A DNA stretch of 64,000 bases from Ginglymostoma cirratum (taxonomy: Eukaryota), in assembly GCA_024137785.1 (NCBI GenBank), contig JAHRHZ010000267.1, forward strand, positions 21,121,625-21,185,624, read 5' to 3'. The notes beneath the pieces are model-generated. The model saw only the letters and a list, made by a program, of their open reading frames with translations. It had not been told where the DNA came from and did no database searches. Made by a program: the position numbers and the translations under genes. Positions within the stretch are counted from its first letter, which is position 1. Every line of letters begins with the position of its first letter. Positions 1-64,000 of the stretch are shown in pieces.

Positions 1-280
1 CTTCTAAAACTGAAGTATAACCTCAGTTTGGATTGTTTTAGTTTGTCTTCACTACAGTCAATGATGCAGCCTAATTGGCAGAAGGACAAGGTGGATTTGT
101 CAAGAGGTCAAAGGGAGCAAGAGAAGGAGAGAGAGGCGGGAGAGGATATTCACAAGAGCCAATATCCTCAATACATTTCTCAGATGGAGCTTTCCCTCCT
201 TAATTTCAATGAAAATTAACATCTTCAAAAATGAGGTCGATCCTTCTAGCCTTAGGAAGAATCTAAAAATATGGATAAAA

Positions 281-392
281 ACAGGAATGGTCGACTGAGT
301 AGGATGAATCAGCCATGATCACATTGATAGCATAGCAGGCTCTAAGGGCTGAATGGCCCATGTCTATTCCTTTTTGTGTGTTTCTATGTTTC
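281..392 (+). mobile_element. CR1 LINE 3' tail fragment
   Basis: ATCAGCCATGATC...AGCAGGCTCTAAGGGCTGAATGGCC...TTTCTATGTTTC is the typical CR1 3' UTR end seen repeatedly in this window. Confidence 0.7.
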
Positions 393-514
393 TTCGTCTC
401 ATTGCTTCAATGAATCTGTTGCTGAGTAACACTGCCTCATTCCAGTATTTAAGTTAGAGGTGAGGATGAATTTCTCCCCTTGGAAGGTGATTAGTGTATG
501 AAATTCTGTTCAGA

Positions 515-1010
515 TATTGCTCGGTGATATCTGTGGGGGTCTCTACACAGCTCCCGGGCCAGCATTCAACAATGAGAAATATGACAAAGTGGAGAGTTTA
601 TATGATCAAATAATGTTTTCACGACATGGTCAGCTGGCAAGGAACTTTAGCATAAAAGCTGGCGTGGCAATACTGTTTTGTGGTCTTCAGTTGCATGCTA
701 CAGCACAGCCTTCACAACACATGGGTAACTACAAGTGCCCAAGGAGTAGGAAGAGGTGGTGGAACACAGAAGAAACAGTCACTGTCAATACCGAGGTGTC
801 CTGACATCTAGCAAGAGATCATCCACCAGATATTGAAGTGAACCATCTTTCTCATCCCTTGTAAAATAATGAACTCCCAAAACCTGCCAACATCTGATTA
901 CTTTCCGTCAGCCTAGCCTGAGTGATCAATTGCTCTGGGACAGACAGTGTCCAGGCCAAAACCATCAGAGGCAGCATGAGTATTCTCATTGATATCATTG
1001 ACAAATGGCC
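515..1010 (+). mobile_element. Highly decayed RTE-like LINE ORF fragment (region upstream of RT)
   Basis: Translations ICGGLYTAPGPAF...QIMFSRHGQLAR and NNELPKPANI...CSGTDSVQAKTIRGS resemble RTE GIKKA.GP...Q..RW and EL..PP...APG.DGI.AE..K.G motifs; many stops. Confidence 0.35.
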
Positions 1011-1119
1011 ACAGGGTTTTCAACTTGCAGCTTGCAACACAGCCTAGCCCCAGCTAACGACACTGCATAGCACCCAGGTTGAAACAACTATTTCTGGTAC
1101 GGAAGAATTTAAAAAATAA

Positions 1120-1855
1120 AAAACATGAATATAAACAGTGAGAGATTATAGTGCTCTGAGGAGCGGTGCAATCTGGGAGGTCCTCGTGAATGGCTCACAA
1201 AAGAGTAGTACAAAGGCACAGCAAGTAATTAGGAAAGCTAATAGAATATGATCAGTTATCGTGAGGGGAATTTAATGCAAAAGAAAGATTATTATACTCC
1301 AGTTGTACAGGGCTTTGGACAGACCATATTTGTAATACCGTGTATAGAATTGGTCACCTTAAAGGATGGATGTACATATACTGGAAGCTGTTCGGAGAAG
1401 TTTCACCACACAAATACGTAAAATGTGCAGGTTTTTGTTGAATGAAGCAGGGCTACCCAAGAAAGGCTTATAGCTGCTGAACTTTGGAAGAGTGAGAGGT
1501 GACTTGATTCTTGCTTGATTCAACAATCCTGAGGATTGTTAACAGTTTGGATGTGGAGAGGCTATAGGAGTATAAAGAACTAGGGATCAATGGGGTTTAA
1601 GAGTCAGGGGACATCCATTTGAAAGAAAAACAAGGTTTTTTTTTCCTCTCAGAGGATTGCTAGTCTTTGGAACTCTCAACTTCTTTTGAGGCAGAGGTGG
1701 ATAAATTTTTGTTTAGCAATGGAATGAAAAGGTAAATCGAAATAGACAGGAATGACAATTTGAACTTTGACTCAGTTCAGCCATGATCCTATCGAATAGC
1801 AGATCTGGCTTGAAAAACTGAATAGACTCCTCCTGCTCCCTGTTCAGGTGTTTTT
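1120..1855 (+). mobile_element. CR1 LINE 3' fragment (decayed)
   Basis: Contains GTAATTAGGAAAGCTAATAGAAT, TTGTACAGGGCTTTGGACAGACCA, GAGAGGTGACTTGATT and ends in TCAGCCATGATCCTATCGAATAGCAG...CTCCTCCTGCTCC. Confidence 0.85.
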
Positions 1856-4625
1856 ACATAAATTAACAATGTTCACCAGTGCGGTTGACGTAACTTTTTT
1901 TGACATAAGTTTTGTAGAATTTAATTATTTATGTTACCTGCAGGTTACCAACAATCAATGCAGCGTTTTATTTAGTTAAGATAGATGTGCTCAGTCCACA
2001 GCAATTGAACAGTACATTTTTAACAAGTAAAGGCCTGAACATCTACAGGCCTAAAATTCACGAGGCTCTGTTTCAAGTAGGATCATATACAATGGAATTC
2101 AGTATTAAACCAGACGTAGGATCTCCTGAACATCCTACAGAAACGTCTTCTCTCTCCCTTCCCATTGATCTTATACAAAAAGAATCATGAATAAAGTGCG
2201 TTTTAAGGGATTATTATATGGATATCCATCAGCTCACTGGGTGCACTCAGCTGAGATGGCAGATCCTCTGTGTAAGCTGGAAAAATAGGAAATTACAGCA
2301 TGTGGATTTATCTGCCCATCCCTAATCTACCTGCCATCATAACCTTGCACTTTTACCCACTGTCATCCTCTACATCAGCATTTTACAAAGTGTAAGTAGA
2401 GATTTCAACCCTTATAAAACAAAATGGGAACTTAAAAGGATTATTCAGGTAGACATTCAGGTCTTAGTTTATTTTCAATATTTCCTACCGTCAACTGATA
2501 GCAAGAGTCTCCTGAAACAGTTACTTGCAGCTGAAAAAGAAGTTCAGCACTTTTGGGGAAGGAGTCAATAAGCAAAATTGACCGGATTAATTAATAGATT
2601 CCTTAAGAGCTGGCTGGTTGTTCTTGCTTGCACTCTAACGTTAATTAGATCAATGTTTACTGAGAAGTTAAGCAGCCTCTCTTTCAAATGATAATGAATG
2701 TGAGTTAGCAGACTAGGGGTGATAGGTGAATTCATTATTCATAATGGGCAAGGCATCAAACAGTACATTTGAAAGGAAGGCAGCAAATGTCTCTTCATGA
2801 ACTGATGCTCATAAAAACACCTGAGAAAATCAACTCATTGAGTGATGCCTTGCACAAATTGTCTCATTGAGCATTTGAATTTAATTGATTAAACACACTT
2901 TGAATGAAGGAGCCTTTGTACTGAGGTAATCGTCAAAATATCCCCTGTGCCTTTAACTCTCAGCTCAGTCTAATTAACAGCTGAGCTCTGTGCAGTGTAC
3001 AAGACTTTTGCATCTGCCATGTACAATTATAAAATGTATCTAAAAGATTTGTTGCACTAACTGCATATGAAATTGTCTAAGGGAACAATTTCAAGATTTG
3101 TGAACTTATTGAGAGTAATTTTGACTGTGCAAACAGCATGCATCTTTCCAAATTGTTATTTCTGTAATAATTTCCACAGGAATGGGGAGTTGCTGGATAC
3201 CTTCTTCTAGGCTGCAATCACATACTTAAAGTGGAATAAAACTTGAGAGTTGGTCAATGAGACATGAAGGTATGATTGAGTCAGGGGATTCAGTATGTAA
3301 TGAGTGAGTGAGGATCCTTGACCTTTGACTTGTTACCAGTGTGGATATAAACACCTGGAATTAACAAACTGATCAAAACACCATGACGCAATTTCCTAAC
3401 TGCCATATCTGGGAAATTTCCCAACTCTTTCGCATTGGACTTTTACTTATAATACCTAGAAAGTGGTAAATCTAAAGCATTAAATAAATAATCAATGACT
3501 TTGGAAACTTGTCTAGTAGTAATGTCGAACATGCATGATGCTATAATCAAGAGATCAATGACCCGACATATCATCTTATGCTAGTTCTGTTGTAACTGTT
3601 GCTCGATTCTTCAACAATTTTGGCACCTGCTGTACTATTTTAGTTGCTGAGCAGGCTTCCAACCTCTCTTCATAACATATACTGAAGTTAAAATATTTAT
3701 CATGTTGTGGGTTGTCACTTACGGCTTGCAGAACTAAGAGCTCGTCTCTGGCCGGTGTCATTTAGCGGTCTTAATTCCAGCACCAATTCACCAATTGACA
3801 GTATTTCTCCCTCACAATACCAATGTCCATTTACATCCTCTTTATCTTCACTTCATAGTTAAATTAATCCATCTTTGCTCTTGTTCCACCTTGTACGAAC
3901 CCAGTTCAGTTTACGCCATTGAAGAACCAGTCATTTTCTAAGATTTGTTGTTTGAGACCAATAGTACAAATCAAATTCATATTATAAATTTGTCATGATA
4001 CTTTTCCAATTCAAAATAAAGTCGATAAAAATGTTATTTGTGTTTTAAAGTAATACTTTAAATATGCAACAGCTCAGAGCAGGTTTGCACCAGCTACACA
4101 ATTCCAACATTTTTTTTAATCCTGGTGGCAACAGGGTAACTCAAACGATTGGCGTGGATTTTTCCCTTCTAATGACGGTAAGGTTTTAAACATAAAGGAG
4201 TCCTGTCAACACAAAGCAGAAAAATAAGGCCAATGTACCAAAGGCAAGGTGTAGATGTTTGTCTCTGGATAGTGATCTGGCAAAGCAGATTGTCTTCCCT
4301 TTGTCCAATGAAATCAGTTACATTCTATAATAGGTAGGCAATTTGCTCCACCAGATAATTTCTAGATTGTAATGACAAAAACATGTCCTGTACATACTGA
4401 TCGTTGAGAGCGCATCTCCAAATTGCATTCATAAACTGAATTGAAACATCAATGTTTAGAGAAGCGAACTATGCTATAAGCTAGATTTTCTCTTCAATGG
4501 CTATACATGAATAGTGTACCATGTTATATCATTACAAATACTGACAAGCTGAAATTGGATTTAAACTCTTATCTTTCAGCTCTTAAATCTTAGAAATAAA
4601 TAAATAGATAACCAACAGAAATGAA

Positions 4626-5860
4626 ATGTAAGCAAAATGCAACGGAGGCTGAGAATCTGAAATGAAGATTGCAGTTTAAATAGACCACAGGCTTAGCAAA
4701 CTCTGTGGATTGAGAAATACAGTTAATGTTCTAAATCAATTATCATTCTGAGGGAAAAGGTAGAAATGCAGAAGAACAGGAAGTGGAACAGGAACAAAAT
4801 ATCCTTTATTGTCACGTGTGCTCCAGTGCAGAAGTACAGGAGTACATGGAAAAACTTTTACAGTGGCTGCCTTTAATGTCACCATCTTAGGTACAAGCAC
4901 CTAGGTACAAATCTTGGATACAAAAGAGGAATAAAAAAGGAAAAATAGTAGCATTACTTAGTGTCTAAAATTAAGTTAGAAATAAGATAGTTATAACATA
5001 GCTAAAAGATTGACACCACAGTCCAGTAAAGAATTTCAAGTAGTGCAGCTCAGCATGTGGGCTGACTGCCCACACCATGCCCCAGGTAAAAACTCCAAGC
5101 CTCCAGTTCACTCCACACCAGTACTCAGCTGCACCAAGGCAAGTTGCACTGCTCTGGGACTTCTAAATAAAAAAAAAAGAGAAAAAAAAACACAAAAAGT
5201 ACAGAACAGGTGGAGCGAAGGAGTTCCTGGTGGAACGTCTTACTCTGCCGCCATTTTGCTGAAAGAAGGCAGAAAGACTGTTGTCGAAAGAGGGATTGAG
5301 ATGGAAGAACAAGAAAGGAATCATCTGGGATTGGGTAGAAGGGTGAGAGTTTAAAAGATGAAGAAGGTGTTAAACAAGGGAAAAGGAGTAGTAATGATTC
5401 TAGTAAAAACTTTATGTGTGTTTTTGCAGACCACTGTCTGAAAATAAAAATATGACAAACAAGGTTCAAACTGACTCATGACAAAAAAAAAGTCCCAAGT
5501 TTCCAATTACTTGCCAATTAATTCACCCTCTTGCTCCCACATTCTCTTTTCTGACCTCAGCCTACTCCAATTTTGCAATGAAGCTCAATGCAGGCTCATA
5601 GAATGCCACCTCACCTTCCGATTAGGCACTGTACAATCCCCTAGACTCAATGGTGATTCTGCAATTTGAGCCTGAACAAAATAAAAATTGCAAAGTGAGG
5701 AAACAAGCTGAAAAATGACAAGTAAAATTTAAGAGCTGAAAGGTTGAATTTAAATACAATTTCAGATTGGTAACTGCTTGTCCTTGTGTTCCTAAGCAGA
5801 AGGCAACCTGGCAGAAGTGTACAGGTCGTAGGCGTGCCTGAGCTCTGAAGTAAAGTTCTT
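4626..5860. mobile_element. Old, rearranged Penelope-like element remnant including GIY-YIG endonuclease C-terminus (5478-5669, + strand)
   Basis: ORF 5478..5669 INSPSCSH..SDLSLLQFCNEAQCRLIECHLTFRLGTVQSPRLN matches the PLE motif HFNS..HS..D...GL......RK..E..LIF.LGTL.P.GLN; flanking purine-rich pieces look like the minus strand of the PLE 3' UTR. Confidence 0.65.
4796..5258 (-). mobile_element. Non-autonomous element with CAAAATGGCGGC 5' end and Rex1-type 3' tail
   Basis: Minus strand starts CAAAATGGCGGCAGAG and ends CACGTGACAATAAAG, similar to the Rex1 tail at ~20065-20115; no recognisable coding content. Confidence 0.55.
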
Positions 5861-7663
5861 AAGGGCTGAAATAGTATTTGAATTGGTCCAAAACAAAGCT
5901 TGAGGAAGAGGTGATGCTGGTGGTTTGCTGATGCTGATGTATGTGCATAAGGAATTTAAAGAGAAGAATATTTGTGCAACCTGTAGGAACATTGTTTGGA
6001 AGAAGCAATTGCATGATGGTGGAATCAAGCCTTCGGTAATCTTCGGAAAACAGGTATATACGTGGGAGATTTGCTCAATATTGTTTCTCAATGGAGAAGG
6101 AGAGAATTGGAAAAGGCACATAAAAAAAGTGAGTGGGGTTGTAATGAGATGCAAATGGACAGAAAGAAGATAAATGTCACTCAATGCTGACACAACCTGA
6201 ATTCACCACTTATGGCTGAGAGGCAAAATCTGTAACATTCTTAATTTCGACATTCAGATTTTTCTCATTCTCACTGTATTTTCCCCACGATTCCCTATGC
6301 TGCGTTAGGGAGACGGAGAAACCACCATGTATCCAAGAATGGTTATATTTACACATCAGCAAGAAGGAATCTAATCCCTGGAATTATTCATGTCAAATGT
6401 CTTAACTGGCATTTGTCCATCTTGAATTCCCTCGAGGACCTGATTACACCTCATGCTGGCCTTTACTCTGTCTCAAAGAATACAGAAAATGCATGTCAGA
6501 TAGGTAAAAGTTCAGCCCATTCATCGTAACCAAAATATTCTGATGAGGGGATGATATCCAATTCTACTGATTATGACCAAGCTATGTGTTTTATGCAAGA
6601 CCTTTTACACCGTAAGAACCCAATACAATTACCTGACAATATACTTACAAAAATCAAAATGTCAAAGTGGGCTGCTCCTGAGCAACTTAACCATAGAAAA
6701 ATGTCGTTAGATTTTAGAAACGTCATGTATACTGCAATGCTCACTGATCCTGCAGTTTGTTGTTCAGTATTAAACAGTAATTATATTTAAAGAGCCTAAG
6801 GATACAATCTGGACTACGTGTGCAGCTGACAGCTGTGAAAACAGACTCTTAGAATCAATGCCCAAAATATTAATGAAGTTTAGAAATAGGTGACAGGGCT
6901 GCAAATAAGCAGAAGTAGCAACAATAATGAATGGATAATTGCCTATATATCCTCCTTCAACCAGGTCTGCTTGCAGAATTTACTAATGTTTGGAGGATGT
7001 ACTAATGCTTGTGTTATTGAAGACCTTCCGGGGATTGTATAATGATTCTAGTGTTGTGAAGAGGCCAGCAATTGTTTTGTGGATGTCTCTTCTCACATGT
7101 CATAAATTAAGCCTAATACTACTGTAAACAATCTTTGTCAGAGAAGTTTCTGGTAGACTTAAAGAAATTAATGCAATATTTAAACTAACTGTTGATGCAC
7201 CCAAAATTCCAAATAGGATTCTGCCCTCAAGGGTGCCTAGCTTATCAGTTGAACTGGCTACATTGGTAATAATGGATATTATTTTGATTTCTATTTGCGC
7301 GGAAGTTAATCTTTTACACAATACTTCATAGCACAGAATATTGAAAATTGCATGGACAAAGATATTCGAGGTTGGGAGGTTGTATTTAGGTTCTCGACAT
7401 CCTCCTGCTATTATTAAAAGGTATTGGTCTGAAATTTACCATTTTCATTTAAAGTCTGGGGGCAAGTAAGATTTTTCATGCCAACTCTGCCATACTGGAG
7501 GTGAATCGTTTTGCTTGACTGTCCACTTCTCACTTGATTTGTTATTGATAGGGTATATCAACCTTTTCAGTAATGCAGCACACTTCAGATGAGACAAAAA
7601 AAAAATTCAACAGCACACCTACTTTTCTCAGTTGAATTGTTTGCTCATAAACATCTTTACTTG

Positions 7664-7794
7664 AGAGATAAAAGGTACTGCAGATGCTGGAGAATCCGAG
7701 ATAACAAGCATGAGGCTGGATGAACACAGCAGGTCAAGCAGCATCATAGGAGCAGGAAAACTTGACGTTTCGGGCCTAAACCCTTCATCAGAAA
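7664..7794 (-). mobile_element. Young Penelope-like terminal-repeat (pLTR) insertion with 11-bp TSD
   Basis: Flanked by ATCTTTACTTG at 7653-7663 and 7795-7805; 130/131 identical to 47404-47534. Confidence 0.85.
7761..7794 (-). ncRNA. Minimal type I hammerhead ribozyme motif (intact core)
   Basis: Minus strand UUU-CUGAUGA-A-GGG-uuuagg-CCC-GAAA-CG-UC^AAG: all core nucleotides present, 3-bp stem II, loopless palindromic ACGU stem III as in PLE hammerheads. Confidence 0.8.
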
Positions 7795-8719
7795 ATCTTT
7801 ACTTGTATTTGCTAAGGTTACAGTCTTACTGGAGAGGCTTCCAATGTAATATATACAACAAAAAGCAGAACAACCAAATGCATTAATATTTCAACTGCAT
7901 TGGAAAAAACACATCATCTTTGACTGCGAGCACAGAATTTTCAAAGTCCGCTCAACTATTTCTAACTATGCGTGGCCCTAAATGTGTTCCACACACTGCA
8001 CTCGGTTCAGAGGTCTGAATTTCGCAGATAATATTTCAGATTTCTAACGAAATTTTTGACAGTATAATTTTTAAATAATTGAATGTATACGTAATTGAAA
8101 TTCAATGGATCAGAACAAAACGCAAAGTAGAGTAAATTGCAATTTACCGGGTTAGTAGGAAATCTGGGTCTGCCAGTGTGCACACAACTTTTCAAACAGC
8201 TTTAAAAGTGCATGAACATCACTGTTTGCTTTTTATGGTTCTGCTGTAAAATCTACCACAAGATTTCAATTTTGCCATTTGGCCACCTGCATTTAAAAAG
8301 ATCATATTGTAGAATTGAAAGACTGATATTTCACTTATAATTTGATGATTATTGTCATGTGTTTTGTGACTTGTAATTTTGGTTAGCAGGAATATTATTT
8401 AAGCTAAAACAAATATTTGTTTCGCATTGTTTCCATTACATTTGTACAAAATTTCACTGCACACTTTGACAGTTCTCACAGGATACCAGTATGCTACAGG
8501 AGACTGGTTGAAAAAATTGTGCAACCCAAGATGTAGGACACATTTCTCAGAGGATCTCATGGTAAGTGAGGCAGATCTACCCCACCATTGCCAGGACCTT
8601 CCAGTTTCCAAGTCTCTGGCACCATATCTAAATTCTAGTTGTACCCCAGCTCAGAGGCTACAAGCCAAGTACAACCTCTCACACCATACTGCTCGACCCT
8701 CAATCCTGGAAGAAAGACA

Positions 8720-8935
8720 AGCCTGATCTCTGTTTCACAGACTGAAATACCAAAGTGTAGGCGGACAAGGCGTTGGATAAGAGAGCTACTTCTCTCCTTT
8801 GGACTGCCACAGGAAGCCATGGCACCAGTCCCAGGAATCCTGGACAGAAATGGCAACATGGATCAGTGCAACATCCCACATGAGGTGGTGTACCCAAAAG
8901 TGCCACAAAAGCAATTAATGACCTTCTCCACCCTG
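8720..8935 (+). mobile_element. Decayed Myb/SANT-like ORF (PIF/Harbinger-type DNA-binding protein)
   Basis: Frameshifted translation PDLCFTD*NTKV*ADKALDKR...QESWTEMATWISATSHMRWCTQKCHK/INDLL fits the pattern RFSD..LE.LV..V..R...W.EIA..VSA....R...QC.KK.NDL. Confidence 0.6.
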
Positions 8936-11900
8936 AAAAGCTAAGCGCCAGCTCACGCTCACAGGGCCAGCACTAACTCTGCCACTGCACAAGTCTCTTG
9001 ACAAGGCAGATGGACTCCAACCTTCAACATTACCTACATCATGGACACTTGAGAACAATCACTCCCCTCATCCTTTGCAACTATTCACTCTTCTTACACT
9101 TCCCCTGCTCATGTAGGATGACTAATTGCTCTTGCATCCATTTCAATCAGACTTAATTCCTCACTTTTTTCTCAGCTCAGGAAAGACTAGCCCGACAGGC
9201 TTCTTCCTTCCTATGATAAGATCATGGAGTTGGATAGAGAAGAGCAGGACCCCTCATGTGGGGTGTTGGGGGTGGGGTGGGTGGGGGAGGGAGACAACAA
9301 AACACCAATGGCCAACCAAATAAGCTTCATCATACTGCGTTGTTCTCCCATTACCATCGATGCTGACTCTGAAATAAGGCTATTATTTATGAATGTATGA
9401 TTGAAATACATCTTCAGAACGCAAAGGTGTAACATTTAATTCAAAATGTAATTTAAAAAGACAATGAAGCATAAATTCAGGGAATGAAGAATTGGCTGTA
9501 GTGCTGTTAGAGTTATCTATTAAAACAAGAGAAATAAATCAATGTAGTTATACAGCCATAAATATCTCTGCTTCATTCACATATTGTGCTAAGTATTAGT
9601 TGCTCTATTTTACACATATGGGACTACATTAAGGAAATGAGAGATATTGAAATCATGCGCAGCTGTTGTTTGCCTTCAATAATTTATGTCGGTCATTAAC
9701 AGAACATTTTATTTCCACCCATGACACCATTGAGAAGGAAGGCATTTTCAATTCTTTTTATATTAATACAAAGTACTGCCACTAAAGTTTTGTGTAAGCA
9801 ATACAATGCATTTGTTGCCATGTTTAATGTGTAGTATAATCGCATTATGAAGAAATATTTAACATTTCAATCCAAGTCGAATCACTTAAATTTTCCGCTC
9901 TTCTGCGGAAAAGCTGCTCTTCTGAGTAATAACATTGAGCATAGAGTGTGATTAGAAGAATTCATAGAAAGGTACATAAAAACTGTGACATGAATCTTTG
10001 TTATATTTTGGTATATTGATCACCTATAAGAATAGCAGGTAAATGTTTCACATGATCAAGCATGACAAAAATCTGTAGCAATATCCCCATGATATGAACA
10101 GTTTGGGTGTTGAATTCATGCCACTGTTTTAACGCCCTCCATTTCTGTAACAAATACGTCTGATTTTTTTGTAATCACATGGCCATATCAAACTTCAATG
10201 AAAATATGGAACTCATCAAAATTAAGGAGCTTAAATTAAAGGTTTGCTTGAGTGAAGGAAAGATTAAATTTTATCCTTTACTAAATCCAAAAAATGTAAC
10301 AAACCATGACATCAGCTAAGCACAGGTTTCAAGTTTAAAAAGGGGACAGGATCCAAGACAAAAAACAAACAAATCAAGAATTTGCAGTTTTAAAGTTTAG
10401 TGTTGCTGGAGTGTGAGGTTTAACTGGAGACCACAGTTATTTGATTAATGATTGTATCATCTGCAGTAGGAAAATTAAGGAATGTCTTTGAGTCCTCAGT
10501 CATTGAATATTTGTCCTTTTTTTAAAACCATCACATGTGGTCTTGAAGTGCTGGGAGAAAAACAAGGAGACAGAGCATCTTACAGTTCTAACTTTCTTTC
10601 CTTACAGCAATTTTCTCTCTCTCTTTTGCTGAAGAACAATTCCACGTAATACACTCCCTTCGTTAGCTTGACCCCATGCTTGGCTTCAATTATTTTCTAA
10701 GCTCAGTAGACTGCAGGTGACTTTCATCCCAATCTGCAAGATGTTCTCAAAAATGTAAATCACACAGGCCGTACAGATCTGGATGATTATTTTCAGTCAT
10801 TTCGGAGACATGTTAATTCAGTTCAGACTGGGTTTCATTTATTGATCATTTCATTGCTTTAAGTGTTGTGATGCTTTAAGCTCTTGATATACTGTTGGGC
10901 CAAGGACCAAGATGCAAACCATGTACAGTTCAGCAAGAAGCATACCAGCAGAGGTCAAAAAACATAGGTTATCTGTAACTGCAAGTTGTTTTCAAAAAAA
11001 AATTGTTCAACTAAAATTGTGCTTTATGCAATTTGAGATTAAGCAAACTTAATCTATTTTGCTCAATATGTTGCATTCATAAAAACCACTAGAAAACACA
11101 ATATAGTGCACAATGATAGTGACCGATTTGCACAAAGCAATGAGAAACCAATGAAAATAAGGTAGCTATAGAAAACATTGCACACAATCAGATTACATGT
11201 GAAAAGAATCAAAGTGATCCTGTTAAGCTTTAGAAAATGCTCCAGAACCAGCTTCATGTAAAAATGAACTTTACAATTCATTGTCTAGAACATGCTTAAT
11301 AAAGATTTTAAAATATACCTCAGAACAAATGGAAGACCATGACATTGAAATGTGGCTTAATAATGGTAGAAAGTGTGAAGCCAGTAGAGTTGGACATCAT
11401 CTGCAAGTATTAAATACTGTTAACAGTATTGGCACAACAGCCAGTATGTGGAAAGAAAGCACACAGTGCAGGATGTGCATTCTGTTGCATTCAATATAAA
11501 GTAGCTCTGCTTTCCAGGAGCTATGCAAGTCATGCGGTGCAAAAGGACCCTGGCCTCACCAATGCAAGAAAGTTCTTAAGACACCACGAGAGTGTGTAGT
11601 GTGTGCTGGCAGCAGCAGGGGTGAGTGCGAGAACCTGCATAACCACAAGCGTGTACATGAGCTTAGCAGCACGACTGACCAGGGTAAAGATTCAGAGCTG
11701 GAACCTTCAACCAGAAGGCGAGTAGGCATTCTGAATCGTGAATGTAAGACATTGTGAGAATAAAGTCACACAGCTAGAAGTTTTTACCACTATTAATATC
11801 ATAAGTGGGACAGATGTAGGAAATTTGCTACAACCTATCATAAAGCTCATTATAAATGGATACTTGGATAAAAGAAATACTCTGATTGACCTTAGTCAGT

Positions 11901-13611
11901 ATGGAGTTGATGAATAGAAAAACATTTGGCATGATTTGGGAGGTTTTGTGGAGGATACTGCAAACAACATTAAAAGGGAAAATGATGGATGAAGTATATT
12001 TGATGGTCATCTGATACAGAAGCTATTTCTAGAGTTTGCACGTGGATGGTTAGACATGGAGGCCCAGACGTTACTGTCAGCAATTGTATCCATTTCCCAA
12101 AGCTATGCTCTTGAAGACCATCGAGTTGATGAAAGCTGCAACTCTGGAATTCTTTGTCTCATAAGAAAAACTCTTGAAAATGTTACACCTTGTTGAATGA
12201 AGCATAACTAGGTTTTATCTACCTATTAAATTCAGTGTTACCATTAAATAACTGCACTGGCCCTTGATAGATTAATTCTATATTTGTTCAAAGTCAACTT
12301 TCTCCCATATGATCAGTATTTTCATAAATTTTAGACGTACTCTTTAAACAGGTTTACGTTGCTTCATCTTTCACCTTAAACCCACACGGTTCCCAATCAT
12401 CTACTTCACTGTTTTCAGAAATGCAAATTTAAAAGTAACAGGATTTGACAGGATTATTTTTATGGCTAGTTTGCCATCTGAGAAGATTTTCACTAAGATT
12501 TCACTGTTTCTTGACACCTGGATATACCCTTGACTTGGCAATTCAAACCGGCGTCTTTAAAAGGAAAATCCATGCTATAGAATCACTAGGATTTTGTGGA
12601 CCACGTTCTTCAGAATTAACAATGAGGGCTGACCTTTGATCGGGTGGGAGGAGTAAGAAAATTGCCATACCTTGTAATTCTGCAGTCTCTGACATATTTT
12701 AGAGATGCAACTATTGGTAAGTTTACAGTCCTACAAAGCCTTCATAACTAATTCAGTGTTTTTATAATAAATCTGATTGAATTTAAGGGATGGCACAAAG
12801 GGAGAGAATTCACTAAGGAGATGGATGGAATGCCAGCACATCTGTAAGTAACAAAATAATACATGAATAGAAATTAACGTTCTGTTGTAAAGGTGTGTAT
12901 AATATATTATATCTAACAGCCGTTTGCAGCTGAATTCACACTGCTGTTGGTCTATTCCCGCTGAGATTGCAGGATATTTTGGATGATCAACCTACTGCTA
13001 CCATGCTTACAATGGGTCATCTGGACAATTAAAGTTAATGGAATTTTTATTGCTTCAAGCCTCTGTAGATTGAAAAAAGGCTGCATCCTCAAGAGAAAAA
13101 CAGAATGATTTTGTTGGAACATTAATTTTCAATTTTATGATAGTAATTAAAAGAATTAATAAGACCAGAGTTGCAGAAAAAGACACTTTTCTCTCTTTCT
13201 AACAGATTAATGTAATACAGCAGCTGACCCTCCCTTAAAAAAATATTGTAACAACAGCATTTCTAAGGCAAATCTACATTCAGTTGTTGGGAATGGTACT
13301 ATCATGAGGTGTCATAACATAAATGATGACAAAGCTGCTGAAATGTGAATTTTCAGGGCAGGTTGTTGGCTGTGAATCTGGCTGAAGCCTGCTCAGTGAG
13401 ATGGAAGCTGCAGAAAAAAAAACACTTTTTATAGCTTTGTAGCCACAAGGCTTCAATATCGCAGCGGAAATTCTCAAGGAAGAGCTGCATACTTGTAATA
13501 ATTTAGAGTTAATACATCAAGGCAGATATACATACTCCACTAAGGAGTCAGCACAGGGTAAGAGGGTAGATAAGAAGTCAATAAAGGTACGCTTGCCTTA
13601 AAACAGTTGTG

Positions 13612-14105
13612 GCATAGATTCTAAGAGCAGGGAGGTTTGTTGGAGTTGCGCAGGACTTTGGATAGGCCACAACTGGAATACTGTGTGCATTTCTGGTCAC
13701 CGCACTGTAGGATGGAGGTGATTGTATTGGACACGGTGCAGAGGAGATTCAAGAGGAGGCTAAGTGGAGACCTGATTGAGATGTACAAGATGAGGAGGAG
13801 ATTGAACAGGGTATGCAGTAAACAGACATTCTGCTTTATTCAAGGGTCAGTAACAAGCGGGTATAACTTTAAAAGATGAATGGCAGGAGTTTGAGAGGGG
13901 ATTTGAGAAATTTCCTTTTCTTCCAGTGTGTAATGGGATTCTGGAATGCAGAAAACCTCAATGTTTAAAAGTACTTGGATGAGAACTTAAAATGGCATAG
14001 TATTCAAGGCCATGGGCCAAGTTCTGGAAAGTGGGTTTAAAATAGATTTTTCTTGGTCAGTGCAGACTGGGTGGACCAAAGAATCTCTTCCATACTATAT
14101 GATTC
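13612..14105 (+). mobile_element. CR1 LINE 3' fragment
   Basis: ORF 13637 LELRRTLDRPQLEYCVHFWSPH...VQRRF...GDLIEMYK is the CR1 ORF2 C-terminus; CR1 tail follows. Confidence 0.9.
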
Positions 14106-14109
14106 TCTT

Positions 14110-14830
14110 TCCTGCCTTTTCCCCATAACCCTCAATTCTCTGGCCGATCAAAAAGCTCTCAGCCTTGAATATACTTAATGAATAACCACAGCAGCCATCC
14201 ACAGTAAAGAATTCCACATATTCACTACCTTTTGAAGAAATTTCTCCTCATTTCTGCCATAAATGGGTGAACCTTTATTCTGAGATTATACCCTCCAGCC
14301 CTAGACTGTCACACAAGGGGAAACAACCTTTCCAAATCTACCTAGTTGAGCCCCCAAGAATTTTAAACGTTTCAATAAAAATCGCCTCTCATTCTTCTAA
14401 ACTCCAAAACATATAAAATCAACCTTGTGGATTCTTCTCATAAGACAGTTCCTCCATACTCTGGATCTAGTAAGTCTACTGTAGACTACTTCAAATGCCA
14501 GAATGTCTTTCTTTGGATACAGGGGCCCAAAACTGTTCACAGTATTCCATCTGTGGGCTGACTAATGCCTTATATAGCTTTAACAAAACCAAATCTACCT
14601 TTTATATACCATTCTGTTTGAAATAAAGATGAACATTCTATTTCCCTTCCCTAAGCAGTATTAGACATACATGCTAACATTTTGTTATTTATGCAAGGAA
14701 AATGCCTCTGTGCTGTAGCTTTCTGCAGTCTTTCTCCACTTAAACATATCTAGCTTTTCTATCCTTTCTGCTAAAGTGCACAAGTTCAGATTTCCGACAT
14801 TTTTTCTATCAGCCAAGTTTTTGGTATTTT
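14110..14830 (-). mobile_element. CR1 LINE 3' fragment, tail-to-tail with the previous copy
   Basis: Reverse-strand CR1 motifs GGGGCCCAAAACTGTTCACAGTATTCCA, TTTCAATAAAATCGCCTCTCATTCTTCTAAACTCCA, AAGAATTCCACATATTCAC. Confidence 0.85.
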
Positions 14831-14980
14831 TCTGTATGTCACAGAAGGTACAAGTGATTGATGTTGGAAGTTTATTAATGGCATGAGGATGAGGATATCT
14901 GCACATTAAAGTTCCCCTATCCCCCAATAAAATGAGATTTTTGCATCTCTGTAAAAACTAGTATTCATTACAAAGTGAAA

Positions 14981-15260
14981 GGGCGGCACAGTGGTTCAGT
15001 GGTTAGCACTGCTACCTCACAGCACCAGGGACCTGGGTTCAATTCCAGTCTCGGGTGACTGTCTGTGTGGATTTGCTCTGGTTTCCTCCCACGGTCCAAA
15101 GATGTGCAGGCTAGGTGGGTTGGCTGTACTAAATTGCCCATAGTGTTCAGCGATGTGTAGATTAGGTGGGTTACAGGGGGAAGGGTCTGAGTGGGATGCT
15201 CTGAGGGCCAGTGTGGACTTGTTGGCCCAAAGGGCCTGTTTCCACACTGTAGGGATTCTA
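14981..15260 (+). mobile_element. HE1-type tRNA-derived SINE (near full length)
   Basis: Head GGGCGGCACAGTGGTTCAGTGGTTAGCACTGCT (A box), GGGTTCAATTCC (B box), core CCCACGGTCCAAAGATGTGCAGG, HER1-like tail GGGCCTGTTTCCACACTGTAGGGATTCTA. Confidence 0.9.
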
Positions 15261-16065
15261 AGATCTAAATGTTCATTTTCATTTCTAGGCTGAACAACTG
15301 AGAGTAATTCCTGAGGCTTCAACCAATGCAAATACAAAAGGGGAGTTGAAGCAAGGTTTGGCCCTTACCTAGTATTGCTCCATAGTAATATGACCGACAG
15401 TCAAATTTCAGCAGAGCCACGCTATTTTTTCTGGAGGACAATACTTCATCTTCATCACTCTAATTCACAGCGCCATCATGCTACATGTAATTGACTTGAT
15501 TGAAATCATCAGATCCAGGCATCACACTCTCCAATGCAAAATGTGCCTTTTACTGATACTTACATATCAATCACAAGTTCACAGGTCATCTTGATATTTT
15601 TAGGATGTTACTGTAAACAAGAAAGAATTACTGCTATTTGTATTCTAGATTGAATTTAACTGGGCACATTGACTGGTACCCACCAGTACAAGATGACCCC
15701 ATTAAGACCTTATTCAGTGAGCTGCCACCTCATATGTTCTCGTTACATTTTAGAAGCAACTGTTTCATGTAGAACAAATAATTAAACCTAACATCAGCTG
15801 GAGGTACTTTTCCATTTTCATTAAAATAATGCAACAGTGAAAACTTCAAGGAACATTTGAATGAACAGTCCTTAAGCTATAGCCTACTTGTTTTCAAATA
15901 ACTTTGCCCAAGTAGTTTTCATGTTTTTAAAACAAGATACTTATACTATAAAGGCAAATGAAACAGATTTTATATTTGTGAATGCTCTAACAATCAGTAC
16001 AATTTGAGTGCAGTTTTTTTAGTGTCAATATCACGTTGTCGATAGTGATAACATCAGATAGGAAT

Positions 16066-16262
16066 TTAGAGTCAGAGAGCAGTGCAGCACAGAAACAGAC
16101 TTCAGTCCAACTCGTCCATGCCAACCCGATATCCTAAATTAATCCAGTCCCATTTGCCAGCATTTGACCCATATTCTTCTATACCCAATTTATCTACCCA
16201 TCTAGATGCCATTTAAATGTTGTAATTGTACCAGCCTCCTCCAACACCTCTGGCAACACATT
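16066..16262 (-). mobile_element. HER1/CR1 LINE 3' end
   Basis: Closely parallels the tail of the 51374-52715 element (CAGCACAGAAACAGAC...CAACTCGTCCATGCC...TTAAATGTTGTAATTGTACCAG). Confidence 0.85.
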
Positions 16263-16880
16263 CATTCAATGAATTATTTGCAACATGTAGTCATTGTTGC
16301 AGTGTGGGCCAACACCAACATTTGTTCACAGAGAGGCATCGCACTCAGCAATCACGTACATTTGTTTTTGGTGGTTTTAAGAATGTAAGAAGCTGAGTAG
16401 GCCATTCAGCCCTTCAAGCCTATTCTGTCATTCAAATGAAATCATGGCTGATCTGTGGCCTAACTCCATATATCTGCCTTTGCTTAACAAAAATGTCAGA
16501 TTTAAAATGAAAAACAAACTGATCTAGCATCAACTGCCATTTGTGAAAGAGAGGTCCAAACCTCTACCAACCCTGGTGGATAAAAGTGTTTCCTAATATC
16601 TCTCCTGAGTAGTCTGGTTCTAGTTTGTAGACAAATGGCCCACAGTTCTAGAATCCCCAGCTAGTGAAATTATTTTCTCTTTATCTACCTGGTCTTTTCC
16701 AGTTGATATCTTGAAGAGTTCGATCATAACACTCCTTAACGTATGTTTAAGGAATTTTGACTAAGACACCAGGAAAACATTCCTTCTTTTTCTGTGAACA
16801 GTGCTTTGAAACTGAGCAAGCAAATAGGGCTCATGTCCATTATTACACTTTAAAGTACTTTCCAGAGCTTCATGTCTGGT
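16263..16880 (-). mobile_element. Deu-domain SINE (SacSINE1/AmnSINE1-like), interrupted by a CR1 tail at ~16378-16740
   Basis: CAATGAA...TGTAGTCATTGTTG...TTTGTTCACAG tail, resuming after the CR1 with AAGACACCAGGAAAAC...CTTCTT...AGTGC. Confidence 0.5.
16378..16740 (-). mobile_element. CR1 LINE 3' end
   Basis: GAGTAGGCCATTCAGCCCTTCAAGCCT...ATCATGGCTGATCTG is the reverse complement of the CR1 3' UTR. Confidence 0.85.
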
Positions 16881-17924
16881 AGCCAATGTCAAGTAGCTGC
16901 TGATAACACTACAAGGGGCCACACATCCAGTAAAACATCATGAATCAATTGTAGTTGACCTAGGGGTAGGGAATTGCAGTCACACTAGAAAAAAATTATT
17001 TATGTTCGATGTGAATGCCAAATGGACCATATCAAATAAGCAGTCGTCATTTTACTCAACGTGAGTTTTTGTTTGTCCATTGAGTGCAGGAATAGTGTAA
17101 AGCTATTTGCTATGATTGATTTACTACTGCCGATTTGGAGCATTTCTACCCTTACGTTTTAAAACCACATGAATTTGTTCAAGAGGAATATAACCAATGC
17201 ATATGAAAAATGAAAAGAGAGTGAGAAAAGAGATAGTAGACTGCATTAGAAAGTCAAAAGGTAAAGGATTATAGGTGGTGTGGATTAAGGAGGGCACCTT
17301 TTAATGCATTTTTGTACAGAAGGACTAATATTATTGAAGATGTGGAAAATATGAAGAACATAGAGATTAATGAAGCAACCAGTACAATAAATTAGCAGCC
17401 ACACTCCATAGACAAACAAGGTATTGCAACCTTAATAGATGCAGAATCACCAGGATTTTTAATGTAAAATAGAAGTGCAGTAGAATTGATTTTTTTTTTG
17501 TGATGAATTGGATAAATAATAGCCTGAAGAAAATAGTAACATTAAATCTATTTGAATGGAATTCTTAACAGCAGAGAAAACCATTAAGTTTTCATATTTT
17601 TCCTAATTGCATATTTCATTTTAAATGAGTTTGCTGCCTTTCATTATTTGTAAGTGGAATTAAATATGGTAGGATATTTGCATCAAGTATCTAAGCAATC
17701 TGGTTAATCCTAAAAATATCGCGTACCTTCTGAGTAATCTGAAATGTTTAGACTCTGTTCAATTTCCTGACAGTCTTCACTGGTTATCACAGGACATACC
17801 TAGGACTATTATTGGGTTTTGACAGCTGTTCCTTGAAGCCAGAGGAATGTGTGTTAGATTCTACGACACTCAAGAGGTTCCTTCAGACTTTTTTATTCAT
17901 TAGAAGCCCCTTTTGACGGATTTC

Positions 17925-18500
17925 TGGAGTGTTGCTGAACAAAGAAACTTAGGGCTGCAGATACATAGCTTCTTGAAGGTGGAGTCACAGGTGGACAGGG
18001 TGGTGAAAAAGGTGTTTGGCTTGCTTGCCTTCATTGGTCAATACATTGAGTCTTGGATTTAGGACATCATGTTGTGGCTGTACAGGATATGGGTTAGGCC
18101 ACTTTTGGAATACTGCAATCAGTTCTGGTCTCCCTGCCGTAGTGAAGATGTTGCTAAACTTGAAAGGGTGCAGAAAGCATTTGCAAGGATGTTACCAGGG
18201 TTTGAGCTATAGGGAGAGGCTGAATAGGCTGCGGCTTTTTTCACTGGAGTGTCAGAGACTGAAGGGTGACCTTATATAGGCTCATAAAATCATGGGTGGC
18301 ATGAAAAGGGTGAACAGCCAAGGCCTTTTTTCCAGAGTAGGGGATCCAAAACTAGAGGGCATAGGTTTACAGGTAAGGGAAAAAGACCTTTTCTTAAAAA
18401 AAAAGGTCACACTTTTCATGCCAGAGGTGGTAATGGATACACATACAGCATTTAAAAAGGCAGCTGGACGGGTACATGAATTGGAAGGATGTAGAGGAGG
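17925..18500 (+). mobile_element. HER1/CR1 LINE 3' fragment
   Basis: Frameshifted ORF2 C-terminus (GLSYRERLNRLRLFSLECQRLKGDLI; TTGGAATACTGC...GTTCTGGTCTCCC). Confidence 0.9.
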
Positions 18501-18539
18501 GAGGAGGGAAGAGATCAGTTTAGGCTGTCTAGTCATTGC

Positions 18540-20120
18540 GAATGAGTGAACAAAATGAAGCCATGTAGAATCACTGACAACAAATGCATCTCTCCCGAAT
18601 GAGTTCAATACATTCTATGCTCATTTTGAACAAAAGGTCAATGAAATAATGTCACCACCCCCAACCCCGCCCCCCTCCCCCCTCCGAGGTGTCAGATCAG
18701 CTTACTTGAGAGTGAACCACTGAAAAGTGATTGGTCCAGATAGAGTCCCCGGTGGTGCACTCAGATCCTGTGCAGGCCACCTGGTGGGACTATTCCGACA
18801 TCTTCAACCTCTCCTTACTCCAATCGGAGGCTCCCACCTGCTTCAAAAAGACCACCATCATCCCAGTGCCAAAGAAAAATCAGGCAATATGCCTTGATGA
18901 CTGTCACCCACTGGCTCTGGTATCCATCTATAGGTTAGGAATGACACACAATCAACGCCAGCCTCCCAGACTGCCTTGATTCACTACAATTGGCTTACCG
19001 TCACAGTAGGTCCACAGCAGACGCCATCTCCCTGGCCCTATGGTAATCAATGGAACAGGTGGATAATAAGGTCACCTCCATCAGACTCTTATTTATTGAC
19101 TTGCATTCTGCCTTCCACACTATAATTCCTTCGCCTTCTTGACCACAGACCACAATCAGCAAGGATAGGTGACACCACCAGCTCGACGATAATCCTCAAC
19201 ACCAGTGCCCTACAACGCCGCATACTCAGCACCTTGCTATACTCAAACTCACAACTGCGTGACCAAACTCTTCTCAACCTCCATTTACAAGTTTGCTGAT
19301 GACACCACCAGAGTATGTCGGATCTTAAACAACAACGAGACAGAGTACTGGAAAGAGGTAGTGAGCTTAGTGCCATGCTGTGAAGACAGACAACAATCTC
19401 TCCCTCAATGTCATCAAAATGACAAGAGGTGATCATTGCCTTCAGGAAGCAGAGTGGGGGACATGACCCAGTCTGTATCAATGGTGCTGAGGTGGAGGTA
19501 GTTGAGAGCTTTAAAGTTCCTGGGAATAAATATCATCAATGATCTTTCCTGGCCCATCCATTTCAATGCTAAGCAAGAAACACAAGAATGCTTCTATGTC
19601 CCCTGAAAGTTAAGGAAATTCAGCATGTCCTTGTCTCTTACCAATTTTCATAGATGCACCATAGAAAACATCCTAACTGGATGCATCCCAGCTTGGTGTG
19701 CAACTGCTTTGCCCAAGTCCGCAAGAAGTCAGAGTTGTGAACACAGCCTAGTCAATCACGAAAACCAGCCTTACATCCATTGGCTCCAACTATACTTGCC
19801 ACTGCCTCAGGAAAACAGCCAAAATAATCAAAGATGCTTCCTATCCCAATTATACTCCTTTCCACTGGGCAGAAGATGTAAACATTTAAAAACACGAACC
19901 AAGAACAGCTTCTTCCCCACTGTTATCACACTTCTGAACAGACCTCTCATGAGAGTTGATCTTTCTCTGCACCTTCTCTGTGGCTGTAACACAATGTTCT
20001 GCATTCTGTTCTATTACCTTGATGTACTTATGTGAGGAATGATTTGCCCGGATAGCATGCAAAACAATACTTTTCACTGCATCTTGGTACATGTGACAAT
20101 AATAAATCAAATCAAAAGAA
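18540..20120 (+). mobile_element. Rex1/Babar LINE, 5'-truncated, frameshifted, internally deleted
   Basis: RT peptides DIFNLSLLQSEAPTCFKKTTIIPVPKK..CLDDCHPLAL, IYKFADDTT, LTNFHRCTIENILTGCI..W, RTKNSFFPTVITLLN; 3' tail GTACATGTGACAATAATAAATCAAATCAAA. Confidence 0.9.
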
Positions 20121-21679
20121 TCCCAACACTCTGGAGATCCACCTGGAATCCTCTGTTTTGGAGTTCTTTCCCTCCTGTCCACATCCTACATTAAAAGGTA
20201 GTCAGTACTATGCCTGAAGATCTTGGAACATGCTCACCTCCTTTTTCTAGCATTATTTTTGAGTACTTTCGGCTTCGATATTCTATACCAGTTAATTCCA
20301 GCATTTGTCGCAGCTGGAATATACATCTCTTTAAAGACGCACAGGTTTACTAAGTAATCTTAACCTCACATGAACATAGGCCTCCATGGAATCTGACACC
20401 TGGACAAAAACATCATTGAACCAAATGGACAATGTTGTCAACAAGAGAACAAACCTATATTTAGTCACGTGAATACATAATTAGTCTCTTCACGATAAGA
20501 CGTGACCAATTTTTCATTTGAAATGAACACACAGTTGAATTTTTTAAAACGCTATGATCATTTGCATGTGACTTGCATTAAAAATGTTGCTGAAATTTCC
20601 TGATTCTTACCTTCTCAAAAAAAGATTGTCTAGCAGTTTTTTTCTATTAATTTGAAAAACAAATGATAGTTCAATATAAATATACTGAGAGTGTGTCACC
20701 TAAATCTAACATACTCAGCTCTTTACACATGGAGCTTGTATTGCACATTTCTTAACTTACATTTCCCTCATTTTGTTTCCATGGTATATTTCTGCAGAGG
20801 CAGCTCAATGTTGAAAATGCTGTTGACAAATCGTTAGAAATTGATTGTTGTATCACGTTGCCAGGTTGATCCAAGTGCTGTCATTTGAGTCAGATGAAGT
20901 ATGTCATTTTATTTACATCCATTCAATGAATCTCAAATGGATCTTTGACATGCAGAGACCTCAAGGATAAGCTTTTTGATGGAAAGAGATTTATGATCCA
21001 GAACAAGGAAACCAATTGCAAATCCATTTAAGTATAGAGCTGTGCTGATTTCTTAGAGTAAGATGCATTGAAACAGTTTTCTTTCAAAACTGAGGCAACC
21101 AAATCTTCCTCCAAATGTATGAATCTTGACAGGTCTGCTTATACATTCAAAAACCTGAAAAAGCCAATCTAGGTGGTCATTTTTGAAGATGGAACTAAAA
21201 AACATTGGCCTTTCCTCATACAAGTTTATAAAGACTGACTAGGAAATATTAATTGAAATCAATGAAATACAGAAAAACAGATTCACAAAATTATTAATTG
21301 GAAAGATAACTGCATGAATATTTAATATAGATCAATGGCATCGCTTTAAAAGCACATTGTTACTCTAATATAAGTCACCATTGTAACTCATTCAATACTA
21401 GGCCAGTGTTATGATCAATAGTTTTCTCTACTCAGGGTTAGCTTTTACTAGGTCACGTAACAGATCAATATTTAATTATATTCAATAAAATAGTATTCCA
21501 TCTGTAGCCATTCCTTGTAGGTCAAGGACAAACTTACATTTCTTTGATAGCTCTTCCAACTTCAACATGTGACAAAGCTCTGAACTTGGAATTGGAGGTG
21601 CTGCAGTTATGTAGGGAAATGTAGCAGTAAGAACCCTCTAGCAGCTGGGAGGTAAAATGACCAAATGGTTCATTTAACA

Positions 21680-21920
21680 TTGATAGGTGAGCAATAAATG
21701 TTGGCCAGAGTAGGGAAACTCCCATGCTCTTCTTCAACTATTCAACTGACAACATGGGATCTTTTATGTATGCTTGAGAGAACAGATAGTTATAACACTT
21801 CATCAGCAACATAACCCCTTCAAAAATGCCATAATCCTATGGCATGGCAATGAATTGATTGTCTACATTTGTACTTTTTTTTATTATTATTTTTAGGTTG
21901 TAACTGACCTCTGCTATTGT
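21680..21920 (-). mobile_element. Deu-domain SINE remnant (SacSINE1/AmnSINE1-like)
   Basis: ATAAATGTTGGCCAG...GAAACTCCCATGCTCTTCTTCAA...CATGGGATCTTTTATGT...TGAGAG is the reverse-strand Deu core. Confidence 0.65.
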
Positions 21921-22169
21921 GCTAAGTTGGATTTCCTATTAACTAAGAGATATGACTAAAGTGATAGGAGAAATGAAGTACATTATGATTAAAAATGCAG
22001 AGGGGCACTCAAATAGAAATAAGATAGTGTATCTACACTCGAATGAGATATGGCGGACAACAACAATTAAGCCTCTTATTGTTATTGTCTACTGCCTCCA
22101 TCACCAGATTCTTCCGCATTGGACATCAATCGGAAGGAACAGGGAAGTGGCCAAGGGCGCAGGATGTAC

Positions 22170-22380
22170 ATTTATAGAGGTGATGCATTGGAGGATCGCC
22201 AGATTGGCCCTACCATTCCAGGAATCATTATTTGAGGAGCAGTTGAGGTTACTCGGCCTATTTGGTTTGGATTGAGCAATAAAAGGCAATTTCACGGAAA
22301 TTTTTAAATCCTTGAAGGATAGACAGTAAATTTGGGGGAAAAAAATTCCATAGCTGTGTAGTCTAGAACCAACGCAGAAT
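22170..22380 (+). mobile_element. Decayed CR1 fragment
   Basis: Peptide EEQLRLLGLFGLD*...KGNFTEIFKSLK resembles EERL.RLGLFSLE.RRLRGDLIE.YKILK. Confidence 0.55.
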
Positions 22381-23319
22381 AAAAGATAAGCCTGGGTATG
22401 CTCACAAACCAAAACATCCCCTTCTACACTATTGGCACCAGCCGGTCCAGTTCACATAATACATCTTTCCCTTGGATCCTCCGCTATCCTGGGACTGAGT
22501 TGGGGGATGAGGCATGTGCTTCCTGCAACTGTTGTCAAATCTACATGCTAATTCAACAGTTTACCCTTACCAGAAGCATTCATGTTTGAAAGAAAGATCC
22601 AGACTCTCACCACCCCACCCATATGCAGTCTATTGATGGAAAGAAGGGAGAAAATGGCACAAGAATCTGGTGAATGAACATGCAGAGTTATTCCAATTTG
22701 CATCACGGCAAAGTATACAAGTCCAAGGTTTATGCGTGCACAGGTCTTTCTAAGGATAATGTCATTGAGTCTAGTCTAGGTTCTATGATGTGTTAATGAG
22801 CAACGGCCAAGTCCTGTGGAGAAATAGAAAACATTAGAACTGCACATCAACCGCTACCCATAAAAACAGGATGATGACTTGGTTGCTGAAATTATCAGGG
22901 TAGGCAACAAACCACACCGCAGAGTGAAGCTACACTACCAAGTTGTGATTTCTGTATAAAAGCTAGACCTGGTTATATTGTACATCTACCAAGAAATCAC
23001 CTGAATCTACAAACAGAATATATCCTTGTAAATGTTTCAGAAAAATGGTTCCCATTCTTTAAAAGAAAAAAGTAGAATGTTGTATTATGGTGTATATTTA
23101 AGATCAGACAATACTATATGTTTAAGACAATTACACATTATGATTTTCCAGTATAAAAAAAAGGTACCCACCTCATCTTCAGTCACTCTTCATGTAGTGT
23201 CTTCAGTCAGTTAGCTATGTGCATAGAATGTGCAGTAAGCACAGAACCCAAACAAAGTGTATGGATCTGTTATTGTAACCCCACAAACTATTGGTGTTAT
23301 AAATAAACTTTAAGGTATC

Positions 23320-23483
23320 AGAGATAGTAAAGGACTGCAGATGCTGGAAACTAGAGTCAATAAATGTGGAGCTGGAAAAGCACAGCAGGTCAGACAGCAT
23401 CTGAGGAGCAGGGAAGTCAATGTTTCAGGCTAAAACATTGACTTCCCTGCTCCTCAGATGCTGTCTGACATGCTGTGCTCTTC
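23320..23483. mobile_element. Penelope-like pLTR fragment with fold-back inversion (51-bp arms, 7-nt loop)
   Basis: 23375-23425 and 23433-23483 are reverse complements (49/51); homologous to the 7664-7794 family; the turn lies inside the hammerhead region. Confidence 0.85.
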
Positions 23484-24558
23484 AAGATATCAGACTATGT
23501 TGCAGCCAAAACACAAGAAAAATAAACAAATCACGACAAAAAAGAAAGCAACATTCTGCCAGTCAGTGCTGCAGTTGCAAGTAATGCTTAGTTATGAAAA
23601 AAAATGTAACGTTGGGTACAGTAGAATATTTAGAAGCTTCCATCTTATCTACTGAAGTGATGTCAAACTACTGGGACTGTTCATCTACTTCACTCTGGTT
23701 TGATATCATTGCATGCACTTCAAAAACAGTGTTATACTTTTCTCCAGCTCCCTGTAAAATGATAGAGTCAACAAACAGAATGATTGTAGAAAGGGCCATG
23801 CAAATATATTTTATTTGATGTGTTGTTTATTTATGGCAGTAAAGATAATTAGATCAGTAGCAGCAGTATTGAAACTACCCCAGCGTTATCCAGCAATTAT
23901 CCTATCCTACTTTACATGGCAAATAGTTGAAACTCCTGAGGAAGTGCAATAAATGTATGATATATCTGAATACATATGAATTTAGGAATAAAGAAATCCA
24001 ATGTGGATCATTGTATAGCCTTTGAGTCTATTGCATTCTGAGAATGTATTTGATATTTGCACTGGTAGTGGTATGGAGACAGCTGGAGTAAAGCAGACAG
24101 TAATTTCAATTTCAAAAAGAGAATCAATATTTCTAAGCCATGTAATAAAAGCAATCTTTCGGCATGATGGTACTCTTTCTTTAAAATGAAGCACCTACAA
24201 TATTGAACTTCAATATTAGAGTCAAAAATCAATGTTTTCTGACGATGAAGGACAGGAAAGAGAGATTGGAGGTAGACCTAGCAAATTGCAACACTTACAC
24301 AACTGCATCAAAAAAAGACCTACTGGTCAAGAAGAGCACAACATACAGTGTGGAACATGTTCATGAAAAACTCAAATGCACAAATAGAATATACATAAAA
24401 ATAACAGATCAGAAATAATTTCAAAGCATAGTAACTGTAAACCTTGCTTTCAGTACCCGCACACTATGTGGTACATACAGAGCGACATGTTGGAAATGTT
24501 ATGTTTGTCTATAATCCATAACAACGGCACATGTAATTTTGAGACTTTTGTGCGTGAA

Positions 24559-24586
<28 letters not shown>
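24559..24586 (+). repeat. (AC)14 microsatellite
   Basis: Perfect dinucleotide run. Confidence 0.95.
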
Positions 24587-24589
<3 letters not shown>

Positions 24590-25539
24590 AGGTTGTTTGA
24601 TTTGTTCTGTAGTTATGTAAATACCTAAACCATGAACAATATTTAAGAATCTCAAATATGCTTGCTAACACAATTTACAGTTAACTGAAACTCACATGAA
24701 AAATTGCAATGTATCAAACTTATCAATACAAAACCTTCTGTTTTACAACAAAAATGTATACATTAGTCATCATAAATATGCCCTCTGTGGCTCAGTAAGT
24801 AAACATGCCACCTAGCCGTGATCACAACAATTCAGATTATCGTAGTGCTTTTAACACAATAAAACATCCACAGCATTTCACAGAAATTTAACACCAAACT
24901 ATACAGACAAAATGTCCAAAACGAGTTCAGAGAGGGCATTTCTGAAGGAATCTGCATGCTTTAAGGTACAGGAATTCAAATGACAGCAGTACAGTTGCAA
25001 TAATTGGTTTCAAACTCTGAACGGTAAAGGAAGGTCAGACTAGACTGACTGGCTGACCGTTTGTAATTCATGATACAAACAAGGCATATGTGGATGTATG
25101 ATGCACCAACAGATTATATTTTCACAGCTCAATGATGTATCTTGTGTGAGGTGCGAAGAGTCGACATGCTATCTGCTTTTGTGTGGTAATTTGATTCTCA
25201 TTTGCAGACAAGGTCACTTTGCAGACAAAGTCAAATGTACACATCGCTCCCTTTCATTACACAGCCTCTCTACTGAGAGCACCACAATTGCATCTTCTCC
25301 AGGTTGTACACTAGAAACTTGATCAATTACAACTCTATGCTAATGCTTCAGAGGACTGAGGAGTTTCGGTCCCCAGACATCCGGTGGGCAGAGCTACCAT
25401 CATGTGGACATAGGCTGTTACTCATGGACAAAACTCACAGCTATGGGGCGTAACTTTACTGCCTTGTGGATACTTCAGGAAGGTTGAAGGCTAAGAGAGC
25501 ACAGATAACAATTCTGAAGTGGAACCCAAAGCAGACAGG

Positions 25540-26050
25540 TGTATAATTTGTGATATTTTGATGACAGGAGGTAATGTACTCGCATGGATTAAAGATTAGC
25601 TAACAGATAGAAAACAGTAGGAATAAATGGATCATTCTCACGTTTGCAAACTGTGACTAGTGGGGTACCATAAGAATCAATACTGTAGCCCCAGCATTTT
25701 GTAGCAATGATTTGGATGTGGGAACCAAATGTAATATTTTTAAAATTTAAGGATGACACAGAAAGTGGATTTTGTTGTGAAGAAGATGTAAAGCTTTCTG
25801 ATGAAGGGTTTAGGCCTGAAACGTCAAGTTTTCCTGCTCCTATGATGCTGCTTGACCTGCTGTGTTCATCCAGCCCCATGCTTGTTATGTAGGAGGATCT
25901 GGATAGGTTTTGTGAACTGCCAAGAATGTAGCAGGTAGAATAAAATGTGAAAAGTTAAGAGGTTATTCACTTTGGTCAGAGGAACAGATGTGCAAAGTAT
26001 TACTTAAGCAGTAGAGAGGTTTTAAAATAAATGTCGGTGTCAAAAAGAAA
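25540..26050 (+). mobile_element. CR1 LINE RT fragment, interrupted by a pLTR insertion
   Basis: GCATGGATTAAAGATTAGCTAACAGATAGAAAACAG, GTGACTAGTGGGGTACCA, AAATTTAAGGATGACACA (decayed KFADDT). Confidence 0.8.
25795..25888 (+). mobile_element. Young Penelope-like pLTR fragment with hammerhead motif (25795-25828; C11.1 to U variant)
   Basis: TTTCTGATGAAGGGTTTAGGCCTGAAACGTCAAG...; one substitution relative to the matching part of the 47404 copy. Confidence 0.85.
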
Positions 26051-26659
26051 CCAGTTTCTCAAACTGGACCTACATTTTCAATACTGTGGAAGAAAGTAGT
26101 GTTGTATTCATTGCAAATTTAGCATGTGGAACCCTCATTGTCCCTCCAATGCCTGTAACTCTCACTCTTCGAGAGTATTATTTTAATCCCAAAGTATTAT
26201 TTTAATTCAACAGAACATTCAGATCATGCCAATTCCAAAACACAAGGAGCCGGAGGCGACGCTGTGTTACTTACTCAACTAAGCCAAATCTTACAAATGT
26301 TCTCTTTTCTATTTCCTTCCTGTATTTTTCTTGTGGCCGCTGTATGGCAAACCTGCTTTAATTACATTTTTCCATGAACATCAACACAATTTAATATCTG
26401 GAAAAAATAATGAGAATTAATTGTTCCACATTCACATCATACTTGTACAAATTACCAAGTCCAGTGGTCAAATGAATAGGATCAGACACAGCTTTAATAT
26501 CCCCAAATTGAAAACTGCCATTTTGTTAAGCATTTTATTAAAAATAAGCAGAACACTCCAGGACTTTGAAGAAAATTGACTCCCTCCCTTAGCACCTCAA
26601 TCTCACCCACTCCTTCCTTGACAATATGCACTGCACAGGGCCCCATTTCCATTACAGCA

Positions 26660-27000
26660 GATGGAAAAAGGGCATGATCAGAACTGTTTTGGACTGTTTG
26701 GTGTCTTGCAATCCATGTTCCTGACCCTTGCCCTCCCCACAATTCTGGAAGGGCTTGACTTATGTATTAGGTCAGACAGCAAACTCTACAATGCATCAAG
26801 GCTAAAAAAGGAGAAGTCAAACACACATTGTGACTTGATTGGAGAAATCCTCGACACTGATGATGCCATGGTAGATACCCATGTGGAAACTCAGCGACAA
26901 AGACTGAGGGACTGTCTCTCCCCCGCAGATAACTTGCTCCCCATAACTACAAGCATCGATAAAACTGTGACCCACATACAGGACACAAAACAAGGAAATC
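26660..27000 (+). mobile_element. RTE-clade LINE reverse transcriptase fragment
   Basis: ORF 26661 LFGVLQSMFLTLAL..LEGLDLCIRSDSKLYNASRLK...LIGEILDTDDAMVDTHVETQRQRLRDCLS matches RTE LFGIFFS.LL..AF..EGV....RSDGKLFNL.RL...LIRELLFADDAAL.AH.E..LQ.LMD.FS. Confidence 0.75.
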
Positions 27001-27184
27001 TTGGCAAATGAATAGAATACCAAATTGAAGTGGGGAGGGAATTATAAACACCACTATTTTTCATTGAAACGCAAGTTGAACTTTTCATTTACCTCAAACA
27101 CTGGCTGGGATTTTGAGGTAATAATCACAATGAAACTGAAAATGTTTCCTGTCATTATTTCTGAAACTGAAAAGATGGAAATAC

Positions 27185-28085
27185 AGAAGTTACAGAGATG
27201 TACTGCTGTGGTTATACAAACGTCTGGTCAGAGCGCCAGGGACCCGGGTTCAATTCCAACCTCGGGCAACTGTCTGTGTGGAGTTTGCATATTCTCCCTG
27301 TGTCTGCGTGGGTTTCCTCCGGGTGCTCCGGTTTCCTCCCACAGTCCAAAGATGTGCAGGTTAAGTGGATTGGCCATGCTAAATTGCCCGTAGCATTCAG
27401 GGAGGTGTAGATTAGGTGGGTTATAGGGGGATGAGTTGGGTGGGATGCTCCGAGGTTAGGTGTGGACTTGTTGGGCCGAAGGGCCTGTTTCCATACTGTA
27501 GGGATTCTATTCTACTCTATTCTATGCTATTCTAGACCACATGTGGAATATTGAGAGCAGTTTTGGGGCCTGTATCAAGGGGAGGACATGCTTGCATTGG
27601 TAGAGGTCTAAAGTAGTTTTAAGAGAATGGGAATGAAGGTCTTGTCATGTAAGGAATGGTTGAGGACTCTAGGTCTGTACTTGGAATTTAGAAGGGGACG
27701 TGCCTATCTGATTGAAACATACAGGATGCTGAGAGGTTTGGATAGAGTAGATATGGAAAAGATTATTCCACAATAGGAGACTCAAGGACACAAAGGCACA
27801 TCCTCAGAGAAGTGTTGACTATTTAGAACTGCAATGAGGAGGAATTGATTCATCCAGAGGGTAGTTCATCTATGAAACTCATGGCAGTAGGCTTAGGGCT
27901 GTGGAGACCAAGTCATTGAGTACATATAAGACAGAGACAGACAAGTTCTTGATTAGTGAGGGGATTAAGGCTTAATGAAGAGCAAGCTCGAGAATAGGTT
28001 GAGAAACATGTCAGCCGTGATCGAATAGTGAAGCAGACTTGATGGGCCAAATGGTCTAATTCTGTTCCTATAACTTATTGTCTAC
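27185..28085 (+). mobile_element. CR1 LINE 3' fragment, interrupted by an HE1 SINE
   Basis: GTTATACAAACGTCTGGTC|...|AGACCACATGTGGAATATTG continues across the SINE; ends with TCAGCCGTGATCGAATAG...GATGGGCCAAATGGTCTAATTCTG. Confidence 0.85.
27229..27534 (+). mobile_element. HE1-type SINE, slightly 5'-truncated, young
   Basis: GCGCCAGGGACCCGGGTTCAATTCC...GGTTTCCTCCCACAGTCCAAAGATGTGCAGGTTA...GGGCCTGTTTCCATACTGTAGGGATTCTATTCTA; CpGs retained. Confidence 0.92.
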
Positions 28086-30483
28086 TAACCATGACTCTTT
28101 CTCCACAGGTTGCACTCTTGAGATTCCCTGTTAATTGAATCAATTAGATACCATTGAACTGACGAGAATGTTGTCATTTTCTTTTCATGCTATTAGTCTT
28201 ATTGTAAAAGATTGAAAAAAATTACACATTTTGTTGAAAAAGTCAGAGACAATGTTAAAGGTTTAACATACTAATTATTGTTAAACAGCCTGACTGGCCA
28301 TCTCGGTGGTCCAGGCATTTTGATGGGAAATAAATCATTTGGTAAAATAGATTCAAACTGTGTTGAGGCCATACAGAAAACTCAACACTGGTCACTCCAT
28401 GGTAATTGCCAGGAAATTGAAAATTCTGATGGAAAAATTACCCTACATCTAGAATCGTCCAAAAAGACCCATTAAAACTAGAACATTTTGCAAGGTTATG
28501 ACTCACTTAAGCTGAATACTTACTCAGGACAATTAAAAGCGTTAAAAACAAATTGTCCTAACTCCTGAGAACAGCATCACTGAAAATCTGACTCACCACT
28601 TAACCCCAAATGACACTTTGTTACCCCAATTCCATCACACTCTCCCCAACTCCACCAGACCCGGCAATTATCAATCAGACCACATGACATACCTCAAGCA
28701 TTCATCCACTTGCCTGCCGTCCTAACCCCTCACCCAACTGGCACCCTACTCCCTCACTCTGCTGGCACCCTGACAGCTCACTGACCATCTTACCCACTCA
28801 TTGATTGACACTCTAACCTTGCACTTTAAATATTTATCCTTTCATGACAGATTAGCTGTGTTGCTGGAAAATTAAAAAGGGAATACAGCACACTGACTGT
28901 TATACAAAGGAGTTAATTTGCACATCAATCCTCTCTGCTGCTGACTGCAAGGATTCCTGGAAAGGCTTCCATTATTTCATCATGCAAGTGCCGCATCCAG
29001 GAATTTTCATGGCAGGAATCAGCAAAATGTACCAGTGTACTTTTTGTCCAGTCAGGATTGGAAATAGGGTTTTCAACCTTGAACAGAATTTCTTGGCTCG
29101 TTTTTATTGAACGTCAATTCTTCCATTATGATTTTAAGAACAATGTGGAAGTTTTGTTTGTGACATTTGAGCTTCTCACTGAACATGTATGATGTAATTA
29201 TTTATTTCACAATCTATAAAATTGAAAATTTTAAAAAGTGAAGGATTTTTTTTCCTTCCTGGTTTGCTGTCTATAGGAATATTTCAATGTTTTTGGCTGT
29301 GAATGACACTGAAGTTGGATGACTTGGAATCGGATTAAAACGGATTCAAAAAAGTCAAATACCATGTCTCAGGTAGTTATATTGTGGGAGATTTTTTTCC
29401 CCCAAGTTTAGCAATGAGTATCTTTGCTCCACTATTCACCAGCAAAATCCAGTCCCCTTATGCTTTTTGACATGCATTACAACGTGTACAATTATTTCTT
29501 AAACCAAAGTAACCAATTAAATTAACTGTTAAATCATATCCCACACAAGTCTTCCTTCTGCTTCCTTCCTTCCTATATTGTTCTTGAGGCCACTCACATA
29601 ACTGGTTTAACTATATCCTGGGTAAGAGAGTAACTTTCATCAAAGGGCTTCCAATAAAATCTGCAACAGCTTAACACATAGATTCAATGTTGAGAGCATC
29701 ATATGTGTCTGATTATGCAAAGGAGCAACAAATTCTTAGAATGGAATGCACTTAAAATGCATTGAGTACTTCTGCACAATACTTACACACTTCCCAGGAT
29801 GTACAGAAGGACAATTTGAAGGAAATCATAAGTGAAAATAAAAGAAAATGTTTTATCAAAGTTTTAAATCAAGATTTGCAGTTTCAGCTCTAGTGCTGTC
29901 AAGAAATCCAATGCCGTTTACTCAATGCACGGCTGATAGACTAAGATTTAACCTGTTCCAAATGAGTAAATGCTTGTACTGTGTGCATTTCTTTTAAATT
30001 TCACATATGCATGAAATTGATCTTTGAACTGGGCTAGTGACTATAACTATATATTTTCTCCCAAGGCCACTAGCTGAGAACTACTGCCAGTGTTACACTG
30101 TACTGGATAGGTTGTTTGAACTGTTAATGATTCAGGTTAACGTATTGGGGTTGATTTAGCTTTTTCATAAGTATCAGTTGGGCATGTGGGGTGAGGATAT
30201 GGAGCATCTTCTACAGTACCTGCACAATTTTGAAGCTTGGCCTCAACAGCCATGCGTTTGGAAAGGTGCCAACATGAAGCATGATGTACCACATTCCAAT
30301 TAGCAGGACTTGAAAAGAGACGAGTATGCTGTTTTCATTTGCGAGTGATAAAGATGAGCAAAATTCTGAAGCAGCAGGGGACAAGACCTCCAAAAAGAAT
30401 ATGGCACAGAAGGTCCTGATTAAGTAAACATCAGGATGAAACATCACTGCTATGCTAGCTAGTTGCAGTTCTTGTTTTAGGCA

Positions 30484-30615
30484 GTGACACAGCTGTGTCA
30501 CAGCCTTGCATGAGAAGTGAGTTCTTTTTACGTACTGTTCTTCTGAGAACTGGAGGTATGCTGCCCTGGGCCTATAAATACAGTTGTTAGGTGCCTTCTA
30601 TTTGTTTTCCATCCG
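30484..30615 (+). promoter_or_regulatory. Candidate core promoter/enhancer: 18-bp palindrome with central E-box, then TATAAATA
   Basis: GTGACACAGCTGTGTCAC (30484-30501) is a perfect palindrome; TATAAATA at 30573-30580 is followed directly by CAGTTG; flanks are not a repeat I recognise. Confidence 0.25.
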
Positions 30616-32124
30616 GCACCTGCTATTGCTCCTCCTCCTCCTCTTGCCAGTACGACATTCCCAGAAGAGAACACTTGAATAAAAAAATGAAGCTAGAATT
30701 TCATTAAGTGTTCAGAAAGTTCCACAAGCAACTACACGCACTACATATTCAAAATACCTAAGATGGACAGAATCGTTAAGCTAATGCAATGAAAGGGTCT
30801 GTTCCAGAACTTCTTACTACTTTGCCCATTGATGATTCCTTACGTATTATTGAAAACAGCCAATGCCTGACTTCTGCAGTCTGTGTCTGGTCCTTATATT
30901 TCTAATTGTTCCATTAAAGAAAAGCTTAGAGCATGATAAAACTGAAAACAAACCATTCACTCATTGCCTTCAAAGCCATTGAATCTCCCGAGGGAGGAGG
31001 CCAATCATAGACAGACCAGCAAGTAAATAAAACCCTCTATATCTTCTGCCTAGCTGTAAAAATGGAAGTCCAGGATATTAACATAATCATACAACCCACA
31101 ACACAGAGCTCTAATCAACCGCTTTGCAGAAATGACTCATTTGTTGACTTAACACAGAAATGATTGAATTCTTTCAAGCATTTTAATCAGTATCTGTTGC
31201 TCAATTTTTAAAATCCAGCTGAAATAATGTTTTTGGACACTCTTGGTAACCTACTTGCCTACTGCCTGCAGTATTGCTTTCAGATATGCTGTATGACACG
31301 GATGTTTTGAAACAATTCATTTTTATATTATTCAATGTAAGGAAAACCACTGCATGGCCCACAATGTCTCCAATATTTGTGATTGGCCAAAACACTGGCC
31401 TTTATTTTTCTGTAACATTGATTTGAAGAATTACCATTTCACTCAATTTTGAGACTAATTCTGAAATAACAGTTGTCTAAATTCTCCAAATTAAGCATTG
31501 GAACATAATTATTTCATTTTGGAAATGTGTACATAAAAAGAAACCTTGACAGTTAAGTAATTTATCAGCCTTTTATCATTTCCATAATGGAGTTGTCTTT
31601 AAACATCAAACAAACATCAAACCAAAGAATGAATTGACTGTTTGAGCTCCATCCTTCAATGCAACTTGGTGTAATTATTTGGATTAAATCTCTTTCCCTT
31701 TAATTCTTGAATCAAACAATGCTGACTGTTCAAAACTTTAAATTTGAAATATAATTTGATAATCTATAGGCAGCATATTAACCTCCAGTTATTCTCCAAG
31801 TATTAAGAGAATTGGGTGGCAGTGTAAGTTTAGCCCTGTTCTTGGACTTATTTTCAAATACAACACAGTGAAAAAAAAAATCAGAAACATAGAAATTTAC
31901 TGGGCTAAAAAGAGAATACTGCAGCTAATCTGCCTGGTGAATATGTGGCACAGAAACATTATAGACTTAACAACACAGATCAATGTCATTCTGCTTTTTG
32001 GATTATTTACACAATGACCCTAAATGGAAACAAAGTTAAATGCATAAATAAAACATCTTCCTTGTCTTCCATTTTCAACATATCCTCCCTGACACCCAAG
32101 CCTATTGCCCAAAGCACCTACAAA

Positions 32125-32490
32125 CACAAATATCTGAAATCAGAACAGAAGAAGGCAATGCAACCCCTCACACCTGTTCTGCCATTCAGTGAGAACATGA
32201 CTGATTTTTTTCTGTTTTGTATTCCACAGTTCTATATACTCCTGACAAAATAGATTCCGAACAAGAATCTATCCACCTCTTTCTTAATAATATTCAATGA
32301 CCTGGCCTCACAACACTGAGGCAGAGAGCCAAAACTCACACCATCCTCAAGTAATTCTCATCTTTGTCCTGAAAGGGCAACATCTGATTTAAATAGAGCT
32401 TCCTGGTTTTGGGCTGACCCAGAAGAAATACCCTTGCCACATTCACCTTGTCAAGACCATTCAGGATCTTCTACATGTCAATCAAGTTCC
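32125..32490 (-). mobile_element. CR1 LINE 3' end (decayed)
   Basis: GAAATCAGAACAGAAGAAGGCAATGCAACCCCTC...CCATTCAGTGAGAACATGACTGAT...AAGAATCTATCCACCTCT. Confidence 0.75.
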
Positions 32491-33688
32491 TCTTCCCTTT
32501 CTCAAAGAAAGTGCAGAAGATGCAAAATCTGTGTTTTTAACATTCTCCGTTCCACAATTCCTTTTTTCTTAAAAAAGAAGTCCCATTGCAATCTTTCTTT
32601 GCCTTGCTGCATCACTATTTCTATCATCTAGTCTCTCCTTTACTTACACCATTCACAGATCTGTACAGCTTTTTCTTCCCTTCCCCTCAACCTTTACTTT
32701 TATGTTTGTTCAGTACTTATTACAAAGTTTTTTTTTCTGTTCTGACAAAAGGTCAATTTGAAAAGATGCTGCTTGACTTGCTAAGCATTTCCAGCATTTT
32801 CAATATAATTTCCAACATCTACAGAATTTTACATTTGTAAAAAAAAACTTCTCTAATTTATTCTATTCTCTGTACCTTCCTCTACTTCAAGCATTTGTTG
32901 AGTGTTTATTTAAACTTTTCGGCTTTATTGCAAACACTGTCTACATCAAAGCATTCCATGCTTCAGCAGCCCTCTGCATGAAGAAATTCCTCCTAACATC
33001 TTTCATCATCATAGTGAGAAAATTCCCATTGTACTACAAGTTCCTAAATTATAACTAGCTGTAATTTGATATTTGATTATTAAATGGTGATACCCTTACT
33101 GATCACATGAATATCAATGATAGATTGGAATGTTACAATATTATGGTAGACAGTACTTTTTTAACATTTGGAGTCAAGACTTGTGACAGAACTTAGTGGG
33201 AATATTAATTTGCATCTGAGGCATGCTTTAAGTTTTGGATTGCTTGATTGGACACACAGGGGCAAAATACTGTAAGTGAGAATCCCCAGCAGCAGTATGT
33301 ACAATTTTGATTGCTTAATTTATTTCATGCTCCTTTCGGATAAAAGAGAAAGGTGAGAACTAATATTTGCACAAGCTGGAGTAAAATAGAAAAAGTAGGA
33401 AATAGAAGAGAGAAATCAAAAGAAAACACGGCAGAATCGGTCTTGATTTGACTTGTTACAAGTGCTTCTGAAAGTGTTTGTCGGGAAGCTTGTGGCTCGG
33501 ACGAGGAACCATTATTAGAAAAGTAAATAATTAGTGTGGCAAACCAAGATGAGGCAGAAGACATGGGGACCCTGACTAACTTATCAGAGTAGTGTCCATA
33601 CTTGGGCTATAAATGGATCACACAAGTTTATACTGGAGAACCAGTTTTAAAATGACAGAACACAATCTGAAGAACACAGAGAAGGTGA

Positions 33689-33987
33689 GATAAGGTTTTT
33701 GAGAAGATTTGTAGCCCAGGTTGTTGATGCAGTTGTTGACTTGCTCACCAAACCGGCAAGTTTGTTCACAGACGTTTTGTCACCATACTAGCTAATATCA
33801 TCAGTGCACCTCCGGTGAAGCAATGTTCTGAAGTCATGCCACCCACCCCAGCAAACCAAGTCACATAAATAGCAAGTAGGACAGAACACCAACGCTTCAC
33901 TGGAGGTGCACTGATGATGTCTCCTGGTAGGGTGAGGAAAAGTCTATGAACAAACTTACCAGTTTGGCTAGCAAGTCAACAACTGCA
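33689..33987. mobile_element. Inverted pair of Penelope-like pLTR fragments (separate family), each with a decayed hammerhead; ~12-bp TSD
   Basis: Arms 33728-33821 and 33894-33987 are diverged reverse complements; cores CTGATGA...GGTGAC/G-(G/A)AAA-GTC at 33767-33806 (-) and 33908-33948 (+); flanks CAGAGAAGGTGA (33677) and CAGAGAAGATGA (33986). Confidence 0.75.
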
Positions 33988-34199
33988 GAGAAGATGAAAT
34001 TTTTGATCTCAGAACAATATAACAGGAAATTAATTCTGTGATCAGCAGCCTATATATCGACATTATTTAAGAGGCTTTTTTTTTCAAGCTTCCTTAGGAA
34101 ATCAGTGGTGGCTTAGGGAAGACGCGCAAATTCCCCGTGCCTCAAAAAGCCATTCAGCAAACCATGAGAGATTCACCACCAGACTACTGGATCCCTCAA

Positions 34200-34500
34200 T
34201 AAGAGCCATTCAGTGCCCAATCAAGATCCAGCTTTGTGTGACTGGCTGTTTGGAGTTAAGTTCTCCACATGTCTGCGTAGGTTTCTGCCAGTGCTCCGGT
34301 TTCCTCCAGAGTCCAAAGATGCACAGGTTTGGTGGATTGGACACCACTGGACACCACTGGGCAATTCTGCATGGTCACTGTTGGGTTACAGGGATCAGGT
34401 TGGGGTGTGGGAACACAGTGAGGAGTGTTGGCATAGGTCTAGGTGAGATGCTGTTCAGAGGGTCAATGCAGACTTGATGGGCCAACTGGCCCCTTTCTTC
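34200..34500 (+). mobile_element. Older HE1/V-type SINE
   Basis: TTCTCCACATGTCTGCGTAGGTTTCTGCCAGTGCTCCGGTTTCCTCCAGAGTCCAAAGATG...GCAGACTTGATGGGCCAA. Confidence 0.75.
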
Positions 34501-37500
34501 ATTAGAATACCTAAAATGATTCTCTGAAGAGATCCAACATAGGCACAGGAGGACCTGCTAAGAACCACCATTTCAACTGGACTTTGATTTCCCTCCCCAG
34601 CAACAACGGTCCTGTTCCTCTTGCCTTTCTTCAGCAATCAGCCAATAATCCCTGGTGAAGGGTCCAATGTGTTATCAACAACAGCAGCTGTTCCCAATGC
34701 CACTATAGGTAATGAAGAGTTGCCAGTCTGATTGGCTATCAGCTCTCAGGGGCAATATGCGTACCCTCCTTGGAACATAACCAGGAGTATGAAGCCTCAC
34801 ATTGGGTTAAGTTCCTGTTTATCTTGTAATTGCACTAGTTAACTCAATTGGCCCGCCAGCTGGTCTGCAATGTACCAGCCAAGATTACCATGAAAGACCA
34901 TCCTATGTAACTTCTCCCCTCACAGAAGGCATGGTAACCCTCAAATTAAACCAGCACTGGTCATATGTATCTCTAATGAAACAGCAGCCTTATGATCCAG
35001 TCAGACCATGCTGATTTTGATTCAGTATTGAAATAAAAAAGGTAAAAGAAAAACGTTGGAAAATTTAATATAATTCCCCACTTTATTTTAGAAAAAAAAC
35101 TTCAGTTAGAAATGAAAATCCTGCATCCTTGCTGTGAGAAAGGGAATCTGCAGTAACCCTTTGAAGATTTTCTAACTTTCGCTTTGTTTCAGGACAGATC
35201 CCAGAACTGCTCCTATGCAAAGTCCAAAGCTTGGACTCTGAGATATAGGTGGAAGGCAATGTTCAATGGAAGTGGGGAGTGCAGTGGCAGGGGAGGGTAA
35301 GATGGTGATAGATGGGGAACGTGTTACTTTCCTGCCTCTACCTTGATTGATTCCATGGCAGGAAGCCTTGTGTACAACACTTGCGCTGCTGCCAGTTGAT
35401 ACCTGTGTGGACAATCAACACCTGAATAAACGGCCTCATGCCACCTCCACTAACTTTTAATTGGCTGACTGCTGCTCTGAGGGTCTATGAACCTGGGCAG
35501 GCCTGCTTAAGTGATATTTAATTCAGTGGACATTCCCAACACCACTTGGTTTTGGATCAACTGCAACATCTACATTAAATTCTGCACCTTGATTCATGGC
35601 TACCTCTACTGCTCATGAAGTCAACCCACTACATGTTTCAGTGCCTGAATTTTTGTTTAAATAATGCATGGAGCATGATTTTTTTCCTTCCCTGGGTGAT
35701 GGTGAGACAGGGAAGTAAATTGTCCACAGAGAGTTTGGTATCTCACTGCTTCTCCTACCCCCACCCTTTGTGCTATGCCCCTTATTGCCACCTCAATAAT
35801 TAAATGATGGGTGAGAAGATTACGACTGACCCTTATCAGATTACCCCAATTAAGGCCTTTAAGTGATCAATTAACAGTCACTTAATGATTTCAACTCACC
35901 ACCAGACTGTTTTCGTGCTTGCCTGGCAGGTGAGAAACATGGTCAGGGTTGAGAAACATGCTTGTGGGGATGTGGCCCTCCATTTGCAAGCCAGTTGGGC
36001 GCAGAAATGGGGTCCAAGGGAGTGACCACTGTGGAACACCACAGTGTCAATGATTGGCAGCCAACGTCTAGCAAGTAGGACGTCAGCATTGAGGCTTTTG
36101 ATTCACTGAGAAGCTTGCCAGCCACCTTTTACTTTGCTGTTGTTTGGAAATTGACCTGGCAAGTTTTTTTTCTGGTTGAGGTGAGGAGTCAATTGCCCAC
36201 AAAAGATGCCCGCAACCACCCTTAATACATTGAGCAAAAGCCTCAGCCTTGGAAAATCGGAGCTGTTCATCAAGCAAACGATGCAGGCTGCACAGCTATC
36301 AAATGACATACAAACTGTAGATTTTAATTGATTTAGAATTCAAATCCCATAATATGGGGTAGCACAGTTGAAGTTGACTCAGATATCTTGAAAGTATTTA
36401 AGAAGTGAAGCGAAAGGATTGAAGATTTAAAAAAAAACTCACTGACCATATCAGAAATTGATTGATTTCAAAATGTTTCTGCAATTTCAATTTGATTTTG
36501 TGAAACCTTTGCAAGGGATTTTTAAAAAACTGCTGTACCTTCTGCTTTGAAAATATTTTTGGTATTTTAATTGTTTCTATTTTTTAGTAAAATTGTTATT
36601 GTACAAGTGTCCCAACAATATATTGGAAAATGCCTGAGCTTTTAAATTGCAGCAGTCTAACCATAAAGCAGTCAGTAGAGGCAATATATGGATACAAGTA
36701 ACACACAAAAATGGTATGCCTTAGCAAAGCCAGGATCAACTCAGCAAACACAATCACGTTGTCGAATTCATCTTGGCTGTTATTCCTGCTAAGGGCCAGA
36801 TATGCATTTCTGCATTATGAAACAGCTTCTGTATTTATAGTGGGTGCACTGAATTATAAGAATCCTGTTAGCTCAGTCCAGCTGAGCTTTACAGCTAATG
36901 TTAGCTTGTAGCAAACACAAATTCAAAGAGAAAAAAAATCTTACCTCGGAAACTAAAGGAACTGAAAACAGAGGTATTCCGTCAAACTAAAAATGTGTAT
37001 CCAGACAAGAAAGTCATGATTTTCTTCCTTATTATAACAAAAGTACCTATTTACTAAGCTGTGGCATAAGTATGTTTCTCTGTGTCCTTTTAACAACCAA
37101 TTATCTAGCAAAATGCAAGAGCAACCTGCTTCCTCTTGCTTCTGCCCTTCAAAGACTGATAAATGTTTGCCTCATACCCCAAAACGCTTTCCTTTGAGAG
37201 GAAGTTGCAGATAATTGTTTTCCGTTTCACTTCCCTCAGCTTCTACACTGAATAGGCTCTGAGCCCAAAGATCATATACTTGTTTTCTATGCAATTATGC
37301 ACTGAGGAGGTTTGTAGAGACAGATAGTTAACATTCTAAACACTCCTTTTTATCCTTATTGCAGTTAACGCATTTGAAAGATAATTATATGAGCCTGACA
37401 AGGACAAAAGGCTGAGAATATTTTCATAAACTTTGAAACTTACATCTGATTAACAAAGAGCCTAACTCAAGAATAATGGGAAAGTGTCTGATCTTTTATG

Positions 37501-38309
37501 TAACACTAGATGAATTAAGTGGGTACTTATTATTCATTGTCATACAATAGAACCAAAGTGGAATTATTACTTTGATTATCGGTGTTACGGGAAAGGCTAT
37601 GTTACAGTGTAAACTGATTATTGTACCTGCACCCAGATTGAAATACTGATGCGTGCCCCAGAGACATTTAATCATTCCCACAGTTAGGTTAAAAGGCTTT
37701 CTGTAAAACTGTTGACATCCTTTCCCCGCAACTGCTGGTTCTACAACTAAATTTAGGACATACAACATTTATGGTAGTCAATGTCAAAGCAGTGAATGCA
37801 TTTTGAAATTTGGTTCTTGTTTTATTAAAATGATAATTGCCAAGTGCTGAAGTATGTTTCCCTGCCGTTGACATTAAACATTATTGGAGCAACAAAAGTA
37901 AATAAATTCAGTGAGTCAGTGGAAATAACAGAACAGAAACAAGACATGCAGGAAGTGCAGAGAGAGCTTCCTGATATTTCTAACTCCTTCGGGTAAACAT
38001 TGTGGAGTTGACTGAATTGATCTTCACCAACAGGTATTACAGAGATCAGGTTTAACTCCCTCAACAGGATAGGTATAGAGTTCAAAGACTAGTGGCAAAT
38101 TGTTAAGAACAATTGTAACTAGTTCCAAACATTTAATAATATTAAAATCTCCCAATTAACCAACTATTCCAATTTTAGACTGACAGGCAATATTAAATTG
38201 CTCCCCCTTCTCTTCACTCTAAAATCTACAAACTTAAAGTATTACAATCACCAGGGATGCGATACAAGAAATTGTTTGACCAGAGGGTTGACAACTCTGT
38301 TCTAATGGA

Positions 38310-39545
38310 TTTTATCCACATTGCTTAAAAAGATGTTGCTAGTGAAATATTTGATGTGTTGGCTTTAATGTTCCAAAGTTCCCTAGATTGGGGAAATTCC
38401 GTTAGATTCCAAAGTAGCAAGTATAAAAGGGAGGGAAACAAAACAGGAAGCTGCAGGCAGTTATCTTCTAACACCTTTCCTGTGAAAAATGTTAATCTAT
38501 TATTAAACATGTTATTGTGGGGCACTTCAAACTTTAGGTACTCAGGCTGAGTTAACATGGTTTTGTCAAAGGATGTTTATGTTTAAACAAATCCACCGAA
38601 ATAGTAAAAAGTTGAAGAAAAGAAAATTAATATAAATGACACAGATAAAGGGACCAAAAGATATTGTTGCTAAATTTGTTGATGTCATAATGATAAGGAG
38701 GAAAGTAAGTTGCAAAGAGGATATTGGAAGGCTGCAAAGAGATATGGATCAACTGACAGTGACAAAGATTTGGCAAATAAAGTGGAAAAATGTGAAATTG
38801 TCCAGTTTTGCCAGGAAGATTAAGAGCATACAATTTAAATGGTGAGAGATTGCAAAGATCTGTTATGTCGAGGGGTCCAGGTGACCTGGTGCAGAAACTG
38901 CAAGAAAAGGATACTATGCAAACAAAAATAATTAAGAAAGCTAATAGAATGTTATCATTTAATGCAAGGGGAATTCAATACACAAGTAGGATATTACTCC
39001 TCACCTATACTAGCTATTGGTGAGACCACATCTGGAGAACTGTAAATATAATTGGTCTCCTTATATAAGAATATATGTAAATGCATTGGAAGCAGTCCGG
39101 AGAAGATTTCAGGCTAAACCCTGCAACAGGCTAAATGTTTTACGTAGAAAGTTTGAATAAGTTAGGTTTGTATTGCCTGGAGTTTAGAACAGCAAGTGTT
39201 AAATATTAAAATATTGAAGATCTTGAAGTGACTTGATGGGGTGGATATGACAAGGATGTCACCTCTTCTGAGAGAATCTAAAACTAGGGTTCATGATATT
39301 TTACCGATAAAGGGAGTGTCCATTCAAGACAGAAATGAAAAGGAATGCTTTTCATACAGAAAATCATGGGTCTTGGCAACACTTTTTCAAAAACAATTGA
39401 AAGAGTTTTGGAATATTTAAGACTGAGGTAGATAGATTCTTGTTAACAAGAGGTCAAAAAGCTATTGGGGGTAGGTAGGAACATGAGGTAGTCAGATCAG
39501 CCATGATTTTAATTAATGGAGGAACAGCCTGAAATGTACTGTTGC
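38310..39545 (+). mobile_element. CR1 LINE fragment (RT to 3' end, internally deleted)
   Basis: Peptides LALMFQSSLDWG, VAKFVDVIMI...DIGRLQRDMDQL..WQIKW, IIKKANRMLSF; tail AGATCAGCCATGAT. Confidence 0.85.
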
Positions 39546-40599
39546 AAACAAATCTCAGGATCAAACCCTGATAATGATTCTGAACTCTGACAATAATTCT
39601 GCTTCAATTCTTAGTGTTGGCATCACAAATAAGCATCCACATGCTACCAGTCAATAAAAGTAGATCATCACAACTAAACAAGATCCTGCCCTCTTCTGAT
39701 AGCCATGTTGGCACTTGTAGTAATAATTGCTAACTCATTGCAGCCTTCCATCTCAAAAGGATGGCTTATGCCTTGATGATCAATTGTGTTGGGCATTGCC
39801 TGTTGTGGATCAGAAACCCCACTTTGACATGCATTTACTGTACAGGAAATTAGCGGCCTAAAATGTCCTCTTTTCTTGGCCAGCCAATCTATTTGTTTCT
39901 GTTTGTTTCTTCAACGCTCTCCTAAATCTGTCAGACATTAGAAGTCACAGATTTGTCATCAATAAATCACCTTGACATCGCAGATCGCTGAACCACAAAA
40001 ATCTAATTTATAATTTCTTCCTCTGGGTGATTTTATCTCTTTCCTTTGACTGTTTCAAATGCCCAGCCTCTGAAATTTCTCTCAAAAGCCAATCTAGCTC
40101 AGAAAACTCAACAATGGTTCAATCTCTTCTCCCGAGACATCATTCCCCTGGGTTCCAAAGGCTGTGCTCCAGCACTGACTCATTCACAATTCCAGCCCTT
40201 CAGCCAATCTGAGCAGAACATCAACACTTACACCATTTACCTTTGCTCCAGCTGTCAGCAACATGGGGCAAGTATAATCCCTAAGGGCCTCTGCTGAGCC
40301 TTAATCCCAAACTCTTAGTTGCATCAGACTATCAGCTCTAATGATGGGAAAATTCTAGTAACAGCATCCTTCCAGAATTGGACCTCTTCCTCTATTCCTT
40401 GTTGAGTGATTTTCTCTTTTGTCATCGCATTTCCCTCTACGGTTATGATTCTTACACCACAGCATCAAGCAGATGCACTGTTATCTTGAAGTGGCAAAAA
40501 AGAAAGAAACTTGATTGGAGCAGAGGTTTTTGCATCATTACATTTGGCAAATGCAGAGTTAGAGTTTTTGGCTTCTGCCTACAATTAAGGTAAATCAGT

Positions 40600-41100
40600 T
40601 TTGTAAGATCCTGCAGGTGGCCATGTTCGGGGTATATACACCCAGGGGATCATGGCTCAGTAGCCAGTTTACTGTACAGAAGGTCTTTTGCTAAACTGTT
40701 GTCATCCATCCAATGAACATGGCCAATCTAGCACAGATATCCTTAACTCAGCAGTGACAGTGTACACGTAGGTATCAGCAAGTTTCAGAACCTCCGACTT
40801 GGTAACCTCATCCTGCCAGAGCTGTCAAGAATATGTCTGAGACTGCAAAGAAGAAAAGAGCTTATCCTTTTCTCCGGTCTGCTGTATGTTTCACCACTGT
40901 ACAGCATTATATTGAGCAGAGGCTTGACAGACCTAAGGTTTGATGTTCTTAGCCAGGTCACCATCTATCCACATGGTCTTACCGCACATTTGTGCGGCTG
41001 CAGCTTTTGTTATACGTGCAATTATTTCAACATCGAAATGACAAGCTGTTGCTAATTGTGGAGCCGAGATATGGGAAGTAATCAACAACCTCCTGTGTTA
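40600..41100 (-). mobile_element. RTE-clade LINE fragment (end of RT to C-terminal region)
   Basis: Minus-strand peptides EVVDYFPYLGSTISNS, DVEIIARITKAAAA, MLYSGET, WQDEVTKSEVL, IGHVHWMDDNSLAKDLLYSKL. Confidence 0.8.
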
Positions 41101-41469
41101 CACTGGGACTTCGCTATCCCCATTCTTTTGGGTTATAGAACTTACGTTCTTTTGTTAAACACGTATTGGTAGTTTCCTGTGAATATGCGCAGCTGACTGA
41201 GCACTACAGTAATCCAAACTTCTGGTCTATCAAGTCAGGTTTCAGTGTGGAATCTGACTCCATATAACCAGCACAAAGAGCGTGTCAGTGGAAAGGCTGT
41301 ATTCTGACAGAGGGAATTAATTATACGTTTGGTTCTCTGTTTCACAATCCGGCTAATAGACCATTATAGGCTAAAAATCAGAAGCAAGGTACAACATTAA
41401 ATCTCTTCATGCATACACTAGACCCATCACATTGACCTATTCAATACACACTAATCCTTGAACAGAACA

Positions 41470-41648
41470 TGAATTCAAGATGATCCTTTCTTGGGCAGGG
41501 CAGCATATTGGTAGCTGTAGTGACCTTTCCAACAACTATCTGTGATCAGCTAACTCAGTACAGATTGAAATAAAAGGGAACTTTAATCTTTCTAATAGCT
41601 CACTGATACAATTAACAATGCATTAACCCATTGAGCACTTGGAGGGGA
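41470..41648 (-). mobile_element. Ancient tRNA-derived SINE (AmnSINE2/MamSINE1-like)
   Basis: Minus strand CCCTCC..GTGCTCAATGGGTTAATGCA...TCTGTACTGAGTTAGCTGATC resembles the remembered head/core of that family. Confidence 0.4.
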
Positions 41649-41859
41649 TGGATGTCATTCTAAAACCTCAGTTTTTCTAGGTACTAGCAAAGCAAAAGTA
41701 CTTGCCCCTGACCTCAAATTTGCTTCTGTGATCTTGTCATGGATTTCACATTCCTTGAAGTTAATTTCATCGAAAATCAGTTCTAGTGGATCTCGGACAT
41801 CCTGAAGCAATTATTGTATCAAAACAGGCTAGCAATAATTACACTTATTAGCTGGCAAC

Positions 41860-42125
41860 TAATTACTAATTAATAAACAGCAAGCCAGGAATTAAAAAGC
41901 TCTGAATTTCATTCATTTTTTAATCATTTAACCAATAGCAAGATAACGAGAGAGTCTGGAGAATATTGAACATTGTAGCTTAATCACACAAGGTTTATGA
42001 TTACAAATGCTATTGCAAAGTGTTGACTTACAAATGCCCTCGAAATGAAGGAAAATTGGTTCAAAACAGATAAGGAGTACGTGACAAACTGTTGCCTGGG
42101 TCTTGTGGTTCGGATGTGGGGAATA
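41860..42125 (+). repeat. Donor copy of a local ~270-bp duplication
   Basis: Colinear and clearly similar (scattered substitutions, small indels) to 43500-43773. Confidence 0.9.
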
Positions 42126-42849
42126 GTTTGCACAAACTTGCTGTAGTATGTCAAGAAAAGATATCACGGAGTAGATTAACAGAAAAGGTACTGACTGTTG
42201 CTTGCAGTTTTGGGAGAATCAAGTAAGAAAATATATAAGAAGCGTGATAAAAGCTGTTTCGGCAAAGTTCTCAACTTGCAATGATGTAAATCAACATACA
42301 AGAAGAAATAAAGCAAGATATTTGAAAAGATCACGTGTTTGTTCCTTATTTTTGGAACCCCAACAGAGGGGGAGATACATTTCAAATTAAGGTAAAAACT
42401 GAAATAGCATAAAAGAAACATTTAAATATCATTGTCAAAGTATGGAATTTATCATAAGGGAGAAATTTGATATTTTACAAACTTTTCAGGGTCAAAGGTT
42501 CTTTAGAAATAATAACATTTTCAGTTTTTAAAAACACAAAACCTCATCTAAAAGGGTGCACCTTTCCCAATTCTTTTTATGGTGGGACCAATAGTATGAA
42601 AAGGTGGACCATTACATCAAACCAATAGAATTCACAATGGTGTGGCAACCTCAATAGAGCAACCTGTGGAGGTGCCAAAAGTCACATGACTGCAATTTCT
42701 TGATATCTACAATAAACTGCATGTGTTTGGATGTCAGAAGTTACTGCCGGTTTCACAGCAAACACTGTCTATTTCATTGTCACTACAAACATCAAATCTG
42801 TGGACAACTGTTTTTATAAACGTAGAAACTGAAGCCGTCCTGGACCACA

Positions 42850-43880
42850 TGCACTAACCTTAAAGTGGCAAGTAATAATAGCACCACACAAGTGCCAGAT
42901 GATGACCATCTCCAACAAGAAAATCTGCCAATCACTTTTTGATATTCAATTGCATTGTCTTGGCTGATCATCAACTTCCTGGGTGTTACCATTGATCAGA
43001 ATCTGAACTGGGCTAGCAATGTGTGTATGTACAGTGGCTACAAGAACAAGTCAGAGGCTAGAACTCCTGCAGTGAGTAACTCATCTGTCTATCAATTGCA
43101 AGGCTCAAGTCAAGAGTGCGATGGAATACACCTCATTTGCCAGAATGTATTGTAGTTTCAACAACACTTGTGACACTCAATATTATCCAAGGCTAAGCAG
43201 TCTGTTTGATCATAACCCCATTCATGATGATAAATATTCACTACTTCAGTAGTGGAGGGAGAGAGTGACAGCAGTGTGTAACATATACAAGATATGTAGC
43301 AATTCATTGAGGTTCCTTTGACAGAAGCTTCCAAACCCATGACCTCTACCACTTAGATACAAAGTCAGAAAACTCATGGGAGCACCAGCAACTGTAAATT
43401 CCTTCTAAGCTACATACAACTCTCACTTGGAACTATAACACTGTTTCTTCACCACAACGTAAAAGTCCTGGAAACCACTTCCTAATAATATTGAGTTGTT
43501 AATTACTAATTAACAAATAGCAAGCCAGGAATTAAAAAGCTCGGAATTTCATTCATTTTTTTAATCATTTGACCAATAGCAAGATAAAGGGAGAGTGTAG
43601 AGAATATTGACAATTGTTATGCTGTGGCTTAGTCACACAAGGGTTAGGATTATAAATGCTATTGCAAGGAGTTGACTTACAAACGCCCTTGAAATGAAGG
43701 AAATCGGTTCAATACAGATAAGGAGTATGTGACAAACTGTTGCCTGGGTCTTGTGGTTAGGCTGTGGGGAATATGGACTGCAGCAATTCAAAAAGATCAC
43801 TCACTATCATTTTCAAGGACAATTAGGAATGAAAAACAATATTGGATTTGCCAATGACAGCAGCATGCCTTGAAAAAATA
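42850..43880 (+). mobile_element. CR1-type LINE 3' part, interrupted by the duplicated segment
   Basis: ATCAACTTCCTGGGTGTTACCATTGATCAGAATCTGAACTGG, CAAGGCTCAAGTCAAGAGTGCGATGGAATAC; tail resumes at 43774 with TGGACTGCAGCAATTCAA. Confidence 0.8.
43500..43773 (+). repeat. Inserted copy of 41860-42125
   Basis: Same sequence order from TAATTACTAATTAA to TGTGGGGAATA, embedded in a LINE tail. Confidence 0.9.
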
Positions 43881-43898
43881 AAAGAGAATTGTAAATGT

Positions 43899-44135
43899 AA
43901 CAAAAACAAAGTTTCTGGAAAAGCTCAGCACGTCTGGCAGCATCTGTGATGGAAAACACAGAATTAACATTTCAGGCCCAGTGACCCTTCCTCAGAACGC
44001 TGAACAATTCTGAGGAAGGGTCACCAGACCCGAAATGTTAACTCTGGTTTTTCCTTCACAGATACTGCCAGCTGAGCTTTTCCAGCAACTTTGTTTTTGA
44101 TCCTGATTCACAGCACCTGCAGTTCTTTCGGTTTT
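43899..44135. mobile_element. Inverted pair of Penelope-like pLTR fragments with two hammerhead motifs and a perfect 12-bp TSD
   Basis: AATTGTAAATGT at 43887-43898 and 44136-44147; cores GTT-CTGAGGA-A-GGGTC-actg-GGCCT-GAAATGTT-AAT (43963-43998, -) and ATT-CTGAGGA-A-GGGTC-acca-GACCC-GAAATGTT-AAC (44007-44042, +). Confidence 0.85.
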
Positions 44136-44832
44136 AATTGTAAATGTGAGGTTGGCAAGATGCATTTTCTCTTCAGACAAAGTGATCAGCACAGAATGAT
44201 TGCTGTCAAAGTAGATTTGAAACCATAGAACTATCCAAAGACAATTTAAATGCTGTAATAATAGGAACAGCAGGATGTCTTTGGATGGCTGGAAAAATAA
44301 AGAGAGGCTAAAGGATGTTCTTTGTATACAGTTAGTCTATTCATAACTTCATTTGCTTTCTAAATCCTTTTTCAATAGGCCAGTGATCAATACTCATTTT
44401 TACTTCGTGCTGTATGAAATTAAGAAATCAATATGCTTAGTAGATCAAATTAAACAAAGCCTGCAACAATTCTGAATGTTACATTGCCGCTGAAGAAGGC
44501 GGTATATATTAGAAAACAACCCACCCTTGTCAAGTTTTCTATGGTCACATGGAGCTACATTTGAGAAGCCAGGATGCTACTGTGCACAATTTAAAAAAGT
44601 GGCGGGTGGGATTCAGATGCAGAATTCCTGCCCCTATTTCCAACTGATTGAAGTTTTGCCAGCAAGGGAAAAGTAATTGAAATGATACAAAAAGGAAGGA
44701 AACAGGAACTTGGCCAAGCTATGGGAATGGAATGCTGAGCTCAAACAGGCACCTTTTACCTGTTCCAAGAGGCTTAAAAGGCGACATCGGAGTCAAATAG
44801 TAATGGACTAGATGCAAGTTTTAACAAAACAA

Positions 44833-45445
44833 AATATGGGGGCCGAGCAAGGGAGTTGAGGCTGGGACTCGTCTGTGCCCGGTATCTCCTTTTCTTCTGT
44901 TATGCTTTTTTTATTCCCTCTGTTATTCTTAAAAAAGGTGTGGAGAGTGGCGGGTGAAGGAGGTGGCGTCAGCAATGCCAGATGAGCTGGACACCGCTCC
45001 CCACAGCCTGAGGTCTCCCGTTGAGGGAGGAGCTGGTCCTAGGCTGACTCCCCTAGCCTGGACTCGAGATTGGACCAAGACTGCAGGTCCATAGCTAGGC
45101 CCGGGTGCCTGAAGGAGTGGAAACATCGGCAAAAGGGATAGACAGCCGATGCATCTGGAGGAGCATCGGATGGGGAACAAGAGGCTTCTCCTGGCCCAGC
45201 AACCTGACGTGGCAGTCTCATCCTAGAATGGAGGTTTCACCCCAGCTGCATCTTCAGGGTATTCGATCGTTCCTTAAAATCAGTTTTCCCCAGGCCCAGG
45301 AGCTGTTAACTGAACTGTGATGAAATTTTTCTTAATTTTATTATGTATGACTTCTGTCATTAATATAGGTGCCATGGTGTGGCAACTTATAAAACTTCTC
45401 TGCATTTTTAGTGATAAGTACACATGACAAATTTCCATTCTAATC
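44833..45445 (+). mobile_element. Non-autonomous element with Rex1-like tail (same architecture as 4796-5258)
   Basis: Starts AATATGGGGGCCGAGCAAGG, then a T-rich tract and GC-rich body, ends AAAACTTCTCTGCAT...GTACACATGACAA. Confidence 0.45.
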
Positions 45446-45449
45446 TGAG

Positions 45450-45700
45450 AATGGGTAGGTATGGTTTAAAGTGTCATGTTCTGAAGTTCATTGAACCCCC
45501 CAGCTCTTTCAACTCTTGTGAAATTGGCTTGAGTGTTACCATTGCTCATGGATTCAACTTCAATAAAGCAAAAGAAAGTCGGTAATAAATCTAACCTAGT
45601 TGTGGCCACTCAAATCACTGTCAATTGCTTCCAAAGCGCAGCTGGTTCACTGACATTCTTTAGGGAAAGAAATTTGCCATTTTTATCAGGTCGAGCTACA
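45450..45700 (+). mobile_element. Decayed tRNA-derived SINE (same family as 59405-59740)
   Basis: CTGGTTCACTGACATTCTTTAGGGAAAGAAATTTGCCAT matches the reverse complement of the core of the 59405-59740 copy. Confidence 0.6.
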
Positions 45701-46739
45701 CCAGAGAACTACAGGCCAGTGCATCTAACATGGCAGGGAAACTACTGGGAAAAAAAAATTGATGGAGAGAATTAATCTCCACTTGGAGAGGCAAAAATTA
45801 ATCAAGAATAGTCAGCATAGCTTTGTATGGCAGAGATCATGTCTAACAAATTTGAATTTTGAAGAGGTAACTAGATGTGTAGATGAGGGTCATGCAATTG
45901 ATGTAGTCTGCATGGACTTCAAGAAGGTTTTTGACCAGGTCTCAAATGGCAGACTAGTTAAGATAAAAATTCATGGGATCTAGGGCAACTTGGTAAATTA
46001 GATCCAAAATTATCATAGCCGCAAGGAAAGCATAATGGCTGAAGGGTGTTTTTGTGACTAGAAGCCTGTGTCCAATGCCATATCACAGAGTTCTGTGCTG
46101 GGTCCCTTGTTGGTTATGGTGCGCATTCATGACCTAGAATTGAATTCAGGAAATATGACCAGTAACTTTGCAAATCACACAAAAATTAGTGGTATGGTAA
46201 ATAGTGAGGAGGAAAGCCTTAGGCTACCAGATTATATAGACAGCTGGTCAGATGGGCCAGTGACAAATGGAGTATAATCCTGAAAAAAAGTTTGAAGTAA
46301 TGCATTTTGGGAGGCCAAAAAGGCAAAGGAGCACACATTGAATGATTGTACTTTCTAGGATCCTAAGGGTCGGAGGGACCTTGCTGTACATGTCCACAAA
46401 TCCTTGAAAGCAGCAGGAGAGGTATATAAGGTGGTTAAGGCAGCAAATGGTATATTTGCCTTTGTTAGTCAAAGCACTGAATATAAGAGCAAGGAGGTTA
46501 TGTTGGAGCTGTACATAAACATTGATTTGACCACAGCTGGGGTATTATGCGCTGTTCTGGCTGCTGCACTACAGGTAGGATGTGATGGCGCTAGACAGAG
46601 TCCAGAGGAAGCTCCCAGGATGTTGCCGAGGCAGGGGTAATTCAGCCATGAAGGCAGAGGATAAGCTGGAGTTGTCCTTCCTTACAAAACTGGGGTGGGG
46701 TGGCATCTGATGGAGGTCTACGAAGTCCTGAGGGGCATT

Positions 46740-47175
46740 ACGATATGATTTATGAATGATTTATCATCACATGCATTTTTACAGTGAGATACAATAAAGT
46801 ACGGTGAACAGGTTTTATTTGTCACCGTAATCTGGAGCCACTTTGTTGGTTGAGAAAAAAGTGAAGAGATATAGGTTGAAGAGAAGTCCATCATTCCTGA
46901 GCTGGCTCAGAGCCACACCCATCTCACCTGACCCAACTGATCCTCCAGCGCCATCTTTCACTGCTGGGCCAATTCACCTTTGCCACCACGCGAATCAAGC
47001 ACACCAATGGAGACAATCATGGCAAACAATGCTGCTGTGGTGCCCTCCTGTCGCTACTTCACTGCCACCAGCGTCAGAACCAGCCAACAAAAATTTGTCA
47101 ATTCTCAGGCACCACAATTCACCACTGGGCCTACCTCGCTGACATCGCCTTAGGACTCACTTGACACCGTCCAAC
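46740..47175 (-). mobile_element. 5'-truncated non-autonomous element with Rex1-like tail nested in CR1
   Basis: Minus strand ends AAAACCTGTTCACCGTAC...GCATGTGATGATAAATCATTC; CR1 reads through from GAGGGGCAT to AGGGTAGGTAGGGAAAC. Confidence 0.5.
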
Positions 47176-47265
47176 AGGGTAGGTAGGGAAACTCCTTTCC
47201 TCTTGGTAGAGCACTCAATAGCCAGAGGACACAGTTTTAAAGTAAGCAGCAATTGCTTTAAGAAA

Positions 47266-47534
47266 CCTACACTCACCTTTACTGGTTCCATCCCCGCCTC
47301 TTCGACTTGTCTGCCTCCTCTCCACCTATCCTCTCCTCTATCCATTCTCTATCCGCCTCCCCCTCTCTCCCTATTTATTTCAGAACCCTCTTCCCCTCCC
47401 CCATTTCTGATGAAGGGTTTAGGCCCGAAACGTCAAGTTTTCCTGCTCCTATGATGCTGCTTGACCTGCTGTGTTCATCCAGCCCCATGCTTGTTATCTC
47501 GGATTCTCCAGCATCTGCAGTACCTTTTATCTCT
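47266..47534 (+). mobile_element. Young Penelope-like 3' UTR/pLTR fragment nested in CR1
   Basis: Pyrimidine-rich leader followed by 131 bp nearly identical to 7664-7794. Confidence 0.85.
47403..47438 (+). ncRNA. Minimal type I hammerhead ribozyme motif (intact core)
   Basis: AUUU-CUGAUGA-A-GGG-uuuagg-CCC-GAAA-CG-UC^AAGU; predicted cleavage after C47434; stem I AUUU/AAGU. Confidence 0.8.
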
Positions 47535-50500
47535 GGAGGTAAAATGTGTTCACCCCGAAGATGGTGGGTATCTCAAACATGTTGCCCTAAAAAATGACAG
47601 GAGAGTTGGGAGCCCTCAAGATATTTAAGAACTATTTAAATGAGGTCTTGAAATGCCAAACAAAAGGATACAAGGGTTCAGGCTAAGTGCTGGGAAATTG
47701 TGCTAGAATACATAGATGCTCAAATGACAAACATGGCTGGAAATCTAAAACGTTTCTACGGTTTTTATGGATTGAACTTTACTTTTTTATACACTAGAAG
47801 TATGTTTGAGCGAGAGCTGTATTAAACTAAAAAAGTTTTTCTTTTCAAATCTACATGGTTCCTGACATCTGCCCACAAATGGATATTAGATGAATAACTT
47901 AATAAGGTGCCATGGAGCGTGGGTAGGGCGGGTTGGTGTGAAAGGAGATACAAGGGGAAATGGGCATGTGTGAGAGGGTTGAGGTTAGAGGGTCTAACTG
48001 CTTCTAAAACAAAAGTCCAGAAAGAGAATTGAGGCAGGCCTTATAGCCAACTGACATCAACACTCTCCTGCCCGAGGTGTTGCCTTGGATTTAACACGCA
48101 ACTACCTCCCTGCGAGTGAAACTCCAGTGCAATGGAGCTCTTCAAACGAAAGCCATGGGTCAGCCAAGTCAGAAAATTTCCTGACTCGAGCCATGCACTT
48201 CAGTCACAAATATCTGATCCTTAGTGGCACTCACAAAAGAGAAAGAAAAAGAGGAGACTTTGAGAATCAGCACCAATGGTTTCACTTCAACCACCCAAAA
48301 GTATTGCAATAGCTACAGCACTGTATCACATGACAAGAAAAGAAAGAAGGTGATTTGGTCCATCTTAATTTATTTACTACTCTATAGAAAAATCTTCACA
48401 GTTCCCCCTATTAACGTTTCTTAAAGACCCTGATGGATTTTGCATTCTCTTTTTACCTTTAAAGAAATTTGTCTGTTACTGGTTTGAATCTGCGACTGCT
48501 GGTTTGTCCATTGCAATTTAAGTTAAAATTGTTTAACATTTATATTTTTGCTTTGTTAATAATATTTTATACCCTATCTTTTAAATAACCCAAGTTTCAG
48601 CAGTCCTTCTTCATCACTTACAACTTAAAATGATTTATCAGCCTAACTCATTTCGATATTCAGTATAAACAAGGGTACTTCCCTTTGGCAAGGTATACAG
48701 AAACAAGTCTACACTGAAATTCTCATTGGCTCCAAAAACAATGAACCTAGTCAACCATGTCAGCATCGAGAAATTTATATTTTGTTTAATTCACACTTGC
48801 ATGATAAGGTCATACTGTATATTGGGAGATGATAGCCTGTGAAGTAGTATTCAGCTTGGAAATGGAATGGAGCAGACCTCACATGAAAAAAAATGGAACT
48901 TATATCAAAAACTGCTTTGAGTAACAAAGCAGAGAGATGAAATATGAATCAGTAATAAAAAGGAGGTGGAATTCCCTCTCTCAAAGTCTAAGTCATTATC
49001 CAGTGAAAAAATTACCAATGACAACCATTTACCAAGGGCATGAGGATATTTGGAAACTTCGCCACTGCTGCAAAATATGACGCAACAAATTTAAAAAACG
49101 ACTGGCTTCAGATTTAAAAAATGAACACCTATGAATGTTAAATTGAAATTGCACAAAGCTTCCTATCTACGTTAGAACCCTGCCCACCTTCTTTCTATAC
49201 TTTAAACTGTGTTTGCGCATGGATTCTTTGTAATTCTTGGAGGTTAGTGTGTAAAAGGATTCCTCTTTCTGATACTCAAGAAAACCTAGCAATTGGCACC
49301 TCCATTTGATCTAGACAGCTACATTTTAATAGGAGAATGATAGTCACATTCTAAAAATGAAATAAAATTATTTGTTGCTACCAATGAGAGGGAGCCAAAC
49401 AGAGAATGTCATTTCCAGCTTTTCACTTGATTGCAGAGACTCCAAAAAGAAATGAAAGAAAACAGTATCACTTAGAAGGAATATATGAGAAGAACTAGAA
49501 TAAAGATTTAAGTAGATAGTGTCGCACTGATACAAGCTGATCAGGTGTTCTATGTTGGAGAAATGATAACATTACCCTTCTAGCATCACATCTGCCATCT
49601 AAAGATAATGCGAAATTTTTTTTTTGGAGTGTTAGGTCTGCACAGGATTGAGACAGCATAAAATGGCCAAGGAAGACTGAGATGAAACAATAGTTTCCAT
49701 TGTCTGATGTTTGAAGTTAAACTACAAACTAGAGCAATGGCAGCCTTCATAGGAGTATATCCAAGGTATCAATATTAAAAAGTTAGTACACAAAGGATCT
49801 TTCATATTCATACAGAAAAAGAGTCCTGTTGAATAAGAAGCGAAAAAAAATCCAACTGCTGCTTGTCTAGAGACAGCTTGATATGGAATATCCTTGAGAA
49901 ATGCTGATAGAAGCTCCCATAACAGGCTGGTCCAAACTCTGATATTGATCATGGGATAGAAGGGAAGGTCTGACCCCATCAGTTAAGACATCCAAGTATG
50001 AAGTATGATATATCAAAAAAAGAGTTTTGAGTTTACAGGCATTGAGCGATTTAACTGCAATCCCATGGGCTTTCAGTCCAAGGCAGATAGAAAGTCCCCT
50101 TGCTATTAGCAAAGGAGAACTGAATAACTGCACAGAAGCTAAAGCCTAGAATGTAGCTGAATGTGATGTATTGTGATGGCCCAAGGATGAGACATAAAAG
50201 TGAGACTAGTAAACGTCATGAGACACCTAAAACTGTCCATTGACTGATCACGTAGTCAAATGATTAATCTGAATGAGTGTGTATTTAATTGATGCCTAAC
50301 AACCAAAGGCAGGCTAAAAATAAATGGATTGAAAGTATGTGTTTCCCCCTTGTCAGTGGGCAGTTGTTGAACTGCCAGAGGCTTTTCCACCCACATTGGC
50401 ACAAAACACACTAAAACCTTTGGACACACGAAATGGATTTGGGCGTTGAATGATTCATTTAGTCGTACCTCCCCGATATGGAGGATGTAAACCCAGGATA

Positions 50501-51373
50501 ACAAGGAAAAACTTGGCATTGCATCCACTTTGAATGAATCAGCAACTTGGACAATAAGTGAAGATCTGTGGAAGAAAATAGAAGTCTTTGAAATGTGAAT
50601 GTCAAGACATATGGTAAAAATCCCATGTGGAGGTCATAAGACAGGGGGACATAAGTTTTAACAGGTTGAACATCTTTCCATTCTGATTTCGTTTGAGGTA
50701 TTTTCTGACAAACTTGAAATACCTTGAAAAATTTTGAATCTGTCATACTGATATTACAATTTTGATTCATGATCTGTTAGCTATATGTTAATAGGTGGCA
50801 TTTACTGGCCTTGGTACTTTTTGAATTTACTTTTTCTTAATGCTTTATCTGAATTTACATTGAGAAGCTTAGTGAGGGTGTGACAGAGTATAGGGTTGCA
50901 TTTCCCGGGGAAATAATTGCAAAAAAGAGATTGTGTCAGCTGAGCAACGAAGTCTGAGAAAGAGTGAATTAAAGCTTTTTTTTTACCACTCAAATGTTCA
51001 GCAAGGTCATTTCAGGAACTAACCTTATTTGACAGATTGGGTTTGAAAGTAATATCAAAAAGCTAAAAAGGAAACTCTTCCTGGCTGTCAACAAGTTTTG
51101 AGTTAGATTCAGTATAATTAAAATGTCGTGTTCAACAGACAATTTATCTTGGTTTTTGGAAAGGAGAAAATCAAGAACTCTGAGATTACGTAACCACACT
51201 TCAAAGGCCCAATGCCCCAGTTACACAGTGTCTACTGCAACCTCACTAGCAAATGACTTACATGTTTCAATGAAGAATGCCAATCAATTTTGCAATTTGA
51301 ACCTGCTGACATGATGACACCCTACTCCATCCCAACAGAATTCATAGAGTCTTTTGGATCTGAACCTTATTCT

Positions 51374-52715
51374 ATAGAGTCAGAGTCCGAGTCATAGAGT
51401 TGTACAGCACGGAAAACAGACCCTTTGGTTCAACTCGTCCATGCCAACCAAATATCCGAAATTAATCTAGACCCATTTGCCAGAATTTGGCCCATATACC
51501 TTCAAACTTTCCTATTCATATACCCATCCAGATGCCTTTTAAATGTTGTAATTGTACCAGTCTCCACCACTTCCTCTGGCAGCTTGTTGCATACACGGAC
51601 CACCCTCTGCATGAAAAAGTTGCCTTTTAGGTCCCTTTTTTCCTTTCTCACCTTAAACCTACGCCCTGTAGTTTTGGACTCCCTCACCCCAAGGAAAAGA
51701 CGTTGTCTATCTACCCTATCCATGTTCTTCATCATTTTATAAAGCTCTATAAGGTCATCCCTTAGTCTCCAGCACTCCAGGGAAAATAGCCCTAGCCTAT
51801 TCAGCTTCTTTCTATAGCTCAAACCCTCCAACCCTGGCAACATTCTTGTAAATTTTTGCTGAGCCCTTTCAAGTTTCACAGCATCCTTCTTACAGCAGGG
51901 AGAGCAGAATTGTACGCAGTATTCCAATAGTGGCCTACCTAATGTCCTGTATAGCCGCAACATAATCTCCCAACTCCTATCTTCAATGTACTGACCAATA
52001 ATAAGGACAAGTATACAAAATGCCTTCTTCACTATCCTGTCTACCCAAGACCCCCCTTTTCAAACAACTATGAACTTTCACTCCAAGGCCTCTTCATTCA
52101 GCAACACTCCCCAGGACCTTACCATTTACTGAAAAAGTCCTGCCCTGATTTGCCTTTGCAAAATGCAACATCTCATATTTATCTAAATTAAACTCCATCT
52201 GCCACTCAGCCCATCTGATCCAGATCCTATTGTACTCTGAGATAATCTTCTTCGTTGTCCACTACGTCTCCAGTTTTGGCATCACTCGCACAATTACTAA
52301 CCATACCTCCTATATTCATTACAGGAATGATGAAAAGCCATGGACCCTGCACGAATCCTCGTTGCACACCACTGGTCACAGGCGTCCAGTCTGAAAAGCA
52401 ACCCTCCATCACCACCACTACCTCTGTCTTCTACCTTTGAGCCAATTCTGTATCCAGCTGGCTGGTTCTCCCTGTATTCCATGAGATACCTTGTTGAACG
52501 CCTTACCGTAGTCCATATAGATCCTGTCTACCGCTCTGTCCTCATCAATTCTCTTTGTCACTTCAAAAAAATTCAATTAAGTTAGTGAGACACGATTCCC
52601 CATGCACAAAACCATGTTGACTATCCCTAATCAGTCTTGCCCTTCCAAATATGTAAATCCTGAGGGACCTCAGGATTCCCTCCAACAACTTGCCCAGCAC
52701 TGATGTCAGGCTCAT
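51374..52715 (-). mobile_element. HER1/CR1 LINE 3' ~1.3 kb; best-preserved ORF2 piece (51502-52032)
   Basis: IMLRLYRTLGRPLLEYCVQFCSP...GLEGLSYRKKLNRLGLFSLECWRLRDDLIELYKMM...TFKRHLDGYM; GCFSDWTPVTSGVQRG; (GACTCTAT)-like tail repeats. Confidence 0.95.
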
Positions 52716-53044
52716 GTATCTATCTCGGCTAAGTATCAACCTTGTTGAGTTTCAGGGAGACTTCTCCCCTGCAATGCTTAGCAAGTTTTTCAAGCAGGTT
52801 CATCCAAAACCTGCTACAGTAACTCTCCATCCCGTTCACATAGGGTGCATCTCATTTGATGCTAGCCCGATTCTAATATTCGCTGCAACCAAAAGAACTC
52901 ACCACTGGCCGGTATCCAGGAATAGGCTGACATCCCTGGTGCTGGCATCTTCTTTAAAAGGCCATTGCGCAGCCAAATAAGCACTGGCATTCCAGAGCTG
53001 CCCTGCTTAGCTGCACAGTGCATAGTGGGCTTGATGGCACTCAA

Positions 53045-53250
53045 GGAGAAATTAGCACACCACTTTGTGATGAGACCTTGAGGTTCTGGTGGATAAAGTG
53101 ATGCAGAAGAGGGATGTTGTCTATCCCTCGGATTTCTAAAGGAGAACAGGCCACCAGACCCTGCCACTCTGATCTGAGGTTGCTACCTAGGTCTGCAATG
53201 TTCAGAGGATCACCCAGTAATGCAGGAAGGAGGTCAATAAACCCCTCTGC
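53045..53250 (+). mobile_element. Decayed Myb/SANT-like ORF (PIF/Harbinger-type)
   Basis: From 53074: DLEVLVDKVMQKRDVVYPSDF*RRTGHQTLPL*SEVAT*VCNVQRITQ*CRKEVNKPL; homologous to 8720-8935. Confidence 0.7.
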
Positions 53251-53433
53251 TTTGCCATGGCAACTGATGCACTTCACTGCCCTTGGGCCATACCCTACTT
53301 GTGTACCAGGTTTTCTTAAAATTCTTCCATTAGTTTAAAAAGGTCTACGTGAACGTTTCAGTCCATGTTTGTCTGTAAACTCAATCCACCTTCAGGAATA
53401 TTTCACAATTGCATTAATGTCTTCCAGTGATAT

Positions 53434-53560
53434 TTTCTGAAGAAAGGTCCTGATCTGAAACATCAACTTTCCTGCTCCCCTGATGCTGCCTGGCCTGCTG
53501 CGCTCCTCCAGCTCTACACTGTTATCTCTGACTCCAGCATCTGCAGTTCTTACTATCTCT
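53434..53560 (+). mobile_element. Older Penelope-like pLTR fragment with decayed hammerhead (53434-53467)
   Basis: TTT-CTGAAGA-A-AGGTC-ct-GATCT-GAAACATC-AAC followed by TTTCCTGCTCC..GATGCTGCCTGGCCTGCTG...CTCCAGCATCTGCAG. Confidence 0.8.
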
Positions 53561-56500
53561 CTTGGCAGTAAATCTGTTGCTTTTATTACTCATGTTCACC
53601 TTCAACAAGGAAGCACAGAGAGTCAACAAGAGTAGCATTTCCAGAGGGATCTCTCTGGTTGGCAATAAGCAAGTACAAAGCTGATCATTATTTTTATTCT
53701 TAAAGAGCTGGCATTCTTAGTGAGGAGCCTCAGGCTGACATACATCCAAAAAAACTACTTTGAAAACTCTGCTCACATGTTGCAACTGTGACAAATCCTG
53801 TCACAGCAATTGAGATATTCCATAATACTGGACACCAACCTAAATAAAACCATCTAAAACAAGCTTTTCAGAAGTCAGTTAACTCTATTTTTCAATGTTA
53901 ATCAGACCTTTAAAAAAATCCATGATTCAGATCTGCGTTTTTACCAAAAACTACTCACTTCCTCCTTGGGTTTCGCTCTATGTCTACAGCATGTTTTGTT
54001 GAAACCTGTGTATTAACTTTTGAGATGTATGGTTTGTCAACCTATAGAACCACAGGGGCAAAAGTAGGACTCCTTCCCACATTCAGTGTTAGAGGCAATA
54101 ATTTTGAGACTGAACCATGCTCTGAGTTTCAATTGGCTGTTTGCCATGCTATGAACATATAGCATGTTGTCACCAATATCCATTATCCACTGATACAAGT
54201 AACATGGAACTCCAACATCCGATGTAATCATGTGTTATGTTTTGTTTCAGAAAACATGACAATTCTCATAATACTTATTCAGCTTAGTTGTGATCTGTGC
54301 TGAACTGCTGTACTCACCAGTATCTTTTCAGACTAGGGTCATATGGTTAATTCACGTTAACTTCAATGTTGCTCCCAATCAGCTGCAGATCTGTGTACGA
54401 TTATACTTTAGGAAGTATTATTGATCACCATGATTATGTTTGTATGTTTAGTTAGATATAAAAACTAAAAAGATAACATTGTAAAGAACCACTGTTCCTC
54501 TATTAAAAACCTAGAATATTCACAAATCCTTGCATTTCAGTTGATAGTCTTAGTGGCATGTAATAAATGTTTGCAATGATTAAAAGTCTGGTACAAAATT
54601 AATTTCTAATGATAGCCTTTCATACTTCTGTACATGCAAGTAGATAGAACTACCTATTATAAGCAGAAGTTAAAAATATTTGCTAAGACTGAATCGAATG
54701 GAGGGGATTTTAAAGCTCACTGCCCGTCAGAGGCTGGGCGATTAAATTCTTTGACATTATCACTCTCAAACTGTTTCAGATTGACCTGATGCTAAGTTTA
54801 TGCAGGTTTCTGATTAAGTGGCTTCACTATGATACTAAGCCTGAGCTTGCACTTGGAAGCTGAAACAGTTCTTTCCTTAAACACACAAGCTAGTGTCCAA
54901 ATACGTCATTGATCCCAAACTGCGATTTCACCTTTGATCTGCATACCAGGCCAAATTGAATGAGCTTGTACCAGGAGGATGAGGATGGAGGAGGGCGAGG
55001 GTGAGGGCAAACTTTTCTGGAAACTCGTAGACAGTTTCCACCAGTCATTGCAGACTGCACTAATGAAATGCAAAGGTGGTCCGGGATTGAAAATAACTCA
55101 GATTTCTACAGCAGTGGCTAGTTCCCGGTATGACAATTATTCTGATTAGGTTTATTTGTCTTTAAGATTTGTGTTTTCAGCAATTCTTTTGAAAAAAGAG
55201 AAAAGGTAATTTTTTTTTCATGGTGTCCCATTTGGCCCAAAACGACTCTACAGCTCCTAACCTATCCTACACCAAGTCCATACATCCCACATCCCAGTCT
55301 TCTCCAATATCCAGCCGCTCACATTATCAGTACGTGTACGGTTAAGTCATTATTTTGGCTTCTAAAATGCTGTTCCCCAGCTCTGCAATTACATTTTGGA
55401 TTCAGAAGAATAAAGAGATCAAAAATTGCTTGCAAACTTAGAATCTGAATGTGGGAGAAAGCAAAGAATTCCCAGCATATGGATGCACAAGTGACTCCAG
55501 TTAATGATGCAGAGAAGTAAATTGCTTCTGGAAGAAAAAGCCAAGTTCTATGGTTTATTATTAGAGGTACAGAATGCAAAAGTAGAGAAGTTACACTTGT
55601 ATTAAATCCAACTTAATCCTCATGAAGTATTCTCCACATGTTAATTGCTACATGACTGAGCTTAACTGACTTGGTCTTCCGACAATTACAGAGAACTTTG
55701 GAAAAAAAAAGTCAGTGCTTCTTGAGGATTTTTTTCCTCAAGCTGCAAAATTGAGTGGCAACTACATACTTCTCCTCTTTTCCTTTCTGAAAAAAACAAT
55801 AGAAACTCTTGCTATTCATTTTTTGGTATTCCTTTTGTCTTCTCATACTCTAATTTCATCCTTCTGAATAATAACTCTGTACCATTCTTTATATTCTGAC
55901 CAAACATCTGGCCTATCACTTGTGTTTTGCAGTTGTATATTTTCTCGCTTAAGTTTGATGCTTTCCCTAACCTCTTCTGACAGGAGCCCCCGTTAGTATA
56001 TATTCATTCTGCAATATCCCCTTGAATGCTTGCTACTGCACCACTGTTGATCCATTTCCAAGACTAATATGTCAGGTCACTTCAGGTAGCTCAGTTTTTA
56101 TATGCACATAGTTGTGCTTATTCAGGTTTAAAAACTAGTCTTAGGCCCTTCCCTCTTGAAACTGGATGTAAAATTCAATTATAGTCACTGATTCCTTAAA
56201 TGAAGTAATTAATTAACCTTGCTCACAATGCCAATTCGAAGTAACTGGAAAACAGAAGTTATTCACTCCATTTCTAAATTCTCTTTTATACTATAATCCT
56301 TGGTACATGGTTCTGCCTTCTGTCTTTTTTGAAATTGGTTTGTCCACTTGTGCTTAGAGCAAAGCCATCACAGCAATTCACTGCTTAGTGATATTGGACC
56401 ATGGCATTTAAACTAGCCTGCACTAGCTTTACTGTGTGACAAGACAAAATCAAAAACATTTAGTTTGAATGCTGACATATTTGAGAAATGCACCTTGCAT

Positions 56501-57095
56501 ATTATCTTGTCCTTAACACTGACCACATAAAATTAAAAAAACTGTCATTCCATAATTATTTGTCATGTGCGTAAAAGATGTCTGCAGTTGTAATCCAATC
56601 CAATTTGGCTTTGAGGAATGCAGTCATAAGTGCAGGTGAAATGTTTTGCTGCCAGAATTATTTGAATAATTTGGTTAATTATGATCTAATCACTCAAAGC
56701 TGAAGGTCATACTTATTGCACCTGAGTTCCTTTTCATATTTACATCTCCTCTTGTTCACTGTTCTGCAGAGATGATTTTCAGTTATTTTCTACCTGTGAC
56801 TGGAAGGTTTCTTGCTTTTTTTTTATGCAAGCTGTTAAAACCCTATTAGCTATAAATCTATCCGCCTTTCTCATGTTACAAGTGAATCCATCTGGATACT
56901 TCTACTGCTGATTGACTAATTGATGCTTCAGGTACAAGTTGAAATGAAAACTAACAGCCCAAATGAGTGATAGATTCCAAAGTGAGACTAAACACATTTA
57001 AGCTTAACTAACTTGAGATCAAACACACACAAACCCAACCACCCCACACCAGCTCTGACACACCACATTGGCCAACAATCAAGTTTACAACAACT

Positions 57096-58045
57096 GTGAT
57101 AGTACACAGTGTTATTGTGCCCTCTGGACTTTTTGAAACTAAAATGGAACGGTACATTTTAAATGAACATATTGTTACAACGACAGGTCAGAAGCTTGAC
57201 ATATGTTATATGCCAAATGTGCACACACATGCAAAATGTACACACGTACACACGCACACACACACCTTTGTGGGACCCATGGAATGCCATACTTATAGGT
57301 TCGCAAGAAACTTCAGAGCGGACAGAGTGCAAGAGAGCATGCACAAAATAACAAAAAGAGACAACCTAAGAGCTAACCATCTTTCCCCTTTCCACAGTAA
57401 ACCACCTCTTACAGACATTTGTGTTTTGCCCTTTCAGGAGCCTTAGTCCGTGTGTGGTAGCCTAGTGCAAGCACTTATGTGCTTTGAAGGTCACAGTTGA
57501 AGAACCACCCAAGACATCCCAGTGTTGCAGGTAAAAGGACTTATCTCTCTGCTTGCTAAATATCAAGTAGCCGCAAGCCAGTCCACAGAAACAGAACAAA
57601 GAGCACTTTCTCATTGATCACTGCCAACCAACCACCCAAAAGGAAATCCAATAAAAAGATTTCTATTAACCTGCAAACCAAGAATCCTAAAATCAACTCT
57701 TCAACTATCAACATTCCACCATTTGTATTTCATCAACCACCCCAAAAGGCTAATCTGTATAATCTATTAATTTTTGTCTTTCTTTGGATTTGCTTTTTAT
57801 TTCTAATCTGTGTCTATTTATGTTGCATTACTAATTTATTTTATGCATTAAGTAATAAACTCACTGTTTTGCTAACCCAAGAAAGCCTGTTTAAATTGAC
57901 TCCTTTAAAATGTAATTTTATTTGATCTAGAGGAGAGTCACACAAGGGGGGTATCATTTGGAAAATTGACATTGAAATGATGAACTAAAGCAGGCAGGTG
58001 AATAAAAGATGACTGGGTAACACATCTGGGGTTTGGTTGTAATAA
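57096..58045 (+). mobile_element. Possible solo LTR remnant
   Basis: Begins TGTGAT, has AATAAA at ~57854 after a T-rich tract, ends near GTAACA/GTAATA; no convincing TSD. Confidence 0.25.
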
Positions 58046-59169
58046 TGTACTCTCAACCTCCATCCACTTCAAAAATTGAAGAACTACCTGCTAAGTGCGG
58101 AACTCTTGATAAGCATCAAAATACACACAAGGAGGACTCAGTGCTGCTCAGCTATGGCTGGTTGGAAGGGAAAGGCAGTCTGGCCATTTCCACTTAGTAC
58201 ATAATAAATTCACAGCAAAGAGGTCTTTTTTACTTCATGTTATACATCCTCTCATGCAAGTCCAAAGTTATTTTCAGAAAATAAAATTAATTGGATTATT
58301 TTTGCAAATACTGTACATATATCTGACATTACATCCTGAATTATTCCATGCATGTGCAGAGGAGTACGTTTTCAGGATTATGGTAGTTTGGATTAAACAG
58401 TGCTGAACCCACTAATTACTTTAACTGTATGAACTCTTCACCTACAATAAACCAGAAGAAGTCACAAACTTTTTTATAAATTTTGGGAGTTAAGATTATA
58501 ACTTTGTCAGTGATGTCTCTAGACTACATCAAATTATTCAGCTATTCAGAGAAGAGTGATGCATTGAATGAAAAACGCAAGAATGCATGACAGCGTTTTG
58601 TTACTTAATGAATTGTATCTGAGAAAGGCAATGAGCTGCAATGAAAATAATATGATCTTGACTTCAAACAGCTCAAAGTAAATGAACTCCATAAAATCTC
58701 ATTGGAATACTGGGTTCTCTTTGTTAATGCTTGGAGATGAGCCGAAGGGCAAAGAGAGCCAAGAATGCAAGAAGTTTAGTATTGACAATATTTATGTCAG
58801 TTACTTTACTAATAAATGTATATTCATTTATTTTGTATTAATGTAATAGTCAAACTATCTAATAGACACTGTGACAGGGACAAAGAATGTGTAAGTGTTG
58901 CCAGATCAGCATTGCTATCGTGACCTTCCACTGAGGAAGGATGAGTGGATCATAATAAGAAAACAGAGACATCCCATTCATATGGTGAGACATCCCATTC
59001 GTACACTCACAATTACTAAATGATAAAAAATCTTTTTATGTTCTCTTTAAAAAATATATAAAATAAGATTTACCACAAAATTTTCAGGCTATTACCAGGC
59101 TATTATGTTGGAAAAAGGGGAAAATACCAGAATTTGATATTAAGGGAGGTGGTTTCTCTATTTGTCTGG

Positions 59170-60765
59170 CTACATACAGAATATCAACATACTTAGGATA
59201 AAAGGGAAACTGTGGCTTACAAAATCATTTGCATGTCACCACTTCAAAAGAATGCTAAGTTGATAAAGGACAACCAATTAAATATATTGTATTTAGATTT
59301 CCAAAAGGCACTTGATAAGGTGAAACGTGGAAAAAGGTTACTGTACAAGATAAAAGGTCATGGTCTTGGGAATAATATTTGAGCATGTAAAGGGAAAGTT
59401 TATTTTCTTTAATCATTCATGGGATGAGGGTGTCGCTGGTGGCAGAATTTATTGCCCAGAGGACAGTTCAGTGTCAATCACATTGCTGTGGGTCTGGAGT
59501 AGAAATTAGGCAAGACCAGGTAAGGATGGCAGTTTCCTTCCCTAAAAGGACATTATTGAACCAGATTTTCTTTTTCTTGACAAATTGTCAATGGATTCAT
59601 GGTCATCAATCGACTCAATTCCAGGATGTTGTTAAAAAGTGAATTCAAATTCCACCATTTGCCGCAACGGGATTCAAACCCAGGTTCCCGAAACATTATC
59701 TAAGTCTCTGGGTGATAATACCACTGGGCCATTGCCTTCCTAAACTAAAAAAGAAATGGTACGTTTGAATGAATAGGTTATTTTTCAAGCTGGCGAACTG
59801 TAACTAGTTGAGTGCTGCAAGCATCCGTGCTGGGCCTCAGAGGTTGACAATTTATATCTGTTACCTGGGTGGAGGGAACAACTATGTTGTAGCCAGATTT
59901 GCTGCTTATACATAGGTAGGTAGAAAACCAAGTTGTGAAGGAGGATGCAAGGAGTCTGCAAAGAAATATGGGTAAGTTAGGTGGGGTGGATAAAAAAGAA
60001 CGCATATGGGTACAATATGGAAAATGTGAACTTATCCACATTGTCAGGAAGAATTAATCAGATCTAAGTATTATTGCACATGAAAGGTTAGCATGCAGGT
60101 TTAACAAGTAATTAGGCAGGACAATGCAAATTTTGCTTTTTAAATATATACAGCAAGGGGGGGAAATTAAGTGTAAAAAGATACCAAAGTTCCACTACAA
60201 ACGTATAGAGCATTGCTGAGACCAAAGCTGTACACAGTACTCAAGTGTGGTCTCACCAATGCCTTTTGTTTGAGGGGATATCCTTGCATTGGAAACACCG
60301 AGAAGGCTCATTTAGCTGATTCCTGGGAAGAAGAGATTGTCTGATGAGGACAGGTTGAGTAAGTTGGGTCTGCACTTGTTAGAATTTCAGAAGAACCAGA
60401 GCTGATCTTCTTGAATCATATCGGGCTCTGCGGCAGCTTGACAGTGTCAGACCTGGTAGGTTATTTCCTTTTAGTGGGAGAATCTAGAACCAGGGGCAGT
60501 GAGTTAAATAAAGGAGTCTCCCACTTAGGACAGGGATGATGAGGAATTTCTTATGAGGGTTATTATTTGAAATACTTTAAGCCAGAGAGCTGTGAAGGCT
60601 GGATCACTGAATATATCCAAAACTAAGTTGAACAGATACAATCGTCAGGGAGTCAAGGGTTACGGGGGACAGGCAGCAAAGCAGTGCTAAAGGTGACAAT
60701 CAAATCAGCTGTAGTATTAGCAAATGAACTGAGGTTAATGGACCGATTGGCATACTCCTGCTCCA
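59170..60765 (+). mobile_element. CR1 LINE fragment interrupted by a SINE
   Basis: GTATTTAGATTTCCAAAAGGCACTTGATAAGGTG (decayed YLDFQKAFDKV), GTAACTAGTTGAGTGCTGCAAG..GTGCTGGGCCTC, tail ATGGACCGATTGGCATACTCCTGCTCC. Confidence 0.85.
59405..59740 (-). mobile_element. tRNA-derived SINE with CR1-type tail
   Basis: Minus strand GGCAATGGCCCAGTGGTATTATC (A box)...CTGGGTTTGAATCCC (B box)...GGGAAGGAAACTGCCATCCTTACCTGGTC...GGGCAATAAA..CCAGCGACACCCTCATCCCATGAATG. Confidence 0.85.
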
Positions 60766-62039
60766 AATCATCATCATCATTATGGTAATATGTATCCCCA
60801 TTATTTCTTCCCAATAAAGTCATATTCCTGTCAGCCATTTGAACTTTGTTGCATTAAACTGCGGCTCCAATAATTTTCTACGACAACACGTCATTTTGCA
60901 ATTTACTGCTTTCTTCACAATAGCTGCTAGCTAAGTTTCATTATGAATTTGGATGTTAAAGATTTTAAATACTTCTGTCGCAAGAAAATCATGGAATGTA
61001 TTGCACTATGCCACACACCTCAGAATAGAACAGAATATCCATCACAGCATTTAATCACCCTTATAAAATCTAGAATATTTTTATTAGCTGCAATGATCAA
61101 GCCAGAAATTAAGATTCAAGATCCTGAAATGAGAACATCACCTGTCATAAAAATAAGCTTCTGGAAACATCATGGTTCTGATTTTGCACATATTGCACCA
61201 GAGATCTAAATCACATTTTATTTGCGATCTGTTCAATCTAATCTTTAAGTTTTGTCCTTGTCTTCTTTTTGTTTGTAAAGGCACCAGATGGCACATTGTA
61301 AAGTAACAGAAGGTAATTCAACAACACTGAATAGTGATTGGTTTTAACTTTGTATTTGGATAGTGATAGGAAATGAATTCCAATAGTGCCATCTCAAGGG
61401 GCTAAAACCAAATTATGGGCTGATAGACTATACCATATTCACAATGAAAATAAATCTGCAGTTATTTTGGAGGGCGTTCATTTCTAATCCTGAGTACGTG
61501 CCATGTTTGTACTTTCCTCTCCACAGAGGGGTGTGTAGGTCTTTGAATAAATGATCTATGGTATTATTATTGAATGGTTAATTTATAACGCATTTGGCAC
61601 AAACTGAATTTGTACATTGATACCATGATTTGATCTGCTTGTTGTTTCTCTGAAGGGTCGGACTTGTATTGATTGGGCACAATGGAGATTTCATGTTAAG
61701 CCATTCATTTATCAAAAGGGATTTTAGTTTAGCAGTTGTGATGGAGTATTTATAGCATATCCAAGGCACAGAATATCATGATTTCACCCTATAACGGAAT
61801 TTTTTTGTTTAATTGTTCAATCCTGATGATAGGAGAGAGAGGGCTTTCCTCATCCTGCTCCTCCTGTCCCTTCACCCACCACATCTGTTATTTTGTTGTT
61901 CTAGAACAGAATTTCATGGCAAGTGAGCCACTGAGTTCACTACAAGAAAATGTCGCCTAATTGAAGTACTTTGCAAATTAATAGATAACTTAAGGTTATA
62001 GTGTGATTTGTGCTGTCATTAGGAGTCACTGTTTGAGAA

Positions 62040-62335
62040 TTAGAAACATCAGTCAGGAAAGCAGTACGGAATGCCATATTTTCCGATAGGATTTCAAACC
62101 AAGACTTTCCAAGGAGGATATAAAAAAGATTCCCATTGCATGATCTGAAGGGGAGCAGAAAGATCTTCTGGTATTGTCTAATATTTATCCCATATCCAGC
62201 ATCAAAGCAGAACAGCTGGGGTGTTTTTTTTTAAGTTGAATTTGCTGCTTGTGACCCTTTGTGCAATTTTGCTGCTGTGGTTTAAGATCATTGGTCAACT
62301 ACATCCAACAATAGTCATTTTGGTCAAATATAATT
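62040..62335 (+). mobile_element. Deu-domain SINE remnant
   Basis: AAAGATTCCCATTGCA...GAAGGGGAGCAG...TCTTCTGGTATTGTCTAATATTTATCCC is the Deu core. Confidence 0.6.
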
Positions 62336-62344
62336 CATTCTTTC

Positions 62345-62595
62345 TGAAACCATTTATTGCCAATCTCGAGTTACTCATGAGTAATTGGTGGTGAGACACC
62401 TCCCACACCAACCCCAAACATCCGCAGCTCATTGTGAGGTGGGTAGAAGCACAGTATTGTTAGAGGGAGCTATAGAATTTTGCCCCAGCAGTGAGTGATG
62501 AAATGGTGATATAGTTCCAAGTCAAGAAGGTGTCTGGTTTTTAAATGCCTGGTCCAGTTTCTGGTCAAAATGGTAGCTCCCAAGGACGTTGGCAT
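62345..62595 (-). mobile_element. CR1-type LINE 3' tail
   Basis: CATTTATTGCC...GGTGGTGAG...CACAGTATTGTTAG.GGGAG...ATATAGTTCCAAGTCA is the reverse complement of the tail seen at 43430-43870. Confidence 0.7.
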
Positions 62596-62629
62596 CTGAC
62601 CTCATGGAGGGAAGTTCATTGAACAGGCA

Positions 62630-63535
62630 CAGCAGTAACATATTGTTTGCTGATGCTCAGTCTGAGATTGGTCAGGGCCAGTTTTTGAACAGTCAGGGGC
62701 ATTCAGCTCCCAGCTTCGTACCAATCACGGCCCAAATTTGGGCCAAAGAGCTGAACTCAAGAGGCAAGGGGAGATTGGCAGCTTTGCTGTTAAAGGTAGC
62801 ATTTGATGGAGTGACATTAAGGAGACCTCACAAACTGAATTCATTGGCAATCAGGGTGAAAACTCTCCACTAGTTGGAACCATATGTAGCACAAAAGGAA
62901 GTCATTGTGATTGTTGGTGGTCAGTCACCTCAATCTTTGGACATTTCTGCAGAACCTCCCAAGATTAGTATCCTAGGCTGAACCATCTTAAGCTACTTCA
63001 TCAATGGCGTTGCCTCTCTGGTGGTCAGAAGTGGAGAGGTTCAATGATGCTTACCGCATGTTCAACACCATTTGAGAGTCTTCAGATGCTAATCAGTCCA
63101 TGTCAAAATGCAACAGGACTAAAAGTATTCAGGGTCGGGCTAACAAATGCCAAGTAACATTCTTGCCATACAATTACTGTGATATCAAGAGCAGAGGGCT
63201 AGCAACGATGCAGTAAAGTAGCTCATAACTCCAAAAGCCTGCCAACCATCATAACTCAGAAATGTGAAGGAACACTCACCACTTGCCTGTGCGATTCTAA
63301 CAATATACAAAAAGCTTAGCAATATGTGGACCAAGGTAACCCCACAAACCATTCTGAGTTGAACTATCATTGTGCCTTCATTATTGCTGGGACAAAATCC
63401 TGCAACTGCCTTTGTTACAATGCTATAGATGACCCTACACCACATGGACTGCAATGGTTCAAATTGGCTTGCTAGCACTTGTTCAGTTGGAATGGGTCTA
63501 GACTGTAACAACGACATCCTGGGAAAGAACTTTTT
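62630..63535 (+). mobile_element. CR1-type LINE RT-to-tail fragment
   Basis: ORF 62589 ILFADAQS..QGHSAPSF..AQIWAKELNSRGKGRLAALLLKVAFDGV; tail CCTACACCACATGGACTGCAATGGTTCAA. Confidence 0.8.
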
Positions 63536-64000
63536 TAAAAATTGTAATTATTTCTATTGCAAAGAAATTAGAGATGTGTGTAATTATACTACGGATAACA
63601 TAGTGGCAGAGAGCTTAAAAAATGAGTGAAAACAAATGAGTGAAATGGCAAGTAAACCCAACATTAGGAGGTGAAAGACTAGAGTCCATTATTAGCAGCA
63701 TTTTAATAGGACACCACTTCTCCTTTAGTTTTTTGCCTGAATAAAGATCTAATCCACAACAGTACCGTTTCACCATAGGTAGTGCAAAGAGGCAGGTCCT
63801 GAAATCATTCACTCACCACAAGTGCTATTGTCATCAATATGATCTAATCCAGCCAAATATCTTCCATTCCCCACTTAACACTTCCCCAGAGTTTGAGTTT
63901 CTGTGATAACTTGCACTTTTACATGCATCTTCTAGCTCAAAGCAATCAATCAATAGTGCTGGTAGAGTCTGTAATTGTCTTTCCAGCATATGGCTGACTA

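What the first reader, a model, noticed from the sequence alone, without database searches (positions are those of the whole stretch)
7653..7805. Recently mobile 131-bp retro-insert that starts with an intact hammerhead ribozyme
Seen: a perfect 11-bp TSD (ATCTTTACTTG) flanks a 131-bp unit whose first 34 nt on the minus strand form a complete hammerhead core (UUU CUGAUGA A GGG uuuagg CCC GAAA CG UC^AAG). It differs by 1 nt from the copy at 47404-47534, and both core CpGs are intact. Known: Penelope-like elements carry minimal hammerheads with a loopless palindromic stem III that cleave as dimers. Inference: a recently active family is seeding potentially self-cleaving RNAs genome-wide, perhaps as a retrozyme-like short unit.
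Basis: partly seen in the sequence, partly recalled or inferred. Interest (0 to 1): 0.7.

Follow-up and report, generated by a model that had tools for sequence, protein, structure and literature searches.

The report
Penelope retrotransposon leader-only stub
This 131-base insert is a stub of a very common Penelope-type jumping gene and carries that family's known miniature self-cutting-RNA motif; it likely arose when the copying enzyme ran off the capped front end of the element's RNA, which is a testable clue to how these elements copy themselves rather than a new mobile element.

Summary
Observation confirmed: 11-bp TSD, 131-bp unit, minimal hammerhead, 1 nt from 47404-47534. The unit is not a free-standing element. 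It is the leader (hammerhead, 5' UTR, ~34-nt tail) of a young ~3.5-kb Neptune-type Penelope-like element; one copy keeps an intact 1,053-aa ORF. The 47404 copy continues 139 nt upstream into that element. The 28-nt hammerhead motif occurs 32,669 times exactly. In a random sample, 3' ends fall at ~97 or ~131 (the known tail) and 5' ends pile up at the hammerhead's front edge (8 of 21), not at its cut site (1 of 21). That edge matches an initiator 31 nt behind a TATA-like box, and junctions there often gain a G and extra T's. Likely mechanism: internal priming on an uncut, capped RNA and run-off at its start. Stubs share haplotypes with ORF-linked copies, so a separate retrozyme lineage is not supported. 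Cleavage, start site and polymorphism remain untested. The scan found this pattern before, in this genome and others.

The parts
7653..7663 (+). Target-site duplication, copy at the element's 3' (tail) side
7664..7794 (-). 131-bp leader-only copy of a Neptune-type Penelope-like element (hammerhead + 5' UTR + tail)
7761..7794 (-). Minimal type I hammerhead motif; predicted cut after GUC, between 7764 and 7763
   Evidence: sequence; features compared with PMC4209133; covariation; activity untested
7664..7697 (-). Optional ~34-nt 'tail' between the family's two 3' end-points (~97 and ~131)
   Evidence: PMC8557442, PMC11167929
7795..7805 (+). Target-site duplication, copy at the element's 5' side; its 3 nt next to the unit (7795-7797) also fit the family's common G-A-TTTT 5' end
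7559..8192 (.). Old (about 70-75% identity) dispersed repeat that the unit interrupts
47265..47534 (+). Second young copy: 5'-truncated 3' end of the element (139 nt of 3' UTR + the same 131 nt)
47372..47405 (+). Candidate core promoter kept in this longer copy: TATTTAT (47372-47378) 31 nt before the A (47403) of an initiator match CCCATT (47400-47405); absent from the 7664 stub
   Evidence: sequence; consensus from abstracts of PMC5287114 and PMC1779604; function untested
25795..25888 (+). Third young copy: starts at the same front edge, ends at the first end-point (no tail), one CpG decayed in stem II
53434..53560 (+). Older-subfamily copy of the same 131-nt region (76% identity)

Best explanation
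The insert is the first ~131 nt (hammerhead, 5' UTR and tail) of a young Neptune-type Penelope-like retrotransposon, and it was likely made when the element's reverse transcriptase primed at the internal tail site nearest the RNA's start and ran off the capped 5' end of an uncut transcript. Steps: (1) shown: the full element is [131-nt leader] - 38 nt - ATG - 1,053-aa RT / Zn-linker / GIY-YIG ORF - ~250-nt 3' UTR - [leader again]. (2) inferred: RNA polymerase II starts 1-2 nt before the hammerhead, at an initiator 31 nt behind a TATA-like box in the 3' UTR of the preceding copy. (3) from the anole element in vitro, inferred here: the endonuclease nicks AT-rich DNA and RT starts inside the RNA at one of two sites (~97 or ~131). 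(4) inferred: using the 5' copy of these sites gives a 95-135-nt cDNA that ends at the cap, often adding a G opposite the cap and extra T's; joining then leaves a stub with a TSD. (5) inferred: the stub lacks the upstream box and a partner hammerhead, so it is most likely a dead end and not an efficient self-cleaver.
For: Membership: 17 of the 30 best matches extend 35-1,014 nt upstream into an ORF with GIY-YIG and RVT_1 hits and a C-x4-C-x2-C linker. L255 shows leader-ORF-leader with 3,504-nt spacing and L256 an open 1,053-aa ORF without N. Tail: of 38 random-sample copies at 88% identity or more, 19 end at 84-104 and 19 at 130-131, the reference's end; their flanks show at most 14 more nt. 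5' ends: 8 of 21 ends within -150..+55 lie in -4..+3 (binomial p 2.5e-7), 1 of 21 at the cut site; at 80% identity 19 of 45 and 2 of 45 (12 and 13 copies dropped for N or stretch edge). Copies found only by their ORF start show the same edge: 10 of 30 begin at -4..+3, and L026 is a TSD-flanked copy that begins there and runs ~410 nt into the ORF side. T-run: 3 in 101 of 101 read-through copies, 4-9 in 17 of 60 copies that end there, all 17 still preceded by A. First foreign base G in 18 of 37 against 26% expected (p 0.003). In 17 junctions whose partner is known ORF sequence, 7 carry an added G and 6 extra T's. Genome-wide: G in 53 of the first 100 listed of 2,227 D-ATTTT ends (my count of the rows). 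An extra G marks the cap in full-length L1 insertions (PMC11702581, passage). Stubs and read-through copies share haplotypes (main type 31 and 54 copies, the window's T82 type 7 and 14) and divergence (1.2 vs 1.4 differences).
Against: No direct start-site data: in a poly(A) RNA-seq run of the matching species label no place showed a pile-up of molecule ends, depth was equal on both strands, and 88-98% of reads ran on into other sequence. The G excess is moderate for ends at the C: 785 G against 1,341 A/T genome-wide (37% vs 26% expected), with T commoner than G (77 T, 23 A in the first 100 rows). At this locus the G-A-T is also in the target, so this copy alone cannot show a cap G. TATTTAT is not the canonical TATA sequence, and its presence in 100 of 103 young copies reflects youth, not selection. 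D. virilis Penelope uses an internal, TATA-less promoter (PMC2377424), so a stub might still initiate. Some rows are two arms of one hairpin or duplicates across assembly gaps. The two-site priming was shown for a Poseidon, not a Neptune, element.
Confidence: 0.75

Rival explanations
1. Ordinary 5' truncation with a hot spot: RT primes at the 3' repeat, and the cDNA is joined (or recut by the element's ATT-preferring endonuclease) at ATTT, the first AT-rich patch before a long C-rich tract, by microhomology with AT-rich targets. Same element, no start site needed.
For: The anole enzyme prefers ATT (PMC11167929). At this locus, L010 and L241 the target itself supplies AT(T) at the joint. Other 5' ends are spread from -1,522 to +58.
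Against: In junctions with known ORF partners the added G/ATTTT is not in the partner. Extra T's keep the element's A in front (17 of 17). Copies that run on into the ORF start begin at the same edge.
Confidence: 0.14
2. One reading: the 131-nt unit is a non-autonomous, retrozyme- or SINE-like element that is transcribed from stubs and spreads by itself, using the Penelope enzyme.
For: Many copies share both ends. Penelope repeats are the proposed source of animal retrozymes (10.64898/2026.07.22.740005). A solo stub could keep an internal promoter (PMC2377424). Leader-ORF piece-leader derivatives with two hammerheads in direct orientation exist.
Against: No private variant among 39 solo starts. 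The unit here is a dispersed monomer, and its 5' end is not the cut site, as a ribozyme-processed monomer or circle would give. The double-hammerhead derivatives have different junction letters even at the same ORF position, as for independent events. No reads covered this locus's flanks in run X21.
Confidence: 0.07
3. Solo repeat left by recombination or deletion between the two direct repeats of a longer insertion.
For: Direct leader-ORF-leader copies exist; solo pLTRs were ascribed to recombination or deletion in a rotifer (PMC3846280, passage).
Against: It would still need a 5' repeat that starts at this edge, so it does not explain the pile-up, the added G or the T's. Stubs are as young as read-through copies and appear far more common than full-length copies: none of the 44 young hits listed reached the ORF's start.
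Confidence: 0.04

Closest known systems
Endonuclease-bearing Penelope-like elements, Neptune clade (PMC8557442, passages; PMC3846280, passages)
   Same: One ORF with RT, CX2-5CxxC linker and C-terminal GIY-YIG; pseudo-LTRs; heavy 5' truncation; partial tandems; head-to-head inverted copies; optional 30-40-bp tail; TSDs of about 8-16 bp; hammerhead in the pseudo-LTR.
   Different: A large class of copies holds only the leader and shares one 5' edge with added G/T; I did not see this class described in the passages read.
Poseidon of Anolis carolinensis, PAc (PMC11167929, main text read, parts 1-2 of 4)
   Same: Two RT start sites that bound the tail; AT-rich targets; uncut RNA as template; hammerhead near the RNA's front.
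   Different: In PAc the ORF starts inside the hammerhead and the start sites lie in the ORF; here the ATG lies 38 nt after the tail. PAc is Poseidon-type. The paper maps no transcription start.
Minimal hammerheads of metazoan PLEs (PMC4209133, parts 1-2 of 4)
   Same: Both boxes, extra base between 9 and 10.1, G10.1-C11.1, loopless palindromic stem III, mostly single dispersed motifs from truncated elements.
   Different: Shorter stems (II 4 bp, I 3 bp); far higher copy number (32,669 exact motifs against about 9,000 reported for Xenopus tropicalis); no cartilaginous fish named in the parts read.
Non-LTR retrozymes (PMC7229834, passages; 10.64898/2026.07.22.740005, parts 1-3 of 5)
   Same: Type I hammerhead, non-coding, related to PLE repeats.
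   Different: Retrozymes are tandem repeats with a hammerhead in each unit and yield circular RNA; this is a TSD-flanked monomer with a minimal hammerhead whose ends do not match the cut site.
Full-length L1 insertions with an extra 5' G (PMC11702581, passage)
   Same: Added G at the 5' junction read as a copy of the cap.
   Different: In L1 it marks full-length copies; here it marks ~0.1-kb copies, because priming is internal.

Membership tests
EN+ Penelope-like element | Single ORF with RT and C-terminal GIY-YIG endonuclease linked to the repeat | tested here: met
   GIY-YIG above Pfam's cut-off; RVT_1 E 8e-6 and 2e-4, below its cut-off, in two copies and not reported for the full ORF; YIDD motif present
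EN+ Penelope-like element | Pseudo-LTRs / partial tandems and inverted 5' copies | tested here: met
EN+ Penelope-like element | Optional 30-40-bp tail | tested here: met
   3' ends 19 at 84-104 and 19 at 130-131 of 38; inverted pairs with a tail on one arm only
Neptune clade | CX2-5CxxC Zn-finger-like linker before GIY-YIG | tested here: met
   CNRRKCYTC in L038; definition in PMC8557442; shared with Nematis
Neptune clade | Groups with Neptune in an RT phylogeny | not tested
   no reference PLE proteins were fetched
Minimal PLE hammerhead | CUGANGA and GAAA..UH boxes, extra base 9/10.1, G10.1-C11.1, palindromic loopless stem III | tested here: met
   among 183 box-intact motifs in fetched DNA, extra A in 179 and stem III CG or its CpG decay in 177, neither fixed by the pattern
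Minimal PLE hammerhead | Stem covariation between families | tested here: met
   Stem I UUU/AAG, GUU/AAC, GUC/GAC; 7 of 9 pairs with a two-sided change, 0 of 500 shuffles. Rows were preselected for stem II, are related, and come down to few events; the outer stem I pair is broken in 28 of 71
Minimal PLE hammerhead | Self-cleavage at GUC as dimer or with protein | not testable with these tools
   needs in vitro assay
Non-LTR retrozyme | Two or more consecutive tandem units, each with a hammerhead | tested here: not met
   monomer at this locus; no head-to-tail 131-nt array among the 30 best matches
Non-LTR retrozyme | Unit ends set by ribozyme cleavage | tested here: not met
   1 of 21 5' ends at the cut site
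Non-LTR retrozyme | Abundant monomeric linear/circular RNA | tested here: inconclusive
   poly(A) RNA-seq cannot show it; no end pile-ups, nearly all reads run into flanks
Independent non-autonomous (SINE-like) lineage | Private diagnostic mutations shared by short copies | tested here: not met
   39 solo starts share haplotypes with 87 read-through copies

The most novel reading that the evidence does not exclude
The stub is the stranded first product of a strong-stop-like cycle: Penelope RT first copies the RNA's leader from the tail site to the cap, then jumps to a downstream point of a transcript and carries on, which is how pseudo-LTRs, partial tandems and mirror-image copies are built; the same jump makes leader-ORF piece-leader derivatives with two hammerheads, a ready birthplace for animal retrozymes.
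Probability: 0.3. Interest if true: 0.65.

Novelty: new member of a known kind. Interest (0 to 1): 0.3.

Why it matters
The element class, its minimal hammerhead and its tail are published, so the insert itself is ordinary. What is useful is the junction record. It places the probable transcription start at the hammerhead's front edge, shows that inserted copies come from uncut RNA, and gives thousands of natural end-products for an open question: how Penelope elements build pseudo-LTRs and what their ribozyme is for. It also means tens of thousands of intact hammerhead motifs lie in this genome, many inside host transcripts, with unknown effect.

Tried and rejected
Rfam scan of the window at gathering scores: no match. 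A DNA search of G000 with the tail-ORF junction rang nothing (the tool skips very common words); the ORF side alone worked. Empty allele: four runs laid on 6900-8500 showed no joint that skips the insert, but none bridged the site, so polymorphism is open. The look-up of sequencing runs: no RNA holder listed on record; two raw RNA runs of the same species label were offered, X22 gave 7 reads. Second haplotype in the assembly: only one copy of the flank. Tail as an antisense lock on the ribozyme: predicted in the isolated 131-mer (P about 1.0) but 0.45 in a longer leader and absent with flanks; 84 of 2,000 shuffled tails pair as well, and none of 33 older copies stands out: rejected as a conserved switch. 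Whole-unit folding is not unusual (z -1.3). Intact CpGs as a sign of selection: rejected; 20 of 28 copies at 90% identity or more keep the core, 7 of 36 at 80-90%, 1 of 12 below. PDB search with the ORF: only two weak unrelated hits. One exact-pattern search found nothing and was not used. Host gene context was not worked out.

Full report
Observation. The window holds ATCTTTACTTG at 7653-7663 and 7795-7805 around a 131-bp unit. The duplication is far beyond chance and the interrupted old repeat is collinear across the site in a relative. On the minus strand the unit opens with a complete minimal hammerhead: CUGAUGA, an extra A, a 4-bp stem II, GAAA, the ACGU palindrome and a GUC triplet. It differs from 47404-47534 at one base. 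Rfam reports nothing. The window lies in a 4.36-Gb genome; that it is a cartilaginous fish is my recollection from the SINE-like repeats in the window and the wording of earlier scan notes, not a call result.

What the unit belongs to. Of the 30 best genomic matches fetched (of 40 scored), 17 continue 35-1,014 nt upstream in shared sequence, and so does the 47404 copy (139 nt). Walking upstream gives a GIY-YIG domain, a C-x4-C-x2-C linker and an RT domain. Walking to the ORF's start leads back to the same 131 nt, 38 nt before the ATG. Of four long copies fetched, L255 shows leader-ORF-leader at 3,504-nt spacing with a broken frame, L256 keeps an open 1,053-aa ORF, and two have N gaps. By the linker this is a Neptune-type Penelope-like element (PMC8557442, passages); no RT tree was built. 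Two copies identical to the window's unit over all 131 nt (L003, L005) are joined to the ORF end.

Abundance and age. The 28-nt hammerhead motif occurs 32,669 times exactly in the searchable genome; a 26-nt pattern that includes the upstream C-run occurs 20,859 times. In 120 random 10-kb stretches (47 all N; 705,101 readable bases) 36 copies were at least 90% and 17 at least 95% identical, which extrapolates roughly to 130,000-220,000 and 60,000-105,000 copies; the exact count suggests the lower figures are nearer. The core is intact in 20 of 28 young, 7 of 36 middle and 1 of 12 old copies, as expected from decay after insertion.

The two ends. 3' ends fall in two groups, 19 at 84-104 and 19 at 130-131 of 38, the published tail, which in the anole element lies between two internal RT start sites (PMC11167929). 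5' ends pile up at the hammerhead's front edge: 8 of 21 within -150..+55 lie in a 7-nt window, against 1 of 21 at the cut site (12 copies dropped for N or edge). Copies picked only by their ORF start show the same edge (10 of 30), and L026 is a TSD-flanked copy from that edge to ~410 nt past the tail. So the inserted template was uncut, in line with the anole result that unprocessed RNA is the main substrate.

Why that edge. In copies that keep the upstream sequence it reads TATTTAT, then 24 nt, then the A of CCCATT (window 47372-47405). That fits the human initiator BBCA+1BW (PMC5287114, abstract) with the box at -31, an optimal spacing (PMC1779604, abstract). Junctions at the edge look like a template end. 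The T-run is 3 long in 101 of 101 read-through copies but 4-9 in 17 of 60 ended copies, always with the A still in front, as slippage at a start site or at a template end would give (reiterative initiation: PMC8812562, search listing only, bacterial). The first foreign base is G in 18 of 37. In 17 junctions with known ORF partners, 7 have an added G and 6 extra T's. Genome-wide, 53 of the first 100 of 2,227 D-ATTTT ends have G, and 785 of 2,126 non-C bases before CATTT are G, a weaker excess, with T commoner. An added G is read as a cap copy in L1 (PMC11702581, passage). The window's own junction reads G-A-TTTT but those letters are also in the target, so it is uninformative alone.

Against and open. 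RNA-seq of the matching species label carries the family heavily (13,104 reads at 97% identity on the unit in a quarter of run X21) but on both strands equally, with 98% running into other flanks, no end pile-ups and no reads on this locus's flanks. It neither shows the start site nor cleavage. No empty allele could be tested. Microhomology at ATTT remains a partial rival.

Is it a retrozyme? Retrozymes are tandem units with a hammerhead in each (PMC7229834, passages; 10.64898/2026.07.22.740005, parts 1-3 of 5). This is a monomer, its ends are not the cut site, and 39 solo starts share haplotypes and divergence with 87 read-through copies. It fails membership. It does work like the PLE-derived 'monomers' those papers count. 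Direct leader-ORF piece-leader derivatives with two hammerheads do exist, each with its own junction letters.

The ribozyme. All min-HHR features of PMC4209133 are met. Stem I covaries between hammerhead families of the genome (on 70 of 82 motif classes plus the window copy; 12 near-duplicate or outlying rows left out; rows preselected for stem II and related to each other). The outer stem I pair is broken in 28 of 71 rows. Folding predicts no stem I in the monomer. Published motifs of this class cut poorly even as dimers (PMC4209133) or only with protein (PMC11167929). A solo stub is therefore probably silent; this is inference.

Novelty. The element class, hammerhead and tail are known. Four searches of the held library showed no paper on leader-only Penelope copies ending at a capped start; subscription papers, repeat databases and supplements (for example Fig. 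S2 of PMC11167929 and the tables of the 2026 preprint) were not seen and may bear on this. Earlier notes of this scan reached the same reading in this genome and, with the extra G, in others; they are not independent support. Verdict: a new member of a known kind, interest 0.3; the strong-stop-and-jump reading (probability 0.3) would deserve 0.65.

Noticed in passing
L219, L226, L238, L239, L240, L241, L243, L244, L246 (G000): Derivatives built as leader + 260-1,600 nt of ORF start + leader, with two hammerheads in direct orientation; recurrent ORF break points (~228, ~365, ~493, ~1,439) but different junction letters. Candidate dimer-competent, circle-forming units.
   Followed up: partly
window 43927-44078: Head-to-head pair of a second hammerhead family (GUU/AAC stem I, GUU triplet, longer stem II loop).
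   Followed up: partly
window 23320-23486: Older fold-back copy of the same lineage, inverted inside the hammerhead, tail on one arm.
   Followed up: no
L192:594-640 (-), L192:1061-1107 (+), L092:3044-3090 (+): A third hammerhead-like family (GCA/UGC stem I, extra U, long GUUAC...GUAAC stem II) unrelated in sequence to this one.
   Followed up: no
L008, L026, L030, L114, L119, L219: Runs of exactly 400 N sit between duplicated halves of hairpin insertions; they look like assembly gaps at palindromes and can double-count copies.
   Followed up: partly
L030 and rows: Both arms of some mirror-image insertions carry the same extra T, suggesting one RNA or a snap-back served both arms.
   Followed up: no
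window 7790-7746 (-): The ATG inside the hammerhead core opens a 14-codon frame ahead of the main ORF; in the anole element the main ORF starts at the hammerhead.
   Followed up: no
window 47364-47383 (+): The pyrimidine tract ending in TTTCAG, 20 nt before the hammerhead, also resembles a splice acceptor; no pile-up of ends was seen there.
   Followed up: partly
window 15017-15260, 27228-27509, 34306-34498: tRNA-type SINE copies (recalled as HE1/V-SINE-like; name from memory).
   Followed up: no
window 41860-42125 and 43500-43773: A ~270-bp direct duplication at 1.64-kb spacing, about 90% identical.
   Followed up: no
window 51502-52059 (-), 17926-18329: Decayed LINE (CR1-like by recalled C-terminal motifs) fragments.
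   Followed up: no
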